Notes: generated from the letters alone by a model not told the origin. A stretch of 64,000 nt of DNA from Nitrosopumilus sp. (GCA_965207445.1 CBDBLX010000002.1:864001-928000); one strand, 5' to 3'; shown: positions 1-64,000, numbered from the stretch's first letter. Program-made: numbers and translations.

Positions 1-3000
1 CACATCTTCGACGTCGGCACGGGGAGTCACGTCTCAAGCTTCGGCAGCACCGGCACCGACCCCGGGCAGTTCCAGAATCCCACGGGAATCGCGGTCAATC
101 GTGAGCACATCATGGTGATGGACTCTGAGCGCAAGGACGTCCAGCTGTTTGACCTGTCCGGAAAATACGCGGGCGCGTTCAACCACGCGGGCGCGGGGCA
201 ACTACACGATCCGACCGGCATCACAACGGTCGGGTTCCACACCTTTGTGGCGGACACCGGGGGCGGTGACGCAGTCAGAGCGTTTGTCAACTATCCGTAC
301 GCGTTTACAGGTGATACAGTCAAGGGCGACGGCGACGGACAGTTCCAGAGGATCCAGTCCATTGCAACCAACTCCGAGAATATATTTGTGCTCGACGTGG
401 AGCGCAAGGACGTACAGGTGTTCGACGGGAACGGCACCTATGTCTCAACGATCGGCGGCCCCGGCACCGGAGACGGGCAACTCCAGAGTCCGGTGTCCGT
501 CGCGGCCAACTCAGAGTTTGTGTTCGTGTTGGATAGTCATCAGAAAAAAGAGATCCATAAATTCCGCACCGACGGAGAGTATGTCGAATCGTTCGGCCAG
601 AAAGGCCGCGGCGATAAAGACTTTCGGTCCCCCTCGTATATCGCGGCCAACTCCACGCACGTCTTCGTAACGGATGGACTCAAGGACAAAGTCATGATAT
701 TTGACACCGACGGAGAGTATGTCGAATCGTTCGGCGTTAAGGGCACCGGCAACGGGCAGCTTAGTAACCCGTCTGCCGTCGCGACCAACTCCGCGCACAT
801 ACTGGTGGCCGACCGTAGCCGGGATGTCGTGCTGGTGTATGACTCTTCGGGGATATTTGTCGATGAGTTCGACGGTCCCGGCGACGACGTGTATTTTGGG
901 AGCGTGCGCGGCATGGCGTCCGGCCCAATGCACACGTTCACGGTGGATGCCCCGAACCACAGGGTGTCTGTGTTCGACCTCTCTGGAGAATACGTCTCGG
1001 AACGTCAAGTCACTGGCACGGGGCTTGATCCGTTCGGCGACCCGTACGACATCGTGATCCATGACAAGTACGTACTCGTGGCCGACCGTGATCTACCGTA
1101 CGTGGTCAAGATCGACCGCCTGATGCTCCTCGACACGACGCCTCCATCCTTCACCTCTGCCGCCGTCCTGACGTTTGCCGAGGGTGGGACAAACGAGCAC
1201 AAGTTTACCGCAGACGAGGACGGCGTCACGTTTGCAATCCTCACCCACAACGTGACCGGCACGCCGCTGCCGTCGATAGAACAGGACACGCTGTCCTGGA
1301 CGCCGTCTGACTCTCACGGCGGAGACACGTATAACGTGACGGTGCGGGCCACGGACCCGTCTGACAACCATGGCATCCAGCACCTGATGATCACCGTACT
1401 GGACACGAACACTCCGCCGGTGCTAGGGGAGATCATGGTGCCGGCTGCCCCGATCAGCGCAGAGCTTGTGATAGAGTTGTCGGCCACCGACGTGGACATC
1501 CCGGAAGATACGCTGACGTTTGCACACAACCACACGTCCGGCGAGATACGTTCCACCGGAGACCTGACCGCCGTGTTTGCATGGACGCCGACGCCTGCCG
1601 ACGCGGATGTTCACGTGATCAGGTTCTCCGTATCCGACGGCGAGTACACTGACTTTGAGGACGTCAAGGTAAGGGTTTCTGACTCGACTGCCTTTTTTGC
1701 ATACAATCTTAACGACACATTCAGTGATCCGCGCGACGTGGACTCCAACTCCACGCATGTGTTCGTGATGGATCGCTCAAACCAACGCATCAAAATATAC
1801 GACGCGCAGGGACAGCCTGCATCGTCATTTATCACCGGCGCCGGCATGATCAGCTTCGCAGTTACATCAGATAAAGTATTCGTGGCGTTTCCAGTAAGCG
1901 GAATTGAGAATCAATTTGGTGTAAAATACCAGCAAATCAGGATATACAACCATTCCGGCACCAAACTGAGTGAGTTTGAGGGAGGGTTCGTACAAAAGGG
2001 ACACAGTCCGCCCGACGGGGCCTTTCAACAAATCCGGAGGATGTCCGCCAACGACGCGCACCTGTTTGTGACCGACACCTACCAAATCGACGTGCAGGTG
2101 TTTAACCACAACGGCGGTTTTGTGGGCACTCTTGCACACAACTCACTGGGCAGCCCGAATGCCGTCACGGCCACATCCGCGCACGTCTTTGTGACTGACG
2201 CGCTTGCTGACAGAGTGCACATCTTTGACGCCGGCACGAGGAGTCACGTCTCAAGCTTCGGCAGCACCGGCACCGGCCCCGGGCAGTTCGATAACCCCGC
2301 GGGCATCGCCGCCAACCCGGTGCACATCATGGTGATGGATTCTGGCCGCGACGACGTCCAGATGTTTGACCTGTCCGGACGCTATGCAGGCGCGTTTACC
2401 CACACGGGCGCGGGGCAGCTGCACGATCCGACCGGCATCACGACAGTCGGGTTCCACACCTTTGTGGCGGACACTGGAGGCGGCGACGCGGTCAGGGTGT
2501 TTGACAATTACCCGTACGCGTTTGCAGGCGATATAGTCAAGGGCGACGGCGACGGGCAGTTCAAAAAGATCCGCTCGGTCGCGACCAACTCCGAGAACGT
2601 GTTCGTGCTCGACGCGGAGCGCAAGGACGTGCAGGTGCTCGACGGGAACGGCAATTATGTCTCAAAGATCGGCGGCCCCGGCACCGGCGACGGGAGTTTT
2701 ACGGTTCCGGTGTCCGTCGCGGCCAACTCTGAGTTCGTGTTCGTGGCAGACTCCAACAGGGACGACGTCCAGATATTTGACACCGACGGTACTTTTGTAG
2801 GCAAGTTCGGCGGCAGACACGGGACGGATCCCGGCAAGTTCCAATCCCCTGCGTATATCGCGGCCAACTCCACACACGTCTTCGTAACGGATGTCCGCAG
2901 GGACGACGTCCAGATATTTTACGCCAACGGGACCTTTATCTCAAAGTTCGGCGATAAGGGCGTCGGCCACGGGCAGCTCCAATACCCGTCTGCCGTCGCG

Positions 3001-6000
3001 GCCAACTCCACACACATACTGGTGGCCGACCGCGACAGGGACGTCGTGCTGGTGTTTGACTCTTCGGGAAGGTTTGTCTCGGAGTTTGGCAAGCAGGGCA
3101 GGGGCGACGGCGCGTTTGAGGATGTGCGCGGCATGGCGCCCGGCTCCCCGCACATGTTCATGGTGGATTCCGAAAACCACAGGGTGTCTGTGTTTGCACC
3201 CTCGGGAATCTTCGGCACGCAGTATGGGGGCGAAGGCACGGGGCTTGATCCGTTCGGCGACCCGTACGACATCGTGATCCATGACAAGTACGTGCTCGTG
3301 GCCGACCGCGATCTCCCGTACGTGGCCAAGATCGACCTCTCGGAGTTCGCATTTGACACGACGCCACCGACGCTCGTCATATCAGATATAACAGTAGGCG
3401 CCACAGATATCGAGACCACAGTCAACCTCGGATTCCCATCGATCTCAGATGAGTATGGCGGTCCATATGTAGTGACGCACAATGTCACGGGGGCACACGA
3501 GGTCGCCACTGCCGCAGTCAACGCGTCGTTTAGGGTGGGCACCCACGTGATACAGTGGAGCGCCACGGATTCATCGGGAAACAGAGGCACCGCTGAGCAG
3601 CGTGTGACGGTCTCAGATACGACACCACCGTATGATTTGCGACTAAAAGGCGACGACCCAGTTTCCATACATATCGGGACCCCGTACACTGACGCGGGCA
3701 TATATTGCTTTGACACGTTTGATCTCTCTCCAATGACTACGGACAACAGCAGCTTGATAGACGCGTCCGTGGCCGGAACGTACCGGATTGCGTACTCGTG
3801 TCAGGACGCCTCCGGCAACGAAGCCGAACAGCAAGTATTCAGGACCGTTATAGTACTTGGGACGCCGGCCGCGCCCGCGGGACTGACCACCTCCCCTGGC
3901 AACGCGCAGGTTGTGCTGTCGTGGACCGAACCCGATGACGGCGGCTCTCCGGTCACCGGCTATATGGTAGAGTACAGCTCCGATGGCGGCACGTCGTGGA
4001 GCGCGTTTGGAGATGGTACCGGCACGGCCACCTCTGTTACGGTCACGGGACTGACAAACGGCCAGCAGTACGAGTTCCGCGTGAGCGCTACCAACGCGGT
4101 GGGGATGGGCCCCGCCTCCGGCACGGTCTCTGCCACGCCTGATGCCCCAGATACAGTGACGCGTCCGGGCCCGCCGACCGGGCTGGCCGCCACCCCTGAC
4201 AACGCGCAGGTTGTGCTGTCGTGGTCTGCCGGAAACGATGGCGGCTCTCCGGTCACCGGTTATGTGGTAGAGTACAGCTCCGACGGTGGCACGTCGTGGA
4301 GCACGTTTGGAGATGGTACCGGCACGGCTACCTCTGTTACGGTCACGGGACTGACAAACGGCCAGCAGTACGAGTTCCGCGTGAGCGCCACGAATGCAGA
4401 GGGCACGGGCCCAGCGTCCGGCACGGAGTCTGCCACCCCGCGCGGCCCGCCAGGCGCGCCCACCGGACTGACCGTCACCCCCGGCAACGCGCAGGTCGTG
4501 CTGTCGTGGACCGAACCAGATGACGGCGGCTCCCCGATCACGGACTACGTCATAGCCACAAGAACTACTGGCTCGTGGATCATATATACAGATGGCACCG
4601 GCACGGGCACCAACGCCACCGTCACAAACCTGGAAAACGGTGTTAACCGCAGTTTTTACGTTTATGCTATAAACGAGGCCGGCCGTGGACCCATCTCCAC
4701 AATAGTGTATGCCACGCCGCGCACAGTCCCGGCCGCGCCCGCGGGACTGGCCGCCTCCCCGGGCGACGCGCAGGTTGTGCTGTCGTGGACCGAACCTGGT
4801 AGCGATGGCGGCTCCCCGGTCACTGGATACACCGTGGAGCAGCGGTCAGGCAGCGCCGCCGCGTGGGAACTGTCTGCCGTCAGCCCCGTCACCGTCACCA
4901 ACGCCACCGTCACGGGCCTGACAAACGGCCAGCAGTACGAGTTCCGTGTAAACGCCACCAACGCGGCCGGCACGGGACCCGCCTCTGATGCCGTACCTGC
5001 CACGCCGCGCACAGTCCCGGCCGCGCCCGCGGGACTGGCCGCCTCCCCGGGCGACGCGCAGGTTGTGCTGTCGTGGACCGAACCTGGCAGCGATGGCGGC
5101 TCCCCGGTCACTGGATATACCGTGGAGCAGCGGTCAGGCAGCGCCGCCGCGTGGGAACTGTCTGCCGTCAGCCCCGTCACCGTCACCAACGCCACTGTCA
5201 CGGGCCTGACAAACGGCCAGCAGTACGAGTTCCGTGTAAACGCCACCAACGCGGCCGGCACGGGACCCGCCTCTGATGCCGTACCTGCCACACCGCGCAC
5301 AGTCCCGGCCGCGCCCGCGGGACTGGCCGCCTCCCCGGGCGACGCGCAGGTTGTGCTGTCGTGGACCGAACCTGATGACGGCGGCTCCCCGGTCACCGGC
5401 TATATGGTAGAGTACAGCTCCGACGGCGGCACGTCGTGGAGCCCGTTTGGAAACGGCACCGTCACGGCTACCTCTGTTACGGTCACAGGCCTGACAAACG
5501 GCCAGCAGTACGAGTTCCGCGTGAATGCCACCAACGCGGCCGGCACGGGCCCCGCCTCCGGCACGGCCTCTGCCACGCCGCGCCCCGCTCCGGACAAAGT
5601 GACGCCTCCGGGCCCGCCGACCGGGCTGGCCGCCACCCCTGACAACGCGCAGGTCATGCTGTCGTGGTCTGCCGGAAACACGGGCGGCTCCCCGATCACC
5701 GACTATACCATCGAGTATAGCTCGGATTCCGGCATCACGTGGAAAGTGTTTCCGACCTCTGGAATTCTTCTGTTTGTCACCGTCACAAGCCTGGAAAACG
5801 GTGTGGACTACCAGTTCCGCGTGAATGCCACCAACGCGGCCGGCACGGGCCCCGCGTCAAACACTGCGTCTGCCACGCCGCGCACAGTCCCGGCCGCGCC
5901 CACCGGGCTGACCGCCTCCCCGGGCGACGCGCAGGTCGTGTTGTCGTGGACCGAACCCGATGACGGCGGCTCCCCGGTCACTGGATACACTGTGGAGCAG

Positions 6001-9000
6001 CGGTCAGGCAGCGCCGCGTGGGCCACGTCTGCAGTCAGCCCCGTCACCGTCACCGACGCCACCGTCACGGGCCTAACAAACGGCCAGCAGTACGAGTTTC
6101 GCGTCAATGCTACCAACGCGGCCGGCACGGGCCCCGCGTCAAACACCGCGTCAGCCACGCCCTCTGCCCCTGCCACGCCTGACACCGCGCCGCCCGTCAT
6201 AAGTCTCAACAACCCGTCACTCGTACGCGTCGAGGCGGGTGGCACGTATGTGGAGCCCGGCGCCGTGTGCAGTGACGACCGCGACCCCGACAAGGCCGCC
6301 ACAGTCGGGGGCGCGACAGTTGACCCAGACACGATCGGAACCTATGAAGTTACATACAACTGCTCCGACGCCGCAAACAACCCTGCAGCACAGGTGACGC
6401 GCACCGTCCAGGTGAGCGACACCACAATACCCGTAATTACACTGAACGGCAACTCTGCAGTCTCGGTCCCACGGGGCACCTCCTACGCGGACGCGGGCGC
6501 CTCATGCGATGACACGTTTGACTCCTCGCCGGCGCTGACAGACAACAGCAACGCGATCGATACATCCGCGACAGGGACGTACCAGGTAACGTACTCGTGC
6601 CAGGACGCCTCCGGCAACCAGGCCGCGCAGGTGTCCAGGACAGTCTCCGTGTTCACGACGCCGGGCGCGCCCACCGGGCTGACCGCCTCCCATGGCAACG
6701 CGCAGGTCGTGCTGTCGTGGTCTGCCCCTGGCAGCGATGGCGGCTCCCCGGTCACTGGATACACTGTGGAGCAGCGGTCAGGCAGCGCCGCGTGGGCCAC
6801 GTCTGCAGTCAGCCCCGTCACCGTCACCGACGCCACCGTCACGGGCCTAACAAACGGCCAGCAGTACGAGTTTCGCGTCAATGCTACCAACGCGGCCGGC
6901 ACGGGCCCCGCGTCAAACACCGCGTCAGCCACGCCCTCTGCCCCTGCCACGCCTGACACCGCGCCGCCCGTCATAAGTCTCAACAACCCGTCACTCGTAC
7001 GCGTCGAGGCGGGTGGCACGTATGTGGAGCCCGGCGCCGTGTGCAGTGACGACCGCGACCCCGACAAGGCCGCCACAGTCGGGGGCGCGACAGTTGACCC
7101 AGACACGATCGGAACCTATGAAGTTACATACAACTGCTCCGACGCCGCAAACAACCCTGCAGCACAGGTGACGCGCACCGTCCAGGTGAGCGACACCACA
7201 ATACCCGTAATTACACTGAACGGCAACTCTGCAGTCTCGGTCCCACGGGGCACCTCCTACGCGGACGCGGGCGCCTCATGCGATGACACGTTTGACTCCT
7301 CGCCGGCGCTGACAGACAACAGCAACGCGATCGATACATCCGCGACAGGGACGTACCAGGTAACGTACTCGTGCCAGGACGCCTCCGGCAACCAGGCCGC
7401 GCAGGTGTCCAGGACAGTCTCCGTGTTCACGACGCCGGGCGCGCCCACCGGGCTGACCGCCTCCCATGGCAACGCGCAGGTCGTGCTGTCGTGGTCTGCC
7501 CCTGGCAGCGATGGCGGCTCCCCGGTCACTGGATACACTGTGGAGCAGCGGTCAGGCAGCGCCGCGTGGGCCACGTCTGCAGTCAGCCCCGTCACCGTCA
7601 CCGACGCCACCGTCACGGGCCTAACAAACGGCCAGCAGTACGAGTTTCGCGTCAATGCTACCAACGCGGCCGGCACGGGCCCCGCGTCAAACACCGCGTC
7701 AGCCACGCCCTCTGCCCCTGCCACGCCTGACACCGCGCCGCCCGTCATAAGTCTCAACAACCCGTCACTCGTACGCGTCGAGGCGGGTGGCACGTATGTG
7801 GAGCCCGGCGCCGTGTGCAGTGACGACCGCGACCCCGACAAGGCCGCCACAGTCGGGGGCGCGACAGTTGACCCAGACACGATCGGAACCTATGAAGTTA
7901 CATACAACTGCTCCGACGCCGCAAACAACCCTGCAGCACAGGTGACGCGCACCGTCCAGGTGAGCGACACCACAATACCCGTAATTACACTGAACGGCAA
8001 CTCTGCAGTCTCGGTCCCACGGGGCACCTCCTACGCGGACGCGGGCGCCTCATGCGATGACACGTTTGACTCCTCGCCGGCGCTGACAGACAACAGCAAC
8101 GCGATCGATACATCCGCGACAGGGACGTACCAGGTAACGTACTCGTGCCAGGACGCCTCCGGCAACCAGGCCGCGCAGGTGTCCAGGACAGTCTCCGTGT
8201 TCACGACGCCGGGCGCGCCCACCGGGCTGACCGCCTCCCATGGCAACGCGCAGGTCGTGCTGTCGTGGTCTGCCCCTGGCAGCGATGGCGGCTCCCCGGT
8301 CACTGGATACACTGTGGAGCAGCGGTCAGGCAGCGCCGCGTGGGCCACGTCTGCAGTCAGCCCCGTCACCGTCACCGACGCCACCGTCACGGGCCTAACA
8401 AACGGCCAGCAGTACGAGTTTCGCGTCAATGCTACCAACGCGGCCGGCACGGGCCCCGCGTCAAACACCGCGTCAGCCACGCCCTCTGCCCCCGTCGTGA
8501 TAACTCACCCTGGTCCACCGACCGGGCTGTCTGCTGTCTCGGTTGACGGAGGGGCCGCGCTGTCGTGGACCGCACCCGCCGACGACGGGGGCTCTGCAAT
8601 CACGGATTATATCATACATTTCAGGGTGGTTGGTGGCACCTCGTGGATCGTATACGTAGACGGTTCTGGTACGGCCACCACCGTCACCGTCACGGGCTTG
8701 GTAAATGGACTGATGTACGACTTTCGCGTGAGCGCCACGAACGTGGCCGGCACAGGACACGTCTCCAATACGTCATCCGCCACGCCCGTCTCCCCATACC
8801 CGGTCCCCCCAGTCCCCGACGACCTGAACAGGGCGGCCGTCTCGTTCACCTCGCCCTCGGGCGGCGACCCTCTAAGGGGAACCATAACACTCGAGCGCCC
8901 CGCCAACAAGACGATGAAGTTCGCGGCCGAGATACGCGAGTGCGTGGTGGACCTGGGCAACGTCGGCAATATCCCTCTCCGGTCGGCTGACATGTGCGGC

Positions 9001-10563
9001 GGCGACGCGCATGCCAGCCTGGACCCCAACGACGCGGGGCGCGACTTTTCGCGCAACGTAATCTGGACGGACTCCAACAAGAACACCGTGTCACACTATG
9101 TCATCCCGACGTACAGGACTATAACCCTAGAGAAGGGCCAACAGACCGCCGACGTCACGTGGCAGACGCACAACGACGGCACGTCGAACGAGCAGTCGTT
9201 CACTGTGGCGGTCCAGCCCCTCACCGGGGGCCCCGTGTACGGACACCACTGGGTGAATCCGGACAGGCCGCCAGCCGGGACGTTCATGTCCCAGTACCAC
9301 TGGAAGGCGCAGATAAACGCCGAGCCGGAGCTGATAATGGTGGCAGGCAGCCCCACTAACGTCACGGAGGGCACAGAACTGCGCGTAGTGGTGCGCGCCA
9401 CCCCGACGGCGGACCCGGCTCTTACGTTCAACTACCACATATCCGACCCACGCAGCGACACAAACCCCAACGGCTTTGTCAACAACAACGCTGAGGGCGA
9501 CAGGACTCATACAGTCCGCGGCGAAAGCAATGTACGCGTCCAGACCCATAACGACAATCAGGACGAGCGCGACGGCACCATCACGGTATCACTGCGCGAC
9601 GGGCCCGGCTACTCCGTGGGCACGCCGCACACCGTCATATTCACTGTGCGGGACAACGACCCAGGCCCACTTGACGGCACCGGCAATAACCCTCAGCCCC
9701 CGACTACAGTCTCAATTGGGCTGGCAGGCGGCGGCTCGGAGGGCGACCCCGTCTCATTTGGCATCGGCGCGTCCCCGGCCCCTCAGTCGCCTTTACCGGT
9801 CAACGTCACCCTTTCGGGCGCCGGGAACGTACTCAACGCCTCCGACGCGGGCTGGCGCATAGTGGAGATCCCGCCGATCGGCTCGTATACGCTGGATGTC
9901 CAGACCATAGACGACGGCGTCATAGACGTCAACAATGTTACGCTCACGATAAACCCAGGCGCCGGCTACACGCCGGGCCAATTTGCAAGCTGGACCGTGG
10001 ACGTCCAGGACGCCGGGACCGGCCAGGATATGGTGCAGCCACCCGTGTACAACAAACTCACACAGGCGCAGAATCTGACGGCAGTCGACATAGACCCGGC
10101 CCTGATTGCAAACGTGACCGCGATGGCGTCCCAGGTGCAACACGGCGCAGATCACGTCGACCGCTGGAACCGCGTGCTGGCCGCGTTCGGCGAGACTGCC
10201 CACGACAACCCGATGACCGCAGCAGAGGCCCGCGACAACGCTGAGAAATACAGCAGCACGCTGTGGCCACTGATAGCCGATGTGCTGATGTTGCTCGCTG
10301 TGGCGGCGGAGCAGGAATCACTCCATGACCAGCAGAAGCCTGCAGTCGACCCGGAGCTCGTCGCCAACGTGACTGCGATGGCGTCCCAGGTGCAGCACGG
10401 CGCAGATCACGTCGACCGCTGGAACCGCGTGCTGGCCGCGTTAGGCGAGATTACCCACGACAACCCTATGACCGCAGCAGAGGCGCAAACCAATGCAGAA
10501 AAGTACAGCAGCCCACTATGGCCGCATATTGCAAAAGTACTGACACATCTTGAATCAAGGTAG
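1..10563 (+). CDS. Giant secreted/surface protein, 5'-truncated by the window edge: NHL beta-propeller repeats, cadherin/HYR-like Ig domains, 12 fibronectin type III domains, 7 DUF5011-like Ig domains, Calx-beta-like region, duplicated C-terminal helical domain
   Basis: Frame is open from position 1. NHL motifs (FxxPxxIAAN...VFVxD), FN3 motifs (PGAPTGL...VVLSW...YEFRVxATN...G), DTTxPVITLNG...YxDAGAxCxD motifs. Visibly GC-rich versus the rest of the window. Confidence 0.9.
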   Translation, partial: HIFDVGTGSHVSSFGSTGTDPGQFQNPTGIAVNREHIMVMDSERKDVQLFDLSGKYAGAFNHAGAGQLHDPTGITTVGFHTFVADTGGGDAVRAFVNYPYAFTGDTVKGDGDGQFQRIQSIATNSENIFVLDVERKDVQVFDGNGTYVSTIGGPGTGDGQLQSPVSVAANSEFVFVLDSHQKKEIHKFRTDGEYVESFGQKGRGDKDFRSPSYIAANSTHVFVTDGLKDKVMIFDTDGEYVESFGVKGTGNGQLSNPSAVATNSAHILVADRSRDVVLVYDSSGIFVDEFDGPGDDVYFGSVRGMASGPMHTFTVDAPNHRVSVFDLSGEYVSERQVTGTGLDPFGDPYDIVIHDKYVLVADRDLPYVVKIDRLMLLDTTPPSFTSAAVLTFAEGGTNEHKFTADEDGVTFAILTHNVTGTPLPSIEQDTLSWTPSDSHGGDTYNVTVRATDPSDNHGIQHLMITVLDTNTPPVLGEIMVPAAPISAELVIELSATDVDIPEDTLTFAHNHTSGEIRSTGDLTAVFAWTPTPADADVHVIRFSVSDGEYTDFEDVKVRVSDSTAFFAYNLNDTFSDPRDVDSNSTHVFVMDRSNQRIKIYDAQGQPASSFITGAGMISFAVTSDKVFVAFPVSGIENQFGVKYQQIRIYNHSGTKLSEFEGGFVQKGHSPPDGAFQQIRRMSANDAHLFVTDTYQIDVQVFNHNGGFVGTLAHNSLGSPNAVTATSAHVFVTDALADRVHIFDAGTRSHVSSFGSTGTGPGQFDNPAGIAANPVHIMVMDSGRDDVQMFDLSGRYAGAFTHTGAGQLHDPTGITTVGFHTFVADTGGGDAVRVFDNYPYAFAGDIVKGDGDGQFKKIRSVATNSENVFVLDAERKDVQVLDGNGNYVSKIGGPGTGDGSFTVPVSVAANSEFVFVADSNRDDVQIFDTDGTFVGKFGGRHGTDPGKFQSPAYIAANSTHVFVTDVRRDDVQIFYANGTFISKFGDKGVGHGQLQYPSAVAANSTHILVADRDRDVVLVFDSSGRFVSEFGKQGRGDGAFEDVRGMAPGSPHMFMVDSENHRVSVFAPSGIFGTQYGGEGTGLDPFGDPYDIVIHDKYVLVADRDLPYVAKIDLSEFAFDTTPPTLVISDITVGATDIETTVNLGFPSISDEYGGPYVVTHNVTGAHEVATAAVNASFRVGTHVIQWSATDSSGNRGTAEQRVTVSDTTPPYDLRLKGDDPVSIHIGTPYTDAGIYCFDTFDLSPMTTDNSSLIDASVAGTYRIAYSCQDASGNEAEQQVFRTVIVLGTPAAPAGLTTSPGNAQVVLSWTEPDDGGSPVTGYMVEYSSDGGTSWSAFGDGTGTATSVTVTGLTNGQQYEFRVSATNAVGMGPASGTVSATPDAPDTVTRPGPPTGLAATPDNAQVVLSWSAGNDGGSPVTGYVVEYSSDGGTSWSTFGDGTGTATSVTVTGLTNGQQYEFRVSATNAEGTGPASGTESATPRGPPGAPTGLTVTPGNAQVVLSWTEPDDGGSPITDYVIATRTTGSWIIYTDGTGTGTNATVTNLENGVNRSFYVYAINEAGRGPISTIVYATPRTVPAAPAGLAASPGDAQVVLSWTEPGSDGGSPVTGYTVEQRSGSAAAWELSAVSPVTVTNATVTGLTNGQQYEFRVNATNAAGTGPASDAVPATPRTVPAAPAGLAASPGDAQVVLSWTEPGSDGGSPVTGYTVEQRSGSAAAWELSAVSPVTVTNATVTGLTNGQQYEFRVNATNAAGTGPASDAVPATPRTVPAAPAGLAASPGDAQVVLSWTEPDDGGSPVTGYMVEYSSDGGTSWSPFGNGTVTATSVTVTGLTNGQQYEFRVNATNAAGTGPASGTASATPRPAPDKVTPPGPPTGLAATPDNAQVMLSWSAGNTGGSPITDYTIEYSSDSGITWKVFPTSGILLFVTVTSLENGVDYQFRVNATNAAGTGPASNTASATPRTVPAAPTGLTASPGDAQVVLSWTEPDDGGSPVTGYTVEQRSGSAAWATSAVSPVTVTDATVTGLTNGQQYEFRVNATNAAGTGPASNTASATPSAPATPDTAPPVISLNNPSLVRVEAGGTYVEPGAVCSDDRDPDKAATVGGATVDPDTIGTYEVTYNCSDAANNPAAQVTRTVQVSDTTIPVITLNGNSAVSVPRGTSYADAGASCDDTFDSSPALTDNSNAIDTSATGTYQVTYSCQDASGNQAAQVSRTVSVFTTPGAPTGLTASHGNAQVVLSWSAPGSDGGSPVTGYTVEQRSGSAAWATSAVSPVTVTDATVTGLTNGQQYEFRVNATNAAGTGPASNTASATPSAPATPDTAPPVISLNNPSLVRVEAGGTYVEPGAVCSDDRDPDKAATVGGATVDPDTIGTYEVTYNCSDAANNPAAQVTRTVQVSDTTIPVITLNGNSAVSVPRGTSYADAGASCDDTFDSSPALTDNSNAIDTSATGTYQVTYSCQDASGNQAAQVSRTVSVFTTPGAPTGLTASHGNAQVVLSWSAPGSDGGSPVTGYTVEQRSGSAAWATSAVSPVTVTDATVTGLTNGQQYEFRVNATNAAGTGPASNTASATPSAPATPDTAPPVISLNNPSLVRVEAGGTYVEPGAVCSDDRDPDKAATVGGATVDPDTIGTYEVTYNCSDAANNPAAQVTRTVQVSDTTIPVITLNGNSAVSVPRGTSYADAGASCDDTFDSSPALTDNSNAIDTSATGTYQVTYSCQDASGNQAAQVSRTVSVFTTPGAPTGLTASHGNAQVVLSWSAPGSDGGSPVTGYTVEQRSGSAAWATSAVSPVTVTDATVTGLTNGQQYEFRVNATNAAGTGPASNTASATPSAPVVITHPGPPTGLSAVSVDGGAALSWTAPADDGGSAITDYIIHFRVVGGTSWIVYVDGSGTATTVTVTGLVNGLMYDFRVSATNVAGTGHVSNTSSATPVSPYPVPPVPDDLNRAAVSFTSPSGGDPLRGTITLERPANKTMKFAAEIRECVVDLGNVGNIPLRSADMCGGDAHASLDPNDAGRDFSRNVIWTDSNKNTVSHYVIPTYRTITLEKGQQTADVTWQTHNDGTSNEQSFTVAVQPLTGGPVYGHHWVNPDRPPAGTFMSQYHWKAQINAEPELIMVAGSPTNVTEGTELRVVVRATPTADPALTFNYHISDPRSDTNPNGFVNNNAEGDRTHTVRGESNVRVQTHNDNQDERDGTITVSLRDGPGYSVGTPHTVIFTVRDNDPGPLDGTGNNPQPPTTVSIGLAGGGSEGDPVSFGIGASPAPQSPLPVNVTLSGAGNVLNASDAGWRIVEIPPIGSYTLDVQTIDDGVIDVNNVTLTINPGAGYTPGQFASWTVDVQDAGTGQDMVQPPVYNKLTQAQNLTAVDIDPALIANVTAMASQVQHGADHVDRWNRVLAAFGETAHDNPMTAAEARDNAEKYSSTLWPLIADVLMLLAVAAEQESLHDQQKPAVDPELVANVTAMASQVQHGADHVDRWNRVLAALGEITHDNPMTAAEAQTNAEKYSSPLWPHIAKVLTHLESR
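4711..5375 (+). repeat. 288-bp near-identical tandem repeat (FN3 unit), about 2.3 copies
   Basis: gccac(g/a)ccgcgcacagtcccggccgcgccc recurs at 4711, 4999 and 5287. Confidence 0.9.
5965..8492 (+). repeat. 774-bp tandem repeat (FN3 + 2 Ig-like domains), about 3.3 apparently identical copies
   Basis: Identical translated blocks and identical antisense ORFs offset by 774 (6483, 7257, 8031). Confidence 0.95.
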
Positions 10564-10901
10564 GTGTTAACCTCGTGCCTAGATTTTTACAATTCGCGTG
10601 ATTTTTTTTGCCCCATCTGATCCAAATGCTACAAGTTGGCATATTCGGTATTAAACGAACCGTCAAAACTAACTAGTGTCACAACATTGCCTAGAAATTC
10701 GTGAGGCGCTGGACGCCTGCCTGCCTGTTGGCGTAGGCGGCTCTATTGCAAGAAAAGTCGATCCGTCTAGGTTCGGGAGGCCGATCGCCGACTATTTTAG
10801 GCTGCACCGATCACGAAGACCTGTGCCAAAGGGGGTCTCAGAAGACGTCAGACAACACATAATCAGAAACCGCGGGAAGGACGTACCTGCATAATAGTTT
10901 C

Positions 10902-10991
10902 ATTAAAGATCTGATAGTTTTCTAATATTTTGTATTCATAATATGTGCTCAACTTCGAGATGAATATCAATCAAAATATCTGATCTTTAAT
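10902..10991. mobile_element. Possible small MITE with ~19-bp imperfect terminal inverted repeats and TTAA at both ends
   Basis: attaaagatctgatagttt ... aaaatatctgatctttaat; single copy in window. Confidence 0.35.
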
Positions 10992-11293
10992 CATATCGGT
11001 ATGCATATTTCGTGCTGGAGCAAAAGCAGTACATGTAGAACATGATACACGAAGCAACGCCAGAGGAATTTGATCTTATGCTAGAGGTGTTTCAAAACAC
11101 GATGTGCACCGGCAAGATGGGTCAGTTCGACAACCACAACCACAACCACAACGCAATGATGCAAGCCGTGTGTTATTGCATGCGACGACATAGAACGACA
11201 CCTGTCAGACAACTGGTGGTTCGTAACTGCCCTGCCTGACGGTAAGATAATAGTCAAGGCAGACGGAAACACGGTCAGAGCATAACGTGAGAG

Positions 11294-11368
11294 CGGACCC
11301 GACCGGATTCGAACCGGCGACCTAACGCTCCGCAAGCGTTCGCACTATCCATGCTATGCAACGAGTCC
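11294..11368 (-). tRNA. tRNA-Arg(GCG)
   Basis: Reverse complement folds as cloverleaf: GGACTCG/CGGGTCC acceptor, AACGC-TTGCGGA-GCGTT anticodon arm, GGTTCGAATCC T-arm. Confidence 0.95.
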
Positions 11369-11598
11369 GATCTTTTTGCCATAAACGCGCTTAATTTGGT
11401 TTACTAATTATACCCGATATTTGTTCTCTTCTGATGTTGGCACGATTTATCCATATTCAAACTAGTATAATCTGTGCTTGTATTTTGTGACAAAATATAC
11501 AACCTTGACTATATCATTACAACTGTAACAACAACAACAACAACTGCCACCACCACCACCCACACAATTAATCTACTATAATTACCCGTAGCGCTTTA

Positions 11599-12030
11599 TT
11601 ACTTGGTGTTTTGTCGTACAATCTCTGCAATATATGCCTCGTACTCTGACATCTCTTGTTTAAAAGAACCATATGCCCACTCTTCTTGTGTTTCATGACA
11701 TTTGAGATCTGACATATTCTTCTCTATGTCCAATGCATGTATCTTTAATTCTTCTAATTTTTTTGTATTTTCTAGTTTGTTGTCGTTATTGTTGCTACCA
11801 CTGTCATTGTAGTTGTTTTTATTGGCATTTGTTTGTGATACTATTGCAGTCTGAACTAATATATCTGCGCTCTGCCTTGTCAATGTTCTACATTTTTCTA
11901 TTGTATCCTGATCTAGTGATTGTGTATCGTTGCTATCATTTGACACAAACAACAAAAACGCATATAGTGAAACTGTAAACACTATTACTATAATAATTCC
12001 TGATATTATTTTTTTATCAAAACTGTCCAA
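11599..12030 (-). CDS. Hypothetical membrane-anchored protein
   Basis: 143-aa ORF with an N-terminal hydrophobic helix; TTG start. Confidence 0.7.
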   Translation of the reverse strand: MDSFDKKIISGIIIVIVFTVSLYAFLLFVSNDSNDTQSLDQDTIEKCRTLTRQSADILVQTAIVSQTNANKNNYNDSGSNNNDNKLENTKKLEELKIHALDIEKNMSDLKCHETQEEWAYGSFKQEMSEYEAYIAEIVRQNTK

Positions 12031-12042
12031 TTCTAGATCTTC

Positions 12043-12456
12043 TTATGTGATTCTCTGAGCAGTCCACTCTTTTCCTATCCAAATACCTGCTACCTCTATA
12101 CCATCTTGACTTTTTGTTGTATCATCTAGTAATCCGTACTTGGTTTTCCATGATTTTATGACTTCGATTGATTTTTTGATGTGTTTTTTGTGCTCTTCAT
12201 CTGATACTGGATTTCCTGCACAATCATAATGTCCTGATATTACTATAAGCCGTGATTTATGTTTTTGTACAGATATGCGTATCATATCAACAAATGGTTC
12301 AATACATGTTTCATCTGCCACCGTTTTATCTATGCCTGGCGCAGTTATGGTATCGACATAATCGACATTATAATTTTCCCTTATCCAATCTGAAACAACA
12401 TTTTGAATTCTACCGTCCATACAACTGACAGCAGTTGCAAATCTACCTGTTGCCAT
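12043..12456 (-). CDS. Putative beta-class-like carbonic anhydrase
   Basis: CMDGR and HYDCAGNP zinc-ligand motifs. Confidence 0.75.
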   Translation of the reverse strand: MATGRFATAVSCMDGRIQNVVSDWIRENYNVDYVDTITAPGIDKTVADETCIEPFVDMIRISVQKHKSRLIVISGHYDCAGNPVSDEEHKKHIKKSIEVIKSWKTKYGLLDDTTKSQDGIEVAGIWIGKEWTAQRIT

Positions 12457-12599
12457 TATCTGTATGTTATATTAGTATAATAAAACTATTTTTCTCAAAA
12501 TATATGTACACAATTTTAAGAATTAAAAACAAAATTATTCGTTGTTGTTGTGTATGTGCGTATTGTCTTGGCAACTCAACAAAACTATATTCGTATATA

Positions 12600-13013
12600 T
12601 CATGATGATTTTACACGCATAATCTTTGTTTTGTCCATAACTACCCAATATTCCACATTTTGACCATTTTCTAGACTACCCTTTACTTCCTCATCAACTA
12701 GAGAGACATCAATTGTCTCAAATGTCTCATTATCCATCACTTGAACTATATCCCCTGACATTGATATTATTTGACCAATTTTTTTGTTTATCATTGGAAC
12801 ATGAATCTGCATGCTGACTGGTCCTACATGTGGCCTCTTTTGACCGTCAAATATTCCCTCACCTACAATTCTTGCTTTTGCAGCACCATGTTTGCCTGGT
12901 TTTGATGTGTCATACTCTACTATTCTACATGGCTCACCACTTGGTTGGTCTGAGTGTGGTAGTAGTATGTATGATCCTATCTTCAACGATCCGAGATCCG
13001 CGGGTTTGCTCAT
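12600..13013 (-). CDS. eif5a: Translation factor aIF-5A
   Basis: SKPGKHGAAK hypusine motif. Confidence 0.97.
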   Translation of the reverse strand: MSKPADLGSLKIGSYILLPHSDQPSGEPCRIVEYDTSKPGKHGAAKARIVGEGIFDGQKRPHVGPVSMQIHVPMINKKIGQIISMSGDIVQVMDNETFETIDVSLVDEEVKGSLENGQNVEYWVVMDKTKIMRVKSS

Positions 13014-13076
13014 ACAAATAGCGTTTTTCTGGAATATTTTAATCCTTGTTACTGAAAGCTTGAGGGGCGGAACACT

Positions 13077-13679
13077 CTATTTTATTTGCTCTAGTATAGA
13101 TAAACTCATCAAGTTTGTCATAGATAGTCCTTTTCGGTTCATTTCACGCCTTGTTTGATCACAATATTTTTTGACACTTTGGTAACTTTTTTCACTTGTC
13201 GCCTCTATTACCACCATATTTTCATAATATGGAAATACAAACTTTGAAGGATTTTTACTAAACGTACTCATATTTCCTATACCTGCCTTTGCAATTTTCT
13301 CTCGTCGCAATAACAATAGTGCTATCTCTGATGCGTCCTCGCTATATTCACAATAATACACCGATACAAAATTTGTATCACCTTGAACTTCTCTCTCAAA
13401 AAGGTCATCTTTAATACTAAATACAAATGCTCTTTTTTCCTGATCGTATTCGTCTAGATCTTTTATTATTTCGTAATCACTTTCAAATTTTGCGAGTAGG
13501 TAATGATTTGCCGTATCTGTAAAATATGATTTACTGTCTGGAGAAAATGTTCCTGTTACAAAATACATGTTTTTAATGTTTTTTGAACCCATCCAAATTT
13601 CTTTTAATTCGATTGATTCATGAGTGTGCAAATATGGTATGCACACATAGCCTGAATATGCAAATTCTAACTTGGACAT
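13077..13679 (-). CDS. Hypothetical protein
   Basis: 200-aa ORF with host-like composition, co-oriented with aIF-5A. Confidence 0.75.
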   Translation of the reverse strand: MSKLEFAYSGYVCIPYLHTHESIELKEIWMGSKNIKNMYFVTGTFSPDSKSYFTDTANHYLLAKFESDYEIIKDLDEYDQEKRAFVFSIKDDLFEREVQGDTNFVSVYYCEYSEDASEIALLLLRREKIAKAGIGNMSTFSKNPSKFVFPYYENMVVIEATSEKSYQSVKKYCDQTRREMNRKGLSMTNLMSLSILEQIK

Positions 13680-14584
13680 AAAATTTTGTTTCTTATATTG
13701 TATTTATGCTTTTGAGTGTATGAGTTTTACTTGAAGAGTCGGGAATCATGTCACCCTGGACATATGTAACATTTTACTATAGTTAATTATATTTAGTAAT
13801 ACCATGTGGCTCCAATGATGTGTGTGTGTGCGCCTCAACGACAATTCAACAGACTATCCGTAAAAAAGTTCTCAAAGGATATGGTCCATAGAGTGATGTT
13901 GGCAGACTGCCGTGCATGCAAAGAAACAGGAAAGAAAAAACAGCCGCAGTAGCGCATGTACCTGCCATGATCATCGAGGATCCACCAGAACGGTTTGTCA
14001 TATATCACAACACTTGCTCATATTACAATCTTTATGGTCAGATACTGATCAGTACATCATACAAAAAAAGAACGCTTTCAGAGGGAGAATCTCACCAAAA
14101 CGACGTCTGAACTGACCTGCACATTATGGATTGGGAGTACCCTCTTCCCACTTCCAACAGCGTATGTTATACACCGTGAGTAAAAATCCGATTATTTTAT
14201 ATCCAATTCACTGAATCTACACCATTACATCCTACACTAGTTGCCAAAAATTGGTATCAGACCATGTTGTAGGAAATACATGTCACAACTCCGTGGGGTG
14301 ACATAATTTTCTGACACTACGGTGTATGGATTTTACTAATATGCCACTTTTATTATTGCATGTCACTATGTGCACACAATAACTACACACAATATACGCT
14401 TGTAGAGAACCGGCGGTATCTTTGTGACACTAAACCTTCACTATATATGAACATTATGTTTACTTTACATTATTGCACAACAATAGTCATAATTGCTAAA
14501 CCTGATATACAACAATATTGATTTTCAACGCAACAAAACTTACTCAAGGATGGTTTTTTAATGGCTGTATCTGAGTTTATTCGT

Positions 14585-14708
14585 CCCAAGCTAGCTCAGC
14601 CTGGTAGAGCTTCCGGCTGTAGTTGTCGGCTTATGGCTGACTCGATAACAGCATATCAGGCATACAGAAACCGGGCCGTCGAAGGTTCAACTCCTTCGCT
14701 TGGGACCA
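14585..14708 (+). tRNA. tRNA-Tyr(GTA) with 47-nt intron at 37/38 (14623-14669) and encoded CCA
   Basis: CCCAAGC/GCTTGGG acceptor (C1-G72, A73), anticodon CT-GTA-G, intron TACAG pairs with the exon as in a bulge-helix-bulge, GGTTCAACTCC T-arm. Confidence 0.93.
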
Positions 14709-14987
14709 CAACCATTGATCTGTGTTTTTGTACTGTGACTGATACTATATACTCAATAAATCGATATTATATTGTCATGACCCTATCTGTGTGTAATTGT
14801 TCATCCTCTTCCCAAATTTAAGCATAAATTCACCGTCTAGCGTCTGACACAGACACGAGGGGAATTGAATGGTCTCTATCTGTGATTATTTTATGTTATC
14901 ATCTATTCATTGGAGTGCGTTATTTAATTTAGTCAACTAAATACTTGATTTTTTGTGTATATACAAAGCTCTGAGATTCTACATTTG

Positions 14988-15057
14988 GTGTGAACCGAGC
15001 TCCGTGCCTAGAAAATCCACCAAACGCCATTTTCCACGCACAGAGCTTGGTTCACAC
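14988..15057. mobile_element. 70-bp MITE (family B), 20-bp TIR, 8-bp TSD TACATTTG
   Basis: gtgtgaaccgagctccgtgc versus rc gtgtgaaccaagctctgtgc; tacatttg at 14980-14987 and 15058-15065. Confidence 0.85.
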
Positions 15058-15313
15058 TACATTTGTAATGACAAATACAAATATCTGGAATTTACATTAT
15101 AACTAGATCAAATAAAATAATATCTCAAAAGTAAAAATAACCTTGATGATTTTTATTTGCGACTGTTAACTTGTATGTATACTTGTTACATGTTACGATA
15201 TGTACAAAAAACAACAATCTTGTTTTTGTCAAATCAAATATTCTCATATATACTAATTACTATTTTTTTTAAAAAATAAAAATATAGTTGGATAGTTTTT
15301 ATGTAGTTATATG

Positions 15314-15670
15314 TTAGTTATTTTTTCTCTTTACTGAGAACACTTTTTCTTTGTTTTCTTGTATGTCAAAATATGTGCGATATAACATCTTTTGATCTTT
15401 GTCTGTGATGACTTGTGAGTTATGACACTTTGCGCACATAATTGTTCCTCTATCCACTATTTTACGTTGTGGCCTCCATGTTTTACCACAGTCACATTCG
15501 TAACCGTATACTTTGGCTTGGACAACAATATCTTTTGCTGCTGAACCACACTGTTTGCATATTGGATCTGGATTTCGACCGTATTTACTACGTTTGGTAT
15601 CCCAAATATTGTGGCATTTTTTGCATACATACCCATCAATGAGTACTGGTCTTAGCGGCGTTCTTGCCAT
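15314..15670 (-). CDS. Small double zinc-ribbon protein
   Basis: CKKC/CKQC and CDC/CAKC cysteine pairs; basic. Confidence 0.7.
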   Translation of the reverse strand: MARTPLRPVLIDGYVCKKCHNIWDTKRSKYGRNPDPICKQCGSAAKDIVVQAKVYGYECDCGKTWRPQRKIVDRGTIMCAKCHNSQVITDKDQKMLYRTYFDIQENKEKVFSVKRKNN

Positions 15671-15978
15671 GCTTGTATGATATAATAGTGTTATTTATAG
15701 ATATTAATTATTGATATTATAATATAAAATATTGACTGGATAATTTTGTATTTGTCAATTTATGTATCTGGTAGTCAATTTCATTACCAATTAATGTAAT
15801 TATGATGATTTAATTTAATCTTAAATTATAATTTTATATGGTGTTGTTATTAGACGTTTTGATTTATCTCTTAAATAATTATTTTTATTTAATATATATA
15901 CTCTAAATTAAAATGAACATGTATATTAACTCTAGTTAATAAAAATGGATAATGTATAAAAACTAGGTGTTCAATATC

Positions 15979-16167
15979 CTAAAATTTTTTAACTTTTTGT
16001 GCGGCGGGGCCTTTTTTACCTTCGCCAACTTCAAACTCTACCTTGTCGCCTTCGTTGATAAATCCGTCAACGTCTGTTTTATGTACAAACAGATCGTCAC
16101 CTGATTCGCGTTCGATAAAGCCGTAGCCTTTAATACGGTTGAACCATTTTACGGTACCTTGTTCCAT
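15979..16167 (-). CDS. csp: Cold-shock protein
   Basis: GTVKWFN, KGYGFI (RNP1), LFVH (RNP2). Confidence 0.95.
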
Positions 16168-16819
16168 TTAATTATGCCCAATATTGTCTCTATATTAATC
16201 AAAGGTGTGATCATCCTCTTCCTAGTAATGACGATTTTTCACCTTTTTTTGTAACGTTTTTCTGCAAAAATCATACCTACACCATCTGCATTTTGTCTTG
16301 TACTCTTATTTGAAGCAAGAGGCAATTTATGGCGAATTTTTCAAATAGAAAACTTCCGGTTGGATTTAGTTTATCTCTGACATAAATATTCCATTAATCA
16401 TAAATGACACCTCTCTCTCTCTATACTTTATCTCATCTATGTAAAATGACTGTGGTCCTGATCAATGGTCTGATAACTCCAATGCTGATGCCTCTAGTTT
16501 CTATTGCCCTTTTGATCATTGCATTCTCTTTTCTCTTATGTGCGTGACAATACTGTTTGTAAGTTTTGATAATTGTAGTGATTTTGAATTCTGTATGTTC
16601 TCAAGATTTTGTGTGTGTGTTGTGTATTTCTACAAGCGATATTGAATTGTCATTTTTAATGTTTGGTTTATTGTTTGTCCCAATCAATGCTGTACTTTTG
16701 TTGGCTTGTATTTGACAACATCCTTGCTTTTTTTTTGCTCTTGTAAATGTCACATGTGTATGTGTACTATTGTGCATTGATGATATGCGTATTGGATCGT
16801 CATCTTGATTTCAGGCTGA

Positions 16820-17131
16820 TCAAAAGTCTTTTGGAATGTGATCGTTTGCCTTTAACCATTCGACTTGCGGTAGTGTAAACCTCCATACAATGTCACCTTT
16901 TTCTGCCTCATTAAAGTCCCAAGGTGCAATAATCACTATGTCATTATCACGTATCCAGACTCGACGTTTAAGCTTGCCTCTTATGCGTCCTTTACGTGCT
17001 ATGCCATCTGTACATTTTATTAGGACAATCTCACCTCCGAGCATCTTGAGAACTCTGCCAAACATTTCTCCTTCTTCTGGAAGACGTATCTCTTTTAGTG
17101 CACTTTCACTTTTAACTTGTCGTTTTCCCAT
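16820..17131 (-). CDS. eif1a: Translation initiation factor aIF-1A
   Basis: GRIRGKLKRRVWIR...APWDF motif; start moved to ATG 17131. Confidence 0.95.
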   Translation of the reverse strand: MGKRQVKSESALKEIRLPEEGEMFGRVLKMLGGEIVLIKCTDGIARKGRIRGKLKRRVWIRDNDIVIIAPWDFNEAEKGDIVWRFTLPQVEWLKANDHIPKDF

Positions 17132-17422
17132 AACATGTATGTTGATTCTTGGAATATAACTTGTCACTTTTGAGAATTACTTGTAGTTTTGTTTTAATTT
17201 TTAAATATTGCATGTTTGGTTTGTTGTTGGTTTTCTTGATGAACATTTAAAATTTATATCTAATTTAATGTGTGCATTGTGCCATCTCATTTCAAAAACA
17301 TAAAACCGTTTTCAAGTTTATAAATATGATTTCATTAAAATAATAGTGCGTCGTTGATCTATACTCTTTGACAAATCATCATAATCCAAAAGAAATTTTA
17401 CCCTCTATCTTGTATTTGAATT

Positions 17423-18046
17423 GTGGATTTTAACTGCGTACCTGATTGCTCAGATTGTTGTATAAAACGTGAATATTATCCTGATAAACGATTTGGCAAA
17501 ATTGGTGTCTTGATACTGCCCAACGAACGTGACTTAATTGCCAAACATGCATCAGAGTTGGGAATTGATGTACGTGTTGTGCCTAGGATAGGTGTTTCTG
17601 CGCGTGATAATACCTGTGATAATTCGTCACACCCTACAAAAATACTTGCATATCAAATGATGGGCAGAGATGATAACGGAGATACATGCCCATTTCTTGA
17701 TACTAGTAGTGGTACCACATCACCTCATGGTGGATTTCCGTGTCGCATATATGAGAAACGGCCTCTTGCATGTGCAGCATATCCTCTTGTAGAAATTGAT
17801 CCTATTGTACTGGATCAAAAATGCAAATTCTGCAAAGAGTATTGTGCTATTGATGACCATACAATAAAGGAAACTGATGCCACTGTGAAACGTGAAAGCT
17901 TAATCTCTGAGACAAATGCCCTTGCCACAATAAAAAATAATGTACAGTCTTCTGATCCTATAATATGGAGATATGCAACTGCAATAGGCGATAAAAAAGA
18001 TCGTAAACACTTTTTAAAATCTGGTTGGTTTAAGACTAGCCACTAA
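17423..18046 (+). CDS. YkgJ-family cysteine cluster protein
   Basis: CVPDCSDCC, CPFL, CRIYEKRPLAC motifs. Confidence 0.85.
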   Translation: MDFNCVPDCSDCCIKREYYPDKRFGKIGVLILPNERDLIAKHASELGIDVRVVPRIGVSARDNTCDNSSHPTKILAYQMMGRDDNGDTCPFLDTSSGTTSPHGGFPCRIYEKRPLACAAYPLVEIDPIVLDQKCKFCKEYCAIDDHTIKETDATVKRESLISETNALATIKNNVQSSDPIIWRYATAIGDKKDRKHFLKSGWFKTSH

Positions 18047-18145
18047 TTATATAATCTTGTTATAAATGATTTATTAAATTTAATCAACGTATGTTATTTT
18101 ATTTGTTTGTAAAAATTGGGTGTTGCTATGTTTATTGCACTCTAA

Positions 18146-19213
18146 TCATTCTGGATTTATTACTGCGCGTCCTATTATTTTGCGTTCTTTGAGCGCTTGC
18201 AATGCATCATTTACCTCTGATAATTTGTAATGTTTTGATATTACTGGGTTTATCGCACCTTTTCTTGCAATCTTTAAGATTTCTACCATGTCTGTATAGT
18301 TTCCTGTGTATGCACCTTGAATTGTAATTGCTTTTAGTGGAATAGTTACTAGTGAGATCTCAAGTGAGCCACCAAATAACCCGACCATTACTAGGTTGCC
18401 TCGTTTGCGCAATATGTTCAATCCAAGTTGCGCAGTTGGTGGTGCATTCACAAAATCCACCACACTATCTACACCCTTATTCAGAGTAATCTCCATTATC
18501 TGTTTTTGAGCTTGTGATGAGTCTTTAGAACTAATCGCATAATTTGCACCTATCTCTTGTGCTGTTTGTAATTTTTTATCATCCAAATCCACACAAATTA
18601 TCTCTGCTTTTGTAATTGCCTTTGCTATCTGTATGCCCATAAGGCCAAGTCCACCTGCGCCTATTATGGCTATATATTTTGGCAAATTAACATTTGCCTT
18701 TTTAATTGATGTATATGCCGTCAATCCAGAGCACGCAAGTGATGTGGCCGCATCCGGGTCAACCCCGTCTAGTTTTGCCAAGTATTTGTAACTTGGTATT
18801 ATTACATAATCTGCATATCCGCCGTCCTGAAATATGCCCATCGATCTGGGCTCATCACACAAATTCTCATTTCCTGCATCACATGCAGGACAACTCTCAC
18901 ATCCTATCCATGGGTATACAAGTACTTTGTCACCAATAGTGAATTGATTTGCCTCTATGGCATCTTTACCCATCTCTGTTATCGTTCCTGCTATCTCGTG
19001 TCCTGGTGTTATGGGATACTTTACTCCCCTATCAGTCACTTTCATGATCTTGCCGTCTCCCATGTCATATCCTCCCTCCCACAAATGCAAGTCACTATGG
19101 CATACACCTGTTGAATTCACCTTTAACAAGACCTGCTCACCATTTGGATGTGGCGTATCTGTCTGTACCATGACTAGTGGCTTGTTTGCATCCATGATCT
19201 TGGCAGATAACAT
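18146..19213 (-). CDS. Zn-dependent alcohol dehydrogenase
   Basis: GVCHSD, GHE, CxxCxxC-x7-C, GAGGLG. Confidence 0.93.
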   Translation of the reverse strand: MLSAKIMDANKPLVMVQTDTPHPNGEQVLLKVNSTGVCHSDLHLWEGGYDMGDGKIMKVTDRGVKYPITPGHEIAGTITEMGKDAIEANQFTIGDKVLVYPWIGCESCPACDAGNENLCDEPRSMGIFQDGGYADYVIIPSYKYLAKLDGVDPDAATSLACSGLTAYTSIKKANVNLPKYIAIIGAGGLGLMGIQIAKAITKAEIICVDLDDKKLQTAQEIGANYAISSKDSSQAQKQIMEITLNKGVDSVVDFVNAPPTAQLGLNILRKRGNLVMVGLFGGSLEISLVTIPLKAITIQGAYTGNYTDMVEILKIARKGAINPVISKHYKLSEVNDALQALKERKIIGRAVINPE

Positions 19214-19299
19214 ACATGGCTTCTTTATATTTATAATATAAGAGTTGACTCGCAAATAGTCTAAACATGTATGTATATGTTGTATGATTGTATATAGTA

Positions 19300-20265
19300 A
19301 TGGCGAACAATAGCCACTCTAATGCAAATGTTGGAAATGCTGATGGTAAAGACGTTGCTAGTGATAATGATGCATCTATTACTCGAACTACTACTACTAC
19401 TAATAATACTCCTAACAATAACAACAATCCTAGACGGCGTACTAAATCTGATAATATCACTAGTGCTGCCAACGTGGATGAATTTGAGCAAGGAATATCA
19501 AAAGAACCTGTTAGTATTCTGTTTGATGCACCATCAACAGTGACAAAACGTGACGTTTGGCAGATTGACCTTATTCAGATACTTGACATACTTGTATCGA
19601 TTATTGAGCGATCAGGCAAAAAAGACTTACGTGTTGCTGGTATGGCCGCTCTATCATCATCTCTTATATATCGATTAAAAGTTGAGAGCATCTCTGCACT
19701 TCACAAAGCTGCCATGGCGCCAAAAAACTCCCCTATACGTCGTCAGGATGTTGACATTGAGATGATCGGAATTCCATACAGACATGAACCTACATATCCT
19801 GTCACGTTTGATGATCTACTTGGGTTATTGCAGGACTTGATCGGTACTATGGCAAACCCTAAAACACGTGGTAGGAGCCGAAAGCCCTTGATCCAAGATC
19901 TGGCACAACCACCTGTATTTGAAAATTATCTATTGTCACTTGAGACCGTAATTGGACAGTATCGTGATATGATAATGCGAAAGATTGGGGATGTGGGACA
20001 TGGAATTTTACAGGATATTACTGAAAATTTGGATGCTCTTGATTCTGTAAGATGTTTTTTTGCTGCCTTGTTTTTGGCGCGCGACGGCGTTGTTGATTTG
20101 GAACAGGTGGGTGATGATATTCGTATTATATTGATACCACAGATAGGTGATAATGATGATGGTGGTGGTGGTGATAATAATAATGATGATAAAAACAATG
20201 ATGATGGTAATGTCGATGACGTTTCTTTTGATACTGGTCGTGTATTATCTGGTGGCACGCACTAG
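19300..20265 (+). CDS. scpA: Segregation/condensation protein A (kleisin) with low-complexity terminal extensions
   Basis: DVWQIDL N-terminal motif, FFAALFLAR..VDLEQ C-terminal winged helix; upstream of scpB. Confidence 0.85.
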   Translation: MANNSHSNANVGNADGKDVASDNDASITRTTTTTNNTPNNNNNPRRRTKSDNITSAANVDEFEQGISKEPVSILFDAPSTVTKRDVWQIDLIQILDILVSIIERSGKKDLRVAGMAALSSSLIYRLKVESISALHKAAMAPKNSPIRRQDVDIEMIGIPYRHEPTYPVTFDDLLGLLQDLIGTMANPKTRGRSRKPLIQDLAQPPVFENYLLSLETVIGQYRDMIMRKIGDVGHGILQDITENLDALDSVRCFFAALFLARDGVVDLEQVGDDIRIILIPQIGDNDDGGGGDNNNDDKNNDDGNVDDVSFDTGRVLSGGTH

Positions 20266-20549
20266 TGCAAAAACAAAAATGAATATTTCATTTACACCTC
20301 ATCGAAGAATTCTAATTAATTGCTAGTCACGTTGCATGTGAGTATAACTGATTGGGTGCTAGTACAATCATACGCAAAATTGATCTCAAACTTTGCTAAA
20401 TTAATGTCATATGTGATGTACTATGTAATTTTTGATTTTGTCGTAAAATCTAACACAAACATAAAATCTGGATTACACACAAAAAGTAATAATAACAATT
20501 ATGGTAATGATATTGATGATGATGTTGATGTGGTGGCGGTGATGACATA

Positions 20550-21125
20550 ATGGCAAAGATCACTGATATAAACGAGGCTACAGCAAGAGTAGAGTCTGCG
20601 CTTTATTCTGCTGGCAGACCACTCAAAGAAGACGACTTGTTACGCGCATCTGGCACAGAATCTCGTACAAAGACTAAAAGCATTATCCAGAGCATAATGA
20701 AGAAAACAAAGACTGCATTCAAAGCAATAGAAGTCGTGACACTTCCAGATGGCACTTATGTATTACAACTAAAGCCTGAATACAGCGCCACTGTAAAACG
20801 TTATGCCTCAAAACCAATATTACCGCAGGCGACACTTAAAACACTCTCGTATATTGCATGGACACAACCTGTATCATCAAAACAACTCGTAGAGGCTCGT
20901 GGTTCAGGTGTCTATTCACACCTCAAAGAACTCCAACAGTTAGATTACATCAAACATGAAAGTGCAGGTAGAATAAAGATCTACACTACAACTATCAAAT
21001 TCCAAAAATATTTTGGTATAACTGGCGATGCAGATGACCTCCGAGACAAACTCTTCTCAAAGGTTCGAAAGACTGCCGAGTCTACTAAAAATACTTCTAC
21101 AACCAACTCTCAAACACATGTGTAA
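20550..21125 (+). CDS. scpB: SMC-Scp complex subunit ScpB
   Basis: ESALYSAGRP, LKTLSYIAxxQP, YTTTxKFxxYFG. Confidence 0.93.
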   Translation: MAKITDINEATARVESALYSAGRPLKEDDLLRASGTESRTKTKSIIQSIMKKTKTAFKAIEVVTLPDGTYVLQLKPEYSATVKRYASKPILPQATLKTLSYIAWTQPVSSKQLVEARGSGVYSHLKELQQLDYIKHESAGRIKIYTTTIKFQKYFGITGDADDLRDKLFSKVRKTAESTKNTSTTNSQTHV

Positions 21126-21498
21126 ACATACGCCAAATTGCCACCGTACAATTTATTGATTCTCACACAACTGTGACTGAAAACACGTTTTATTCTTATA
21201 TGTGATTAGATTTTGTTATATGTGGGATCTAAATTTGTTATATCGTAGTTGTATTTTTACAACGACCATATCATGAATGAAAATTATGCACAGGATTCAG
21301 CAAATACATTGATTAAATGCAATCTAGTTTTATAGTGATGCAGTAATTATCTACAGAATTTAATGTGTTTAGTTATGTTACATTAATTGTATAAATTGGT
21401 AATATCCTTGTCAATACACGCGTTAAACCTGTGTCAAAAACCACATACTATATATTCAATTATAATGGGGTACAAGTAACTATATAGAACATAATTTG

Positions 21499-21579
21499 GT
21501 AACCGTTCAACCCCTTCGAAAATTTAGGCACAAACTCGCCCCCTAGTATATAGCGCAGACACTAGAACTAAACGGTTAT
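21499..21579 (-). mobile_element. 81-bp MITE (family A), 9-bp TSD CATAATTTG
   Basis: gtaaccgttcaacccc end; cataatttg at 21490-21498 and 21580-21588. Confidence 0.85.
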
Positions 21580-21627
21580 CATAATTTGATCACGCACGTA
21601 TAAATTAGAGGTTTATGTGTGTATGAT

Positions 21628-22026
21628 ATGCGAAAATCTGTTGAAAACCTTGCAACTAGCAAATCAACTGGTGGAAGACGTCATCCACTTCGAATACGCC
21701 GAAAGTATGAGATTGACCGATATCCAAATGAGGCTATAAACAGCGCTCAGGAGACGATAACTAGACGTGTGAGAGGTAACAATCACAAGACTGCACTAAA
21801 ATCAATTGACTTTGTGAATTTAGCAACTGGAGATTTTAAGACAAAAAAATCCAAAATACTAAAGGTGCTGGACAATTTAACAAATAATGATTACAAGCGT
21901 CGTGGAATAATTACAAAAGGTGCAATTTTAGAGACCGAAGATGGTAAATGTCGCGTAGTCTCAAAACCTGGACAAACTGGTGTGGTAAATGCCGTATTGG
22001 TTCGGCCAGATGATACAACTCTATAA
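21628..22026 (+). CDS. rps8e: 30S ribosomal protein S8e
   Basis: KSTGGR, RVRGNN.K, IITKGAI, SKPGQTGVVNA. Confidence 0.96.
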   Translation: MRKSVENLATSKSTGGRRHPLRIRRKYEIDRYPNEAINSAQETITRRVRGNNHKTALKSIDFVNLATGDFKTKKSKILKVLDNLTNNDYKRRGIITKGAILETEDGKCRVVSKPGQTGVVNAVLVRPDDTTL

Positions 22027-22028
22027 TC

Positions 22029-22139
22029 GTGTGAACCAACTTATTTTGATATAATAATAAGATCATATACATTTAAGATTTATTATCAGACAACAGACCA
22101 ATATTTTTACACAATTCATCTCAGACATTTAGTTCACAT
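22029..22139. mobile_element. Degenerate MITE with family-B ends
   Basis: gtgtgaaccaac ... agttcacat; 5' part resembles the 45562 copy. Confidence 0.5.
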
Positions 22140-22146
22140 AGATTTC

Positions 22147-22318
22147 ACGTCTCAACACAACTAAACATCATACATGGATTTTCTGCCCCCTTGTCACTCT
22201 TTAACTGTACATGATTGTTTCTCTGACCTAATCGGTTTCATTGATTGCTCTCCAAGACTTGTGGTAGAGTGGATAAATGGATACAAAATAAATGTAAAAA
22301 GTTTGGGCGTTGCGTTTT
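22147..22318 (-). pseudogene. IS66-family transposase C-terminal remnant
   Basis: Frameshifted translation NATPKLFTFILYP..TT / QLKSDKGAE..MMFSCVET* parallels the IS66 C-termini at 30886 and 48563. Confidence 0.6.
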
Positions 22319-22400
22319 GTAACCGTTCAACCCCTGGTACTTGCACTAGATGTTAGGCGGCGAATCTGTGCCTAAATTTGGAAAGAGGTTGAACGGTTAC
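22319..22400 (+). mobile_element. MITE family A
   Basis: gtaaccgttcaacccct ... ggttgaacggttac; no TSD seen. Confidence 0.88.
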
Positions 22401-22465
22401 GACAGGAACATAACCAAATACAAGTATATGATTTCATTGTTACATTCAAAGAACTTGATTCACAC
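22401..22465 (-). mobile_element. Partial family-B MITE
   Basis: Reverse complement aligns with 45562-45626 (shared tcatatacttgtatttggtta). Confidence 0.7.
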
Positions 22466-22594
22466 CTATAATCTTCTACAAAACACATGTACAAAATTTA
22501 TCATCTACTTGATCAAAAATTTACATACTCGTTGTAATTGTTTGAGTTCATATTTGATGTTTATCACTCCGTAGTATGTATATTTTTATGTTCT

Positions 22595-23248
22595 TTAATT
22601 ATAAAGATTATCTATATTTTTTATCATATCTGCCATATGTGGTTTTTCGTCTCTATTTGCCAAAAGAAACTCGAGGTCGTCTATAGTGTCAACATCCATC
22701 ATAATTCGTCTAACAAATACTGGTACTGTATTTCGTGTATGAAAATTTGCCATCTTGATGTGTTCTTTGTAACTGTTATCATCATAATGTGTCTTCATCA
22801 AGTCTACTGGCATTCTAACTAGTGCATTTGTACCATCAAATTTTCTTGATGGAACAATAACTGCAAAGTTTGGCGGCATTGCAAAACTCATCACAAAATC
22901 AATGTCTTGGGTTTTGATATATGGGATATCCTGTGGTAGTACAATTGATGCATCATATTTGTTATCTAGTACATGTTTGTCTGCAAATGCAACTGCTTCA
23001 TTGACGCCTAGTTCATGTTCGTCACGTATAATACTGACATTGTTCTTAAACTCTGAGACAATTTTTATAGCATCTGTGTCTTGTGTGACTACAAATGTAT
23101 GATCTATATGAATTGACACCGAAACTGTATGTAATATCTCTCTGAGCATTACACTGCACAGTTCTTTTATCACGTTTGGTGTGAGCATATGCATGCGTGT
23201 TTTTGCCTTTGCAAAACTTTTGACTGGTATGATTGCTGCTGTCTTCAA
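22595..23248 (-). CDS. cofC: 2-phospho-L-lactate guanylyltransferase
   Basis: IIPVK...AKTR, DIP, GTNAL, DVDT.DDL; adjacent to cofD. Confidence 0.92.
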   Translation of the reverse strand: MKTAAIIPVKSFAKAKTRMHMLTPNVIKELCSVMLREILHTVSVSIHIDHTFVVTQDTDAIKIVSEFKNNVSIIRDEHELGVNEAVAFADKHVLDNKYDASIVLPQDIPYIKTQDIDFVMSFAMPPNFAVIVPSRKFDGTNALVRMPVDLMKTHYDDNSYKEHIKMANFHTRNTVPVFVRRIMMDVDTIDDLEFLLANRDEKPHMADMIKNIDNLYN

Positions 23249-23257
23249 TTATTATGG

Positions 23258-24178
23258 TCACACATGTACTTGTTTTATGATATAGCTTGCAAGTGCATCT
23301 TCTGCTGCCTTGTTTTTCATTGTAATCTTTGTCTCGTATACGTTGATATCTAAACTCTTGATATTTTTTGCCAGAGCTCTGTCTTTTGTGTCAATTACGA
23401 TATTTGAGCATACATCTGAATACATCTGAGCAAGTCCATATGCAGTTGACTCTATTCCGGCAGCTTGCATATATTTAGCAGCTGGCCCTGTAATAGATTC
23501 ATTTCCTATAAGTGGACTTACCGCAACAACTTTTTTCTTTGCCTTTGAGAGTTCTTTTTTAATGCCCTTTATCTGAAGCATTGGGCCTATTGATGTCAGT
23601 GGGTTTCCTGGTGCCAATATTATGATCTTTGCATTTTGTATGGCATTAACTGCTTCGGGATTTGGACGTGCTTTGTCTGCACCAATGTATTCTATTCCCT
23701 CCACTTTATCTCTCCCTCTATATTTTACCCAGTACTCTTGTAAGTGGAGATCTCCTTTGTTTGTATTTAGTCTAGTTTCAATAGTGTTATCTGAGACGGG
23801 AATGATATTTGCACTTACTGCAAACTTTTCACACATCCACTTTGTAATATCAGTAAGGTTTTTGCCATTTTTGAGCATGTTTGTTCTGATCAAATGAGTT
23901 GCAGCATCTCTGTCACCGATCCTAAACCACGCCTCCTCACCAAATATTTCCATCTGTCTTAAAAAGTTAAAAGTGTCCTTTTTCACTCCCCATCCTTTTT
24001 CTTGGTCAAGTAGGTCTGCTAATCCATATATTATTGTATCAATATCTGGACATATATATAATCCATATAACCAATAATTATCTCCTACATTACTAATTAC
24101 ATTAATTTTTGATTCTTGAGTCGCTAGACCTCTTACTAGCTTTACTGAACCTGTACCACCTGCAAGTATAGTTATCAT
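23258..24178 (-). CDS. cofD: 2-phospho-L-lactate transferase
   Basis: LAGGTGSVK, ICPDIDT, IGDRDAATH. Confidence 0.95.
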   Translation of the reverse strand: MITILAGGTGSVKLVRGLATQESKINVISNVGDNYWLYGLYICPDIDTIIYGLADLLDQEKGWGVKKDTFNFLRQMEIFGEEAWFRIGDRDAATHLIRTNMLKNGKNLTDITKWMCEKFAVSANIIPVSDNTIETRLNTNKGDLHLQEYWVKYRGRDKVEGIEYIGADKARPNPEAVNAIQNAKIIILAPGNPLTSIGPMLQIKGIKKELSKAKKKVVAVSPLIGNESITGPAAKYMQAAGIESTAYGLAQMYSDVCSNIVIDTKDRALAKNIKSLDINVYETKITMKNKAAEDALASYIIKQVHV

Positions 24179-24388
24179 TATTCTTCTCTCTGTAATGTAT
24201 TGGTCAAATTATGCTCCATATTAGTTTTAAAATTATGGATTTTTGCCCTCAAACCCTGTGTGGGCCTTGTAGTTACTTTCAATATGGGGTGTATGTGATC
24301 TCAATTTTATAAGTACATTTTATAATGTTGCAAATCGCTGTTATTTGTAACTAATGATGGTCCCCCGTGGTTGATCGTTTTGTTGCAA

Positions 24389-24468
24389 GTAATCGTTCAC
24401 TCATCAATGCCTGCGCAGGCGTTAGGTGATGAATCTGTGTCTGAATTTGGTAAGGGATTGAACACCTG
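24389..24468 (+). mobile_element. Degenerate MITE family A
   Basis: gtaatcgttcac...cctgcgcaggcgttaggtgatgaatctgtgtctgaatttgg...ggattgaac. Confidence 0.7.
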
Positions 24469-24492
24469 TGTAATCCTCCGTGTGTGGTGCGG

Positions 24493-24729
24493 GTGATATT
24501 TGCAGTTGCACTTTGTTTCCGTTCCTACTGATTACACTACCTCTGATTACACTACACATGATTACACTACACATGATTACACTACACATGATTACACTAC
24601 ACATGATTACACTACACATGAGAACGTGATGTTTGCAGTTGCTTTGTTTCCATTCCTACCAAAATATTAAGTGAACTCAAATCCGCTTCACGTCAGTGAT
24701 GTTTGCAGTTGCTTTGTTTCAATTCCTAC
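24493..24729. CRISPR. CRISPR-like mini-array: 3 repeats (24493-24528, 24626-24659, 24696-24729) and 2 spacers; no cas genes in the window
   Basis: Repeat gtgatgtttgcagttgctttgtttc(c/a)attcctac; 36-bp spacer 24660-24695; the other spacer is 97 bp, inflated by a 15-bp tandem repeat. Confidence 0.55.
24529..24618. repeat. 15-bp tandem repeat tgattacactacaca x6 (first copy variant)
   Basis: Direct reading of the sequence. Confidence 0.95.
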
Positions 24730-24793
24730 TTTGATGAAGAATAGTTTATAGCTGATGCTAGGGGTGAACTTCCAAGATGTGTCCTTGGGCTTA

Positions 24794-25516
24794 TTACTGC
24801 TTTTGACTGCTTGCCTTTTTCATCTTGTGTGGCTTGCGTTGGTACATTACTCTTGCGTGATCTGTATGGATCACACGTGTTTAAGATGTGCTACATTATT
24901 GTGATCATCTTATGCGCCAGTTATTATGCAAAGTGTGTGTTTGCATGTATGCAGTTGCTTGGATGTCTCATAGAATAGTTGCATCATTGGGTCGTGCATG
25001 AATGCAACTGAGCTGCCTCATACATGACACAGTTGATATTGTCAGTGTTCTACTTTTTGATGTGGTTCATACGCGACACGTCACCTATTTTGGGGAGGAA
25101 TCTGGCCATTGAAATTATCTTTTTTAGATTCTTGAATCGTGACACACAGTATATCTACACTACTAGTAATAGTGCAATAAATGCACCCACACTTGGGCAT
25201 GCTTATCAACAGCCCACAGTATATTCGTTATTTTCTGTCTCTTTGATGATATACTAGTCAGTATCTCTTAGAGATTCTCTTAGATGATGCATCTACTAGG
25301 CGTTTTTTGTATCACATACGTTTCTGCCAGAGTTTCCTAATTCGACCTTTTCTAACTATTCTATGTCTTTGCGCGAGTGCATTTTTACCGCGTTGATCTC
25401 TACATTGCAGGCATCGCGCAGACTACGTATACGATTCATCATTTGTGTGCGTTTGTGTCAGGTTTTTGTGGTGTCGTACCTATGTCTTGATGCCTCTTAC
25501 GTGTGGCTCAGTTACG
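24794..25516 (-). pseudogene. Degenerate IS110-family transposase (central and C-terminal part)
   Basis: Broken translation: EPHVRGIK.*VRH, NRIRSL, SMPSVGAFIALLL, SRFKNLKKIISMA, MYEAA, AHKMITIM*HIL; matches the IS110 C-terminal domain pattern (sIPGVG..A..l.aei....RF...kkl.s.aGl.P). Confidence 0.75.
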
Positions 25517-25606
25517 TTGTATAATTATTTGTCATTTTTATTGTACAATTTGTGAAAAACAAATATCAAGATAGATTTATTACCTTTATTCATAATTAAT
25601 TAAATA

Positions 25607-26836
25607 ATGCTCAGGGCAATTATGATTGCAAGTATTGTTGCAAGTTTGGCAGTAATTGGAACTAGTACTGATTCATGGGCGGCCCAACTTGATGCCACAA
25701 TAACTCCAAGCTCTGAGACGTCACCATTTAAGATGAGTTATCTTAAAACAATTCACGTGTGGTATGAGAATGGTGGCGTTGTAGCAGATGAACTGCGTGA
25801 TGTTGATCATATCATCAATGGTAGTGCTAATTCTGGTTCTAATGCTGATGTTCAGGATTTAATTGATCGCTTAAATGTACGATTATTTGAAAGTGGCAGT
25901 CTTGCAAAGATCTCTGATTTGAATGTTGATTATACATTTATTTTATCTGGTGGAGAAGAACGTGCTTCAATAGACTACAAGATAATACTTCAAGGAACTC
26001 TCACTGATTATATCATTACTTCTGATTCACTAAAGTCACTTGTAGACTTGGGTTGGAGAGGAATGTCTGTTGATGGAAGCGTTGTTATAGATGGACAAGA
26101 GATTAATGACCCTTTTGTATTTGTAGATGATAAATTTCCTGCTACATCTGATATGATAACTAGTACAGCAGCTGATCGTATATTTGATGACTATTTGATA
26201 AATGCAGACTTTATACTTGAGCAACCATTGACAAATTGGCACTTTTTATTTGATCCTACTGGGATTAATGTTGATGCATCTACATTTGGACTAGATGATG
26301 AAATTTCAGGATTCATAAAATCTAGTTGGACTATGGGTGAGAGTAATATTCAACAAGGCAGACAAGTAGAGCGAGTTGAGGAAGAAGTTGTCACAACGGA
26401 TCAAACATATATTGTCAAGAGTGTACAATCACCTGATCAGGGAAATCTAAACATAATTGGCTTTGGTGCTTTGGACTCGATTGATGGTGTAGAGATTGCA
26501 GGTGTTACACCACAACCACCAGAGGGATACAGTAATACTGCAACAGGCGACTTTCCAATATTTATCATATATGGAATGGCGGGAATGGCTGCTGTTGCTG
26601 GTATTGCATTCTTTTTCATTAGTAACAGAGCACTGAAGAACGAAAAACAAGGACAGCAAGGAATTGATCCATCTGATCTGGTAGGACATCAGACTAGTTC
26701 TGCGTCTGGAGGTTATCAGACAAACAGAGGCGAAGCCCAACTTAGGAGCGACTCGGATTATCAACAAACTCGCAACTATTATGAGCAAGAGTCTACTACA
26801 AAACAGACGCAAGGCTATTCTGCTGCTGCCATATGA
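25607..26836 (+). CDS. Hypothetical secreted protein with C-terminal membrane anchor
   Basis: Signal peptide, acidic ectodomain, TM helix near residue 320. Confidence 0.85.
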   Translation: MLRAIMIASIVASLAVIGTSTDSWAAQLDATITPSSETSPFKMSYLKTIHVWYENGGVVADELRDVDHIINGSANSGSNADVQDLIDRLNVRLFESGSLAKISDLNVDYTFILSGGEERASIDYKIILQGTLTDYIITSDSLKSLVDLGWRGMSVDGSVVIDGQEINDPFVFVDDKFPATSDMITSTAADRIFDDYLINADFILEQPLTNWHFLFDPTGINVDASTFGLDDEISGFIKSSWTMGESNIQQGRQVERVEEEVVTTDQTYIVKSVQSPDQGNLNIIGFGALDSIDGVEIAGVTPQPPEGYSNTATGDFPIFIIYGMAGMAAVAGIAFFFISNRALKNEKQGQQGIDPSDLVGHQTSSASGGYQTNRGEAQLRSDSDYQQTRNYYEQESTTKQTQGYSAAAI

Positions 26837-26920
26837 TAAACTCACAAGTATTGTATAGTTAGCATGTTACATGTAATACTTGCACTATGATCGATTAGTT
26901 ACATCACTTGTCATAAAATT

Positions 26921-27200
26921 GTGTGCTGAGAGTAACCCTCCTTTTGTTCTCACGACATTTCGCTTTGCGGCCAACCTGAACCTGATACAGGATCTAAGGT
27001 CACTATTTGGCCTTTCTCCATGCGGGTCGGCTTTTTTCATTCCGCAGGTGGAAACCTCAGGGGATGCCATCATTGTACTCCACATTGGATTCATTTCTGC
27101 TCCGTTGCCAGCCGTCTCCGACTATCCGTCTTCGGATCGCACTCCTGTATGGAGGGAGGAGTTTCCTCTGCCGTAGCAGCAGTCGTGCTTCAGCTCACAC
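26921..27200 (-). ncRNA. rnpB: RNase P RNA
   Basis: Minus strand has GAGGAAACTCC near the 5' end and AACAAAAGGAGGGTTA near the 3' end (P4), complementary termini, raised GC. Confidence 0.92.
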
Positions 27201-27368
27201 TGGTGGTTATGTATAGTGTAATTTGTGTATTGTTGTTTGATATTGGTCGTTTGCATGATGTATTTTGTATCTTGTCGTTTGCTACAATATTTATAATATG
27301 AATATTTACAATTTTATAAATTTTCGTGCGGGTCGGCTCTTTATATTCATGTATGGATTATTTGTTGA

Positions 27369-28004
27369 CTAGGGCTTTTTACCTGTAATGAATAACGTTC
27401 CCATGCTCTGTTTCCATAACTCTTTTGCAGTCTTGTCTTTTATGTGGCGAATCTTTGTATCAAATCCTGCGTTTTTGAATAATTCTCTCCATTCATTTTT
27501 GGAGTACATGTGCATCATAATGCCCATTGATGATGACCATCTTTTAGTTGCTATATTTTCTGTATAATAGTCGGTTCCACATAGAAATACTCCTTCTGGC
27601 TTTAAAAGATTATAAATTTTGTTTAATGCATTTTTGACTGAATTCGCATAATATATGGACTCCATTGCAAATGCATAATCAAACTTTTGTCCCTTGTAAT
27701 TCCAACTCTCAATATCTGCACAGTAATATTTTTCTATTTTTTTATTTTGGGAGCGTAATTTTGCTAAATTAATCATCTCAATACTTTTATCAATCCCAAT
27801 ACCACGTACACAATTTGTTTGGGAGGATACTGTTCTGACAACCCACCCATTTCCACATCCTATATCTAAAAATGTAAATTTTTTGTTCTCAGACTTGATA
27901 GGTTGTAATATCTTCATCACACTTTTTGCATGGCCTTTTTCCATCTGTTCTGCTTTACCATTATGTGCCCATTGATCAAATTTTTTGGCGGTTTCATCTT
28001 GCAT
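27369..28004 (-). CDS. Class I SAM-dependent methyltransferase
   Basis: FLDIGCGNG motif I, LKPEG. Confidence 0.9.
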   Translation of the reverse strand: MQDETAKKFDQWAHNGKAEQMEKGHAKSVMKILQPIKSENKKFTFLDIGCGNGWVVRTVSSQTNCVRGIGIDKSIEMINLAKLRSQNKKIEKYYCADIESWNYKGQKFDYAFAMESIYYANSVKNALNKIYNLLKPEGVFLCGTDYYTENIATKRWSSSMGIMMHMYSKNEWRELFKNAGFDTKIRHIKDKTAKELWKQSMGTLFITGKKP

Positions 28005-28049
28005 GTGTTTTATTTGTAAATGGTCCTATAATAGTTACTTTATTTGTTG

Positions 28050-28164
28050 CTATGGCGACGAGCACAAGTCCATGTATGTCAATTTTACACGATTTTATGC
28101 CTGAAAAGATCATATGTAAAAATATTCTATTTTGAAAACATTACATCTGTTTTTAATATGAATA
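28050..28164 (+). repeat. 115-bp inverted repeat, left copy
   Basis: 105/115 ungapped identity (hand count) to the reverse complement of 34582-34696. Confidence 0.92.
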
Positions 28165-28370
28165 AAAACATTTTAGATGTGTATTGTAAAAAGTGCAGTG
28201 TTTATACTATGCCCACGAAATTAGTACTTGTTAGTTTGTAATTGGCAAATATGCCGCGTTACCGCAAAAAAATTTTGCGGCATGCTTAGGCGTGTATATT
28301 TTTAGGAAAGTTTTAAATGATCAAACCATTTACTAGGGTATGGACATGCTTGAGCGTACGTGTAAAAAGG

Positions 28371-29000
28371 TCATAAGCCTTTTCTTACCGGCAGACCGAG
28401 GGTGCAGTCACCCTCAACCTCTATGCCACCCACGATCGGGTCACAGTCGTCGTTCTGGTCAGCACATGCATAATCCACAATCTCGAAGTTACCATTTTCC
28501 AAGGTAGTGGTGATGTTTGCCGACACGTGACTGTCAATCAAAGCTCGAACTTGCTCGTTTTTTTTCGGATCATCCGTAACAACCTCAATCGTCTTTGTCA
28601 AAGTGTTTAGGTTCACCGCGTAGGAATCAATTCCGAGTTTTGCGATGCTCTCCCTGAGGTTGGATTCTGCAAGAACCATCTGAGCCTTTCTCGTGGGCTC
28701 AATGTGGTGTTTTGCAAACTGCTGTTTCTGATACTTGTCCAAAATTGGCATCAGTTGGGCAATCTTTGAATCCAGGTCTCGTTTTTTCTCCAAATCGCTA
28801 GCGCCGATGAAACCTGACTGTATCTTGTTCAGTTCGGTTCTCAGATCTAAGACTTCCATCTGAGTCAGATGGAATTCTTCGTCTGACACCGTTCTAGTGA
28901 GTTCTGTGTTACCCTCTGCAGAGACGGATGTGACTGCAAATGTTGCAACCATTGCCATTGCCAAAGCAACAAACAATATCTTTTTCGTTTGTGAAGTCAT
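28371..29000 (-). pseudogene. Secreted protein, probably a truncated S1 (chymotrypsin-like) protease precursor
   Basis: Signal peptide, long pro-region, then CDPIVGG...CTLG and a stop before any catalytic His motif. Confidence 0.55.
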
Positions 29001-29029
29001 TACAAACTGTTACATCCTGCGTTATATAC

Positions 29030-29443
29030 GTAAGTTTATCTAGATTTGGAGTGCCTTTTACAAGCAAAACTCAACTTGCAATACGATGGACACGGACCTT
29101 GGATGGTTTATCATGCTCCTTACCAAGATGTGGATGTTGTTCCCACCGTAACATGCCGACTTTCTAAAGTGCTTTATATACTCAGGCAGAAAACTATGAT
29201 GATTATATATTTCAAAACAGGACATGGTTCCGTTAGACAAACCCCGTGGTGTGAATTGGGACAATCCAGACGTCAATAAGGTTTCAAGTTTTTTACTGGA
29301 GAATTCGAAACCACAAATTCCAAATACGTCAAGATGATGCAAGAGAACGAGAAAGTCAGGAGTGAGAGCAAGAAATTAAGGGAACAAGTTAACGAACTGA
29401 CAAAACTCATCAAACAATTAAAAAAATATGAATTCACGTAGTT
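29030..29443 (+). pseudogene. IS66-like left end with N-terminal coiled-coil transposase remnant
   Basis: Starts gtaagtttatct; broken frame ending MQENEKVRSESKKLREQVNELTKLIKQLKKYE. Confidence 0.45.
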
Positions 29444-29524
29444 GTAACCGTTCAACCCCTGTACCTGCGCCAGACGTTAGGCGGTAAATTTGTGCCTAAA
29501 TTTGGGAAGGGGTTGAACGGTTAC
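29444..29524 (+). mobile_element. 81-bp MITE family A, perfect 17-bp TIR, 9-bp TSD CACGTAGTT
   Basis: gtaaccgttcaacccct / aggggttgaacggttac; cacgtagtt at 29435-29443 and 29525-29533. Confidence 0.93.
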
Positions 29525-29565
29525 CACGTAGTTTATCTCACCATTAGAGATATTTTGTGCTATCC

Positions 29566-30815
29566 TGTAAGTAGTTCCACTTATGATTTGACATATGCAT
29601 GACTCTCCATTTCTTTTGCTGTTATGTCTTTTGGTGCTTGTTTGCGTTTATAGGCTTCTATAGGCGTCTCTTTACCGTCTTTTAGTGACATATGTGGGAG
29701 ATTATTGTACCAGTTGACGAGTCTTGTTATTGGGTCTGTTATACCCATAGTATGGAATGGATTCCCCACATGGTCGCCGGGTTTGGAACCACGAACTGTA
29801 TTACATGCAGACTCTTCTTCAAATGATTTTAGATGTTGTTCAATCTCAGAGTGAAATCGTTCTAATTTACCATTGGTTTGAGGGTGTTTTATACGTGCCA
29901 AGACTTGTTTGATACCAAGCTCGACTAACTTGTTCTCAAATACTGCTACACCGCGCTCAGAGTTCTTTTTCTCATTTGCATAGAACTGAGATCCATGATC
30001 CGTTAGTATTTGGGCAGGTTTGCCATATTTCTTGATGGCGCCCTCAAGCACCTTTATTGCATGATCACTTGTAGGTTCATTATACACTCCAAATCCCATA
30101 ATCATCCTAGATGCATCGTCCTGATAGGACACAAACCATCTACCATCGTAAATCTGCTTAAAATCCGTATGCCATAAAGAATTTGAGAATCTTCTCTCAT
30201 ATCTAACCCACTTTCACTGCTTTGCTTTTTTTGGTTGGTTTTCTACTAACTCCTCATCTTTCAATATCTTATATATGATATTGTGAGAAATATGGATTCC
30301 GATTTCTTCTTCTATTATAGTCTCGAGTCTGACTGCCATACGTCTGTTCTGCTTGCAACAAGATATCACTGCAGAATGTTCTCGACGGCCTGGTAATCCA
30401 TTAGAAGGGCGTCCCATCTTTGGAGGATATGTGATATCTTTTGGCTGTAAATGACCATATCGTGAGAACAATTTTCTAACCCATCGTGCAGATACACCCA
30501 CTAATTTTGCAATCTGGGCGTCACTCATCTCATCATTGTGCTTTTGCTGAACTATCCACCGTACCTGTTCCTCATCAAGTTTATGTATTACACGAAGTTT
30601 TTTACCATTTTTGAGCCTAGTTTTGATCTTTGTACGAGGATCATGATTGGACCCACACACCTTCATTTCCACTCCGCACACGGATATATGAGGATCTACG
30701 CCACTAGTAGCCAATTTTCTTTTCTCTCCAAGTGGGCATAAAAGCTAAACTCATCATACGCTTCATATTAAATATGATCATATCTAGGCGTACACTCAAG
30801 GCGGAACTACTTACA
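29566..30815 (-). mobile_element. IS481-family insertion sequence; transposase split by one in-frame TGA (30214-30216)
   Basis: TIR tgtaagtagttcc / ggaactacttaca; HTH ORF 30214-30714 in frame with rve domain (WHTDFK, ILTDHGSQF, PQTNGKLERF). Confidence 0.85.
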
Positions 30816-30885
30816 TTGACGATTATTCCTATGATCATATCTAGGCGTACACTCAAGGCGGAACTACTTACAAGACAACTTACCA

Positions 30886-31850
30886 TTAGAGATATTTTGC
30901 CATCTCAGCCAGATGGTCAATCCCGCGCCCTTTCCATGTGGTGATGCATGTGAATATGTTGCCCATCACGTCCGGGGTGTTTGCGGACTTTATCCCGCCA
31001 CGTATCTTTCTGTGGACCGCGACCTCGCGCAGTCCACGTTCTGCCGCGTTGTTTGTCAGAGGGGGAACGCGCGGATCCCGCACAAACGCAAAGAGGCGTG
31101 GCAGCGCATTTTTGAGCTTGCCCGGATGATTTTTGACGATCCGAGTAGTGGATTGCTGCCGTATCTTGATATCATCCTTTTGATGCGCGACGATAGTAGA
31201 CCATGATCCTTGTGCCTGTCTCGCGCGGACCTCTTCTTTTTGGCGTCGTGGAATGTGCGGCGTAGCAGGTCCAGTACGCGGCGGGCGTCTGCATCGTCCT
31301 CGTTTCTCTCGTGTATGTGGAGCGCTTTTGTGATGATATGGGACCAGCACCGCTGAAGTTTTTCCAGTATGCCGTATGAACTCCACCCGTCACATACCAT
31401 GGTGCCCTTCCATCCGGGAAGTAGTTCTTTTATGACATCTGATCCCCGACTTTTCCGTATCGCAAAATACGCCTCTTTAGTGGCAGGGTTGTCGATTATC
31501 CACACCTAGTGCAGTTTACCGTTGACGCTGTATGAAGTCTCATCCATGTGCAGTATGCGAGCTTTTCTGATGGACGCGAGTATGCGTCCGGCGGGACCAT
31601 TCAGGCATGATCCGGTCCTGGACAATATGTTGCAAATGGCGCCCGTGGATGTATGGATGCTGATGTCCCTCTGACTGTTGTCTGAGATCATCTTGACTGG
31701 CATACGCGATTCATACGACGACACGACATCTGAGATCACACCGTGGCCGTAGCCGCCCTCGCGTGGAACCGTGCCTCTTGTGTCCGGCTCGATGTTCCTG
31801 CGTCCGCACCTCGTACACTTGCAGGTGTTTATCGTATGGCGGGTGGTGTC
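30886..31850 (-). pseudogene. IS66-family transposase, 5'-truncated, with a stop and a frameshift
   Basis: CxxCG zinc finger, HMDETS, VCDGWSSY, QRCWSH, TNNAAERGLR..VHRKI. Confidence 0.9.
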
Positions 31851-31854
31851 CACC

Positions 31855-32286
31855 TTAGTCAAGAGATGTACTCATCTCTTGCAGGCGAGCAAGCACATAC
31901 CGTGCTTCATCTAGAAAGCTTGGTATGCTTGTAAAGACATCTTGCGCCTTGTCGTCATCATATGTATGACTCGTGATTCCACGTTTTTTACGATATATTT
32001 TCCAGTTTTCGAGATCGGAAAGTATGATTCCCTTTACATGTGCCGCACGAATGACATCACCGAATGTCATATCGTCAACATTCGTACCTGTATCCGAAGC
32101 CATCTTTAAATAACGTCGCATCATTTTGAAAGATAATCCATAAGTGTATTCAAAAGCTTGTATTGTAGCACTACGCGTAATCTGTTTATAATTTGGAGGT
32201 ATGGGAATTGTTTTGTAATCACATGCTTGAAGTGCGATCTCAAGATTGGAAATCGCGTTTTCTAATGATGTAAGATCAAGACTCAT
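31855..32286 (-). CDS. HI0074-family nucleotidyltransferase substrate-binding (HEPN) protein
   Basis: [12 protein letters not shown] and R..TSHTY motifs. Confidence 0.88.
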
Positions 32287-34064
32287 ATATGTGACATCCT
32301 CCGTACATTGAATTCAAGATTTTTCATGTTTTTGACAATCGCGTCATCCAATTTCTTAGATTTTGCCCGCAGTTCACGCCATTGCAATACCAGACGTCCT
32401 ATTTTCTCTTTAAACAGATCTTCATCATCGTGCCGAGATTCGACACCTACACAACGTTCAGGAGTAAGAGCATGCATATGTTCACGAACTTCGTTCAGTG
32501 TAGCACTTTTGCAGAATCCAAGTATGTCGGAATATTTGCCAGCCTGCTTGTCACCACACCAAGCCCGGTACACATTTGACACCTTGTGAATGTCATCATT
32601 CGTAAGCTCACGATGCATACGATCTATCATTGTACCCATTTGGCGTGCGTCAATGAACAATATCTTGTCCTTCCGATCGCCACGTACACGGTCTCTAGAT
32701 AAAAACCACAGACAGGCAGGTATCTGAGTCGAGTAAAACAGCTGGCCGGGCAGGGTGACCATGCAGTCCACCAAGTTTGCTTTTACCAGATTTTTGCGGA
32801 TCTCACCCTCACCAGATTGGTTAGATGACATTGATCCGTTGGCAAATACAAATCCTGCCGCCCCAGAAGGCGCCATGTGATGTACCATATGTTGCACCCA
32901 AGCAAAGTTAGCGTTGCCCTTTGGAGCCCCGTAGACCCAGCGCTTGTCGTCTTGCAGGCGATCCCCGCCCCAATCTGAGACGTTAAAGGGGGGATTGGCC
33001 AAGATAAAATCTGCCTTTAGGTCTGGATGCTGGTCATTGTGAAAACTATCACCGTGTGTGATCCGACTACTGTCTATGCCACGGATGGCTAAGTTCATCT
33101 TTGCTAGCTGCCAAGTGGTATACTTTGATTCTTGGCCATATATTGATATGTCAGACGGAGTTTTTGTTCTATTTCTGTTTTCATTACTGTTAGCGTGAGC
33201 CTGAATGAACTGAACGGACTGGACAAACATTCCAGATGAACCGCAACATGAATCATAGACACGCCCACTATACGGTTGGAACATCTCAACTAGTAATCGA
33301 ACTACACTACTACGCGGAGTGTAAAATTCCCTGCCCTTTTTGCCCTCTGCATTAGCAAATCTAGATAGAAAGTACTCGTAGACTCTGCCTAACACATCCT
33401 TGGATCGAGATTCTTCATCACCGACTCGAATGTTACTAATGAGGCCGATTATCTGACTAAGACGGATCTGGTCCAATGAAGGCCGGGTATAATTCTTGGG
33501 CAAGACATTTTTGATGGCAAGATTCTCTCTTTCAATTGCAACCATGGCACTATCAACTATCTGTCCAATGGTGGGCTGTCGTGCTTGTGCCATGATGTTT
33601 GTCCACCGTCCTTCCGGTGGCATCCAAAAGATATTCTGAGCGCGATACTCATCAGGATGTTCGGGGTCAGCATCTTGAATCGAATCCAGTTTGGAACGAT
33701 ATTCTTCAAATGCATCAGACACATACTTGAGAAAGATTAGCCCCAATACAACATGCTTGTATTTTGTAGCATCCATGATGCCGCGAAAAGCATCGGCCAT
33801 GGACCACATTTTTTCTTCAACTATCTCAGGATCTGCCTCGACCTGCTTTGTTTTTCTAGAGTCTGATCGCCCCTGTTGTACCGTAGTCAAATCTATTATA
33901 CAGACAATATGGGTTGATTTATGTATATTCGACAAAAATGTGATCTTAATATACCCCATCCAACACAGGGGTAAAAAATGCAGACAGGGATAATGTAAGC
34001 GTCCCAATTCGCTTTCTGCCGTCATTCTGAAAAGGGTATTCGCACTCCCATAGGGCCCGTACAC
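32283..34064 (-). CDS. hsdM: Type I restriction-modification methyltransferase subunit, possibly degenerate; true start probably near 33880
   Basis: [27 protein letters not shown] (altered motif I), ANPPF motif IV. Confidence 0.88.
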
Positions 34065-34581
34065 CTTTAGACCTGCCCTGTCATGTTGTGGTCCGAATCC
34101 TTTTTTGCCGTCTTCTGTTGCTGCCGCTCTAGCACGACCTTGCCGTTTGGTAGCACATCTACGAACCTACATCCCTGTGTAATGCGACACTCGACTTGTC
34201 TGTGTCTGCGACTAGTTGGCCATTGCAGATTGGTCCTTTATTTTGCCGGTGCCCTGTAGCATCTAGCACAAGGCCAAGCTGTTCTGGCGTCGCCGCCGCG
34301 TCAAGTACTGTCTGGGACTGCCGCTTGTTCTTCACCAGTACAGAATCCGCGGTGTCGGACTGGTCCAGAAACCCTTCTGAGCATGCAAACGCGTCATGCA
34401 TCTTATCGAATAGCACGTCCGGTATGACGCCCTTGTTTGTCGTGTATTTGGCCTCCATCGTCTACTTGTATCCCATAATAAACATACAAAAGTCGTGTGC
34501 CACCTTGCCCTTGGATTCTGCGATGAGCAGTTGGGCATCAAAGTACGGCCAGAGTACGTACAGACTTCAGTCAAACCTTTC

Positions 34582-34696
34582 TATTCATATTAAAAACAGA
34601 TGTAACATTTTTAAAATACAATATTTTTACATATGATCTTTTCAGGCATAAAGTCGTGTAAAATTGACGTACATGAACTTGTACTCGTCGTTATAG
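34582..34696 (-). repeat. 115-bp inverted repeat, right copy
   Basis: See 28050-28164. Confidence 0.92.
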
Positions 34697-34784
34697 ATGG
34701 TTAACGCGTCGCTTTCTATAATTATCGCACTATTGCTTTCTATTATCTGAGTTGTTCTAATCACATGTTACCAAATTATAATTG

Positions 34785-36020
34785 TCACTTGAATTTTTCA
34801 CTTACAAGTCTAAAGAGTTGTTTTGCTGCCATGCTTGGCTTTCGTGCTGCCATCTTGGCAATTTCATACATTCCGAATTCTGCTTTGATAAACGTGACAA
34901 ATTCATTTGTGGTCATATCTTTGATAATGTCAAGCTCACTATCCCATTGCTTGTCTGTAAGATTTATCCATCTATCTTGAACCTTGCCTGCTGATTTTAT
35001 TCGCGATTCAATTGCATTTCTCCATGCATTTTCATAATGAATCATGTCGTACTTGGATGTCTGTCCTGTTAATGCAGCAGTGGCCGCTGTTGCACCTGCC
35101 ATGCGGCCAAATCGTATTGCATATCGTATACCCTCTAGTACCAATGGGTTTGCTTGACCAGCAGAGTCACCTACTAGTATCATGTTATCGTACACTGTTT
35201 CCCTCACAAGTCCATCATTTGGAATCAACCCATAGTGAAATTCAGTTGTGGTAATATTACCTAGTGATGCAATTGGTCCCTTTTTCTTTGCTATAAGTTG
35301 TTTTAATATGGTGGTAGGATCTGCATCTGATTCAGGTTTACCTACACCCACACCTATCCTGACTGTATTTTTTCCTGTTGGAAATATCCATGCATATCCT
35401 GCTGGTGAGTATTCTTGGCCTACCATGAGCCACCATGTGTCTGGTTTGACACTTTCAACCTCTGCTTCATACTCTGCCCCTGCACCGAATCTATTCCACT
35501 GCCATTTCATACCCATGGCTCTGCATACTGCTGATGAGAATCCACTTGCATCTATGATTACCTTTGCATTGTATGTGCTATCTGGTATTTTTTGTGATTG
35601 ATGTGTCACTTTAACCCCGATAATTCTTTGTTCTACATTTTTTATAACCCCATTTACTGTTGAGCCTGTCATTATAACTGCCCCTGCTTTTTCTGCTTGG
35701 GATGCAAGCCATCTGTATGTTGACCGTACGTCTAGTACTGCTGCTGTGGGTTCTGTGTTGCCTGTTATGGTGACTGTGTTGTTTGGTGACTGAAATGAAA
35801 AGTTTCGAATTGAATTATAACAATTTTGAGGTATGCCAAACTCTTTTACCTCATTTATCCAAGTAACGCCACTTGTTCTGACAGTCTCTGCAATTGTTGA
35901 CTCTTTTTCAAACAAGATTACTTTGGCGCCTTTTGCAGCTGCTGCATATGCTGCTGATGTACCCGCAGGGCCACCACCAACAACTGCAACATCATATTCT
36001 TGTTGTTTTAATGCCAACAC
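34785..36020 (-). CDS. Geranylgeranyl reductase family flavoprotein
   Basis: VVGGGPAG, GYAWIFP, VGDSAG..NPLVLEGI. Confidence 0.9.
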   Translation of the reverse strand: MLALKQQEYDVAVVGGGPAGTSAAYAAAAKGAKVILFEKESTIAETVRTSGVTWINEVKEFGIPQNCYNSIRNFSFQSPNNTVTITGNTEPTAAVLDVRSTYRWLASQAEKAGAVIMTGSTVNGVIKNVEQRIIGVKVTHQSQKIPDSTYNAKVIIDASGFSSAVCRAMGMKWQWNRFGAGAEYEAEVESVKPDTWWLMVGQEYSPAGYAWIFPTGKNTVRIGVGVGKPESDADPTTILKQLIAKKKGPIASLGNITTTEFHYGLIPNDGLVRETVYDNMILVGDSAGQANPLVLEGIRYAIRFGRMAGATAATAALTGQTSKYDMIHYENAWRNAIESRIKSAGKVQDRWINLTDKQWDSELDIIKDMTTNEFVTFIKAEFGMYEIAKMAARKPSMAAKQLFRLVSEKFK

Positions 36021-36092
36021 TATTGTAAATAAAAGTGACTTTATTATATTAAACCGTATGTGTCTGTGTGATTAATTCTTGGTGTGTGTTTT

Positions 36093-36302
36093 TTATTTTT
36101 TAAGCACAGGTGTTCCTGCTGAATCATTTTCTCTTTCTGGATCAAACGTTTCCATATGTTCTGGATCTCTGTGCATATAGCTGTGTGGTTTTCCTACTTG
36201 TTTAGTACAAAATTTTATACATATGTTCTCTTGAACTTTTAGCGTAGTTTCATTCTCATGATATAGACGTTTACCACATTTGGAACATATTAGTTCTGGC
36301 AT
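36093..36302 (-). CDS. Small hypothetical Cys-containing protein
   Basis: 69 aa, CSKC and CxxxC; ATG start with upstream AT-rich promoter-like sequence. Confidence 0.6.
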   Translation of the reverse strand: MPELICSKCGKRLYHENETTLKVQENICIKFCTKQVGKPHSYMHRDPEHMETFDPERENDSAGTPVLKK

Positions 36303-36491
36303 GAATTGATTTGATATTGAATCTATTTAGATGTTTCAAGCTTTAAATTTTTGACCAACCGGTAGAGAAATAAATATATAAACATATATACTAATTTTTG
36401 TTAGTTTGATTATATAATCATTGTAATCTTCATTTCCAATCGTATATAATTACTATATTGGCATCTTTTTATAATGAATGATATACATGTA

Positions 36492-36587
36492 ATGTCGTTT
36501 TTAATGTGGTCTGCGATCACCGGTGCCATTTTGTTTGCAACAAGGTTTGCATATGTGGCTTACTCAAATCGTCACAAAATACACTAG
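36492..36587 (+). CDS. Possible 31-aa single-TM peptide (MSFLMWSAITGAILFATRFAYVAYSNRHKIH)
   Basis: Hydrophobic ORF with ttttataa about 20-25 nt upstream; below the ORF-track cutoff. Confidence 0.35.
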   Translation: MSFLMWSAITGAILFATRFAYVAYSNRHKIH

Positions 36588-36765
36588 ATGATTAATCGTA
36601 TCAATATTTGTAGCGACGGGCATAAGTTTCTGTACGGTGAATTTTTGTGATTTCGTGCCTGAAATAATCGCACCACTAGTCTACAATCTGTCTAATTCTG
36701 TGATCTTATTTTTAATTACACAGTGCGGTAGATTTGTCATGACAAGTAACTATTATGTTTTAATT

Positions 36766-36846
36766 GTAACCGTTCAACCCTCGTGCCTGCGCCAAACGTT
36801 AGTCGATAAATCCATGCCTAATTTTTGGAAGGGGTTCCACGATTAC
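36766..36846 (+). mobile_element. MITE family A with diverged right end
   Basis: gtaaccgttcaaccc ... ggggttccacgattac, 81 bp. Confidence 0.85.
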
Positions 36847-36932
36847 CATTCCACGATTACCATTCCACGATTACCATTCCACGATTACCATTCCACGATT
36901 ACCATTCCACGATTACCATTCCACGATTACCA
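36835..36932. repeat. 14-bp tandem repeat ttccacgattacca x7
   Basis: Direct reading; the unit spans the MITE right end. Confidence 0.95.
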
Positions 36933-37144
36933 TTAAACGATATTGTAGATTATTTAAATAAAATCATATAAAACACATTGCGAACTACTGATGTATTATC
37001 AATTTTTATTTTTGAGACATTTGGGTTAACTGTGCTGGTGACTATACAAAATACATATTTAATATATTAATTTTTAATTATCGTGTTGTACCATATTGTG
37101 TGGTTGAAACTCTCACATCATCATAAATTCATTTTTACATCCTT

Positions 37145-38098
37145 TCATGTCTTACTCTCTTTTTTTTCAACATGTCTAATTATTCCAGTATAATCCAATT
37201 GACCATACCCATTTACTAATGCATTTGCGTATTGCTCTTCTGCCTTTGATATCATTGCTAGTTCCAGACCACGTGCTGCTGCAGTCTCTGTTATGATCTT
37301 GATATCTTTTCTAAGATTTTCAAGTGTAAATGTTGGATTTTGATCTCCTGCGATCATACTGTATGCTTTTTTGCGACTCATTCCTGTACTAAAATACGTG
37401 TTATTTAATACCTCTAGGAATATTTTTGGATCTACACCTGACTCTTTTACTAGTGTTATACCTTCTGCAAGTGAGAGTGCAAGCATTGTTATTTGCATAT
37501 TCATTGCGAGTTTGACTATATTTGCAGTACCTGCCCCTTGACCTAGAAACATTACTTTTTGCGATATTTCATCTAGTATTTTTTTGCATGACTCGAATGT
37601 TTTTTTGTCACCTGATACCATTGCAACAAGATTTCCTGCGCTTGCAGCATCTGGGCCTCCCATGACTGGGGCATCTATTTTGATTATGTGGTGTTTCTTG
37701 TATTGAGATGTAATCTCTTTTGAGTCTGCAGGGTTGATGGTGCTAATATCAATTATGATCGGTTTTTTGGGTTTGTTGTGTGAGCCTGCTATGATGGTAT
37801 TATTATCGGTCTCTCCAAATGAAACACTTTTGACTGCATTTCCATCTTTTAACACGATTATAATTATGTCTGATCTCTTTGCAATATCTGCTGGTGTTTT
37901 TAATACCGTTGCACCTGCTGACTCTGATTCATTGGTTTTTTGTATGGTTCTATTATACACTGATATGTCATAGTTTTTGTTCTTTGCAAGTTTAATTGCA
38001 ATTGCACCTCCGAGCATGCCTGTACCTATGATACCTATTTTGGTGCGGTTTTTTGTCACGTTTTTCTGCATATCTCGTAAACTATCTTCTCTCTTCAT
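37145..38098 (-). CDS. NAD(P)-dependent beta-hydroxyacid dehydrogenase family protein
   Basis: IIGTGMLG, DAPVMGG, KLAMN. Confidence 0.9.
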   Translation of the reverse strand: MKREDSLRDMQKNVTKNRTKIGIIGTGMLGGAIAIKLAKNKNYDISVYNRTIQKTNESESAGATVLKTPADIAKRSDIIIIVLKDGNAVKSVSFGETDNNTIIAGSHNKPKKPIIIDISTINPADSKEITSQYKKHHIIKIDAPVMGGPDAASAGNLVAMVSGDKKTFESCKKILDEISQKVMFLGQGAGTANIVKLAMNMQITMLALSLAEGITLVKESGVDPKIFLEVLNNTYFSTGMSRKKAYSMIAGDQNPTFTLENLRKDIKIITETAAARGLELAMISKAEEQYANALVNGYGQLDYTGIIRHVEKKESKT

Positions 38099-38489
38099 CT
38101 TTTACACTCCATTGATTGTTTCCGAATCTTGGTGCAACAAATTCAATCTGTCCGATTACTCTGTCTCCACTCTTTACCTTTGCATAATCGAATTTTTCCA
38201 TCCTGAACACTCGCTCTTTTGGTTTGTATCCTCCTTCGATCACTTTGACTTTAAACCTCTTACTTGCCCTCGTAATTAATTTTCTTGCTACTTGTACATC
38301 TCCGATCCATGAAAACATCTCAAATCTACCAAAGTTTTTAGTTGCAACACTATACCCGTATAATCTTGCTTGCAGATTTGTTTTTTTACTCTTTGCTTGT
38401 TCATTTAACCAATTTATTACCTCTTGACCATTTCCCTCCTCTACCCCAAATGTCTCTGATTCTTTCATGTATGTAATGCGACTGTACAC
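38082..38489 (-). CDS. Hypothetical protein
   Basis: 135-aa ORF with host-like composition, co-oriented with neighbour. Confidence 0.75.
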   Translation of the reverse strand: MYSRITYMKESETFGVEEGNGQEVINWLNEQAKSKKTNLQARLYGYSVATKNFGRFEMFSWIGDVQVARKLITRASKRFKVKVIEGGYKPKERVFRMEKFDYAKVKSGDRVIGQIEFVAPRFGNNQWSVKDEERR

Positions 38490-38729
38490 AATAATATTGA
38501 TTTCCTTGTATCCTTTGCACCTTGAAACTGTTTATGTTTTTTGTATTTGAGATTTATTTGAGTGTGAGTTATGATTGATACAAATCACGTAATTTGAATT
38601 TGTTTACTTTGTGTGTGATACTTGAGATTGTAATTTATGCGATGAGCAATATTATTGATATTTTATGATCAACTCTTTGTTTGTCACATTTTTACTAAAA
38701 TTAAAATAAAGTTGCATAAAACATGAGTC

Positions 38730-39128
38730 ATGCTTGTGGTTGATTGTAAGGATGTGCTATCAATTCGTAACGAACTACTTGTATATGTCTCAGACCAAGT
38801 GGCTGCAATTCCAACATTACAAAATAACCAATTTACATTGTCTATGCTTGATGAGGAGGAAGATGGTGGTGGCCAGATAGATGTCGATGTGGTCGTTGCT
38901 GCAATCAGAGAATTTTTAGAGTCAATAGGTGAGGGTAGAAATTTTGCTGTGATTACAAATGACAACACAGTTACTATTGCATCTGTGAATGGCAAGTCTA
39001 TTGATCCTGACACATCTACAAAAGTGCGTTCACCTGCACAAGATTCTATGTTTACTTGTACTCATTGTGGATTTGTTACACCATATGAGGTGGAACTCAA
39101 TGTTCATATGCGAATACATTATATTTAA
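38730..39128 (+). CDS. C2H2 zinc finger protein
   Basis: CTHC-x12-HMRIH at the C-terminus. Confidence 0.8.
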   Translation: MLVVDCKDVLSIRNELLVYVSDQVAAIPTLQNNQFTLSMLDEEEDGGGQIDVDVVVAAIREFLESIGEGRNFAVITNDNTVTIASVNGKSIDPDTSTKVRSPAQDSMFTCTHCGFVTPYEVELNVHMRIHYI

Positions 39129-39225
39129 GACTTGATGTATGCATATTTTTATATGTTTAAATTTTTACAGTTAAAAATAAATATTCATATTAATCTTTTA
39201 TAAACCAGACATACTATTACAATAT

Positions 39226-39432
39226 GTGATAAATTCTGAGAATCATGGTACATCAAAAGTGCACTGTGCCATATGTGATCGAGTATTTGACTCTCGTGCT
39301 CAATACACGCAACATGTTTTACATGTTCATTCACATAATATTGGCAGTAACCATGATAATGGTGCATCATGCGACTCTTGTCCACTTGATATTGCCATAT
39401 CAAAACTATTGGGGTTATTCAAACGAAAATAA
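39226..39432 (+). CDS. Small C2H2 zinc finger protein
   Basis: CAIC...F...HVLHVH plus CDSCP. Confidence 0.65.
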   Translation: MINSENHGTSKVHCAICDRVFDSRAQYTQHVLHVHSHNIGSNHDNGASCDSCPLDIAISKLLGLFKRK

Positions 39433-39497
39433 TATCTAATTAGCAATTGTGATAAATCTGGCAAGTCTTTTTATAATGACCATCTTAACTTTTACAT

Positions 39498-40193
39498 GTG
39501 GTAAACAAATCTCTAATTGCAATTGTAGCAATTGCAGCAATTACTGCTACCATTATAGTATCTGCTGCTGCTGTGGGTAATCAAAACAGTATGATGGATG
39601 GTGGGACGAGTGTTGCAGCAGTAGAGTATCCTAATCGTATCTATGGTGGCATAAACACTGGAAATGGCTCTCCGTTGTTAGGCGACCCAACTGCTCCAAT
39701 TACAATAATAGAATTTGGCGATTATCAATGCCATTTTTGTGAGATATGGCATGCCCAAACACTTCCATCAATAAAATCAAACTATATTGAAGATGGTAGT
39801 GTGAATTTGATATTTGTAGACTATGCATTTTTGGGCAAGGACTCACCACAAGCGGCCCATGCCACATATTGCGCGCATGAACAAGGCATGTATTGGGCGT
39901 ATCATGATATGCTATATGACTCTCAGCAGAATAAAATTGATGGTGGTTGGGCATCTGCTGAAAACCTTGACCGATTTGCAGCACAACTAAATCTCGACAC
40001 AACTGAATTTTCAATATGTATGTCTTCTGGCAAATATGATGATCGTATATCATACAACAGACAGATCGGATCAAGCCATGGTATAGATGCAACTCCTGCA
40101 TTTTTCATTGTAGGTCCTGATGGTGTTCCAACAATGATCTCTGGTGCTCAACCATATTCTACATTTGTGCGTGTGTTGAACTCTTTGGGCTGA
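39498..40193 (+). CDS. DsbA-family thioredoxin-fold protein
   Basis: GDPTAPITIIEFGDYQCHFC, ATPAF, GAQP. Confidence 0.92.
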   Translation: MVNKSLIAIVAIAAITATIIVSAAAVGNQNSMMDGGTSVAAVEYPNRIYGGINTGNGSPLLGDPTAPITIIEFGDYQCHFCEIWHAQTLPSIKSNYIEDGSVNLIFVDYAFLGKDSPQAAHATYCAHEQGMYWAYHDMLYDSQQNKIDGGWASAENLDRFAAQLNLDTTEFSICMSSGKYDDRISYNRQIGSSHGIDATPAFFIVGPDGVPTMISGAQPYSTFVRVLNSLG

Positions 40194-40669
40194 TGGCCTT
40201 GATGCATCTTGTGTTCTCTGATGTCAGATTTGTCATCATGGCAGTATGTATATTTTCAATTATGACATTTTCCCTCTTGATAATGTCAGAGTATATATTT
40301 TTGGAGCCATTTGTTGTGGGACATGTGCCACAAGGAACAGAACTTGGTTTTACACTTGTTATTGCAATATCTGTTTTGTCTAGTATAGTGATTCCTGCAA
40401 ATATATTTCGTGTATCTGTTTTACATCGCTCAAAACAAAAGATGAGTGGTGGATTTGCAGGCTCGATAATTGGATCAATTGCTGGTGCCTGTAGCTGTGG
40501 CCCTGTTGGATTTGCAGTGATATCTACGTTTGGTACAGTGGGTGCTACTGCCACTGCATTTTTAACATCATATGAGATACCACTTCGTTTTGTTGCAATT
40601 GCAATTTTATTGATTGCACTTTTGTCTACTTACAAATCAATTAACATAGAGTGTAAGATACAACAATAA
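40193..40669 (+). CDS. Membrane protein with CSC motif, coupled to the DsbA gene
   Basis: Several TM segments; start overlaps the DsbA stop. Confidence 0.75.
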   Translation: MALMHLVFSDVRFVIMAVCIFSIMTFSLLIMSEYIFLEPFVVGHVPQGTELGFTLVIAISVLSSIVIPANIFRVSVLHRSKQKMSGGFAGSIIGSIAGACSCGPVGFAVISTFGTVGATATAFLTSYEIPLRFVAIAILLIALLSTYKSINIECKIQQ

Positions 40670-40942
40670 ATCTGCTCAACTTTAGAAAACAAATTATCTA
40701 GGATTTTTTTTGAATTATTAATACAAGTGGCATTTAATTAAAATTTCATTTAATGTGAAGATTTTAAAATCAAGCAATTACAATACTTTAATTTAATTAA
40801 GATGGTATAATTAATTGCTATGTGGGATTTAGTAAGAGTTTGTTGACTTTTATTTCATGTTTTTACTCTATCTGCTTTTGATAATTACTGGTTATGTGAA
40901 TTTTTGATGTAATTTATTTATGCGACTAAAGTTAGCCGAAAT

Positions 40943-41893
40943 ATGCAAAACTGGAGTTTGATTGCTGGTGCAATTTTGGTGGCAAGCCCTATACTATTTG
41001 CAGTCTTGGCTTATCCTGAATCTGTTGCATGGAGCTGGAATGAGGGCAGAGGTGGATATCTGTTTGGGTTGATATTTGTAGTTGCCGAGTTAATCGGATT
41101 AAAGTTATCCATACCAAAGAATCGATTGTATGCTGTAATTCCTCTAGCAGGAGCAGTTATCATTTACTTGTATATGTTGGAAAATGGGTTACGCGAGCAG
41201 ATAACTACTGCTGGATCGCAGTTTAATGTTCAGTTGATATATTCGTGGACTTGGATGTGGGACTTTGTTATAATGGCACTGTTCATGATAGTTGCACTGT
41301 ATGTGTTGTTTGGATGGCGATGGATTCGTATTGCACCTGCGGGCCCGATATTTCTTTCTGGCACTGCTATAATTTTATCACTTGATGCATTCTTTCCTTA
41401 TGATACGTTGGGACCGTTGCAGTATGTGGTGCCATATTTGGTGCAAGCAAATGTCTGGTTGATTGATGTATTTGATCTGGGTACTGCAATTGCACGTGAC
41501 AATTTGATGCTTTTGCGCGGTGAACATGGCTCTATTGCGCTACGTGTGTTTTGGCCTTCTGCTGGTGTACATAGCATTATAATATTCTCACTTGTGATCG
41601 GTGCCTTTATGCTCAAATTAAATATCCCTAGAATGCGAAAATTAGCATACTTTGGAATTGGGATAGTTGGAACCATTATAGTAAACATGATACGTATATT
41701 TTCACTTTCATGGTATGCATTAAAGGTGACTGCGGATCCTGTTGCATGGGAAGAGTATCATAAAATTGCCGGTGAGATAATGTTCTTACCTTGGCTATTT
41801 GCATTTATCCTTGTGGTTGTATTGATAGAGTCAAGACGTCTTAAGAAGATAGATGCACAAAAGAACCAGAATTTAGAGTCTTCATTATCATAA
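40943..41893 (+). CDS. artG: Thaumarchaeosortase (exosortase/archaeosortase family)
   Basis: WNEGRGG, VFWPSAGVHS, VNMIRI, EEYH motifs; multi-TM. Confidence 0.85.
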   Translation: MQNWSLIAGAILVASPILFAVLAYPESVAWSWNEGRGGYLFGLIFVVAELIGLKLSIPKNRLYAVIPLAGAVIIYLYMLENGLREQITTAGSQFNVQLIYSWTWMWDFVIMALFMIVALYVLFGWRWIRIAPAGPIFLSGTAIILSLDAFFPYDTLGPLQYVVPYLVQANVWLIDVFDLGTAIARDNLMLLRGEHGSIALRVFWPSAGVHSIIIFSLVIGAFMLKLNIPRMRKLAYFGIGIVGTIIVNMIRIFSLSWYALKVTADPVAWEEYHKIAGEIMFLPWLFAFILVVVLIESRRLKKIDAQKNQNLESSLS

Positions 41894-41899
41894 CTAGAA

Positions 41900-42997
41900 T
41901 TAAAAAAAACTTGTAATGTCACTTTGCCCTTTTACATCTGAGAGTTCTGTGACTCTAATACCGATTCTGCGAATTGGCATCTGTTGTGTTTTTAGCATCT
42001 CTTTTAGCAGATAATCTGCACACTTTTGTAATTCTATTATATTTGCAGTGGAATTTTTGAGCATCTTTGATTTTGATTTTGCTGTGAGATCCGATTGTAT
42101 TATCTGTATACTTACTGATTTGAATGTTTGATTGCTATCGATAACTGTATTGTGTACATCTAAGCATATTTTGTTTAGATTATCTTTTAAAAATTCATAG
42201 TCTTTGGAATCTTCACTTAGTGTGGTAATGCGACCATGTTGTAAACGCGGTTCTTTCTTCTTTACTGGCTCATTATTTATGCCTCTGGCTGCATTGTAAA
42301 TATATGTGCCATTTTTTTTCCCAAACTCTTTTGTAAACAAAAACAGATCTGGTTTTCGAAGATCGCTTATGGTTTTAAAATTTAATTCTAATAAACGATG
42401 TTCTGTCTTTTTTCCAATGTATGGTATGTCTCTTATTTTTAGTGGTTCTAGAAATGTGTCTATCTGTTCTGGCTTGACGACTGTAAGTCCGTCTGGTTTT
42501 TTAAAATCCGATGCAATTTTTGATATCATACGATTTGGTGATATGCCAATTGAACACCCTATCTTTGTTTTAATCTTTACTGCATATTTGATCTGTTGTG
42601 CTAGTTTTGCTGCCTTTTGAAAATCATGTTCGATTCGCTTACTTACATCCAAGTATGCTTCATCCCGACCTACATACTCAAACACATCTGCAAATGCACT
42701 TATCACATTCATGGACTCTTCTGATATTTGTGTATAGTAATCAAAATCTACTGGAATGAACTCTGCATCGTCTATTACACTATTGAGTTTTCGCTTTGCA
42801 AACGTTATGGGCATGCCTGATTTAACACCGTATTTTCTTGCAACATAATTTGCAGTTGCAATGGCACCACTGTCATTACCTCTATCAGAATACACACATA
42901 CACATACGGGTTTTGTTTTTAATAGTGGATTACGTATTTCTTCGCATTGTGCATAAAAATAATCAAAATCAACATGCATTACAACTCGTGATTTCAT
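41900..42997 (-). CDS. dinB: Y-family DNA polymerase IV
   Basis: HVDFDYFYAQCE, ATANYVAR, DEAYLD, SKIASD.KKPDG; start moved to 42997. Confidence 0.95.
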   Translation of the reverse strand: MKSRVVMHVDFDYFYAQCEEIRNPLLKTKPVCVCVYSDRGNDSGAIATANYVARKYGVKSGMPITFAKRKLNSVIDDAEFIPVDFDYYTQISEESMNVISAFADVFEYVGRDEAYLDVSKRIEHDFQKAAKLAQQIKYAVKIKTKIGCSIGISPNRMISKIASDFKKPDGLTVVKPEQIDTFLEPLKIRDIPYIGKKTEHRLLELNFKTISDLRKPDLFLFTKEFGKKNGTYIYNAARGINNEPVKKKEPRLQHGRITTLSEDSKDYEFLKDNLNKICLDVHNTVIDSNQTFKSVSIQIIQSDLTAKSKSKMLKNSTANIIELQKCADYLLKEMLKTQQMPIRRIGIRVTELSDVKGQSDITSFF

Positions 42998-43044
42998 GAT
43001 ATACGTTGTGTATGACACTTTTATTTTTTTGTAGTGTATGTGTT

Positions 43045-43100
43045 TTAATACATGCTTATTTAATACATGCTTATTTGATACATGTTTATTTAATACATGC
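43045..43100. repeat. 15-bp tandem repeat ttaatacatgcttat, about 3.7 copies, upstream of dinB
   Basis: Direct reading. Confidence 0.85.
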
Positions 43101-43290
43101 AACTTTTACATCATATTTTGTGTACAAACACACTCTCTTTGCTAAATTATATGCATTGTGACACATCTATTGATTTCTTGGGTAAGGTGGTGGTGATGGT
43201 ACATGAAAGAAAATAAAGACCGAACAACTACTCTTTAGTGTTGATTGTATTTTTAGTTTAGTCTAAATACTATGTGGTGTATTTGTACTT

Positions 43291-43539
43291 GTGGCATCTC
43301 CAGTTTACGTTGATGGAAATGGTGTAAAGTTCAATCCTGATGCAATGATGCGTGAACGGTTGTATCATTGTATATTTGATGACAAGGCAATATTGGTATT
43401 CAAAGACTCACAAGATGTGATGAATTGCTATGAGATTGAAGATCCCCCACTTGTAGAAAAAATTAGGCAATGTAATGATGATGTAGAATTAGAGGCATTA
43501 TTTGATACTTATATATCAGATATGAACCTTAATGGTTAA
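43291..43539 (+). CDS. Hypothetical protein
   Basis: 82-aa ORF directly upstream of the Alba gene. Confidence 0.7.
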   Translation: MASPVYVDGNGVKFNPDAMMRERLYHCIFDDKAILVFKDSQDVMNCYEIEDPPLVEKIRQCNDDVELEALFDTYISDMNLNG

Positions 43540-43575
43540 ATAAAAGTATGTAAAGAGGTATGCAAGGTAAAAAAT

Positions 43576-45222
43576 ATGAGTAATACACGAAAACCTAGTG
43601 ACGCTGAGGAAATTTTATCTGAATTTACAAGTTCAAAATCTGATTCAAACGATACAAACAAGGATACAGATAATTCTGAATTAATCGACTCTGCACCTAA
43701 TGTTTCACCTAGTGTAATATCCTCTGAGCCATCTTCAACTAACAGTGATCAAACTCTTGAATCTAACTCACCTAATGAGCTTCATTCTTGTGCCGATTCT
43801 AACTCTTGCTCTGATGATTCTATTGTTGCTGATAAACCACCCATTGAATCAACTCCAACACCCACTGAACCAACCACAACTGAATCCTCCAATATGGGTG
43901 AACCTCAACATTCTTGTGCCGATTCTAACTCTTGCTCTGATGATTCTATTGTTGCTGATAAACCACCCATTGAATCAACTCCAACACCCACTGAACCAAC
44001 CACAACTGAATCCTCCAATATGGGTGAACCTCAACATTCTTGTGCCGATTCTAACTCTTGCTCTGATGATTCTATTGTTGCTGATAAACCACCCATTGAA
44101 TCAACTCCAACACCCACTGAACCAACACCCACTGAATCCTCCAATATGGGTGAACCTCAACATTCTTGTGCCGATTCTAACTCTTGCTCTGATGATTCTA
44201 TTGTTGCTGATAAACCACCCACTGAACCAACACCCACTGAATCCTCCAATATGGGCGAACCACAACATTCTTGTGCCGATTCTAACTCTTGCTCTGATGA
44301 TTCTATTGTTGCTGATAAACCACCCACTGAACCAACACCCACTGAATCCTCCAATATGGGCGAACCACAACATTCTTGTGCCGATTCTAACTCTTGCTCT
44401 GATGATTCTATTGTTGCTGATAAACCACCCACTGAATCAACTCCAACACCCACTGAATCCTCCAATATGGGTGAACCACAACATTCTTGTGCCGATTCTA
44501 ACTCTTGCTCTGATGATTCTATTGTTGCTGATAAACCACCCACTGAATCAACTCCAACACCCACTGAATCCTCCAATATGGGTGAACCACAACATTCTTG
44601 TGCCGATTCTAACTCTTGCTCTGATGATTCTATTGTTGCTGATAAACCACCCACTGAATCAACTCCAACACCCACTGAATCAACTCCAACACCCACTGAA
44701 TCAACTCCAACACCCACTGAACCAACACCCACTGAACCAACACCCACTGAACCAACACCCACTGAACCAACACCCACTGAACCAACACCCACTGAACCAA
44801 CTCCAACACCCACTGAACCAACACCCACTGAACCAACACCCACTGAATCCTCCAATATGGGTGAACCACAACAATCTCATGTTGATGTCACATCTGATTC
44901 TAATAATGACAAGTCCACCACTAAACCACCCCCACCCGAGCAACACTCTGAATATAGAGATGTGATATTTGTTGGAAGTAAACCAATAATGACTTATGTT
45001 TCTGCCGTCCTTACTCAACTTGCAAATAGAGATACAGTTACGGTCAAAGCCCGAGGTAAAAAAATCACTAATGCAGTGGATGTCTCACAAATGATCATTA
45101 AAAGAATGGATAGTGTTGGTTATGTAATATCTGATACTAGAATATCTTCTGACTCTCTCATATCAAATGATGGGAAATACCGCAACGTCTCTACAATGGA
45201 AATTGACATATCAAAAAAATAA
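43576..45222 (+). CDS. alba: Alba-domain nucleic acid-binding protein with ~460-aa acidic tandem-repeat N-terminus
   Basis: C-terminal IFVGSKPIMTYV..VKARG..I..AVDV...RNVSTMEI; eight HSCADSNSCSDDSIVADKPP units. Confidence 0.88.
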   Translation: MSNTRKPSDAEEILSEFTSSKSDSNDTNKDTDNSELIDSAPNVSPSVISSEPSSTNSDQTLESNSPNELHSCADSNSCSDDSIVADKPPIESTPTPTEPTTTESSNMGEPQHSCADSNSCSDDSIVADKPPIESTPTPTEPTTTESSNMGEPQHSCADSNSCSDDSIVADKPPIESTPTPTEPTPTESSNMGEPQHSCADSNSCSDDSIVADKPPTEPTPTESSNMGEPQHSCADSNSCSDDSIVADKPPTEPTPTESSNMGEPQHSCADSNSCSDDSIVADKPPTESTPTPTESSNMGEPQHSCADSNSCSDDSIVADKPPTESTPTPTESSNMGEPQHSCADSNSCSDDSIVADKPPTESTPTPTESTPTPTESTPTPTEPTPTEPTPTEPTPTEPTPTEPTPTEPTPTPTEPTPTEPTPTESSNMGEPQQSHVDVTSDSNNDKSTTKPPPPEQHSEYRDVIFVGSKPIMTYVSAVLTQLANRDTVTVKARGKKITNAVDVSQMIIKRMDSVGYVISDTRISSDSLISNDGKYRNVSTMEIDISKK

Positions 45223-45451
45223 ACGTCATTATCTTACTGTTGTTGCTATTGTAATAATATCCGTTGTAATTACTACTGTGGTGTTATTTCTATCTATTGA
45301 TTCATGTGGATTAACACATCTTGAAATCTTAAATGATATTAGTACATATGAAGAAAATTTTGATCCAAATTTTTGTGCAGATTTACTTGATAAAATATAC
45401 TTGTTTAATGAATCGTGTAGACCTGTAGTTGATATAATTGATTGTGGTTAA
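45167..45451 (+). CDS. Small membrane-anchored Cys-containing hypothetical protein (start uncertain)
   Basis: TM helix then four Cys, ends DCG. Confidence 0.6.
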   Translation: MMGNTATSLQWKLTYQKNKRHYLTVVAIVIISVVITTVVLFLSIDSCGLTHLEILNDISTYEENFDPNFCADLLDKIYLFNESCRPVVDIIDCG

Positions 45452-45561
45452 TAAATAACCTACACAAATTATTCTTAACATAATATTTGTCTTTAAAATT
45501 AATTATTTGTATGAGCATATATAATATTTTTTTAATTAAACTAATTTTACAAGAAAAATTC

Positions 45562-45709
45562 GTGTGAACCAACCTCTTTGGATACGATAACAATATCATA
45601 TACTTGTATTTGGTTACATCCCTGTCTGCATATTGCGTATCGTACATGCAATGCATTTGGCTAGGAGTTATTTTTGAATGATTATATTAATTATGGAATC
45701 TGGTTCACC
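45562..45709. mobile_element. Degenerate family-B MITE
   Basis: gtgtgaaccaac ... tggttcacc; homologous to 22401-22465. Confidence 0.6.
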
Positions 45710-46095
45710 CATATGTTTTGTTTTGTTAAGATTAAACAAAAAGATCTGTATATAATATTAAAATATTTTTATCATATATAAAAAATAAATATTTAATTAT
45801 TAAGTTAAATTAGAACAAACAAATTATAAAGATTTACTAAAAATGATTTGATGCATAAACTTGAGATATCTACTAGATACAACAATCTGCATACTGAAAA
45901 TTGTTATCTTACAACACCCACTACTATTGTATTTGATGGCATGTATGTATGTATGTGTACGCAATGACACGCAAAAGAGAAGATATTTTTATGTTAATTG
46001 ATATAGATATTGATTGACATTAACTCTTAACTAGATGATTTACGTGTTATGTGTTTAATAATTTTAATTTGTACTATTGTTAATAATAATTCATA

Positions 46096-47088
46096 CTATT
46101 TTATGGTGCTATGATCATTATTTATTTTCTTTAATCTTTCTAATAATGCCGCATAAAGAAATGGCATAACCGTTGTGACTTCTGCATGTAATGTTGCTTG
46201 TTTTGCATTTGGCGTCACTTTTCCCCATGAAATTGCTTCTCTTACAAGCGCACCACTTAAACTACCATCAAATTCTTGTGCAGTTGTAATGTAAAATGCA
46301 TAATCTAGTCCTCCTCTGTATTGATTCCACCACAAAGTATGATGTTTTGATATTCCACCACCAATCATGAATGCACCTGATTTTTTGGCCTTGAATATAT
46401 GCTCTGATAATCGCACAGAATCTCCAATAATATTTAATTCAAAGTCGTGGTGATTTTGCGCAAACATCCAGATCTGACTACCTACTGCCCCATCCATTAT
46501 TCCTGGTACTATAACATCAATATCGTTTTTTGCAGCCCAATACAGAAATGAGTCTTCTCTCATGTGCTGACCTATCATTTTACAAATGTCTGCTGTTGTC
46601 ATCGATTTTTTGCCATTTTCATATGCCTGTGTCAAAAACTCTTGCATCTTTTTTTCTATTATTGGGCCGTAACTATCTAGTGGAACAAGTACGCTTCCGA
46701 GTCTGTGTATGTCTTGCTCTGCGAGTTGCGCATCATCCATTGTAAATGATCCTTCTTTGTATTCTGCGTAATGCCTTGCAATATCATGATCAAGTGCACC
46801 ACACGTGGTAACCATCACATCAAACCACTTTTTTTTTGCCATATCTCTGATTATGCCTCTCAACCCCGTTGAGATCACTGCTCCAACAAACGAGCAGAAT
46901 CGAAGACACTGTTTGTCTGTTATCATCTTTGATATAATTTCAAGTCCATCATGGAGATTCTTTGACTCAAAACCCCCTGATTTTGCCATTTCTGCAAATA
47001 TGCCTTCTATGCTTGTCTTGTCATTTATTGTCATATCTTTCACAGGGCCCCCTATCTCTTTTATTGGCACACTGTTCTCTATTGTCAT
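46096..47088 (-). CDS. dys: Deoxyhypusine synthase
   Basis: IGGGISKHH, DGSLSGA..EAISWGK. Confidence 0.95.
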   Translation of the reverse strand: MTIENSVPIKEIGGPVKDMTINDKTSIEGIFAEMAKSGGFESKNLHDGLEIISKMITDKQCLRFCSFVGAVISTGLRGIIRDMAKKKWFDVMVTTCGALDHDIARHYAEYKEGSFTMDDAQLAEQDIHRLGSVLVPLDSYGPIIEKKMQEFLTQAYENGKKSMTTADICKMIGQHMREDSFLYWAAKNDIDVIVPGIMDGAVGSQIWMFAQNHHDFELNIIGDSVRLSEHIFKAKKSGAFMIGGGISKHHTLWWNQYRGGLDYAFYITTAQEFDGSLSGALVREAISWGKVTPNAKQATLHAEVTTVMPFLYAALLERLKKINNDHSTIK

Positions 47089-47371
47089 TGTAATTTCTAT
47101 ATTCAACGTGACTATAAACGATTCTTTGTTATTTGGAATTGTAATAGTATGCACTTTTCATTCAAAAAACTCACCATACTTTTTCATATAACGTATACCT
47201 TCATATGATCTCTTTTTATTTGTAATTTAATTTATAATTTACAAACTTGATAATTTATAATAATTATTTTGCAGTGTGTAATTGTAACATACTAGCATCA
47301 ATAATGTCCAAAAATTCATTATTTTATAGCTCTATGCCAAGACTTTAAACGAGCTTTTATTATTCAACCTT

Positions 47372-48466
47372 ATGGCAGGACGCATAAAAGTTGGACTAGT
47401 TGGTATAGGTAATTGTTTTTCAGGACTATTACAAGGAATTGAATATTATCGAAAAAACCCATCTCAACAGATCATTGGGATAATTCATGAGGAGCTTGCA
47501 GGTTATGGTATTCATGATATAGATTTTGTCTGTGGATTTGATGTGGGTGAGAATAAGATTGGAAAGACAATCAATAAGGCGATATATGCGTATCCTAACA
47601 TGGTCGACTGGATACCTGAGAATGATATGCCTTTGACTAACTCTTTGGTATATGAGAGCCCTGCACTTGATGGTGTTGGATTGTGGGTGGAAAATCGTGT
47701 CAATCCTATAAAGTCTCAAAAAACTGTTGACGAGTTAACATCTGAGATAAAACAGGTGATCAAAAGTACCGGGGCTAAAATTATTGTCTCGTATCTGCCA
47801 GTAGGATCTGATAAAGCTACAGAGTTTTGGGCACAAATGTGCCTTGATACTGGTGTAGCATTTGTAAACTGTATACCATCATTTATTGCATCAAATCCCA
47901 TTTGGGCCGAAAAGTTTACCACCAAAAATATACCCTGTATTGGTGATGATATAAAGGGGCAAGTGGGTGCTACTATTGTACATAGAACACTTGCCAAATT
48001 GTGTAATGATCGTGGCACCAAGATAGAAAAAACATATCAGATCAATGTAGGTGGGAATACAGACTTTTTGAATATGAAAGAACAAGAGCGACTAGTATCA
48101 AAGAAAATTTCCAAGACTGAGAGTGTACAAAGTCAACTTGACCATCGTTTAGATGATGATCAGATATACGTTGGACCTTCAGATTTTATTCCGTTTCTTG
48201 GAAATACAAAACTAATGTTTATGAGAATTGAAGGCAGACAATGGGCAAATATCCCATACAATATGGAAGTACGTCTTGATGTTGATGACAAGGCAAACTC
48301 TGCTGGAATAGTGATAGATGCCATCAGATTGGCAAAAATTGCACTTGATCGTAATATAGGTGGACCTATAAGACCTGCAAGTGCATACTTGATGAAACAT
48401 CCAATTGAACAAATGTCAGACACAAATGCCAAAGCGGCATGTGAGGCATTTGTTACAGATGTCTGA
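47372..48466 (+). CDS. ino1: Inositol-3-phosphate synthase
   Basis: GIGNC, SYLPVGS, GDDIKGQVGAT, GGNTDFLNM. Confidence 0.95.
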   Translation: MAGRIKVGLVGIGNCFSGLLQGIEYYRKNPSQQIIGIIHEELAGYGIHDIDFVCGFDVGENKIGKTINKAIYAYPNMVDWIPENDMPLTNSLVYESPALDGVGLWVENRVNPIKSQKTVDELTSEIKQVIKSTGAKIIVSYLPVGSDKATEFWAQMCLDTGVAFVNCIPSFIASNPIWAEKFTTKNIPCIGDDIKGQVGATIVHRTLAKLCNDRGTKIEKTYQINVGGNTDFLNMKEQERLVSKKISKTESVQSQLDHRLDDDQIYVGPSDFIPFLGNTKLMFMRIEGRQWANIPYNMEVRLDVDDKANSAGIVIDAIRLAKIALDRNIGGPIRPASAYLMKHPIEQMSDTNAKAACEAFVTDV

Positions 48467-48492
48467 ATTTAACTCTTAACATACTGGAAAAC

Positions 48493-48830
48493 GTAACAGT
48501 TAAACCCCCTACATATACACCTCAACACACATCTACTGCTACGATGAAGTTTGGTGAATAATTTAGCTTGCCATGATGGTGTCATGGATATTCTTTACAA
48601 GATCCTTGTCCTGATCACACCACGTCATCATACATGACATCATACATGACATCAATATACCATAAACTTCCATTCCTGTTGTACTGCGAAACATCTGACG
48701 AATCTTTTTGTGAATCATGACGCGCCACCACAGTGATCGTTTGGATTTGTTGTTGATAGATGGCATACCCGAATATTTGACAAATGTAAACAGATCTGGC
48801 GCCGCATTATGTAATTTGCCCCCAAACGAG
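48493..48830 (-). pseudogene. IS66 transposase C-terminal remnant with its terminal repeat (48493-48510)
   Basis: LHNAAPDLFTF..SGMPSINN..RSL..IHKKIR..RS..G..LMSC..TW; end gtaacagttaaacccc matches the MITE-A TIR. Confidence 0.75.
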
Positions 48831-49066
48831 TGTTCCTAGTTCTGTATATGTGCCTGCAATTGCCATGACGGCATCTATTCAGTTGTCTTGCAGTTGTTGT
48901 TGTTGTTGTTGTTGATCTGTGGTGTCTAGTGGTAGCTGTTTGGCCTCATGAAATATGTGCCGGAGTTTTCTGTGCAATTCTACGAGATTGCCGCCGTGCA
49001 AGGTAGTCTAACATCTATGCCCTATTGCAATACTGTATCTATCTAGAAGCGGAATTGCACAACATG

Positions 49067-49894
49067 CTAGTTTGCGTTTTGAGTCGTACAGTTACATGAC
49101 TCCGCCTGCCATGCGGAAAACCTCTTTGGGATGATCACACGTGATGCCGAATCTGTTGTAGATTTCTTCTGTGACGATGTCAGATTTGCCCCCATAGTAA
49201 TAGTAGGGGGAGAAAACCCACTGTCCGAGGATGCTATCAATACGTCTGGATTATCCTCGGCAAGTGACTTCTTGAACGTGATCACCTCCGCAAGTATCAT
49301 CTGGTCCGATTTATTGGGATATGTCCTCATGAACCGCTCTAGTTGTTTTGCTTCCCTCGTCACCTGACCTCTGTGAGTGTGAACCGCCTCTGTTTTTTGA
49401 TCCTTTTCCCATGCTGGCTCCGTTAGAACGGGTTTTGACCTTTCCTCGGTCTCCTGTTTTCGCCGTGTTGGGGAACTATATGTAGCAATGTACCGATGCA
49501 TAAGATCCTTGGACATTTGTCTGACATTTTTCAAGTTCTTTGATACTTCTCTAGAGTTCAGTTTCACTGCAATTAGTCTTGAGAGGAGATCCCGCATCTT
49601 ATACTCGGAGGCGGAGATGATCGCCACTGACTCATTGTAGAATTTTTCTTTCAACGCCACGTCTAGTTTGTTCTCTGGTATGTAGACTGACTTTACTGCT
49701 TTTGAGAGCACCGCAAAGCACTCCGATCTCACCTTCGGCATCGTAAGCCCTATGTCAGAATCCTTGAATAAACTGAACAGTTGAATTGACTGTTCGTAGA
49801 AGGGGTGTTTTATTCCCAGTTCTCCAGCGTTTTCCATTATACTGGATGCAACAACCACGTTTGTGTCTGGCACCACTTTTACATCAAGTGACAT
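49067..49894 (-). CDS. PIN-domain-like protein, probably frameshifted near the C-terminus
   Basis: PDTNVV, DQMILAE and SSDSGF acidic motifs; alternative frame gives SPYYYYGGKSDIVTEEIYNRFGITCDHPKEVF ending at 49092. Confidence 0.65.
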   Translation of the reverse strand: MSLDVKVVPDTNVVVASSIMENAGELGIKHPFYEQSIQLFSLFKDSDIGLTMPKVRSECFAVLSKAVKSVYIPENKLDVALKEKFYNESVAIISASEYKMRDLLSRLIAVKLNSREVSKNLKNVRQMSKDLMHRYIATYSSPTRRKQETEERSKPVLTEPAWEKDQKTEAVHTHRGQVTREAKQLERFMRTYPNKSDQMILAEVITFKKSLAEDNPDVLIASSDSGFSPPTITMGANLTSSQKKSTTDSASRVIIPKRFSAWQAESCNCTTQNAN

Positions 49895-49906
49895 TGTGGA
49901 ATGAGA

Positions 49907-50398
49907 CTAGCCGGTAGTATCTAAACTTTGCATCAGAGCTGCAAACTGGAGTCGCATATTGTCCTTGTCAATGTATTCTTTATTGATCTCCAACGGCTCG
50001 ATCAGGTCTGCGCTTGCGGCTTGGTTTCTCAGGTCATGGGTCTTGTTCAGTACTTTATTGATTGAGCGTTCGTTGACTTTATACGATTGCGTGATGTTCA
50101 GTATGTCGTCTATTGCGGGTAGAAGTGTGAGCGAATCCTCTGCAATCTTTGGATTGTCGTTTGCTTTTTGCGAGTTTTTAAATCTGTACTCCATCTTACC
50201 GAGTATGAGTTCCGTGTTTCGTGCAGCCTGATAGAAGTAAAACCCGTCAGAGTTCTCAACTTCCAGCCATCTTGATTTGATGTCTTTTAGAAGGTCTCTT
50301 AGCTTGGAGAGACTGTTCAGTATGGTAAGATCGACCTTTCCAGTCTCTTCCATGCTGGTTAAAGACCTCTCAATCTCTACCAAAATACTATTCTTCAA
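49907..50398 (-). CDS. Hypothetical helical protein, operonic with the PIN-like gene
   Basis: 163-aa ORF ending 12 bp before the PIN-like start. Confidence 0.7.
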   Translation of the reverse strand: MKNSILVEIERSLTSMEETGKVDLTILNSLSKLRDLLKDIKSRWLEVENSDGFYFYQAARNTELILGKMEYRFKNSQKANDNPKIAEDSLTLLPAIDDILNITQSYKVNERSINKVLNKTHDLRNQAASADLIEPLEINKEYIDKDNMRLQFAALMQSLDTTG

Positions 50399-50453
50399 TG
50401 TAGTCTTGCACCCATCATCACTCTATAATATAGTTACTCTCTATACACATAAG

Positions 50454-51235
50454 GTAACAGTTCAACCCCTATTTTGTAAGTATGCATACAGATACAGCAA
50501 TAACGATCACCGATCATTATTGTGATCGAATTTACGTAAATCTGAATGATAAACACGATGATATGTGAGAAAGTGTCCAAAATGTTGAAAACACGTTTAT
50601 TATTTTTTGCATATAGGCGTAACTATTTTGCTTTTTGAAGTGGACATTTAAATTCTTATGATTATATACTATGATAATTTTGATCTAAAAAATTTGATCA
50701 AAAACTCTAATAATTTAATCTAGAGGGTGTTAAATCAAAACGCTTCCATCTATCATTAAGTGTCAATAAAATGATAGACAGGAACGATATTAGATCATCG
50801 CAAAAATGTGATTTAAGCAATCAGTGTGACTGGAAATGCAATAGTGTCAATTATTTGCAGGAGGGGGAGACATAGTTGTGCTGCACAGAACCTCGTGACA
50901 AAGATACGCAACATACAAAAAAACCATGTCTCAAAAGTGATTGCGAGTGTTGCCAGTGGTGGTTGGACAATACCGGAATTGACACGATATTGCAAGACTC
51001 ATCGGATTCAAAGAAAAAAATAACGGCCAATAATGTGTCTGAGGTGCTACAAGATGCCAACACGTTAAAGACACAAAATGAAGAATTGACCAAGGACAAT
51101 AAAAAATATCAAAAGATCAACAAAGAGCTAAGAATGTTGTATCTGATCTGTACTACTCAGAATATCCAAGGCCCGCTTGCCGCGTCTCTCCGCACCCTTA
51201 CTCCAAGAGACGCGTCTTGTCATCCACGTACGTAG
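50454..51235 (+). pseudogene. IS66-like left end with degenerate N-terminal coiled-coil ORF
   Basis: gtaacagttcaacccct at 50454-50470; broken frames with LKTQNEELTKDNKKYQKINKELR. Confidence 0.45.
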
Positions 51236-51784
51236 TCTACTCATCCTGTCACTCTTCCAAGGAAACCATGCTACCATCTTACTGATGCCTCTGGCAGTCT
51301 GTTCCTCCGAGTCAGCGATATTTACGCCGCCTCCAGGCTCTACATCGTCCTTAAATTGATAATCTGCAATCTTATGTTGTTGTAGGCGTTCTGATCCCAT
51401 TTGCTTATCAATGGGATCTTACGTTGTGAGTATCTAACCACTACATACGCCTGCACGCTTCAATACATCATATCCATCAAGGACTGTGTCTGTGCCCAGC
51501 CGGAGATACCCACAATTAATGCAAGAATATCTTAATTGACAAGTGAAAAATAACTATCATCTGTCATTGGATTATTATGCATGAGCATGCAAACTAGCAA
51601 TTTTCCACCAAACGGGATTTCTGCATAATCACTAATATGTTCAATAGCGTGTCGTCGTACGAAAACCTTCTACCGTCTTATATATTTGATCACTTTATGC
51701 TAATTTTAGCTCAAGAAATGTTTACTAAATAGTCTAACAAATCTACCCACATACAATTTATTTCAGTATAATATCGAAATATTG

Positions 51785-54700
51785 ATGGTTCACATTAAAA
51801 AAGTAGAAATATTTGGCTTTAAGTCATTTGGATTTAAAAACACTATTGTGCAATTCGAGCCTGGACTCGTTTCTATATCTGGACCTAATGGATCTGGCAA
51901 GAGCAATATCTTGGATGCTATAATATTTGCCACATGTGAAAAGACACCTAAAATGATGAGAGTAGATAAAATAAGAGATCTTTTACATGATGTTGGTGGT
52001 GCCAAGAGCACCTCTGGTAATGATTCTCAGACCAACACAATATCAAAATCCAGTAAAAGTAGACGTATGGCTCGAGTCGCCTTACATTTTGATAATACTG
52101 ATCGTAAAATTCCAGTACCTTCTGATAATGTGTCTATAACACGTGAATTAGAAGAAGATGGTGAGGCAACTTATTACTTGAATGGTAAAAAAGATAATAG
52201 ATCACACATTGTAGACATGCTTGATGTTGCACATGTAGGTCCTGGAAATCTCAATGTCGTGCAACAGGGAACTGTCACACGTATAGCAGAGTATACATCT
52301 GTTGAGAAGCGCAGAGCTATTGAAGATCTAATTGGAATATCGTCTTTTGATGATAAAGTTGAAAAAGCCACAGACCAACTTGATTATGCAGATCGAAAGC
52401 TGGAAGTTGCACTTGCAAGTATGGGTGAAGTCAAAAACCAGATAGATAATTTAGAAGTGGAACGAAATGCAAAATTGCGTTATGATCTTATACAAAAAGA
52501 CTTGAAACGTTATCGAGCAATTGATGCAATTGCACAACTGCGAAAATTACGCACTCAACGTACATCAAAAGAATCCGAATTATCGTCTATGAAATTACAA
52601 ATAGATGAACTGAAAACTAGTAGAGATGAATGTCGATCTAGTATAAAGGAACTAGATGGTAAACGTTCTGCTGTATTGAACTCTGAGGCTGAATACCGAC
52701 CAAAAAAAGCCGCACTTGAATCAAAGATACGTGATTCAGTTGATGTACATGATAAAGCAGAAAGTAAAATCAATATCTCAATGACCAATATACAGAATAA
52801 TCGCACCCGTCTTGATGTTATTGCAACTGATATGAAATCACTATCTGTGTCACAAAATTATACAAATGGACAGATAAAAGAAAAAGAATCATTCCTTGAA
52901 GAAATAGAGTCTTCTCGAGATGATATAGATGAGAAACTCAAACAAGTGAATTCAGAGATACGTGACATAATCGAGGAACAAAGACGTGTTACTGACAATC
53001 GCACAAAAATTGATGATGTGATTAAAAAGTTACGTGATGAAGATCATAGTATAATTCAGAAAAAACTACATGCCATACAAAACCGTACTAATTATATTGA
53101 TCAGATAAATGAATATAATGTTAAACTTGAAAAGTCAAAACAACTAGAATCATCCCTTGAGAATTCTATAAATGATCTGAATAACATAATAAAGAACAGT
53201 CGTGATACAATATCTACAATTGAAATACGAATTAAACATCTAGATGAGCGGCGCTCAAAGGCAGTTTCTGACAAGGATGATTTGGAATTGGTGTTAGAAA
53301 AATCAAGCAATGTGGCAACCAAATATGAATCCAAGATTAAGACTGTAAAAGGATTCATGTATGAGGATTATGCTACTGCCAAACTCAAAGAAAATGCCCA
53401 AAGTTTGGGGATCTTGGGACTTGTATATGAGGTCATGACATGGAGCAAAGAGTATGAGCGACCTGTAATGGCAGCAAGCTCTGATTGGATAAAGGCAATA
53501 GTGGTGAGGGACTTTGATGCATTGCTTGGTATATCTGAGGCAACACGTATACAAAAACTTCCAAAATGCAAAATTATTCCAATGGATGCAATTCAAAGTA
53601 TGTTTTCCTCTTTTGATACTGGTATTGCTAGTGCGGATACTATATCTGATAATAATAATAATAATAATTCTATTCCCCGCATCATAAATGGTGTCTCTAC
53701 ACTTGGTGTATTGGCAGAATACATACAATGCTCTCAAGAGTATATGCCTCTACGAACATTTCTATTTGGAAATGTCATACTTGTTACAGACCGAAACTCT
53801 GCAATTGCAGTCTCAAAGTTTGGCTACAAGGCAGTCACTATACATGGTGAGTATTTTGAGGCAAGAGGGAGTACTGTGATAGTAGATATTAACTCAAAAA
53901 TATCAAAAGTGACGCGATTAATATCGATGAGTAGTGATGTAGATGGACTCTTCAAGTCAATCTCACTGGTAAAACGATATATACAAAAGAAGAAAAATTC
54001 TATAAAAAAGATTGATGACTCTATTCAATCATACCGTAACCGAATACCTGTATCTGCAGATAGGCTAACAAACGCCTCTAGTACTTTAGATTACACAAAA
54101 CTTAGATTAAAAAATCTAAAAGAATCACTTGTACATATACCAAACAAACTATCAGAGTTTAATAATCAATTAGATGGCGTCAATGATGAAATTGCATTAT
54201 ATGATTCTCAGATTCAACATATAAAAAATGAGATCAGTCTTGAAAATGACAAATATGCATCAAGTGAGTCTATGTCTGAGATCGGACAAAGACTTGCTAC
54301 TGCAAACAGTAAAAAATCAAATTTGGAAGCAGAACGGACTACTATATTGGCAAGTTATGATAGACTCGGTTTTGAATTATCTAACCTGCGCTCCGCTGCC
54401 AGACAACTTGAAACTGACTACGCGGGATACAAACGTGAAGAGACATCACTGACTGATGAGATACCTAGACTTGAAGAGTCAATCAAAGAGAACGCTGAGA
54501 AAAAGGAATCCATGTCTAAAGTTCTTGAACAACTTCGAGAAACCGAACAAGAGATGATACGTACATCTGGCTTGTCAATGTCTGAGATAAAAAAGTACGA
54601 TGATTTGTTAGGCAACTTAAATACTGATGAACGCTCTCTGACAAACAAAATAAACTCATTTGAACGTGAATCCGAAAACATTAACCGTGAATTAGATGAA

Positions 54701-55576
54701 ATGACTGGTCATGAGGCCGAATTAACTCATATCGTTGCAGTGGCAAACAGCAGTAGCAATAAAGATAATGCTCTTACTGTTGATATGGGCACTGTTATCA
54801 ACAAAGATGGCGTCTCTTCAGTTTCCGTTAATGGTACAATTGATGATAATACTGGTAATACACCTGAACAACATAATGAAATTGTGAGTGAAAACGATCA
54901 ACTTGATGTAAGTCAAATAGTTAGTGGATTGGAGTCTGAGCTAGAGAATCTTACCGATTTGAATGCAAATGCACCTGCCACATATGCTGAAATTGCACAT
55001 GGTTATAAAATGAAATCTGTACGCAAAAACTCATTGGAATCTGAGCGCAACTCTATTGTGGCATTTATCGATCGTATAGAGCGCGAAAAACGTCAGACTT
55101 TTCTTGAAGCATTTGATACTGTAAACTCAGAGATAAGCAGGGTGTTCAAAAAGATGACCGGTGGTGGCGCTTGGCTTGAGCTGCAAGATGAAGATGACAT
55201 ATTCTCATCTGGTATATCGTATTTGGTGCAGTTTCCTGACAAGCCATCTAGGGCATCTACATCTATTAGTGGTGGTGAAAAGACATTAGCAGCAGTTGTG
55301 TTTGTACTTGGGTTGCAAAAACTCCAACCATCACCGTTTTATCTGTTCGATGAGGTTGATGCTCATCTTGATGCACCTAACTCTGAGAAACTCTCAAATA
55401 TTCTAGCAGAGCGCGCACGTGAAAGTCAGTTTATTGTCGTGTCACTCAAAGACTCTGTTGTACAAAAGGCGAGTCTTGTGTATGGTGTCTATCCAAAAGC
55501 CGGTGTGTCAAATGTTGTAACATACAAAGACCGGCGGTTCCCTACACCCCCGTCACCGAAACCTGTGTCACGTTGA
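51785..55576 (+). CDS. smc: Chromosome segregation protein SMC
   Basis: GFKSF, GPNGSGKSN Walker A, coiled coils and hinge, ISGGEK signature, LFDEVDAHLD Walker B. Confidence 0.96.
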   Translation: MVHIKKVEIFGFKSFGFKNTIVQFEPGLVSISGPNGSGKSNILDAIIFATCEKTPKMMRVDKIRDLLHDVGGAKSTSGNDSQTNTISKSSKSRRMARVALHFDNTDRKIPVPSDNVSITRELEEDGEATYYLNGKKDNRSHIVDMLDVAHVGPGNLNVVQQGTVTRIAEYTSVEKRRAIEDLIGISSFDDKVEKATDQLDYADRKLEVALASMGEVKNQIDNLEVERNAKLRYDLIQKDLKRYRAIDAIAQLRKLRTQRTSKESELSSMKLQIDELKTSRDECRSSIKELDGKRSAVLNSEAEYRPKKAALESKIRDSVDVHDKAESKINISMTNIQNNRTRLDVIATDMKSLSVSQNYTNGQIKEKESFLEEIESSRDDIDEKLKQVNSEIRDIIEEQRRVTDNRTKIDDVIKKLRDEDHSIIQKKLHAIQNRTNYIDQINEYNVKLEKSKQLESSLENSINDLNNIIKNSRDTISTIEIRIKHLDERRSKAVSDKDDLELVLEKSSNVATKYESKIKTVKGFMYEDYATAKLKENAQSLGILGLVYEVMTWSKEYERPVMAASSDWIKAIVVRDFDALLGISEATRIQKLPKCKIIPMDAIQSMFSSFDTGIASADTISDNNNNNNSIPRIINGVSTLGVLAEYIQCSQEYMPLRTFLFGNVILVTDRNSAIAVSKFGYKAVTIHGEYFEARGSTVIVDINSKISKVTRLISMSSDVDGLFKSISLVKRYIQKKKNSIKKIDDSIQSYRNRIPVSADRLTNASSTLDYTKLRLKNLKESLVHIPNKLSEFNNQLDGVNDEIALYDSQIQHIKNEISLENDKYASSESMSEIGQRLATANSKKSNLEAERTTILASYDRLGFELSNLRSAARQLETDYAGYKREETSLTDEIPRLEESIKENAEKKESMSKVLEQLRETEQEMIRTSGLSMSEIKKYDDLLGNLNTDERSLTNKINSFERESENINRELDEMTGHEAELTHIVAVANSSSNKDNALTVDMGTVINKDGVSSVSVNGTIDDNTGNTPEQHNEIVSENDQLDVSQIVSGLESELENLTDLNANAPATYAEIAHGYKMKSVRKNSLESERNSIVAFIDRIEREKRQTFLEAFDTVNSEISRVFKKMTGGGAWLELQDEDDIFSSGISYLVQFPDKPSRASTSISGGEKTLAAVVFVLGLQKLQPSPFYLFDEVDAHLDAPNSEKLSNILAERARESQFIVVSLKDSVVQKASLVYGVYPKAGVSNVVTYKDRRFPTPPSPKPVSR

Positions 55577-55586
55577 TATGGTGTGG

Positions 55587-55669
55587 GTAAACGTTCAACC
55601 CCTGTGCACCTGTGCCAAACGTTAGGTGGTGAATTTGTGCCTAAATTTTAGAAGGGCTTGAACGGTTAC
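55587..55669 (+). mobile_element. MITE family A
   Basis: gtaaacgttcaacccct ... cttgaacggttac. Confidence 0.88.
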
Positions 55670-55719
55670 GCCCCGACCCCAGATTCAACATATATTAGAA
55701 CAGTTAGCGTAATTATATC

Positions 55720-55840
55720 ATGGAGAACATAACCACCATAACGGTGCAGAGAGCGACCCGCGATAGGATTATTGCCCTCGGCGCCAAATGGCAAATCCTT
55801 CTACTCGATACTGCGGCGGCTTCTGGAGGTGGTTGAATAA
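55720..55840 (+). pseudogene. Small ribbon-helix-helix-like DNA-binding protein, frameshifted
   Basis: MENITTITVQRATRDRIIALGAK / GKSFYSILRRLLEVVE. Confidence 0.6.
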
Positions 55841-55846
55841 TGGTCG

Positions 55847-56158
55847 ATGACCGACTCAATGAAAATCATGGCGGTGCTCGCGATCGGGATGTTCATCGCC
55901 TTCGTGATGGCGCCCGACTCCTGGATCATGTGATTCGTGCTGTCTATCCTGATCACGAGCGGCGTGATTATCTGGAAGATCGGTGTGTTACACGAAAGGC
56001 GCATCCGACTTCACGGTCGCCGACGTGGAGTGAGCACTCAACGAGATGTACCCGCGCAACGCGGAGGCGGCGTCTTGATGTTCGTCTACGCGCATTGGTA
56101 CGACCAGTCCCTCACGGACACTTGCGAATGGCCGCCGCTCTGGAGAGATGAAAAATGA
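55847..56158 (+). pseudogene. Small two-TM membrane protein with an in-frame TGA (55931-55933)
   Basis: MKIMAVLAIGMFIAFVMAPDSWIM*FVLSILITSGVIIWKIG...; stop overlaps the next ATG. Confidence 0.5.
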
Positions 56159-56793
56159 GTAGAGCGCCGGATACACAAAGGAAGATCTATGGCACCGCCA
56201 CTGAAAAAAATCTTGAGAATAAGGCCCGAAAGGTAATCAAAGAATGCACAATTACAAAATTAGATGACAAGCGTTATAGAGTGTCATACAGGAAAAACCC
56301 CGCAAGATCCTACATCGTAAAGTTCGTGAACACCTGGCAGTGCTCCTGTCCGTACAAGATCCACGGGCATCCCACGTGCAAACACATAATGGCAGTGCAG
56401 ACTGTCCGGCGTTCCGGTGACATGATGATAGTGTCCAGCGCATCTGCCGACTGGAGCGCCGCAACTGACGCTGTAGCAACAACAACAACAACAAAGCAGA
56501 TAAAGCAACTGAAAAAGAAACCGTCCAGAGTAGAAATCAAGGATGCATTGCTGGAAAAATACGGGTCATTGTGTCAGGGATGCGGCATCGCGCTAGATGC
56601 CCGGTACTTGGAACTGGACCACATGATGCCCTTGTCAGATGGCGGCACCGATGACGTGGAAAACCGCATCTTACTGTGTCGGACCTGCAATAGAACAAAG
56701 AGCAACTTGCATACGATATCGTGGTTGCGTAATGAAAATAAAAGGCGGGGACGCATGAAAGATGAAAACGCATTGTGTGATTTGGGCAGATAG
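56155..56793 (+). CDS. SWIM zinc finger - HNH endonuclease fusion
   Basis: CSCP...CKH; CQGC..LELDHMMPLSDGG....N..LLCRTCN..K. Confidence 0.85.
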   Translation: MSRAPDTQRKIYGTATEKNLENKARKVIKECTITKLDDKRYRVSYRKNPARSYIVKFVNTWQCSCPYKIHGHPTCKHIMAVQTVRRSGDMMIVSSASADWSAATDAVATTTTTKQIKQLKKKPSRVEIKDALLEKYGSLCQGCGIALDARYLELDHMMPLSDGGTDDVENRILLCRTCNRTKSNLHTISWLRNENKRRGRMKDENALCDLGR

Positions 56794-57155
56794 GCGGCTG
56801 GATGGCCGCCGCACCCAAAAAACTAGCGTGTTGTATAATTCGATGCGCATCTTGTAGGACGACACCTTTGCAATATGATTTGGCAGGCTTGTAGTGACAT
56901 GTGTAAGAGTACAAGATATAATGACCAGATTTGAAGCATTACATCTTCAAAAATCAAACATGTTGATCCTATCCTATACCTCTGAATTTAGTGCGTAATT
57001 ATACGCGCAAATGATTGTTTATGTTTATGTTGTTGTTAGAATTTTGATGTCACCTCCTTGGCCAATTTGCCGCATTGTGTTATGGGTGTGGATCTTTAGT
57101 TTGATCACTTGGTAGATATTCTCCATCTTTCTTGCCATGACCGCACCACCGTAGG

Positions 57156-57236
57156 GTAACTGTTCAACCCCCGTACCTGCGCCAGACGTTAGGCGGTGAA
57201 TTTGTGCCTAAATTTGGGAAAGGATTGAACGGTTAC
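57156..57236 (+). mobile_element. MITE family A
   Basis: gtaactgttcaacccc ... gattgaacggttac, 81 bp. Confidence 0.9.
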
Positions 57237-57457
57237 GGCTTGTTGTAGGCGTGACTTGACACACCTGCTAACATCATATCTTGAGGCAGGCAGTTTTCCT
57301 GTCTAGTTTACAGAGCATTTGAGTGGCTTCGAATCGTGTAACGTAGGTTGCGCGACTCACTACATGGACACGACCCCGGAGGAGTATAAATTTACAAATT
57401 ACGCAACACACTATAAAAAACACACAGCTTTTATTATGATTTACTTTATGTATTATA

Positions 57458-57694
57458 ATGTCAGATTCCGCTGATAAAACTCTTGATGCGATAGGCCTGT
57501 ATTGCCCTGAGCCTGTATTTCGTACAAAGATTGAACTCGAAAAGATGCAGGTGGGACAAGTACTTGCAGTGTCTGCTGATGACCCTGCTGCAAAAGAGGA
57601 CATATCGAGGTGGGTTAGTAAAACGGGCCATGAATTACTTGATGTGTCTGATGATGATAGTACTGTTACTTTGAAGATCAAAAAGATCAGATGA
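57458..57694 (+). CDS. TusA/SirA-family sulfur carrier
   Basis: LDAIGLYCPEP, ADDPAA..DI..W. Confidence 0.92.
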   Translation: MSDSADKTLDAIGLYCPEPVFRTKIELEKMQVGQVLAVSADDPAAKEDISRWVSKTGHELLDVSDDDSTVTLKIKKIR

Positions 57695-57859
57695 TGCACG
57701 TTACTTTATAATGTTTGATTACTTTTTTGGTGTATGTATTGACATATTAGTGATTTAGAGTTTATGCTTTGAGTGCTCAATGTGTTTTGAACTTTTAGGT
57801 GTTGAGTTGGTGTGTATGATGTATACGTGACGTGTGAATATGTTGTGTGAATGTGACAC

Positions 57860-58140
57860 GCGATAAACATACGCCAGATATAATTAAAAGTGCATAACAT
57901 GATCATAATAATATAGAACATTCTAAACACGCAAGAATCCAAAGTCATACAACGAGAATGTGTGCATCAACGCAGGATAAACACGATGAAAAAAGCAAAG
58001 CCAAGCAGTAGCTCGGCAGTCTTAGATTGACAACTTTTATCTCTATTGTGAGATATGAACAACTTTGCACCCAAGTAAATATGGAACAAAAGTGCAACTA
58101 CACAGTCACCTCAATCACACGAGGAGAGAAGGATTAACAT
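57860..58140 (+). pseudogene. Second IS110 remnant: ORF 3' end plus non-coding end with one copy of the array repeat (58075-58109)
   Basis: 57892-57931 matches rc of 24876-24915 at 34/40; similarity continues past the stop. Confidence 0.7.
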
Positions 58141-58294
58141 ATGTCAACGATTACAAATGATGGCATTTTGTACTTTATATTGCGTTGTAAATGTCGTGAC
58201 ATTGTTGATCATAAAAAACAGATTGATAATTACACACAGTTACGTAAGTTGGTTAAGCGTTAATATTAAATGATAGGATAAAAGAGGTTGAAAT

Positions 58295-58579
58295 ATGTCT
58301 GAATTGGATCATAAATACGAAGTAGATATCATACTGAGTGACGAAAAACAAAAGATTAGCAAGGATATTCGGGCAAACCTAATTGAATCTGGACTAATGG
58401 ACAGTAAGGGTAAATTAAAGATCAAAGGTGTTAGTCCAAAGATGCTAAAGCGTATGAAACACGAATATGTGGTATGTCCTGTTTTAAATGAGAACGTTCA
58501 ATTTGTCAAGTGCTATGTGTGCTCAAACTTTCAGAGTAGAGTAACCGGACAGGTACTGTGCAAAGGTGACCCTCTCTAG
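58295..58579 (+). CDS. Hypothetical Cys-containing protein
   Basis: 94 aa, CP..CYVC..C. Confidence 0.7.
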   Translation: MSELDHKYEVDIILSDEKQKISKDIRANLIESGLMDSKGKLKIKGVSPKMLKRMKHEYVVCPVLNENVQFVKCYVCSNFQSRVTGQVLCKGDPL

Positions 58580-58812
58580 TTCTTTACGTTGCTTCAAATA
58601 TGAGATATTTGTTGTATGCAAAATATAGTTGTCAAAATATGAATTTTTAATTTATAAGAATTTGTTGACTCACGATTCAAGCATATTTTACATCTCAAAT
58701 TTTTGATTACAACATCTATTTTTGGCACAAATATTGTATATGTTAATTGATCATGTATATATTTGATAAATGGCATTAGACTTATGCGAAAGCTAATTAA
58801 TTGATCTCTGTA

Positions 58813-60294
58813 ATGTCAATTGTGGCAGACAAAAAGATTGACATTGGAATTACGGCATCAAAAGCGTCTGATTTTAGTGAGTGGTATATCCAGGTTGTAC
58901 AAAAGGCTCAACTCGCAGATTATGCCCCTGTCAAAGGATTGATCGTATTGCGTCCTGATGGCTATGCCATATGGGAATCTTTACAAAACACGTTTGATTC
59001 TCGATTCTCAAAAGAAGGTGTTAGAAATGGGTTTTTACCCGTACTGATACCTGAATCTCTATTGAGTCGTGAACAAGAACACTTTGCAGGTTTTACACCC
59101 GAAGTGTTTTGGGTGACACACTCTGGCAACAATCAACTCGGTGATAGATTGGCTCTGCGTCCTACATCTGAGACTATTGCATATACAATGTATGCAAAAT
59201 GGATACGTAGCTGGCGTGACTTGCCCTTGAAGATTAATTTTTGGAACACTGCACTACGTTCTGAAATAAAGGCAACAAAGCCATTTTTACGCACATCTGA
59301 ATTCTTGTGGCAAGAAGGTCATACTGTACATGCTACAAGTGATGAGGCAGAAAAACAGGTAATGACAATGCTTGAAATATACAGAGATGTAGTTGAGCAA
59401 GAGTTGGCAATTCCCGTCGTATCTGGCAAAAAGAGTGAACGTGAAAAGTTTGTTGGAGCAAGATACACTACTGCAATTGAATCTATAATGCCTGATGGAA
59501 AGGCGCTTCAGATGGGCACATCTCACTTTCTTGCACAGAACTTTTCAAAACCATTTGATGTGAAATTTGCAGATCGTGACAATGTAGAGTATTTCGCATG
59601 GCAGACATCTTGGGGCGTATCGTGGCGATTAATTGGAGCTATGATAATGGTTCACGGTGACGATAAAGGATTAGTCATGCCTCCCAATGTTGCACCTATG
59701 CAAGTGGTTATAGTACCGATATACCGTGATGACTCACAGCATGATGTGGTAATGAATTCTGCTCAAATTGTATATTCTATTTTAAATGCTCGTAATATAC
59801 GTGTTCATATAGATGATCGTGACGATGTATCACCAGGATTCAAGTTCAATGACTGGGAGATGAAGGGTGTACCAATCCGACTTGAGATTGGGCCCCGCGA
59901 TGTTGAATCGCACAGTGTGGTTGCTATAACCAGATATGATGGAAAAAAACAAGTACTTTTAACTGATGGCTTGGATGACATGATACCAAAAATACTCTCT
60001 GAGATACAAGATGACATGCTACAAAAAGCAAAACAAAGAGCAGCTGAGATTACATATAATGCGTCTGATTATGCAGAGTTCAAACAGTTGTGTAGTAATG
60101 GTGGGTTTGTGTATGCTGCATGGTGTGGTGAATCAGAATGTGAGGCTGAGATAAAAGAAGAGACGGGTGTTGAGATTCGATTGATTCCGTTTGAATCCAG
60201 TGACTTGGATATGCGCACTCGTACGGCGCCTTGTACCCAATGCATAAAATGTAAACATAAAGGTTTAATTGCTGTCTTTGCACGAGGATATTGA
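58813..60294 (+). CDS. proS: Proline--tRNA ligase (archaeal/eukaryotic type)
   Basis: LRPTSET, PFLRTSEFLWQEGH, C-terminal FARGY. Confidence 0.97.
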   Translation: MSIVADKKIDIGITASKASDFSEWYIQVVQKAQLADYAPVKGLIVLRPDGYAIWESLQNTFDSRFSKEGVRNGFLPVLIPESLLSREQEHFAGFTPEVFWVTHSGNNQLGDRLALRPTSETIAYTMYAKWIRSWRDLPLKINFWNTALRSEIKATKPFLRTSEFLWQEGHTVHATSDEAEKQVMTMLEIYRDVVEQELAIPVVSGKKSEREKFVGARYTTAIESIMPDGKALQMGTSHFLAQNFSKPFDVKFADRDNVEYFAWQTSWGVSWRLIGAMIMVHGDDKGLVMPPNVAPMQVVIVPIYRDDSQHDVVMNSAQIVYSILNARNIRVHIDDRDDVSPGFKFNDWEMKGVPIRLEIGPRDVESHSVVAITRYDGKKQVLLTDGLDDMIPKILSEIQDDMLQKAKQRAAEITYNASDYAEFKQLCSNGGFVYAAWCGESECEAEIKEETGVEIRLIPFESSDLDMRTRTAPCTQCIKCKHKGLIAVFARGY

Positions 60295-61778
60295 GCGTTT
60301 TGTTTACTGATGCATCTTTGAGATCTACTACTAGTTTACACCAAAAACGTGAGTCTACTTTACTTGATATTGGCAACAACTCTGATCGATTGATTCAACT
60401 GTTCCGAGATACACGCGCACGTACACAAAATCTTGTCAGTACACTGAAACCTGATGATTATGTGGTACAGACTGCATTTTATACCAGTCCTGCCAAATGG
60501 CATATTGGACACGTTAGTTGGATATACCAAGTAATAATGGGGAAGATAGACTCTGAATATGGATTCAAAAAAGACGAGATATCAGAGTATCTTAACTCGT
60601 ATTATCAACAGTTTGGGACTCCGTATGAAAAGGGGCATCGAGGAATGGCGTCGCGACCTACTACACAACAGATGTTAAAGTACTTTGATCATGTAAGTAC
60701 TAGTGTAGAACAATTTATTGCAAAATACAGACATGTAATTGACGTTGTAATGCCTCAAAACACTGACAAAAACGATACTATACAATCAAATGATCCAAAA
60801 ATTGAGATATCTAGGCTCCTTGAGATGGGAATTAACCATGAGTGCCAACATCAAGAACTCTTAGTGTATGACCTCCAACACATGCTAGCAGAAAAATATA
60901 CTCCTCCCTGCAAGAACATCCTCAAACCACCTCATATTACAAAATCTGTAGATACATCTGATATGTTACGTATAGACGGTGGACTGTATAATATGGGGTA
61001 TAATGGATCTAACTATTGTTATGATATAGAACTACCAGAACACACTGTATTTTTAAATCCATATATGATAGCAAAGTATCTTGTCACAAATCAACAATAT
61101 TTGGAGTTTATCAACGATGGCGGTTATGAAACTTACAGGTATTGGCTTGCAGATGGTTGGGATATTGTACAAAAAAATGGTTGGGATGCACCCATGTACT
61201 GGGAGAAAAACACTACTAGTGGTAATGATGGAGAAGAAGAAGATGTGTGGCATATACATGACTTTACAGGTTATCATGCAATAAACTTGCAAGAGCCTGT
61301 ATCTCATGTAAGTTACTATGAAGCAGCTGCATACTGCAAGTGGGCACAAAAAAGATTGCCAACAGAAGCTGAATGGGAAAAGGCTGCTTGCTGGAACGAC
61401 AGCCTACAGAAAAAACACATATTTCCATGGGGTGATGATGCTCCTACACCACAACGGTGTAATCTATTGGAATCTGACTGCTGGAGTTGTACTGATGTCG
61501 GTTCTTATCCTTTGGGCATTAGTGCGTATGGCTGCCACCAAATGATCGGTGATGTGTGGGAATGGACGTCATCGGAATTTGTTGGATATCCTGGATTTCA
61601 ATCTGGTTTTGATGAGTATAATGACAAATGGTTTGCAAACCAAAAAGTGTTACGCGGTGGATCTTTTGGAACACCTGCTGCATCAATTAGAGCAAGTTAT
61701 AGAAACTTCTTCAAACTAGATGAGCGGTGGATGATATCTGGGTTTAGGTGTGCACAAGATGACACCGTTTTGCAGTAA
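60291..61778 (+). CDS. egtB: Ergothioneine biosynthesis sulfoxide synthase
   Basis: SPAKWHIGH, HECQHQE, RLPTEAEWE, YNDKWF..QKVLRGGS. Confidence 0.88.
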   Translation: MSVLFTDASLRSTTSLHQKRESTLLDIGNNSDRLIQLFRDTRARTQNLVSTLKPDDYVVQTAFYTSPAKWHIGHVSWIYQVIMGKIDSEYGFKKDEISEYLNSYYQQFGTPYEKGHRGMASRPTTQQMLKYFDHVSTSVEQFIAKYRHVIDVVMPQNTDKNDTIQSNDPKIEISRLLEMGINHECQHQELLVYDLQHMLAEKYTPPCKNILKPPHITKSVDTSDMLRIDGGLYNMGYNGSNYCYDIELPEHTVFLNPYMIAKYLVTNQQYLEFINDGGYETYRYWLADGWDIVQKNGWDAPMYWEKNTTSGNDGEEEDVWHIHDFTGYHAINLQEPVSHVSYYEAAAYCKWAQKRLPTEAEWEKAACWNDSLQKKHIFPWGDDAPTPQRCNLLESDCWSCTDVGSYPLGISAYGCHQMIGDVWEWTSSEFVGYPGFQSGFDEYNDKWFANQKVLRGGSFGTPAASIRASYRNFFKLDERWMISGFRCAQDDTVLQ

Positions 61779-61946
61779 TTATTTGTAGTTACTATTACTA
61801 TAATTGTTGTCGTTGTCGTAGCTACTGATAATATTGCTGTTAATAACCACTGGACCACGTGGGTAGACCCTTCTGATGTATACTGCAAGTCGCAGCTACT
61901 GATAATATTGCTGCTAATAACCACAAAGTAATAATTAAACTGACAA

Positions 61947-63044
61947 TTAAACTGATAATGTTTTTGAAACACCTGCAAGTACAATTGTGTAATATTCATA
62001 TTTGTCAGTCCATATTTTTTGCAGGTCAAATCCTGCATCACTAAACATCTTTTGAATTTGTTGTTGTGTGTATTTGTAAGAGTTTTCAGTATGAATTACT
62101 TCTCCTTGCTTTAGATGTAATCTGATGCCTGGATTTGATATTATGATTGTCTGCTCACACAGTGATTTAAGATACATCTCTATACGTTGTTCTTTATGAT
62201 TATATTTAGCATAATGCTCAAAGTTCTCAAGATCAAAATCTGCATCTAACTCTGCATTTATTCGTGATAGTACATTGAGGTTGAACTTTGATGTAATATT
62301 TGCCGTATCATTATATGCAGACTCTAACACATTTACATCTTTAACCATGTCAAGTCCGATCAAAAATACATCATCTGGTTTCATTGAAGATCGTATCTTG
62401 CGCAAAAACATCATGCCATCTACCGGTGAGAGATTTCCATAACTTGAGCCCAAGAACATTATGAGGTTTAAGCCCTTGTCATATTCTCGCAAAAACTCCA
62501 AACCCCCTTCATAAGTATCTATTATCCCTGTAATGCTTAGATGTGAATAATCTGCTAGTAACTGTTCTGAGCTTTGGGTTAGTATATCTGATATGTCAAT
62601 TGGCATGTATTCTGTGTGGTTTTGTATGTTTTTTAGTCCGTCTAATATTATTCGAGTTTTTACAGATGAACCACTCCCGAGCTCTACTAATCTGATGTTT
62701 TTTTCATGTAATTTTGTACTCTTATCATATATTACGTCACATAACTCTTTTTCAACTCTTTCTAAAAGAGATATTTCTGTTCTTGTCAAATAGTATTCTG
62801 GTGTTGCACAGATCTCCTCAAATATCTCCGAGCCAACTTTATCATAAAAGAACTTTGGATTTATGAATTTTTGATCATATCCTTTACCAAGACTGTGTGT
62901 TATCTCTTGTACAAAAGATTTTTCAACTTTTGTTGCGTGTGGTTTAAAGTATCGCAGTCTAGAGTCTATCTCAAACATTTTGTAATGTGGGTTTTGATTA
63001 TATAGGTGATATCTCTCTATTTCTTTCTGTTCAGTTTTTTTCAA
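61947..63044 (-). CDS. egtD: L-histidine N-alpha-methyltransferase
   Basis: PKFFYDxxGS..FE.I...PEYY.TR, VELGSGS..KT, IHTENSYKY. Confidence 0.93.
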   Translation of the reverse strand: MKKTEQKEIERYHLYNQNPHYKMFEIDSRLRYFKPHATKVEKSFVQEITHSLGKGYDQKFINPKFFYDKVGSEIFEEICATPEYYLTRTEISLLERVEKELCDVIYDKSTKLHEKNIRLVELGSGSSVKTRIILDGLKNIQNHTEYMPIDISDILTQSSEQLLADYSHLSITGIIDTYEGGLEFLREYDKGLNLIMFLGSSYGNLSPVDGMMFLRKIRSSMKPDDVFLIGLDMVKDVNVLESAYNDTANITSKFNLNVLSRINAELDADFDLENFEHYAKYNHKEQRIEMYLKSLCEQTIIISNPGIRLHLKQGEVIHTENSYKYTQQQIQKMFSDAGFDLQKIWTDKYEYYTIVLAGVSKTLSV

Positions 63045-63218
63045 TTATTCAACATACTTTAAGATTATCTTAAATGTCTTTTGAGGTGAGCGAATGCTAA
63101 TGTTGTGCCCTCGTATGAATCATCGCACTTGTGTGTATGTTGTTGTTGTTTTTTTTTGACATTACCATAGTCACCATTAAAACCATTTATTCATATACTA
63201 CTATACAACACCGCAATT

Positions 63219-64000
63219 GTGAATGAAATATTACGCGTAGAGCATATTGTAAAACATTTTGTCAAAAAGACCATATTTGGATCTAAAACATCTGTCGTTC
63301 GAGCGTCTGATGATGTATCATTTTCACTTGGGCGCGGTGAAGTATTTGTGCTTGCAGGTGAATCCGGTTCTGGCAAATCCACCATTGCCAAGATAATACT
63401 CGGCTCGATTCACCCTGACTCGGGGGAAATTTTACTACATGGCAACAAAATTAACCGTAATCAACGAGATATGAAAAAGATTCGAACTGTATGTCAGATG
63501 ATCCATCAGGATCCTTATGATTCTATAAATCCCCGTATGAGAGTATCTGATATAATATCTGAACCACTTGATATACATGGTATATTTGACACCTCTAGTG
63601 CACGAGATGAACGCATCAGAGAAGTCTTAGAAGAGGTAAAGTTAGAACCTGTAGATGAGATTATTTACAAATACCCTCATATGCTGTCTGGTGGACAACG
63701 GCAACGCGTGGTACTTGCACGTGCACTTGCAATAAAACCCCAAATTATAATTGCAGATGAGCCTGTCTCTATGCTTGATGTCTCAATACGTGCAGAGATG
63801 TTAGATTTGATGCGCGACTTGCAGAAAAAACATCAGATATCTTTTTTGTACATTACTCATGATTTGGCTACTGCTCGGCATTTTGGGCAGCGCGTTGGAA
63901 TTTTGTATATGGGTAAAATTGTAGAGACTGGAAAGATCAATGACGTATTATTCTCACCACTTCATCCTTATACACGTGCACTGACAGATGCTATATCTGA
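63219..64000 (+). CDS. Oligopeptide-type ABC transporter ATP-binding protein (runs off the window)
   Basis: GESGSGKST, YPHMLSGGQRQR, IADEPVS, HPYTRAL; absent from the ORF track because there is no stop. Confidence 0.93.
   Translation, partial: MNEILRVEHIVKHFVKKTIFGSKTSVVRASDDVSFSLGRGEVFVLAGESGSGKSTIAKIILGSIHPDSGEILLHGNKINRNQRDMKKIRTVCQMIHQDPYDSINPRMRVSDIISEPLDIHGIFDTSSARDERIREVLEEVKLEPVDEIIYKYPHMLSGGQRQRVVLARALAIKPQIIIADEPVSMLDVSIRAEMLDLMRDLQKKHQISFLYITHDLATARHFGQRVGILYMGKIVETGKINDVLFSPLHPYTRALTDAIS

Follow-up and report, generated by a model that had tools for sequence, protein, structure and literature searches.

The window analysed here is a 64,000-nt stretch of a Nitrosopumilus sp. genome (C2:864001-928000, where C2 is CBDBLX010000002.1), and positions given without a contig name are counted from its first letter. 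At the locus of interest, a decayed insertion sequence and a small repeat-spacer array lie between cofD and a membrane-protein gene. The gap from cofD to the downstream gene measures 1428 nt here vs. about 100-150 nt in 11 same-genus genomes, indicating that roughly 1.3 kb has been inserted at this place. The minus strand of 24913-25221 matched an intact IS110 transposase of the same genome (tblastn, E 1.5e-5), but over its C-terminal domain only and with three in-frame stops; of the gene's N-terminal half nothing is left, and no long open frame occurs within 24740-25516. A nucleotide alignment of 24809-25212 gave 69% identity over 426 nt to another decayed copy in the genome (copy b, C2:1500851-1501273), which in turn matched the Pfam families Transposase_20 (PF02371, E 9.6e-9) and DEDD_Tnp_IS110 (PF01548, E 0.0018). 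These matches bear out the original prediction, made from the sequence alone, that the element belongs to the IS110 family. The same prediction held that a second IS110 remnant in the window (copy c) carries one copy of the array motif and that both window copies are pseudogenes; the remnant does have a single, diverged motif at the homologous place, and neither copy retains an intact gene.

Downstream of the decayed transposase gene, the order of features on the minus strand is the AGCTATAAA box, R1, S1, R2, S2, R3, a terminal tail and a MITE-like repeat (Table 1). R1, written on the plus strand, is GTGATGTTTGCAGTTGCTTTGTTTCAATTCCTAC. R2 differs from it at one position (33/34 identical), and R3 by three substitutions and a 2-nt indel. 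The borders of the repeat are sharp at 34 nt, and the period of R1-S1-R2 is 70 nt. Three repeats with unrelated spacers of 36 and 97 nt had been described at this locus, and the description was reproduced in full: S1 and S2 share no sequence relationship, S2 consists of 6.2 units of the 15-mer TGATTACACTACACA plus 4 nt according to TRF, and removal of four 15-mers leaves 37 nt. When the window was shuffled 100 times, no shuffle gave two repeat matches. A related 15-mer satellite at C2:1556426-1556500 indicates that tracts of this kind exist in the genome. The assembly of the region is matched by short-read contigs (from four runs of one sample, possibly the assembly's own source) covering 24000-24573 and 24592-25800 with zero differences, interrupted only within the 15-mer tract of S2. 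At its outer side, the IS110 right end abuts the MITE copy inside the terminal inverted repeat of the latter (..GGATTGAA / CACCTGT..). A blastn search found no copy of the array repeat elsewhere in the genome.

Table 1. Features of the decayed IS110 element, its repeat-spacer array and the second IS110 remnant in the window.
Position	Strand	Feature	Basis
24389..24463	+	MITE-like repeat of 81 nt (>150 copies in the genome), partial copy	blastn vs. genome, end alignment
24464..24492	-	Terminal tail of the IS110 right end, 29 nt, ending ..CACACGGAGGATTACACAGGTG on the transposase strand	Homologous to ..GTTAnCATAGGTG of intact relatives
24493..24528	-	R3, 36 nt, GTAGGAACGGAAACAAAGTGCAACTGCAAATATCAC; probable original right-end motif and oldest pseudo-repeat copy	Keeps the TG of copies b and c and of relative L065
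24529..24625	-	S2, 97 nt, probable older spacer, predicted at 37 nt before slippage	TRF
24626..24659	-	R2, pseudo-repeat, 34 nt	Repeat comparison
24660..24695	-	S1, 36 nt, unique, probable younger spacer	Searches vs. genome and viral contigs
24696..24729	-	R1, pseudo-repeat, 34 nt, adjoining the ORF-proximal right end	Repeat comparison
24730..24808	-	ORF-proximal right end with the AGCTATAAA box (24745-24753 on the plus strand)	Alignment to relatives
24809..25221	-	Decayed C-terminal part of an IS110-family (DEDD) transposase gene	tblastn, nucleotide identity to copy b
25222..25509	-	Strongly decayed 5' remainder with left-end remnants; left boundary about 25465-25509	Left-end alignment, synteny
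57860..58145	+	Copy c, the other decayed right end of an IS110 element; one motif, diverged (58075-58109), and terminus ..GGATTAACATATGTC	

Relatives of the element were sought in three sets of sequences, namely the genome that carries it, species genomes that were scanned, and 120 same-genus genomes, yielding 16 distinct elements. Intact relatives are 1421 nt long, with a left end of ~185 nt, a right end of ~135 nt and a transposase of 366 aa. Eleven of the 16 share one right-end plan, in which the stop codon is followed by ~35 nt, CCnAGCGnnAGCTATAAA, ~22 nt, the motif (GTAGGCACGGA..AAGTGCAAC..), ~30 nt and the terminus GTTAnCATAGGTG. The AGCTATAAA box, conserved and TATA-like, occurs ~22 nt upstream of the motif in the same number of distinct relatives (11/16), and in intact copies the motif lies 65-66 nt from the element end. 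As the original prediction proposed, then, the repeat is part of the element itself: copies b and c have the motif once only, as do the 11 relatives whose right end is canonical. Direct repeats of at least 18 nt at a spacing of 40-200 nt were found in the 3' flanks of none of the 16 distinct relatives, whereas the window element, serving as the control, was positive. The 29-nt tail beyond R3 ends ..GGATTACACAGGTG, and R3 together with this tail matches the right-end plan of the relatives base for base, indicating that R3 is the original motif and that R1-S1-R2-S2 (about 203 nt) was added just upstream of it. The ORF-distal repeat had been noted as the most diverged of the three; it is R3, the copy that appears to be oldest, in which the ancestral state ..AAAGTGCAAC.., shared with other copies, has been retained. 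Two irregularities at element termini were also observed in this lineage: one relative (L073) has its terminal ~20 nt duplicated in tandem, and a sequence resembling the right-end terminus (..GACATAGGTAC) occurs immediately beyond the left end of the window copy.

The conserved RNA-like non-coding region of the lineage, ~180 nt long and holding CTGATAGGTG, sits in the left end of the element. Its 7-mer is identical to the right-end terminal 7-mer in 7/10 elements and occurs in three co-varying variants (GGAG, GGTG, GATG), a layout that we take to be the one expected of a left-end-encoded guide, by analogy with IS621-type bridge RNAs. Copy b has a repeat-spacer-repeat unit of its own in the left end (R34-S56-R34), at a place where its relatives have the segment once. 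The spacer of this unit contains (TAC)6(TGC)2 and thus, like S2, has the look of a product of slippage expansion. Rfam searches of the locus and of the intact and decayed IS110 copies returned nothing at threshold.

The genome also contains a CRISPR-Cas system with two arrays, at C2:68.6-74.6 kb and C2:76.8-79.6 kb, in which a repeat scan counted 83 and 39 repeats. The resident repeat is 36 nt long ([C/G]CTTCAATGGGGCCGCAACTTTTGTGTTGCGGAAAT), a length that includes the nearly invariant C/G preceding a 35-nt core; on this count the spacers measure 35-39 nt (mostly 36-38 nt), and units recur every 71-75 nt. A complete type I-G gene set flanks the arrays and was identified with NCBIfam models as Cas4g/Cas1g, Cas2, Cas7g, Csb2, Cas3g and a Cas3 extension. 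The Cas4g/Cas1g fusion is intact (565 aa, 731 bits vs. a cut-off of 560). The sole Cas1 match of the genome (C2:80241-81080) is ~0.8 Mb from the array in the window. Resident spacers had no usable protospacer in their own genome, and hence no PAM was derived. The array repeat and the resident repeat are unrelated in sequence, but the unit sizes are alike (in the window the repeats are 36 and 34 nt long and the spacers 36 and 37(+60) nt, with a 70-nt period). In a gapped comparison R3 resembled the resident repeat no more than expected by chance (P 0.41), and the mean best identity of the genome's pseudo-repeats to it was 13.97 vs. 14.0 at random sites. One outcome considered at the outset, that the array repeat is a copy of a cas-linked array repeat which IS110 happens to target, found no support in the comparison.

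Units of the same size occur at many other places in the genome. A whole-genome scan for non-tandem direct-repeat pairs 30-400 nt apart yielded 38 solitary pairs at 69-74 nt vs. 2.6 expected from the flanking distances (21 pairs over 48 distances), corresponding to a Poisson P of about 1e-30. From 39 units listed before filtering, we dropped those with a repeat of <30 or >42 nt or a period outside 69-74, one junction of two MITEs and one duplicate on contig C1, which left 28 high-confidence units including R2-S1-R1. Their repeats are 30-40 nt long (mostly 34-37 nt) with 0-1 mismatch between copies, and their spacers 32-42 nt (mostly 35-37 nt). Every high-confidence unit has its own repeat, and the repeats of the 27 units other than R2-S1-R1 are unrelated to the IS110 end motif. 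In four of the 39 units the spacer is a near-full-length copy of another locus of the same genome (identical at 32/33, 35/36, 33/35 and about 27/32 nt); the likeness stops sharply at the spacer ends, and the flanks are unrelated. No consistent PAM was found beside these four protospacers. In the repeat scan that had counted the units of the resident arrays, the remaining repeats of at least three copies were ordinary tandem repeats.

Several of these units lie in or against genes. Seven units of period 72 fall inside open frames of 302-683 aa, where they form 24-codon inserts in linker-like regions, and at several units of period 71 or 73 an open frame comes to its end. Of the seven, the one beside cysS probably precedes the true start codon. 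Empty sites could be demonstrated only through copies of mobile elements, and not at orthologous loci, for which three units were tried. Two units duplicate MITE-internal segments that are single in the MITE reference copy. A search of 30 same-genus genomes gave no match to the genes that hold the units at C2:293216 and C2:1805712, and the intergenic stretch around the unit upstream of cysS failed to align in relatives. In a paralogue of the C2:1805712 gene, homology is lost at the unit.

The same scan was applied to piecewise stretches of two same-genus control genomes, G229 (0.8 of 1.36 Mb) and G177 (1.6 of 2.01 Mb). G229, which is without Cas1, gave 29 pairs in total, with none at 71-73 nt and two at 69-70 nt. 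G177 has one Cas1, which is not an I-G fusion, and a 12-repeat array with a 30-nt repeat and a period of 64-67 nt. Six solitary pairs were found there at 63-67 nt; in three of them the repeat is exactly 30 nt long, starts with ATTNCAA and recurs with a period of 65-67 nt, and these three share 15-19 of 30 positions with the array repeat of G177 as counted by eye. In these 30-nt units, unit size appears to follow the resident array of G177. Outside this pattern stand six further pairs at 71-73 nt (repeats of 32-38 nt) in a genome without Cas4g/Cas1g and without a copy of the resident repeat of the window genome, implying that 72-nt units can exist without a resident I-G module. This class could derive from a lost or mobile I-G module, or could reflect an intrinsic spacing of sequence-independent integration; it lowers confidence that the resident I-G module specifically, as opposed to a Cas1-Cas2 integrase generally, made the units.

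Taken together, the anatomy of the array, the single-copy state of the motif in relatives, the genome-wide class of same-size units, the spacers copied from genomic loci and the intact adaptation module make it quite probable, in our judgment, that off-target (ectopic) CRISPR adaptation left the array behind as a scar and that it is not an insertion-sequence device. From the order and state of the repeats, we infer the following course. An IS110-family element would have inserted into the terminal repeat of the 81-nt MITE in the interval between cofD and the membrane-protein gene. An integrase, most likely the resident type I-G Cas4/Cas1-Cas2, would then have inserted a prespacer of ~37 nt into the 36-nt right-end motif. 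If the two strands were attacked at staggered points, separated by roughly the length of a repeat, subsequent gap filling would have duplicated the 36-nt target, giving R-S2-R with a period of 73. The ORF-proximal copy may next have lost TG, a dinucleotide that is considered ancestral because copies b and c and relative L065 have it, and gained two or three substitutions. A second integration at this copy would have produced R1-S1-R2 with its 70-nt period, and later replication slippage of a 15-nt direct repeat inside S2 could have added four units (+60 nt).

How well the locus fits ectopic adaptation can be judged from the dimensions of its parts. The duplicated segment around the inserts is of about repeat length, at 36 nt for R3 and 34 nt for R1 and R2 vs. 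36 nt for the resident repeat; the 34-nt length of the younger duplication, in place of 36 nt, speaks against the reading. The 36 nt of S1 fall within the resident range of 35-39 nt, but S2 does so, at 37 nt, only if slippage is assumed, and the need for a later 15-mer expansion to reach 97 nt counts likewise against it. Two insertions in an identical register would be very unlikely at random sites, so some site preference must be assumed. The borders of the units show a minor regularity that may hint at one but is suggestive only, with unit orientation unset and many positions compared: the spacer starts with C in 13/26 units, and a T-rich stretch lies 3-7 nt before the end of the repeat in 15/26. 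The lack of likeness between the pseudo-repeats and the resident repeat, the inconsistent flanks of the four protospacers, the 71-73-nt pairs of G177 and the failure to show empty sites at orthologous loci weigh against the reading as well. As for the origin of the inserts, a protospacer was identifiable for four other units. A search of the spacers against genome and viral contigs had been proposed; when carried out, it left S1 and S2 without a source, with chance words only in the genome and no protospacer in the viral contigs by three exact seeds (three matches limited to the 18-nt seed, 20-21/36 identical overall, and none for S2). The array is probably non-functional, given that its repeat has no relation to that of the resident CRISPR arrays. 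The suggestion that the element carries or seeds CRISPR mini-arrays survives in part: the IS end seems to have acted as a pseudo-repeat for the integrase, but seeding would be a property of the host machinery and not of the IS, because the 27 other units have repeats unrelated to the IS110 motif.

Other explanations start from the insertion sequence. The reading first put forward was an IS110 lineage with an expandable 3' guide-RNA array, in which each 70-nt unit would combine a scaffold with a variable guide. In keeping with it, the repeat does belong to the conserved right end, downstream of a TATA-like box, the S2 segment GTGTAATC is complementary to GATTACAC at the element terminus (one 8-nt complement), and this sub-lineage has three decayed copies of which two contain repeat-spacer-repeat units. 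The comparison with relatives nonetheless makes such an array very improbable, as intact homologues carry the motif once and spacers were seen in 0/16, an outcome that had been named beforehand as refuting the reading. Nor does the array have the attributes of a bridge or seek RNA: it is present in no relative, and the RNA-like region with the co-varying, end-matching 7-mer sits in the opposite, left end. The unit of copy b is likewise in the left end and not at the homologous place, the transposase in the window is destroyed, and similar units with different repeats exist at 27 further high-confidence sites. The array could instead be a by-product of IS110 recombination, whereby sibling elements inserted at a resident right end and recombination between copies left modules of ~70 nt. 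The distance from motif to element end is near the 70-nt period, and both the tandem terminus of L073 and the terminus-like sequence outside the left end of the window copy are what such events might leave. Every right-end module, however, has the terminus ..GTTAnCATAGGTG, which S1 and S2 lack, and the sharp repeat borders at 34 nt do not fit; the 27 other units of the same size and the copied spacers would also be left unexplained. We regard recombination of this kind as very unlikely.

Two further readings dispense with the insertion sequence as an agent. An orphan CRISPR mini-array, belonging to a second system that was lost or is mobile and lying beside the IS, would account for the regular geometry, the unique spacers and the degenerate distal repeat. 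Its repeat, however, is homologous to the IS110 right-end motif in this and other genomes and is found nowhere else in the window genome. It also has no outside kin among the sequences searched: the 19-nt repeat core gave 17 single matches in metagenome contigs, none extending beyond chance (21-26/34 identical), and 0 matches in viral contigs, and the repeat matched none of the Rfam CRISPR families at threshold. An orphan array is, in our view, very improbable. Finally, a 70-nt segment might have been duplicated in tandem and have diverged afterwards; tandem repeats are common in the genome, and simple duplication had been named as a possible origin of the spacers. With repeats that are 33/34 identical and intervening segments of 36 and 37 nt that are mutually unrelated, this is extremely unlikely, since neutral divergence cannot erase one half of a unit and spare the other. 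Ectopic adaptation remains our preferred account of the locus.

Integration of spacers outside CRISPR arrays has precedents. Neo-CRISPR loci formed by off-target spacer integration have been described in E. coli (Nivala, Shipman and Church, 2018), in work that used over-expressed type I-E proteins; natural evidence was then only circumstantial, for two other species. There, as at the present locus, an insert as long as a spacer sits between two copies of a non-CRISPR segment that was there beforehand and has about the length of a repeat, a second insertion at the same place is possible and active Cas1-Cas2 is required. The differences are that we would be dealing with natural scars, in an archaeon with a type I-G system, at about 28-38 sites, several of them within open frames, and that the sites bear no likeness to the resident repeat. 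In vitro, Cas1-Cas2 of Pyrococcus is described as integrating at non-CRISPR sites, and a type I-G Cas4/1 fusion as carrying out prespacer maturation and integration without further factors.

The original census of isolated arrays is reportedly that of Shmakov et al. 2020. Off-target spacer acquisition is listed as one of three proposed origins of isolated arrays, and the locus described here resembles them in being a small array away from cas genes that appears to have been born on a non-CRISPR sequence. This route is generally taken to concern sequences resembling the resident repeat. The 30-nt units of G177 fit the picture of repeat-likeness; those of the window genome do not. Virus-borne mini-CRISPR arrays similarly combine one or two spacers with two or three repeats and have no cas genes in their vicinity, but their repeats match the host CRISPR repeat and their spacers usually have targets, whereas here the repeat is unrelated to that of the host and no target was found.

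Guide systems of a different nature share fewer features with the array. With the IS621-type bridge RNAs and seekRNAs of IS110/IS1111 elements, the likeness extends to a DEDD element with a conserved non-coding end and a left-end 7-mer matching the right-end terminus in the manner of a donor-binding guide; the units described here, in contrast, lie outside the RNA region, are absent from intact relatives and occur beyond IS110. The tandem guide arrays of TIGR-Tas, a family with an adjacent Nop-domain Tas effector and a dual-spacer unit, are alike in outward look alone, with short repeats alternating with variable segments, while the unit size here equals that of the resident CRISPR and the repeat is an IS end motif.

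The kind of event proposed is known; what this locus adds is a stack of two spacers at the end of an IS110 element, among 28 high-confidence putative scars whose genome-wide scale is notable. A narrow search of the open-access literature found no report of scars of this type in archaea or with type I-G systems. If they are what they seem, 28 high-confidence scars in one genome would give off-target integration a natural record, including a two-spacer stack, units in open frames and spacers with nameable genomic sources. Such a record could be mined for site preference, the ruler length of Cas4/1, the cost of autoimmunity and the birth of arrays. For genome scans it carries the warning that a repeat-spacer pattern beside a mobile element can be the work of the host CRISPR machinery, for which there is a simple test: the size of the unit should be compared with the resident array, and sister units sought elsewhere in the genome.

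A more far-reaching proposal, which on the present comparisons we consider unlikely though conceivable, is that I-G Cas4/1-Cas2 integrates chromosome-wide without a repeat-like target and that the IS110 end constitutes a transcribed, polar proto-array capable of growth. If so, the integrase would act as a standing insertional mutagen, responsible for 24-codon protein inserts, gene truncation and the capture of self DNA, and the right end of the IS110 element, where two units are stacked and a TATA-like promoter of its own faces outward, would represent an array at birth.

Comparison of the left and right ends of L063, L065, L068, L069, L072, L074 and other IS110 relatives revealed that the terminal 7-mer of the right end is identical to an internal 7-mer of the left end in 7 of 10 elements, with the variants ATAGGTG, ATAGGAG, and ATAGATG occurring at left ends. 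This agreement looks like covariation of the donor-binding guide of a putative bridge-like RNA encoded by the left end; no Rfam family matched. The second decayed copy of the element in the window's own genome (G000) carries its own repeat-spacer-repeat unit at the left end (C2:1502091-1502214; repeat of 34 nt, spacer of 56 nt), located within the conserved RNA-like region, and its spacer contains (TAC)6(TGC)2. At the right end of another relative, L073 (G259:C1), the terminal ~20 nt (GGGTGTTTTTACATGAAT) are present twice in tandem.

The IS110 copy bearing the three-copy array adjoins an 81-nt MITE-like repeat, within one terminal repeat. The 81-nt repeat has terminal inverted repeats (GGGTAACTGTTCAACCCC ... 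GGATTGAACGGTTACGG) and occurs at >150 places in G000. The right end of L065 is likewise followed by a similar TCCAACCCCCC, which suggests that insertion of this IS110 lineage may be directed to such repeats. Targeting of REP sequences is known among IS110/IS1111 elements. The autonomous parent of the MITE is probably L116, an IS66-family element with the same terminal repeats, which is inserted inside a CRISPR repeat and thereby divides the resident type I-G array in two.

Solitary repeat-spacer-repeat units also occur elsewhere. The same-genus control genome G177 contains a single array, built on a 30-nt repeat, and has no type I-G Cas4/Cas1 fusion; six such units, whose period is 71-73 nt, lie on its C1 (at 541166, 732797, 1474824, 1479353, 1505435, and 1599699). 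Two differing units at G000:C2:120263-120490 are separated by just 13 nt, a gap that hints at local integration hot spots.

Features of the window and of the G000 contig C2
Feature	Position	Strand	Details
Archaeal RNase P RNA	window 26921-27198	-	Rfam RF00373, 184 bits
81-nt MITE-like repeat	window 22350-22430; 24389-24463; 57156-57237
Repeat family flanking 81-nt element	window 57000-57156		~10 copies
Second flanking repeat family	window 57231-57435		~25 copies
Long tandem repeats	window 4710-6137		288-nt units, G+C-rich
Long tandem repeats	window 43783-44847		105-126-nt units
L116, IS66-family element	G000:C2:74675-76826		465-aa DDE_Tnp_IS66, E 1.4e-29

The two repeat families flanking the 81-nt element stand 0.7-3 kb apart at other sites, as the left and right termini of a further insertion sequence would; window 57000-57435 is a deletion derivative formed by both. 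Intergenic DNA also harbors a family of 15-nt satellites, at window 24529-24621 (TGATTACACTACACA) and G000:C2:1556426-1556500 (TAGTATAATCATATA), which are alike at 12 of 15 positions. Both stretches of long tandem repeats probably correspond to repetitive domains within large surface proteins, and the G+C content of the 288-nt units is far above the genome average of 40%. The RNase P RNA gene lies two genes downstream of the three-copy array.
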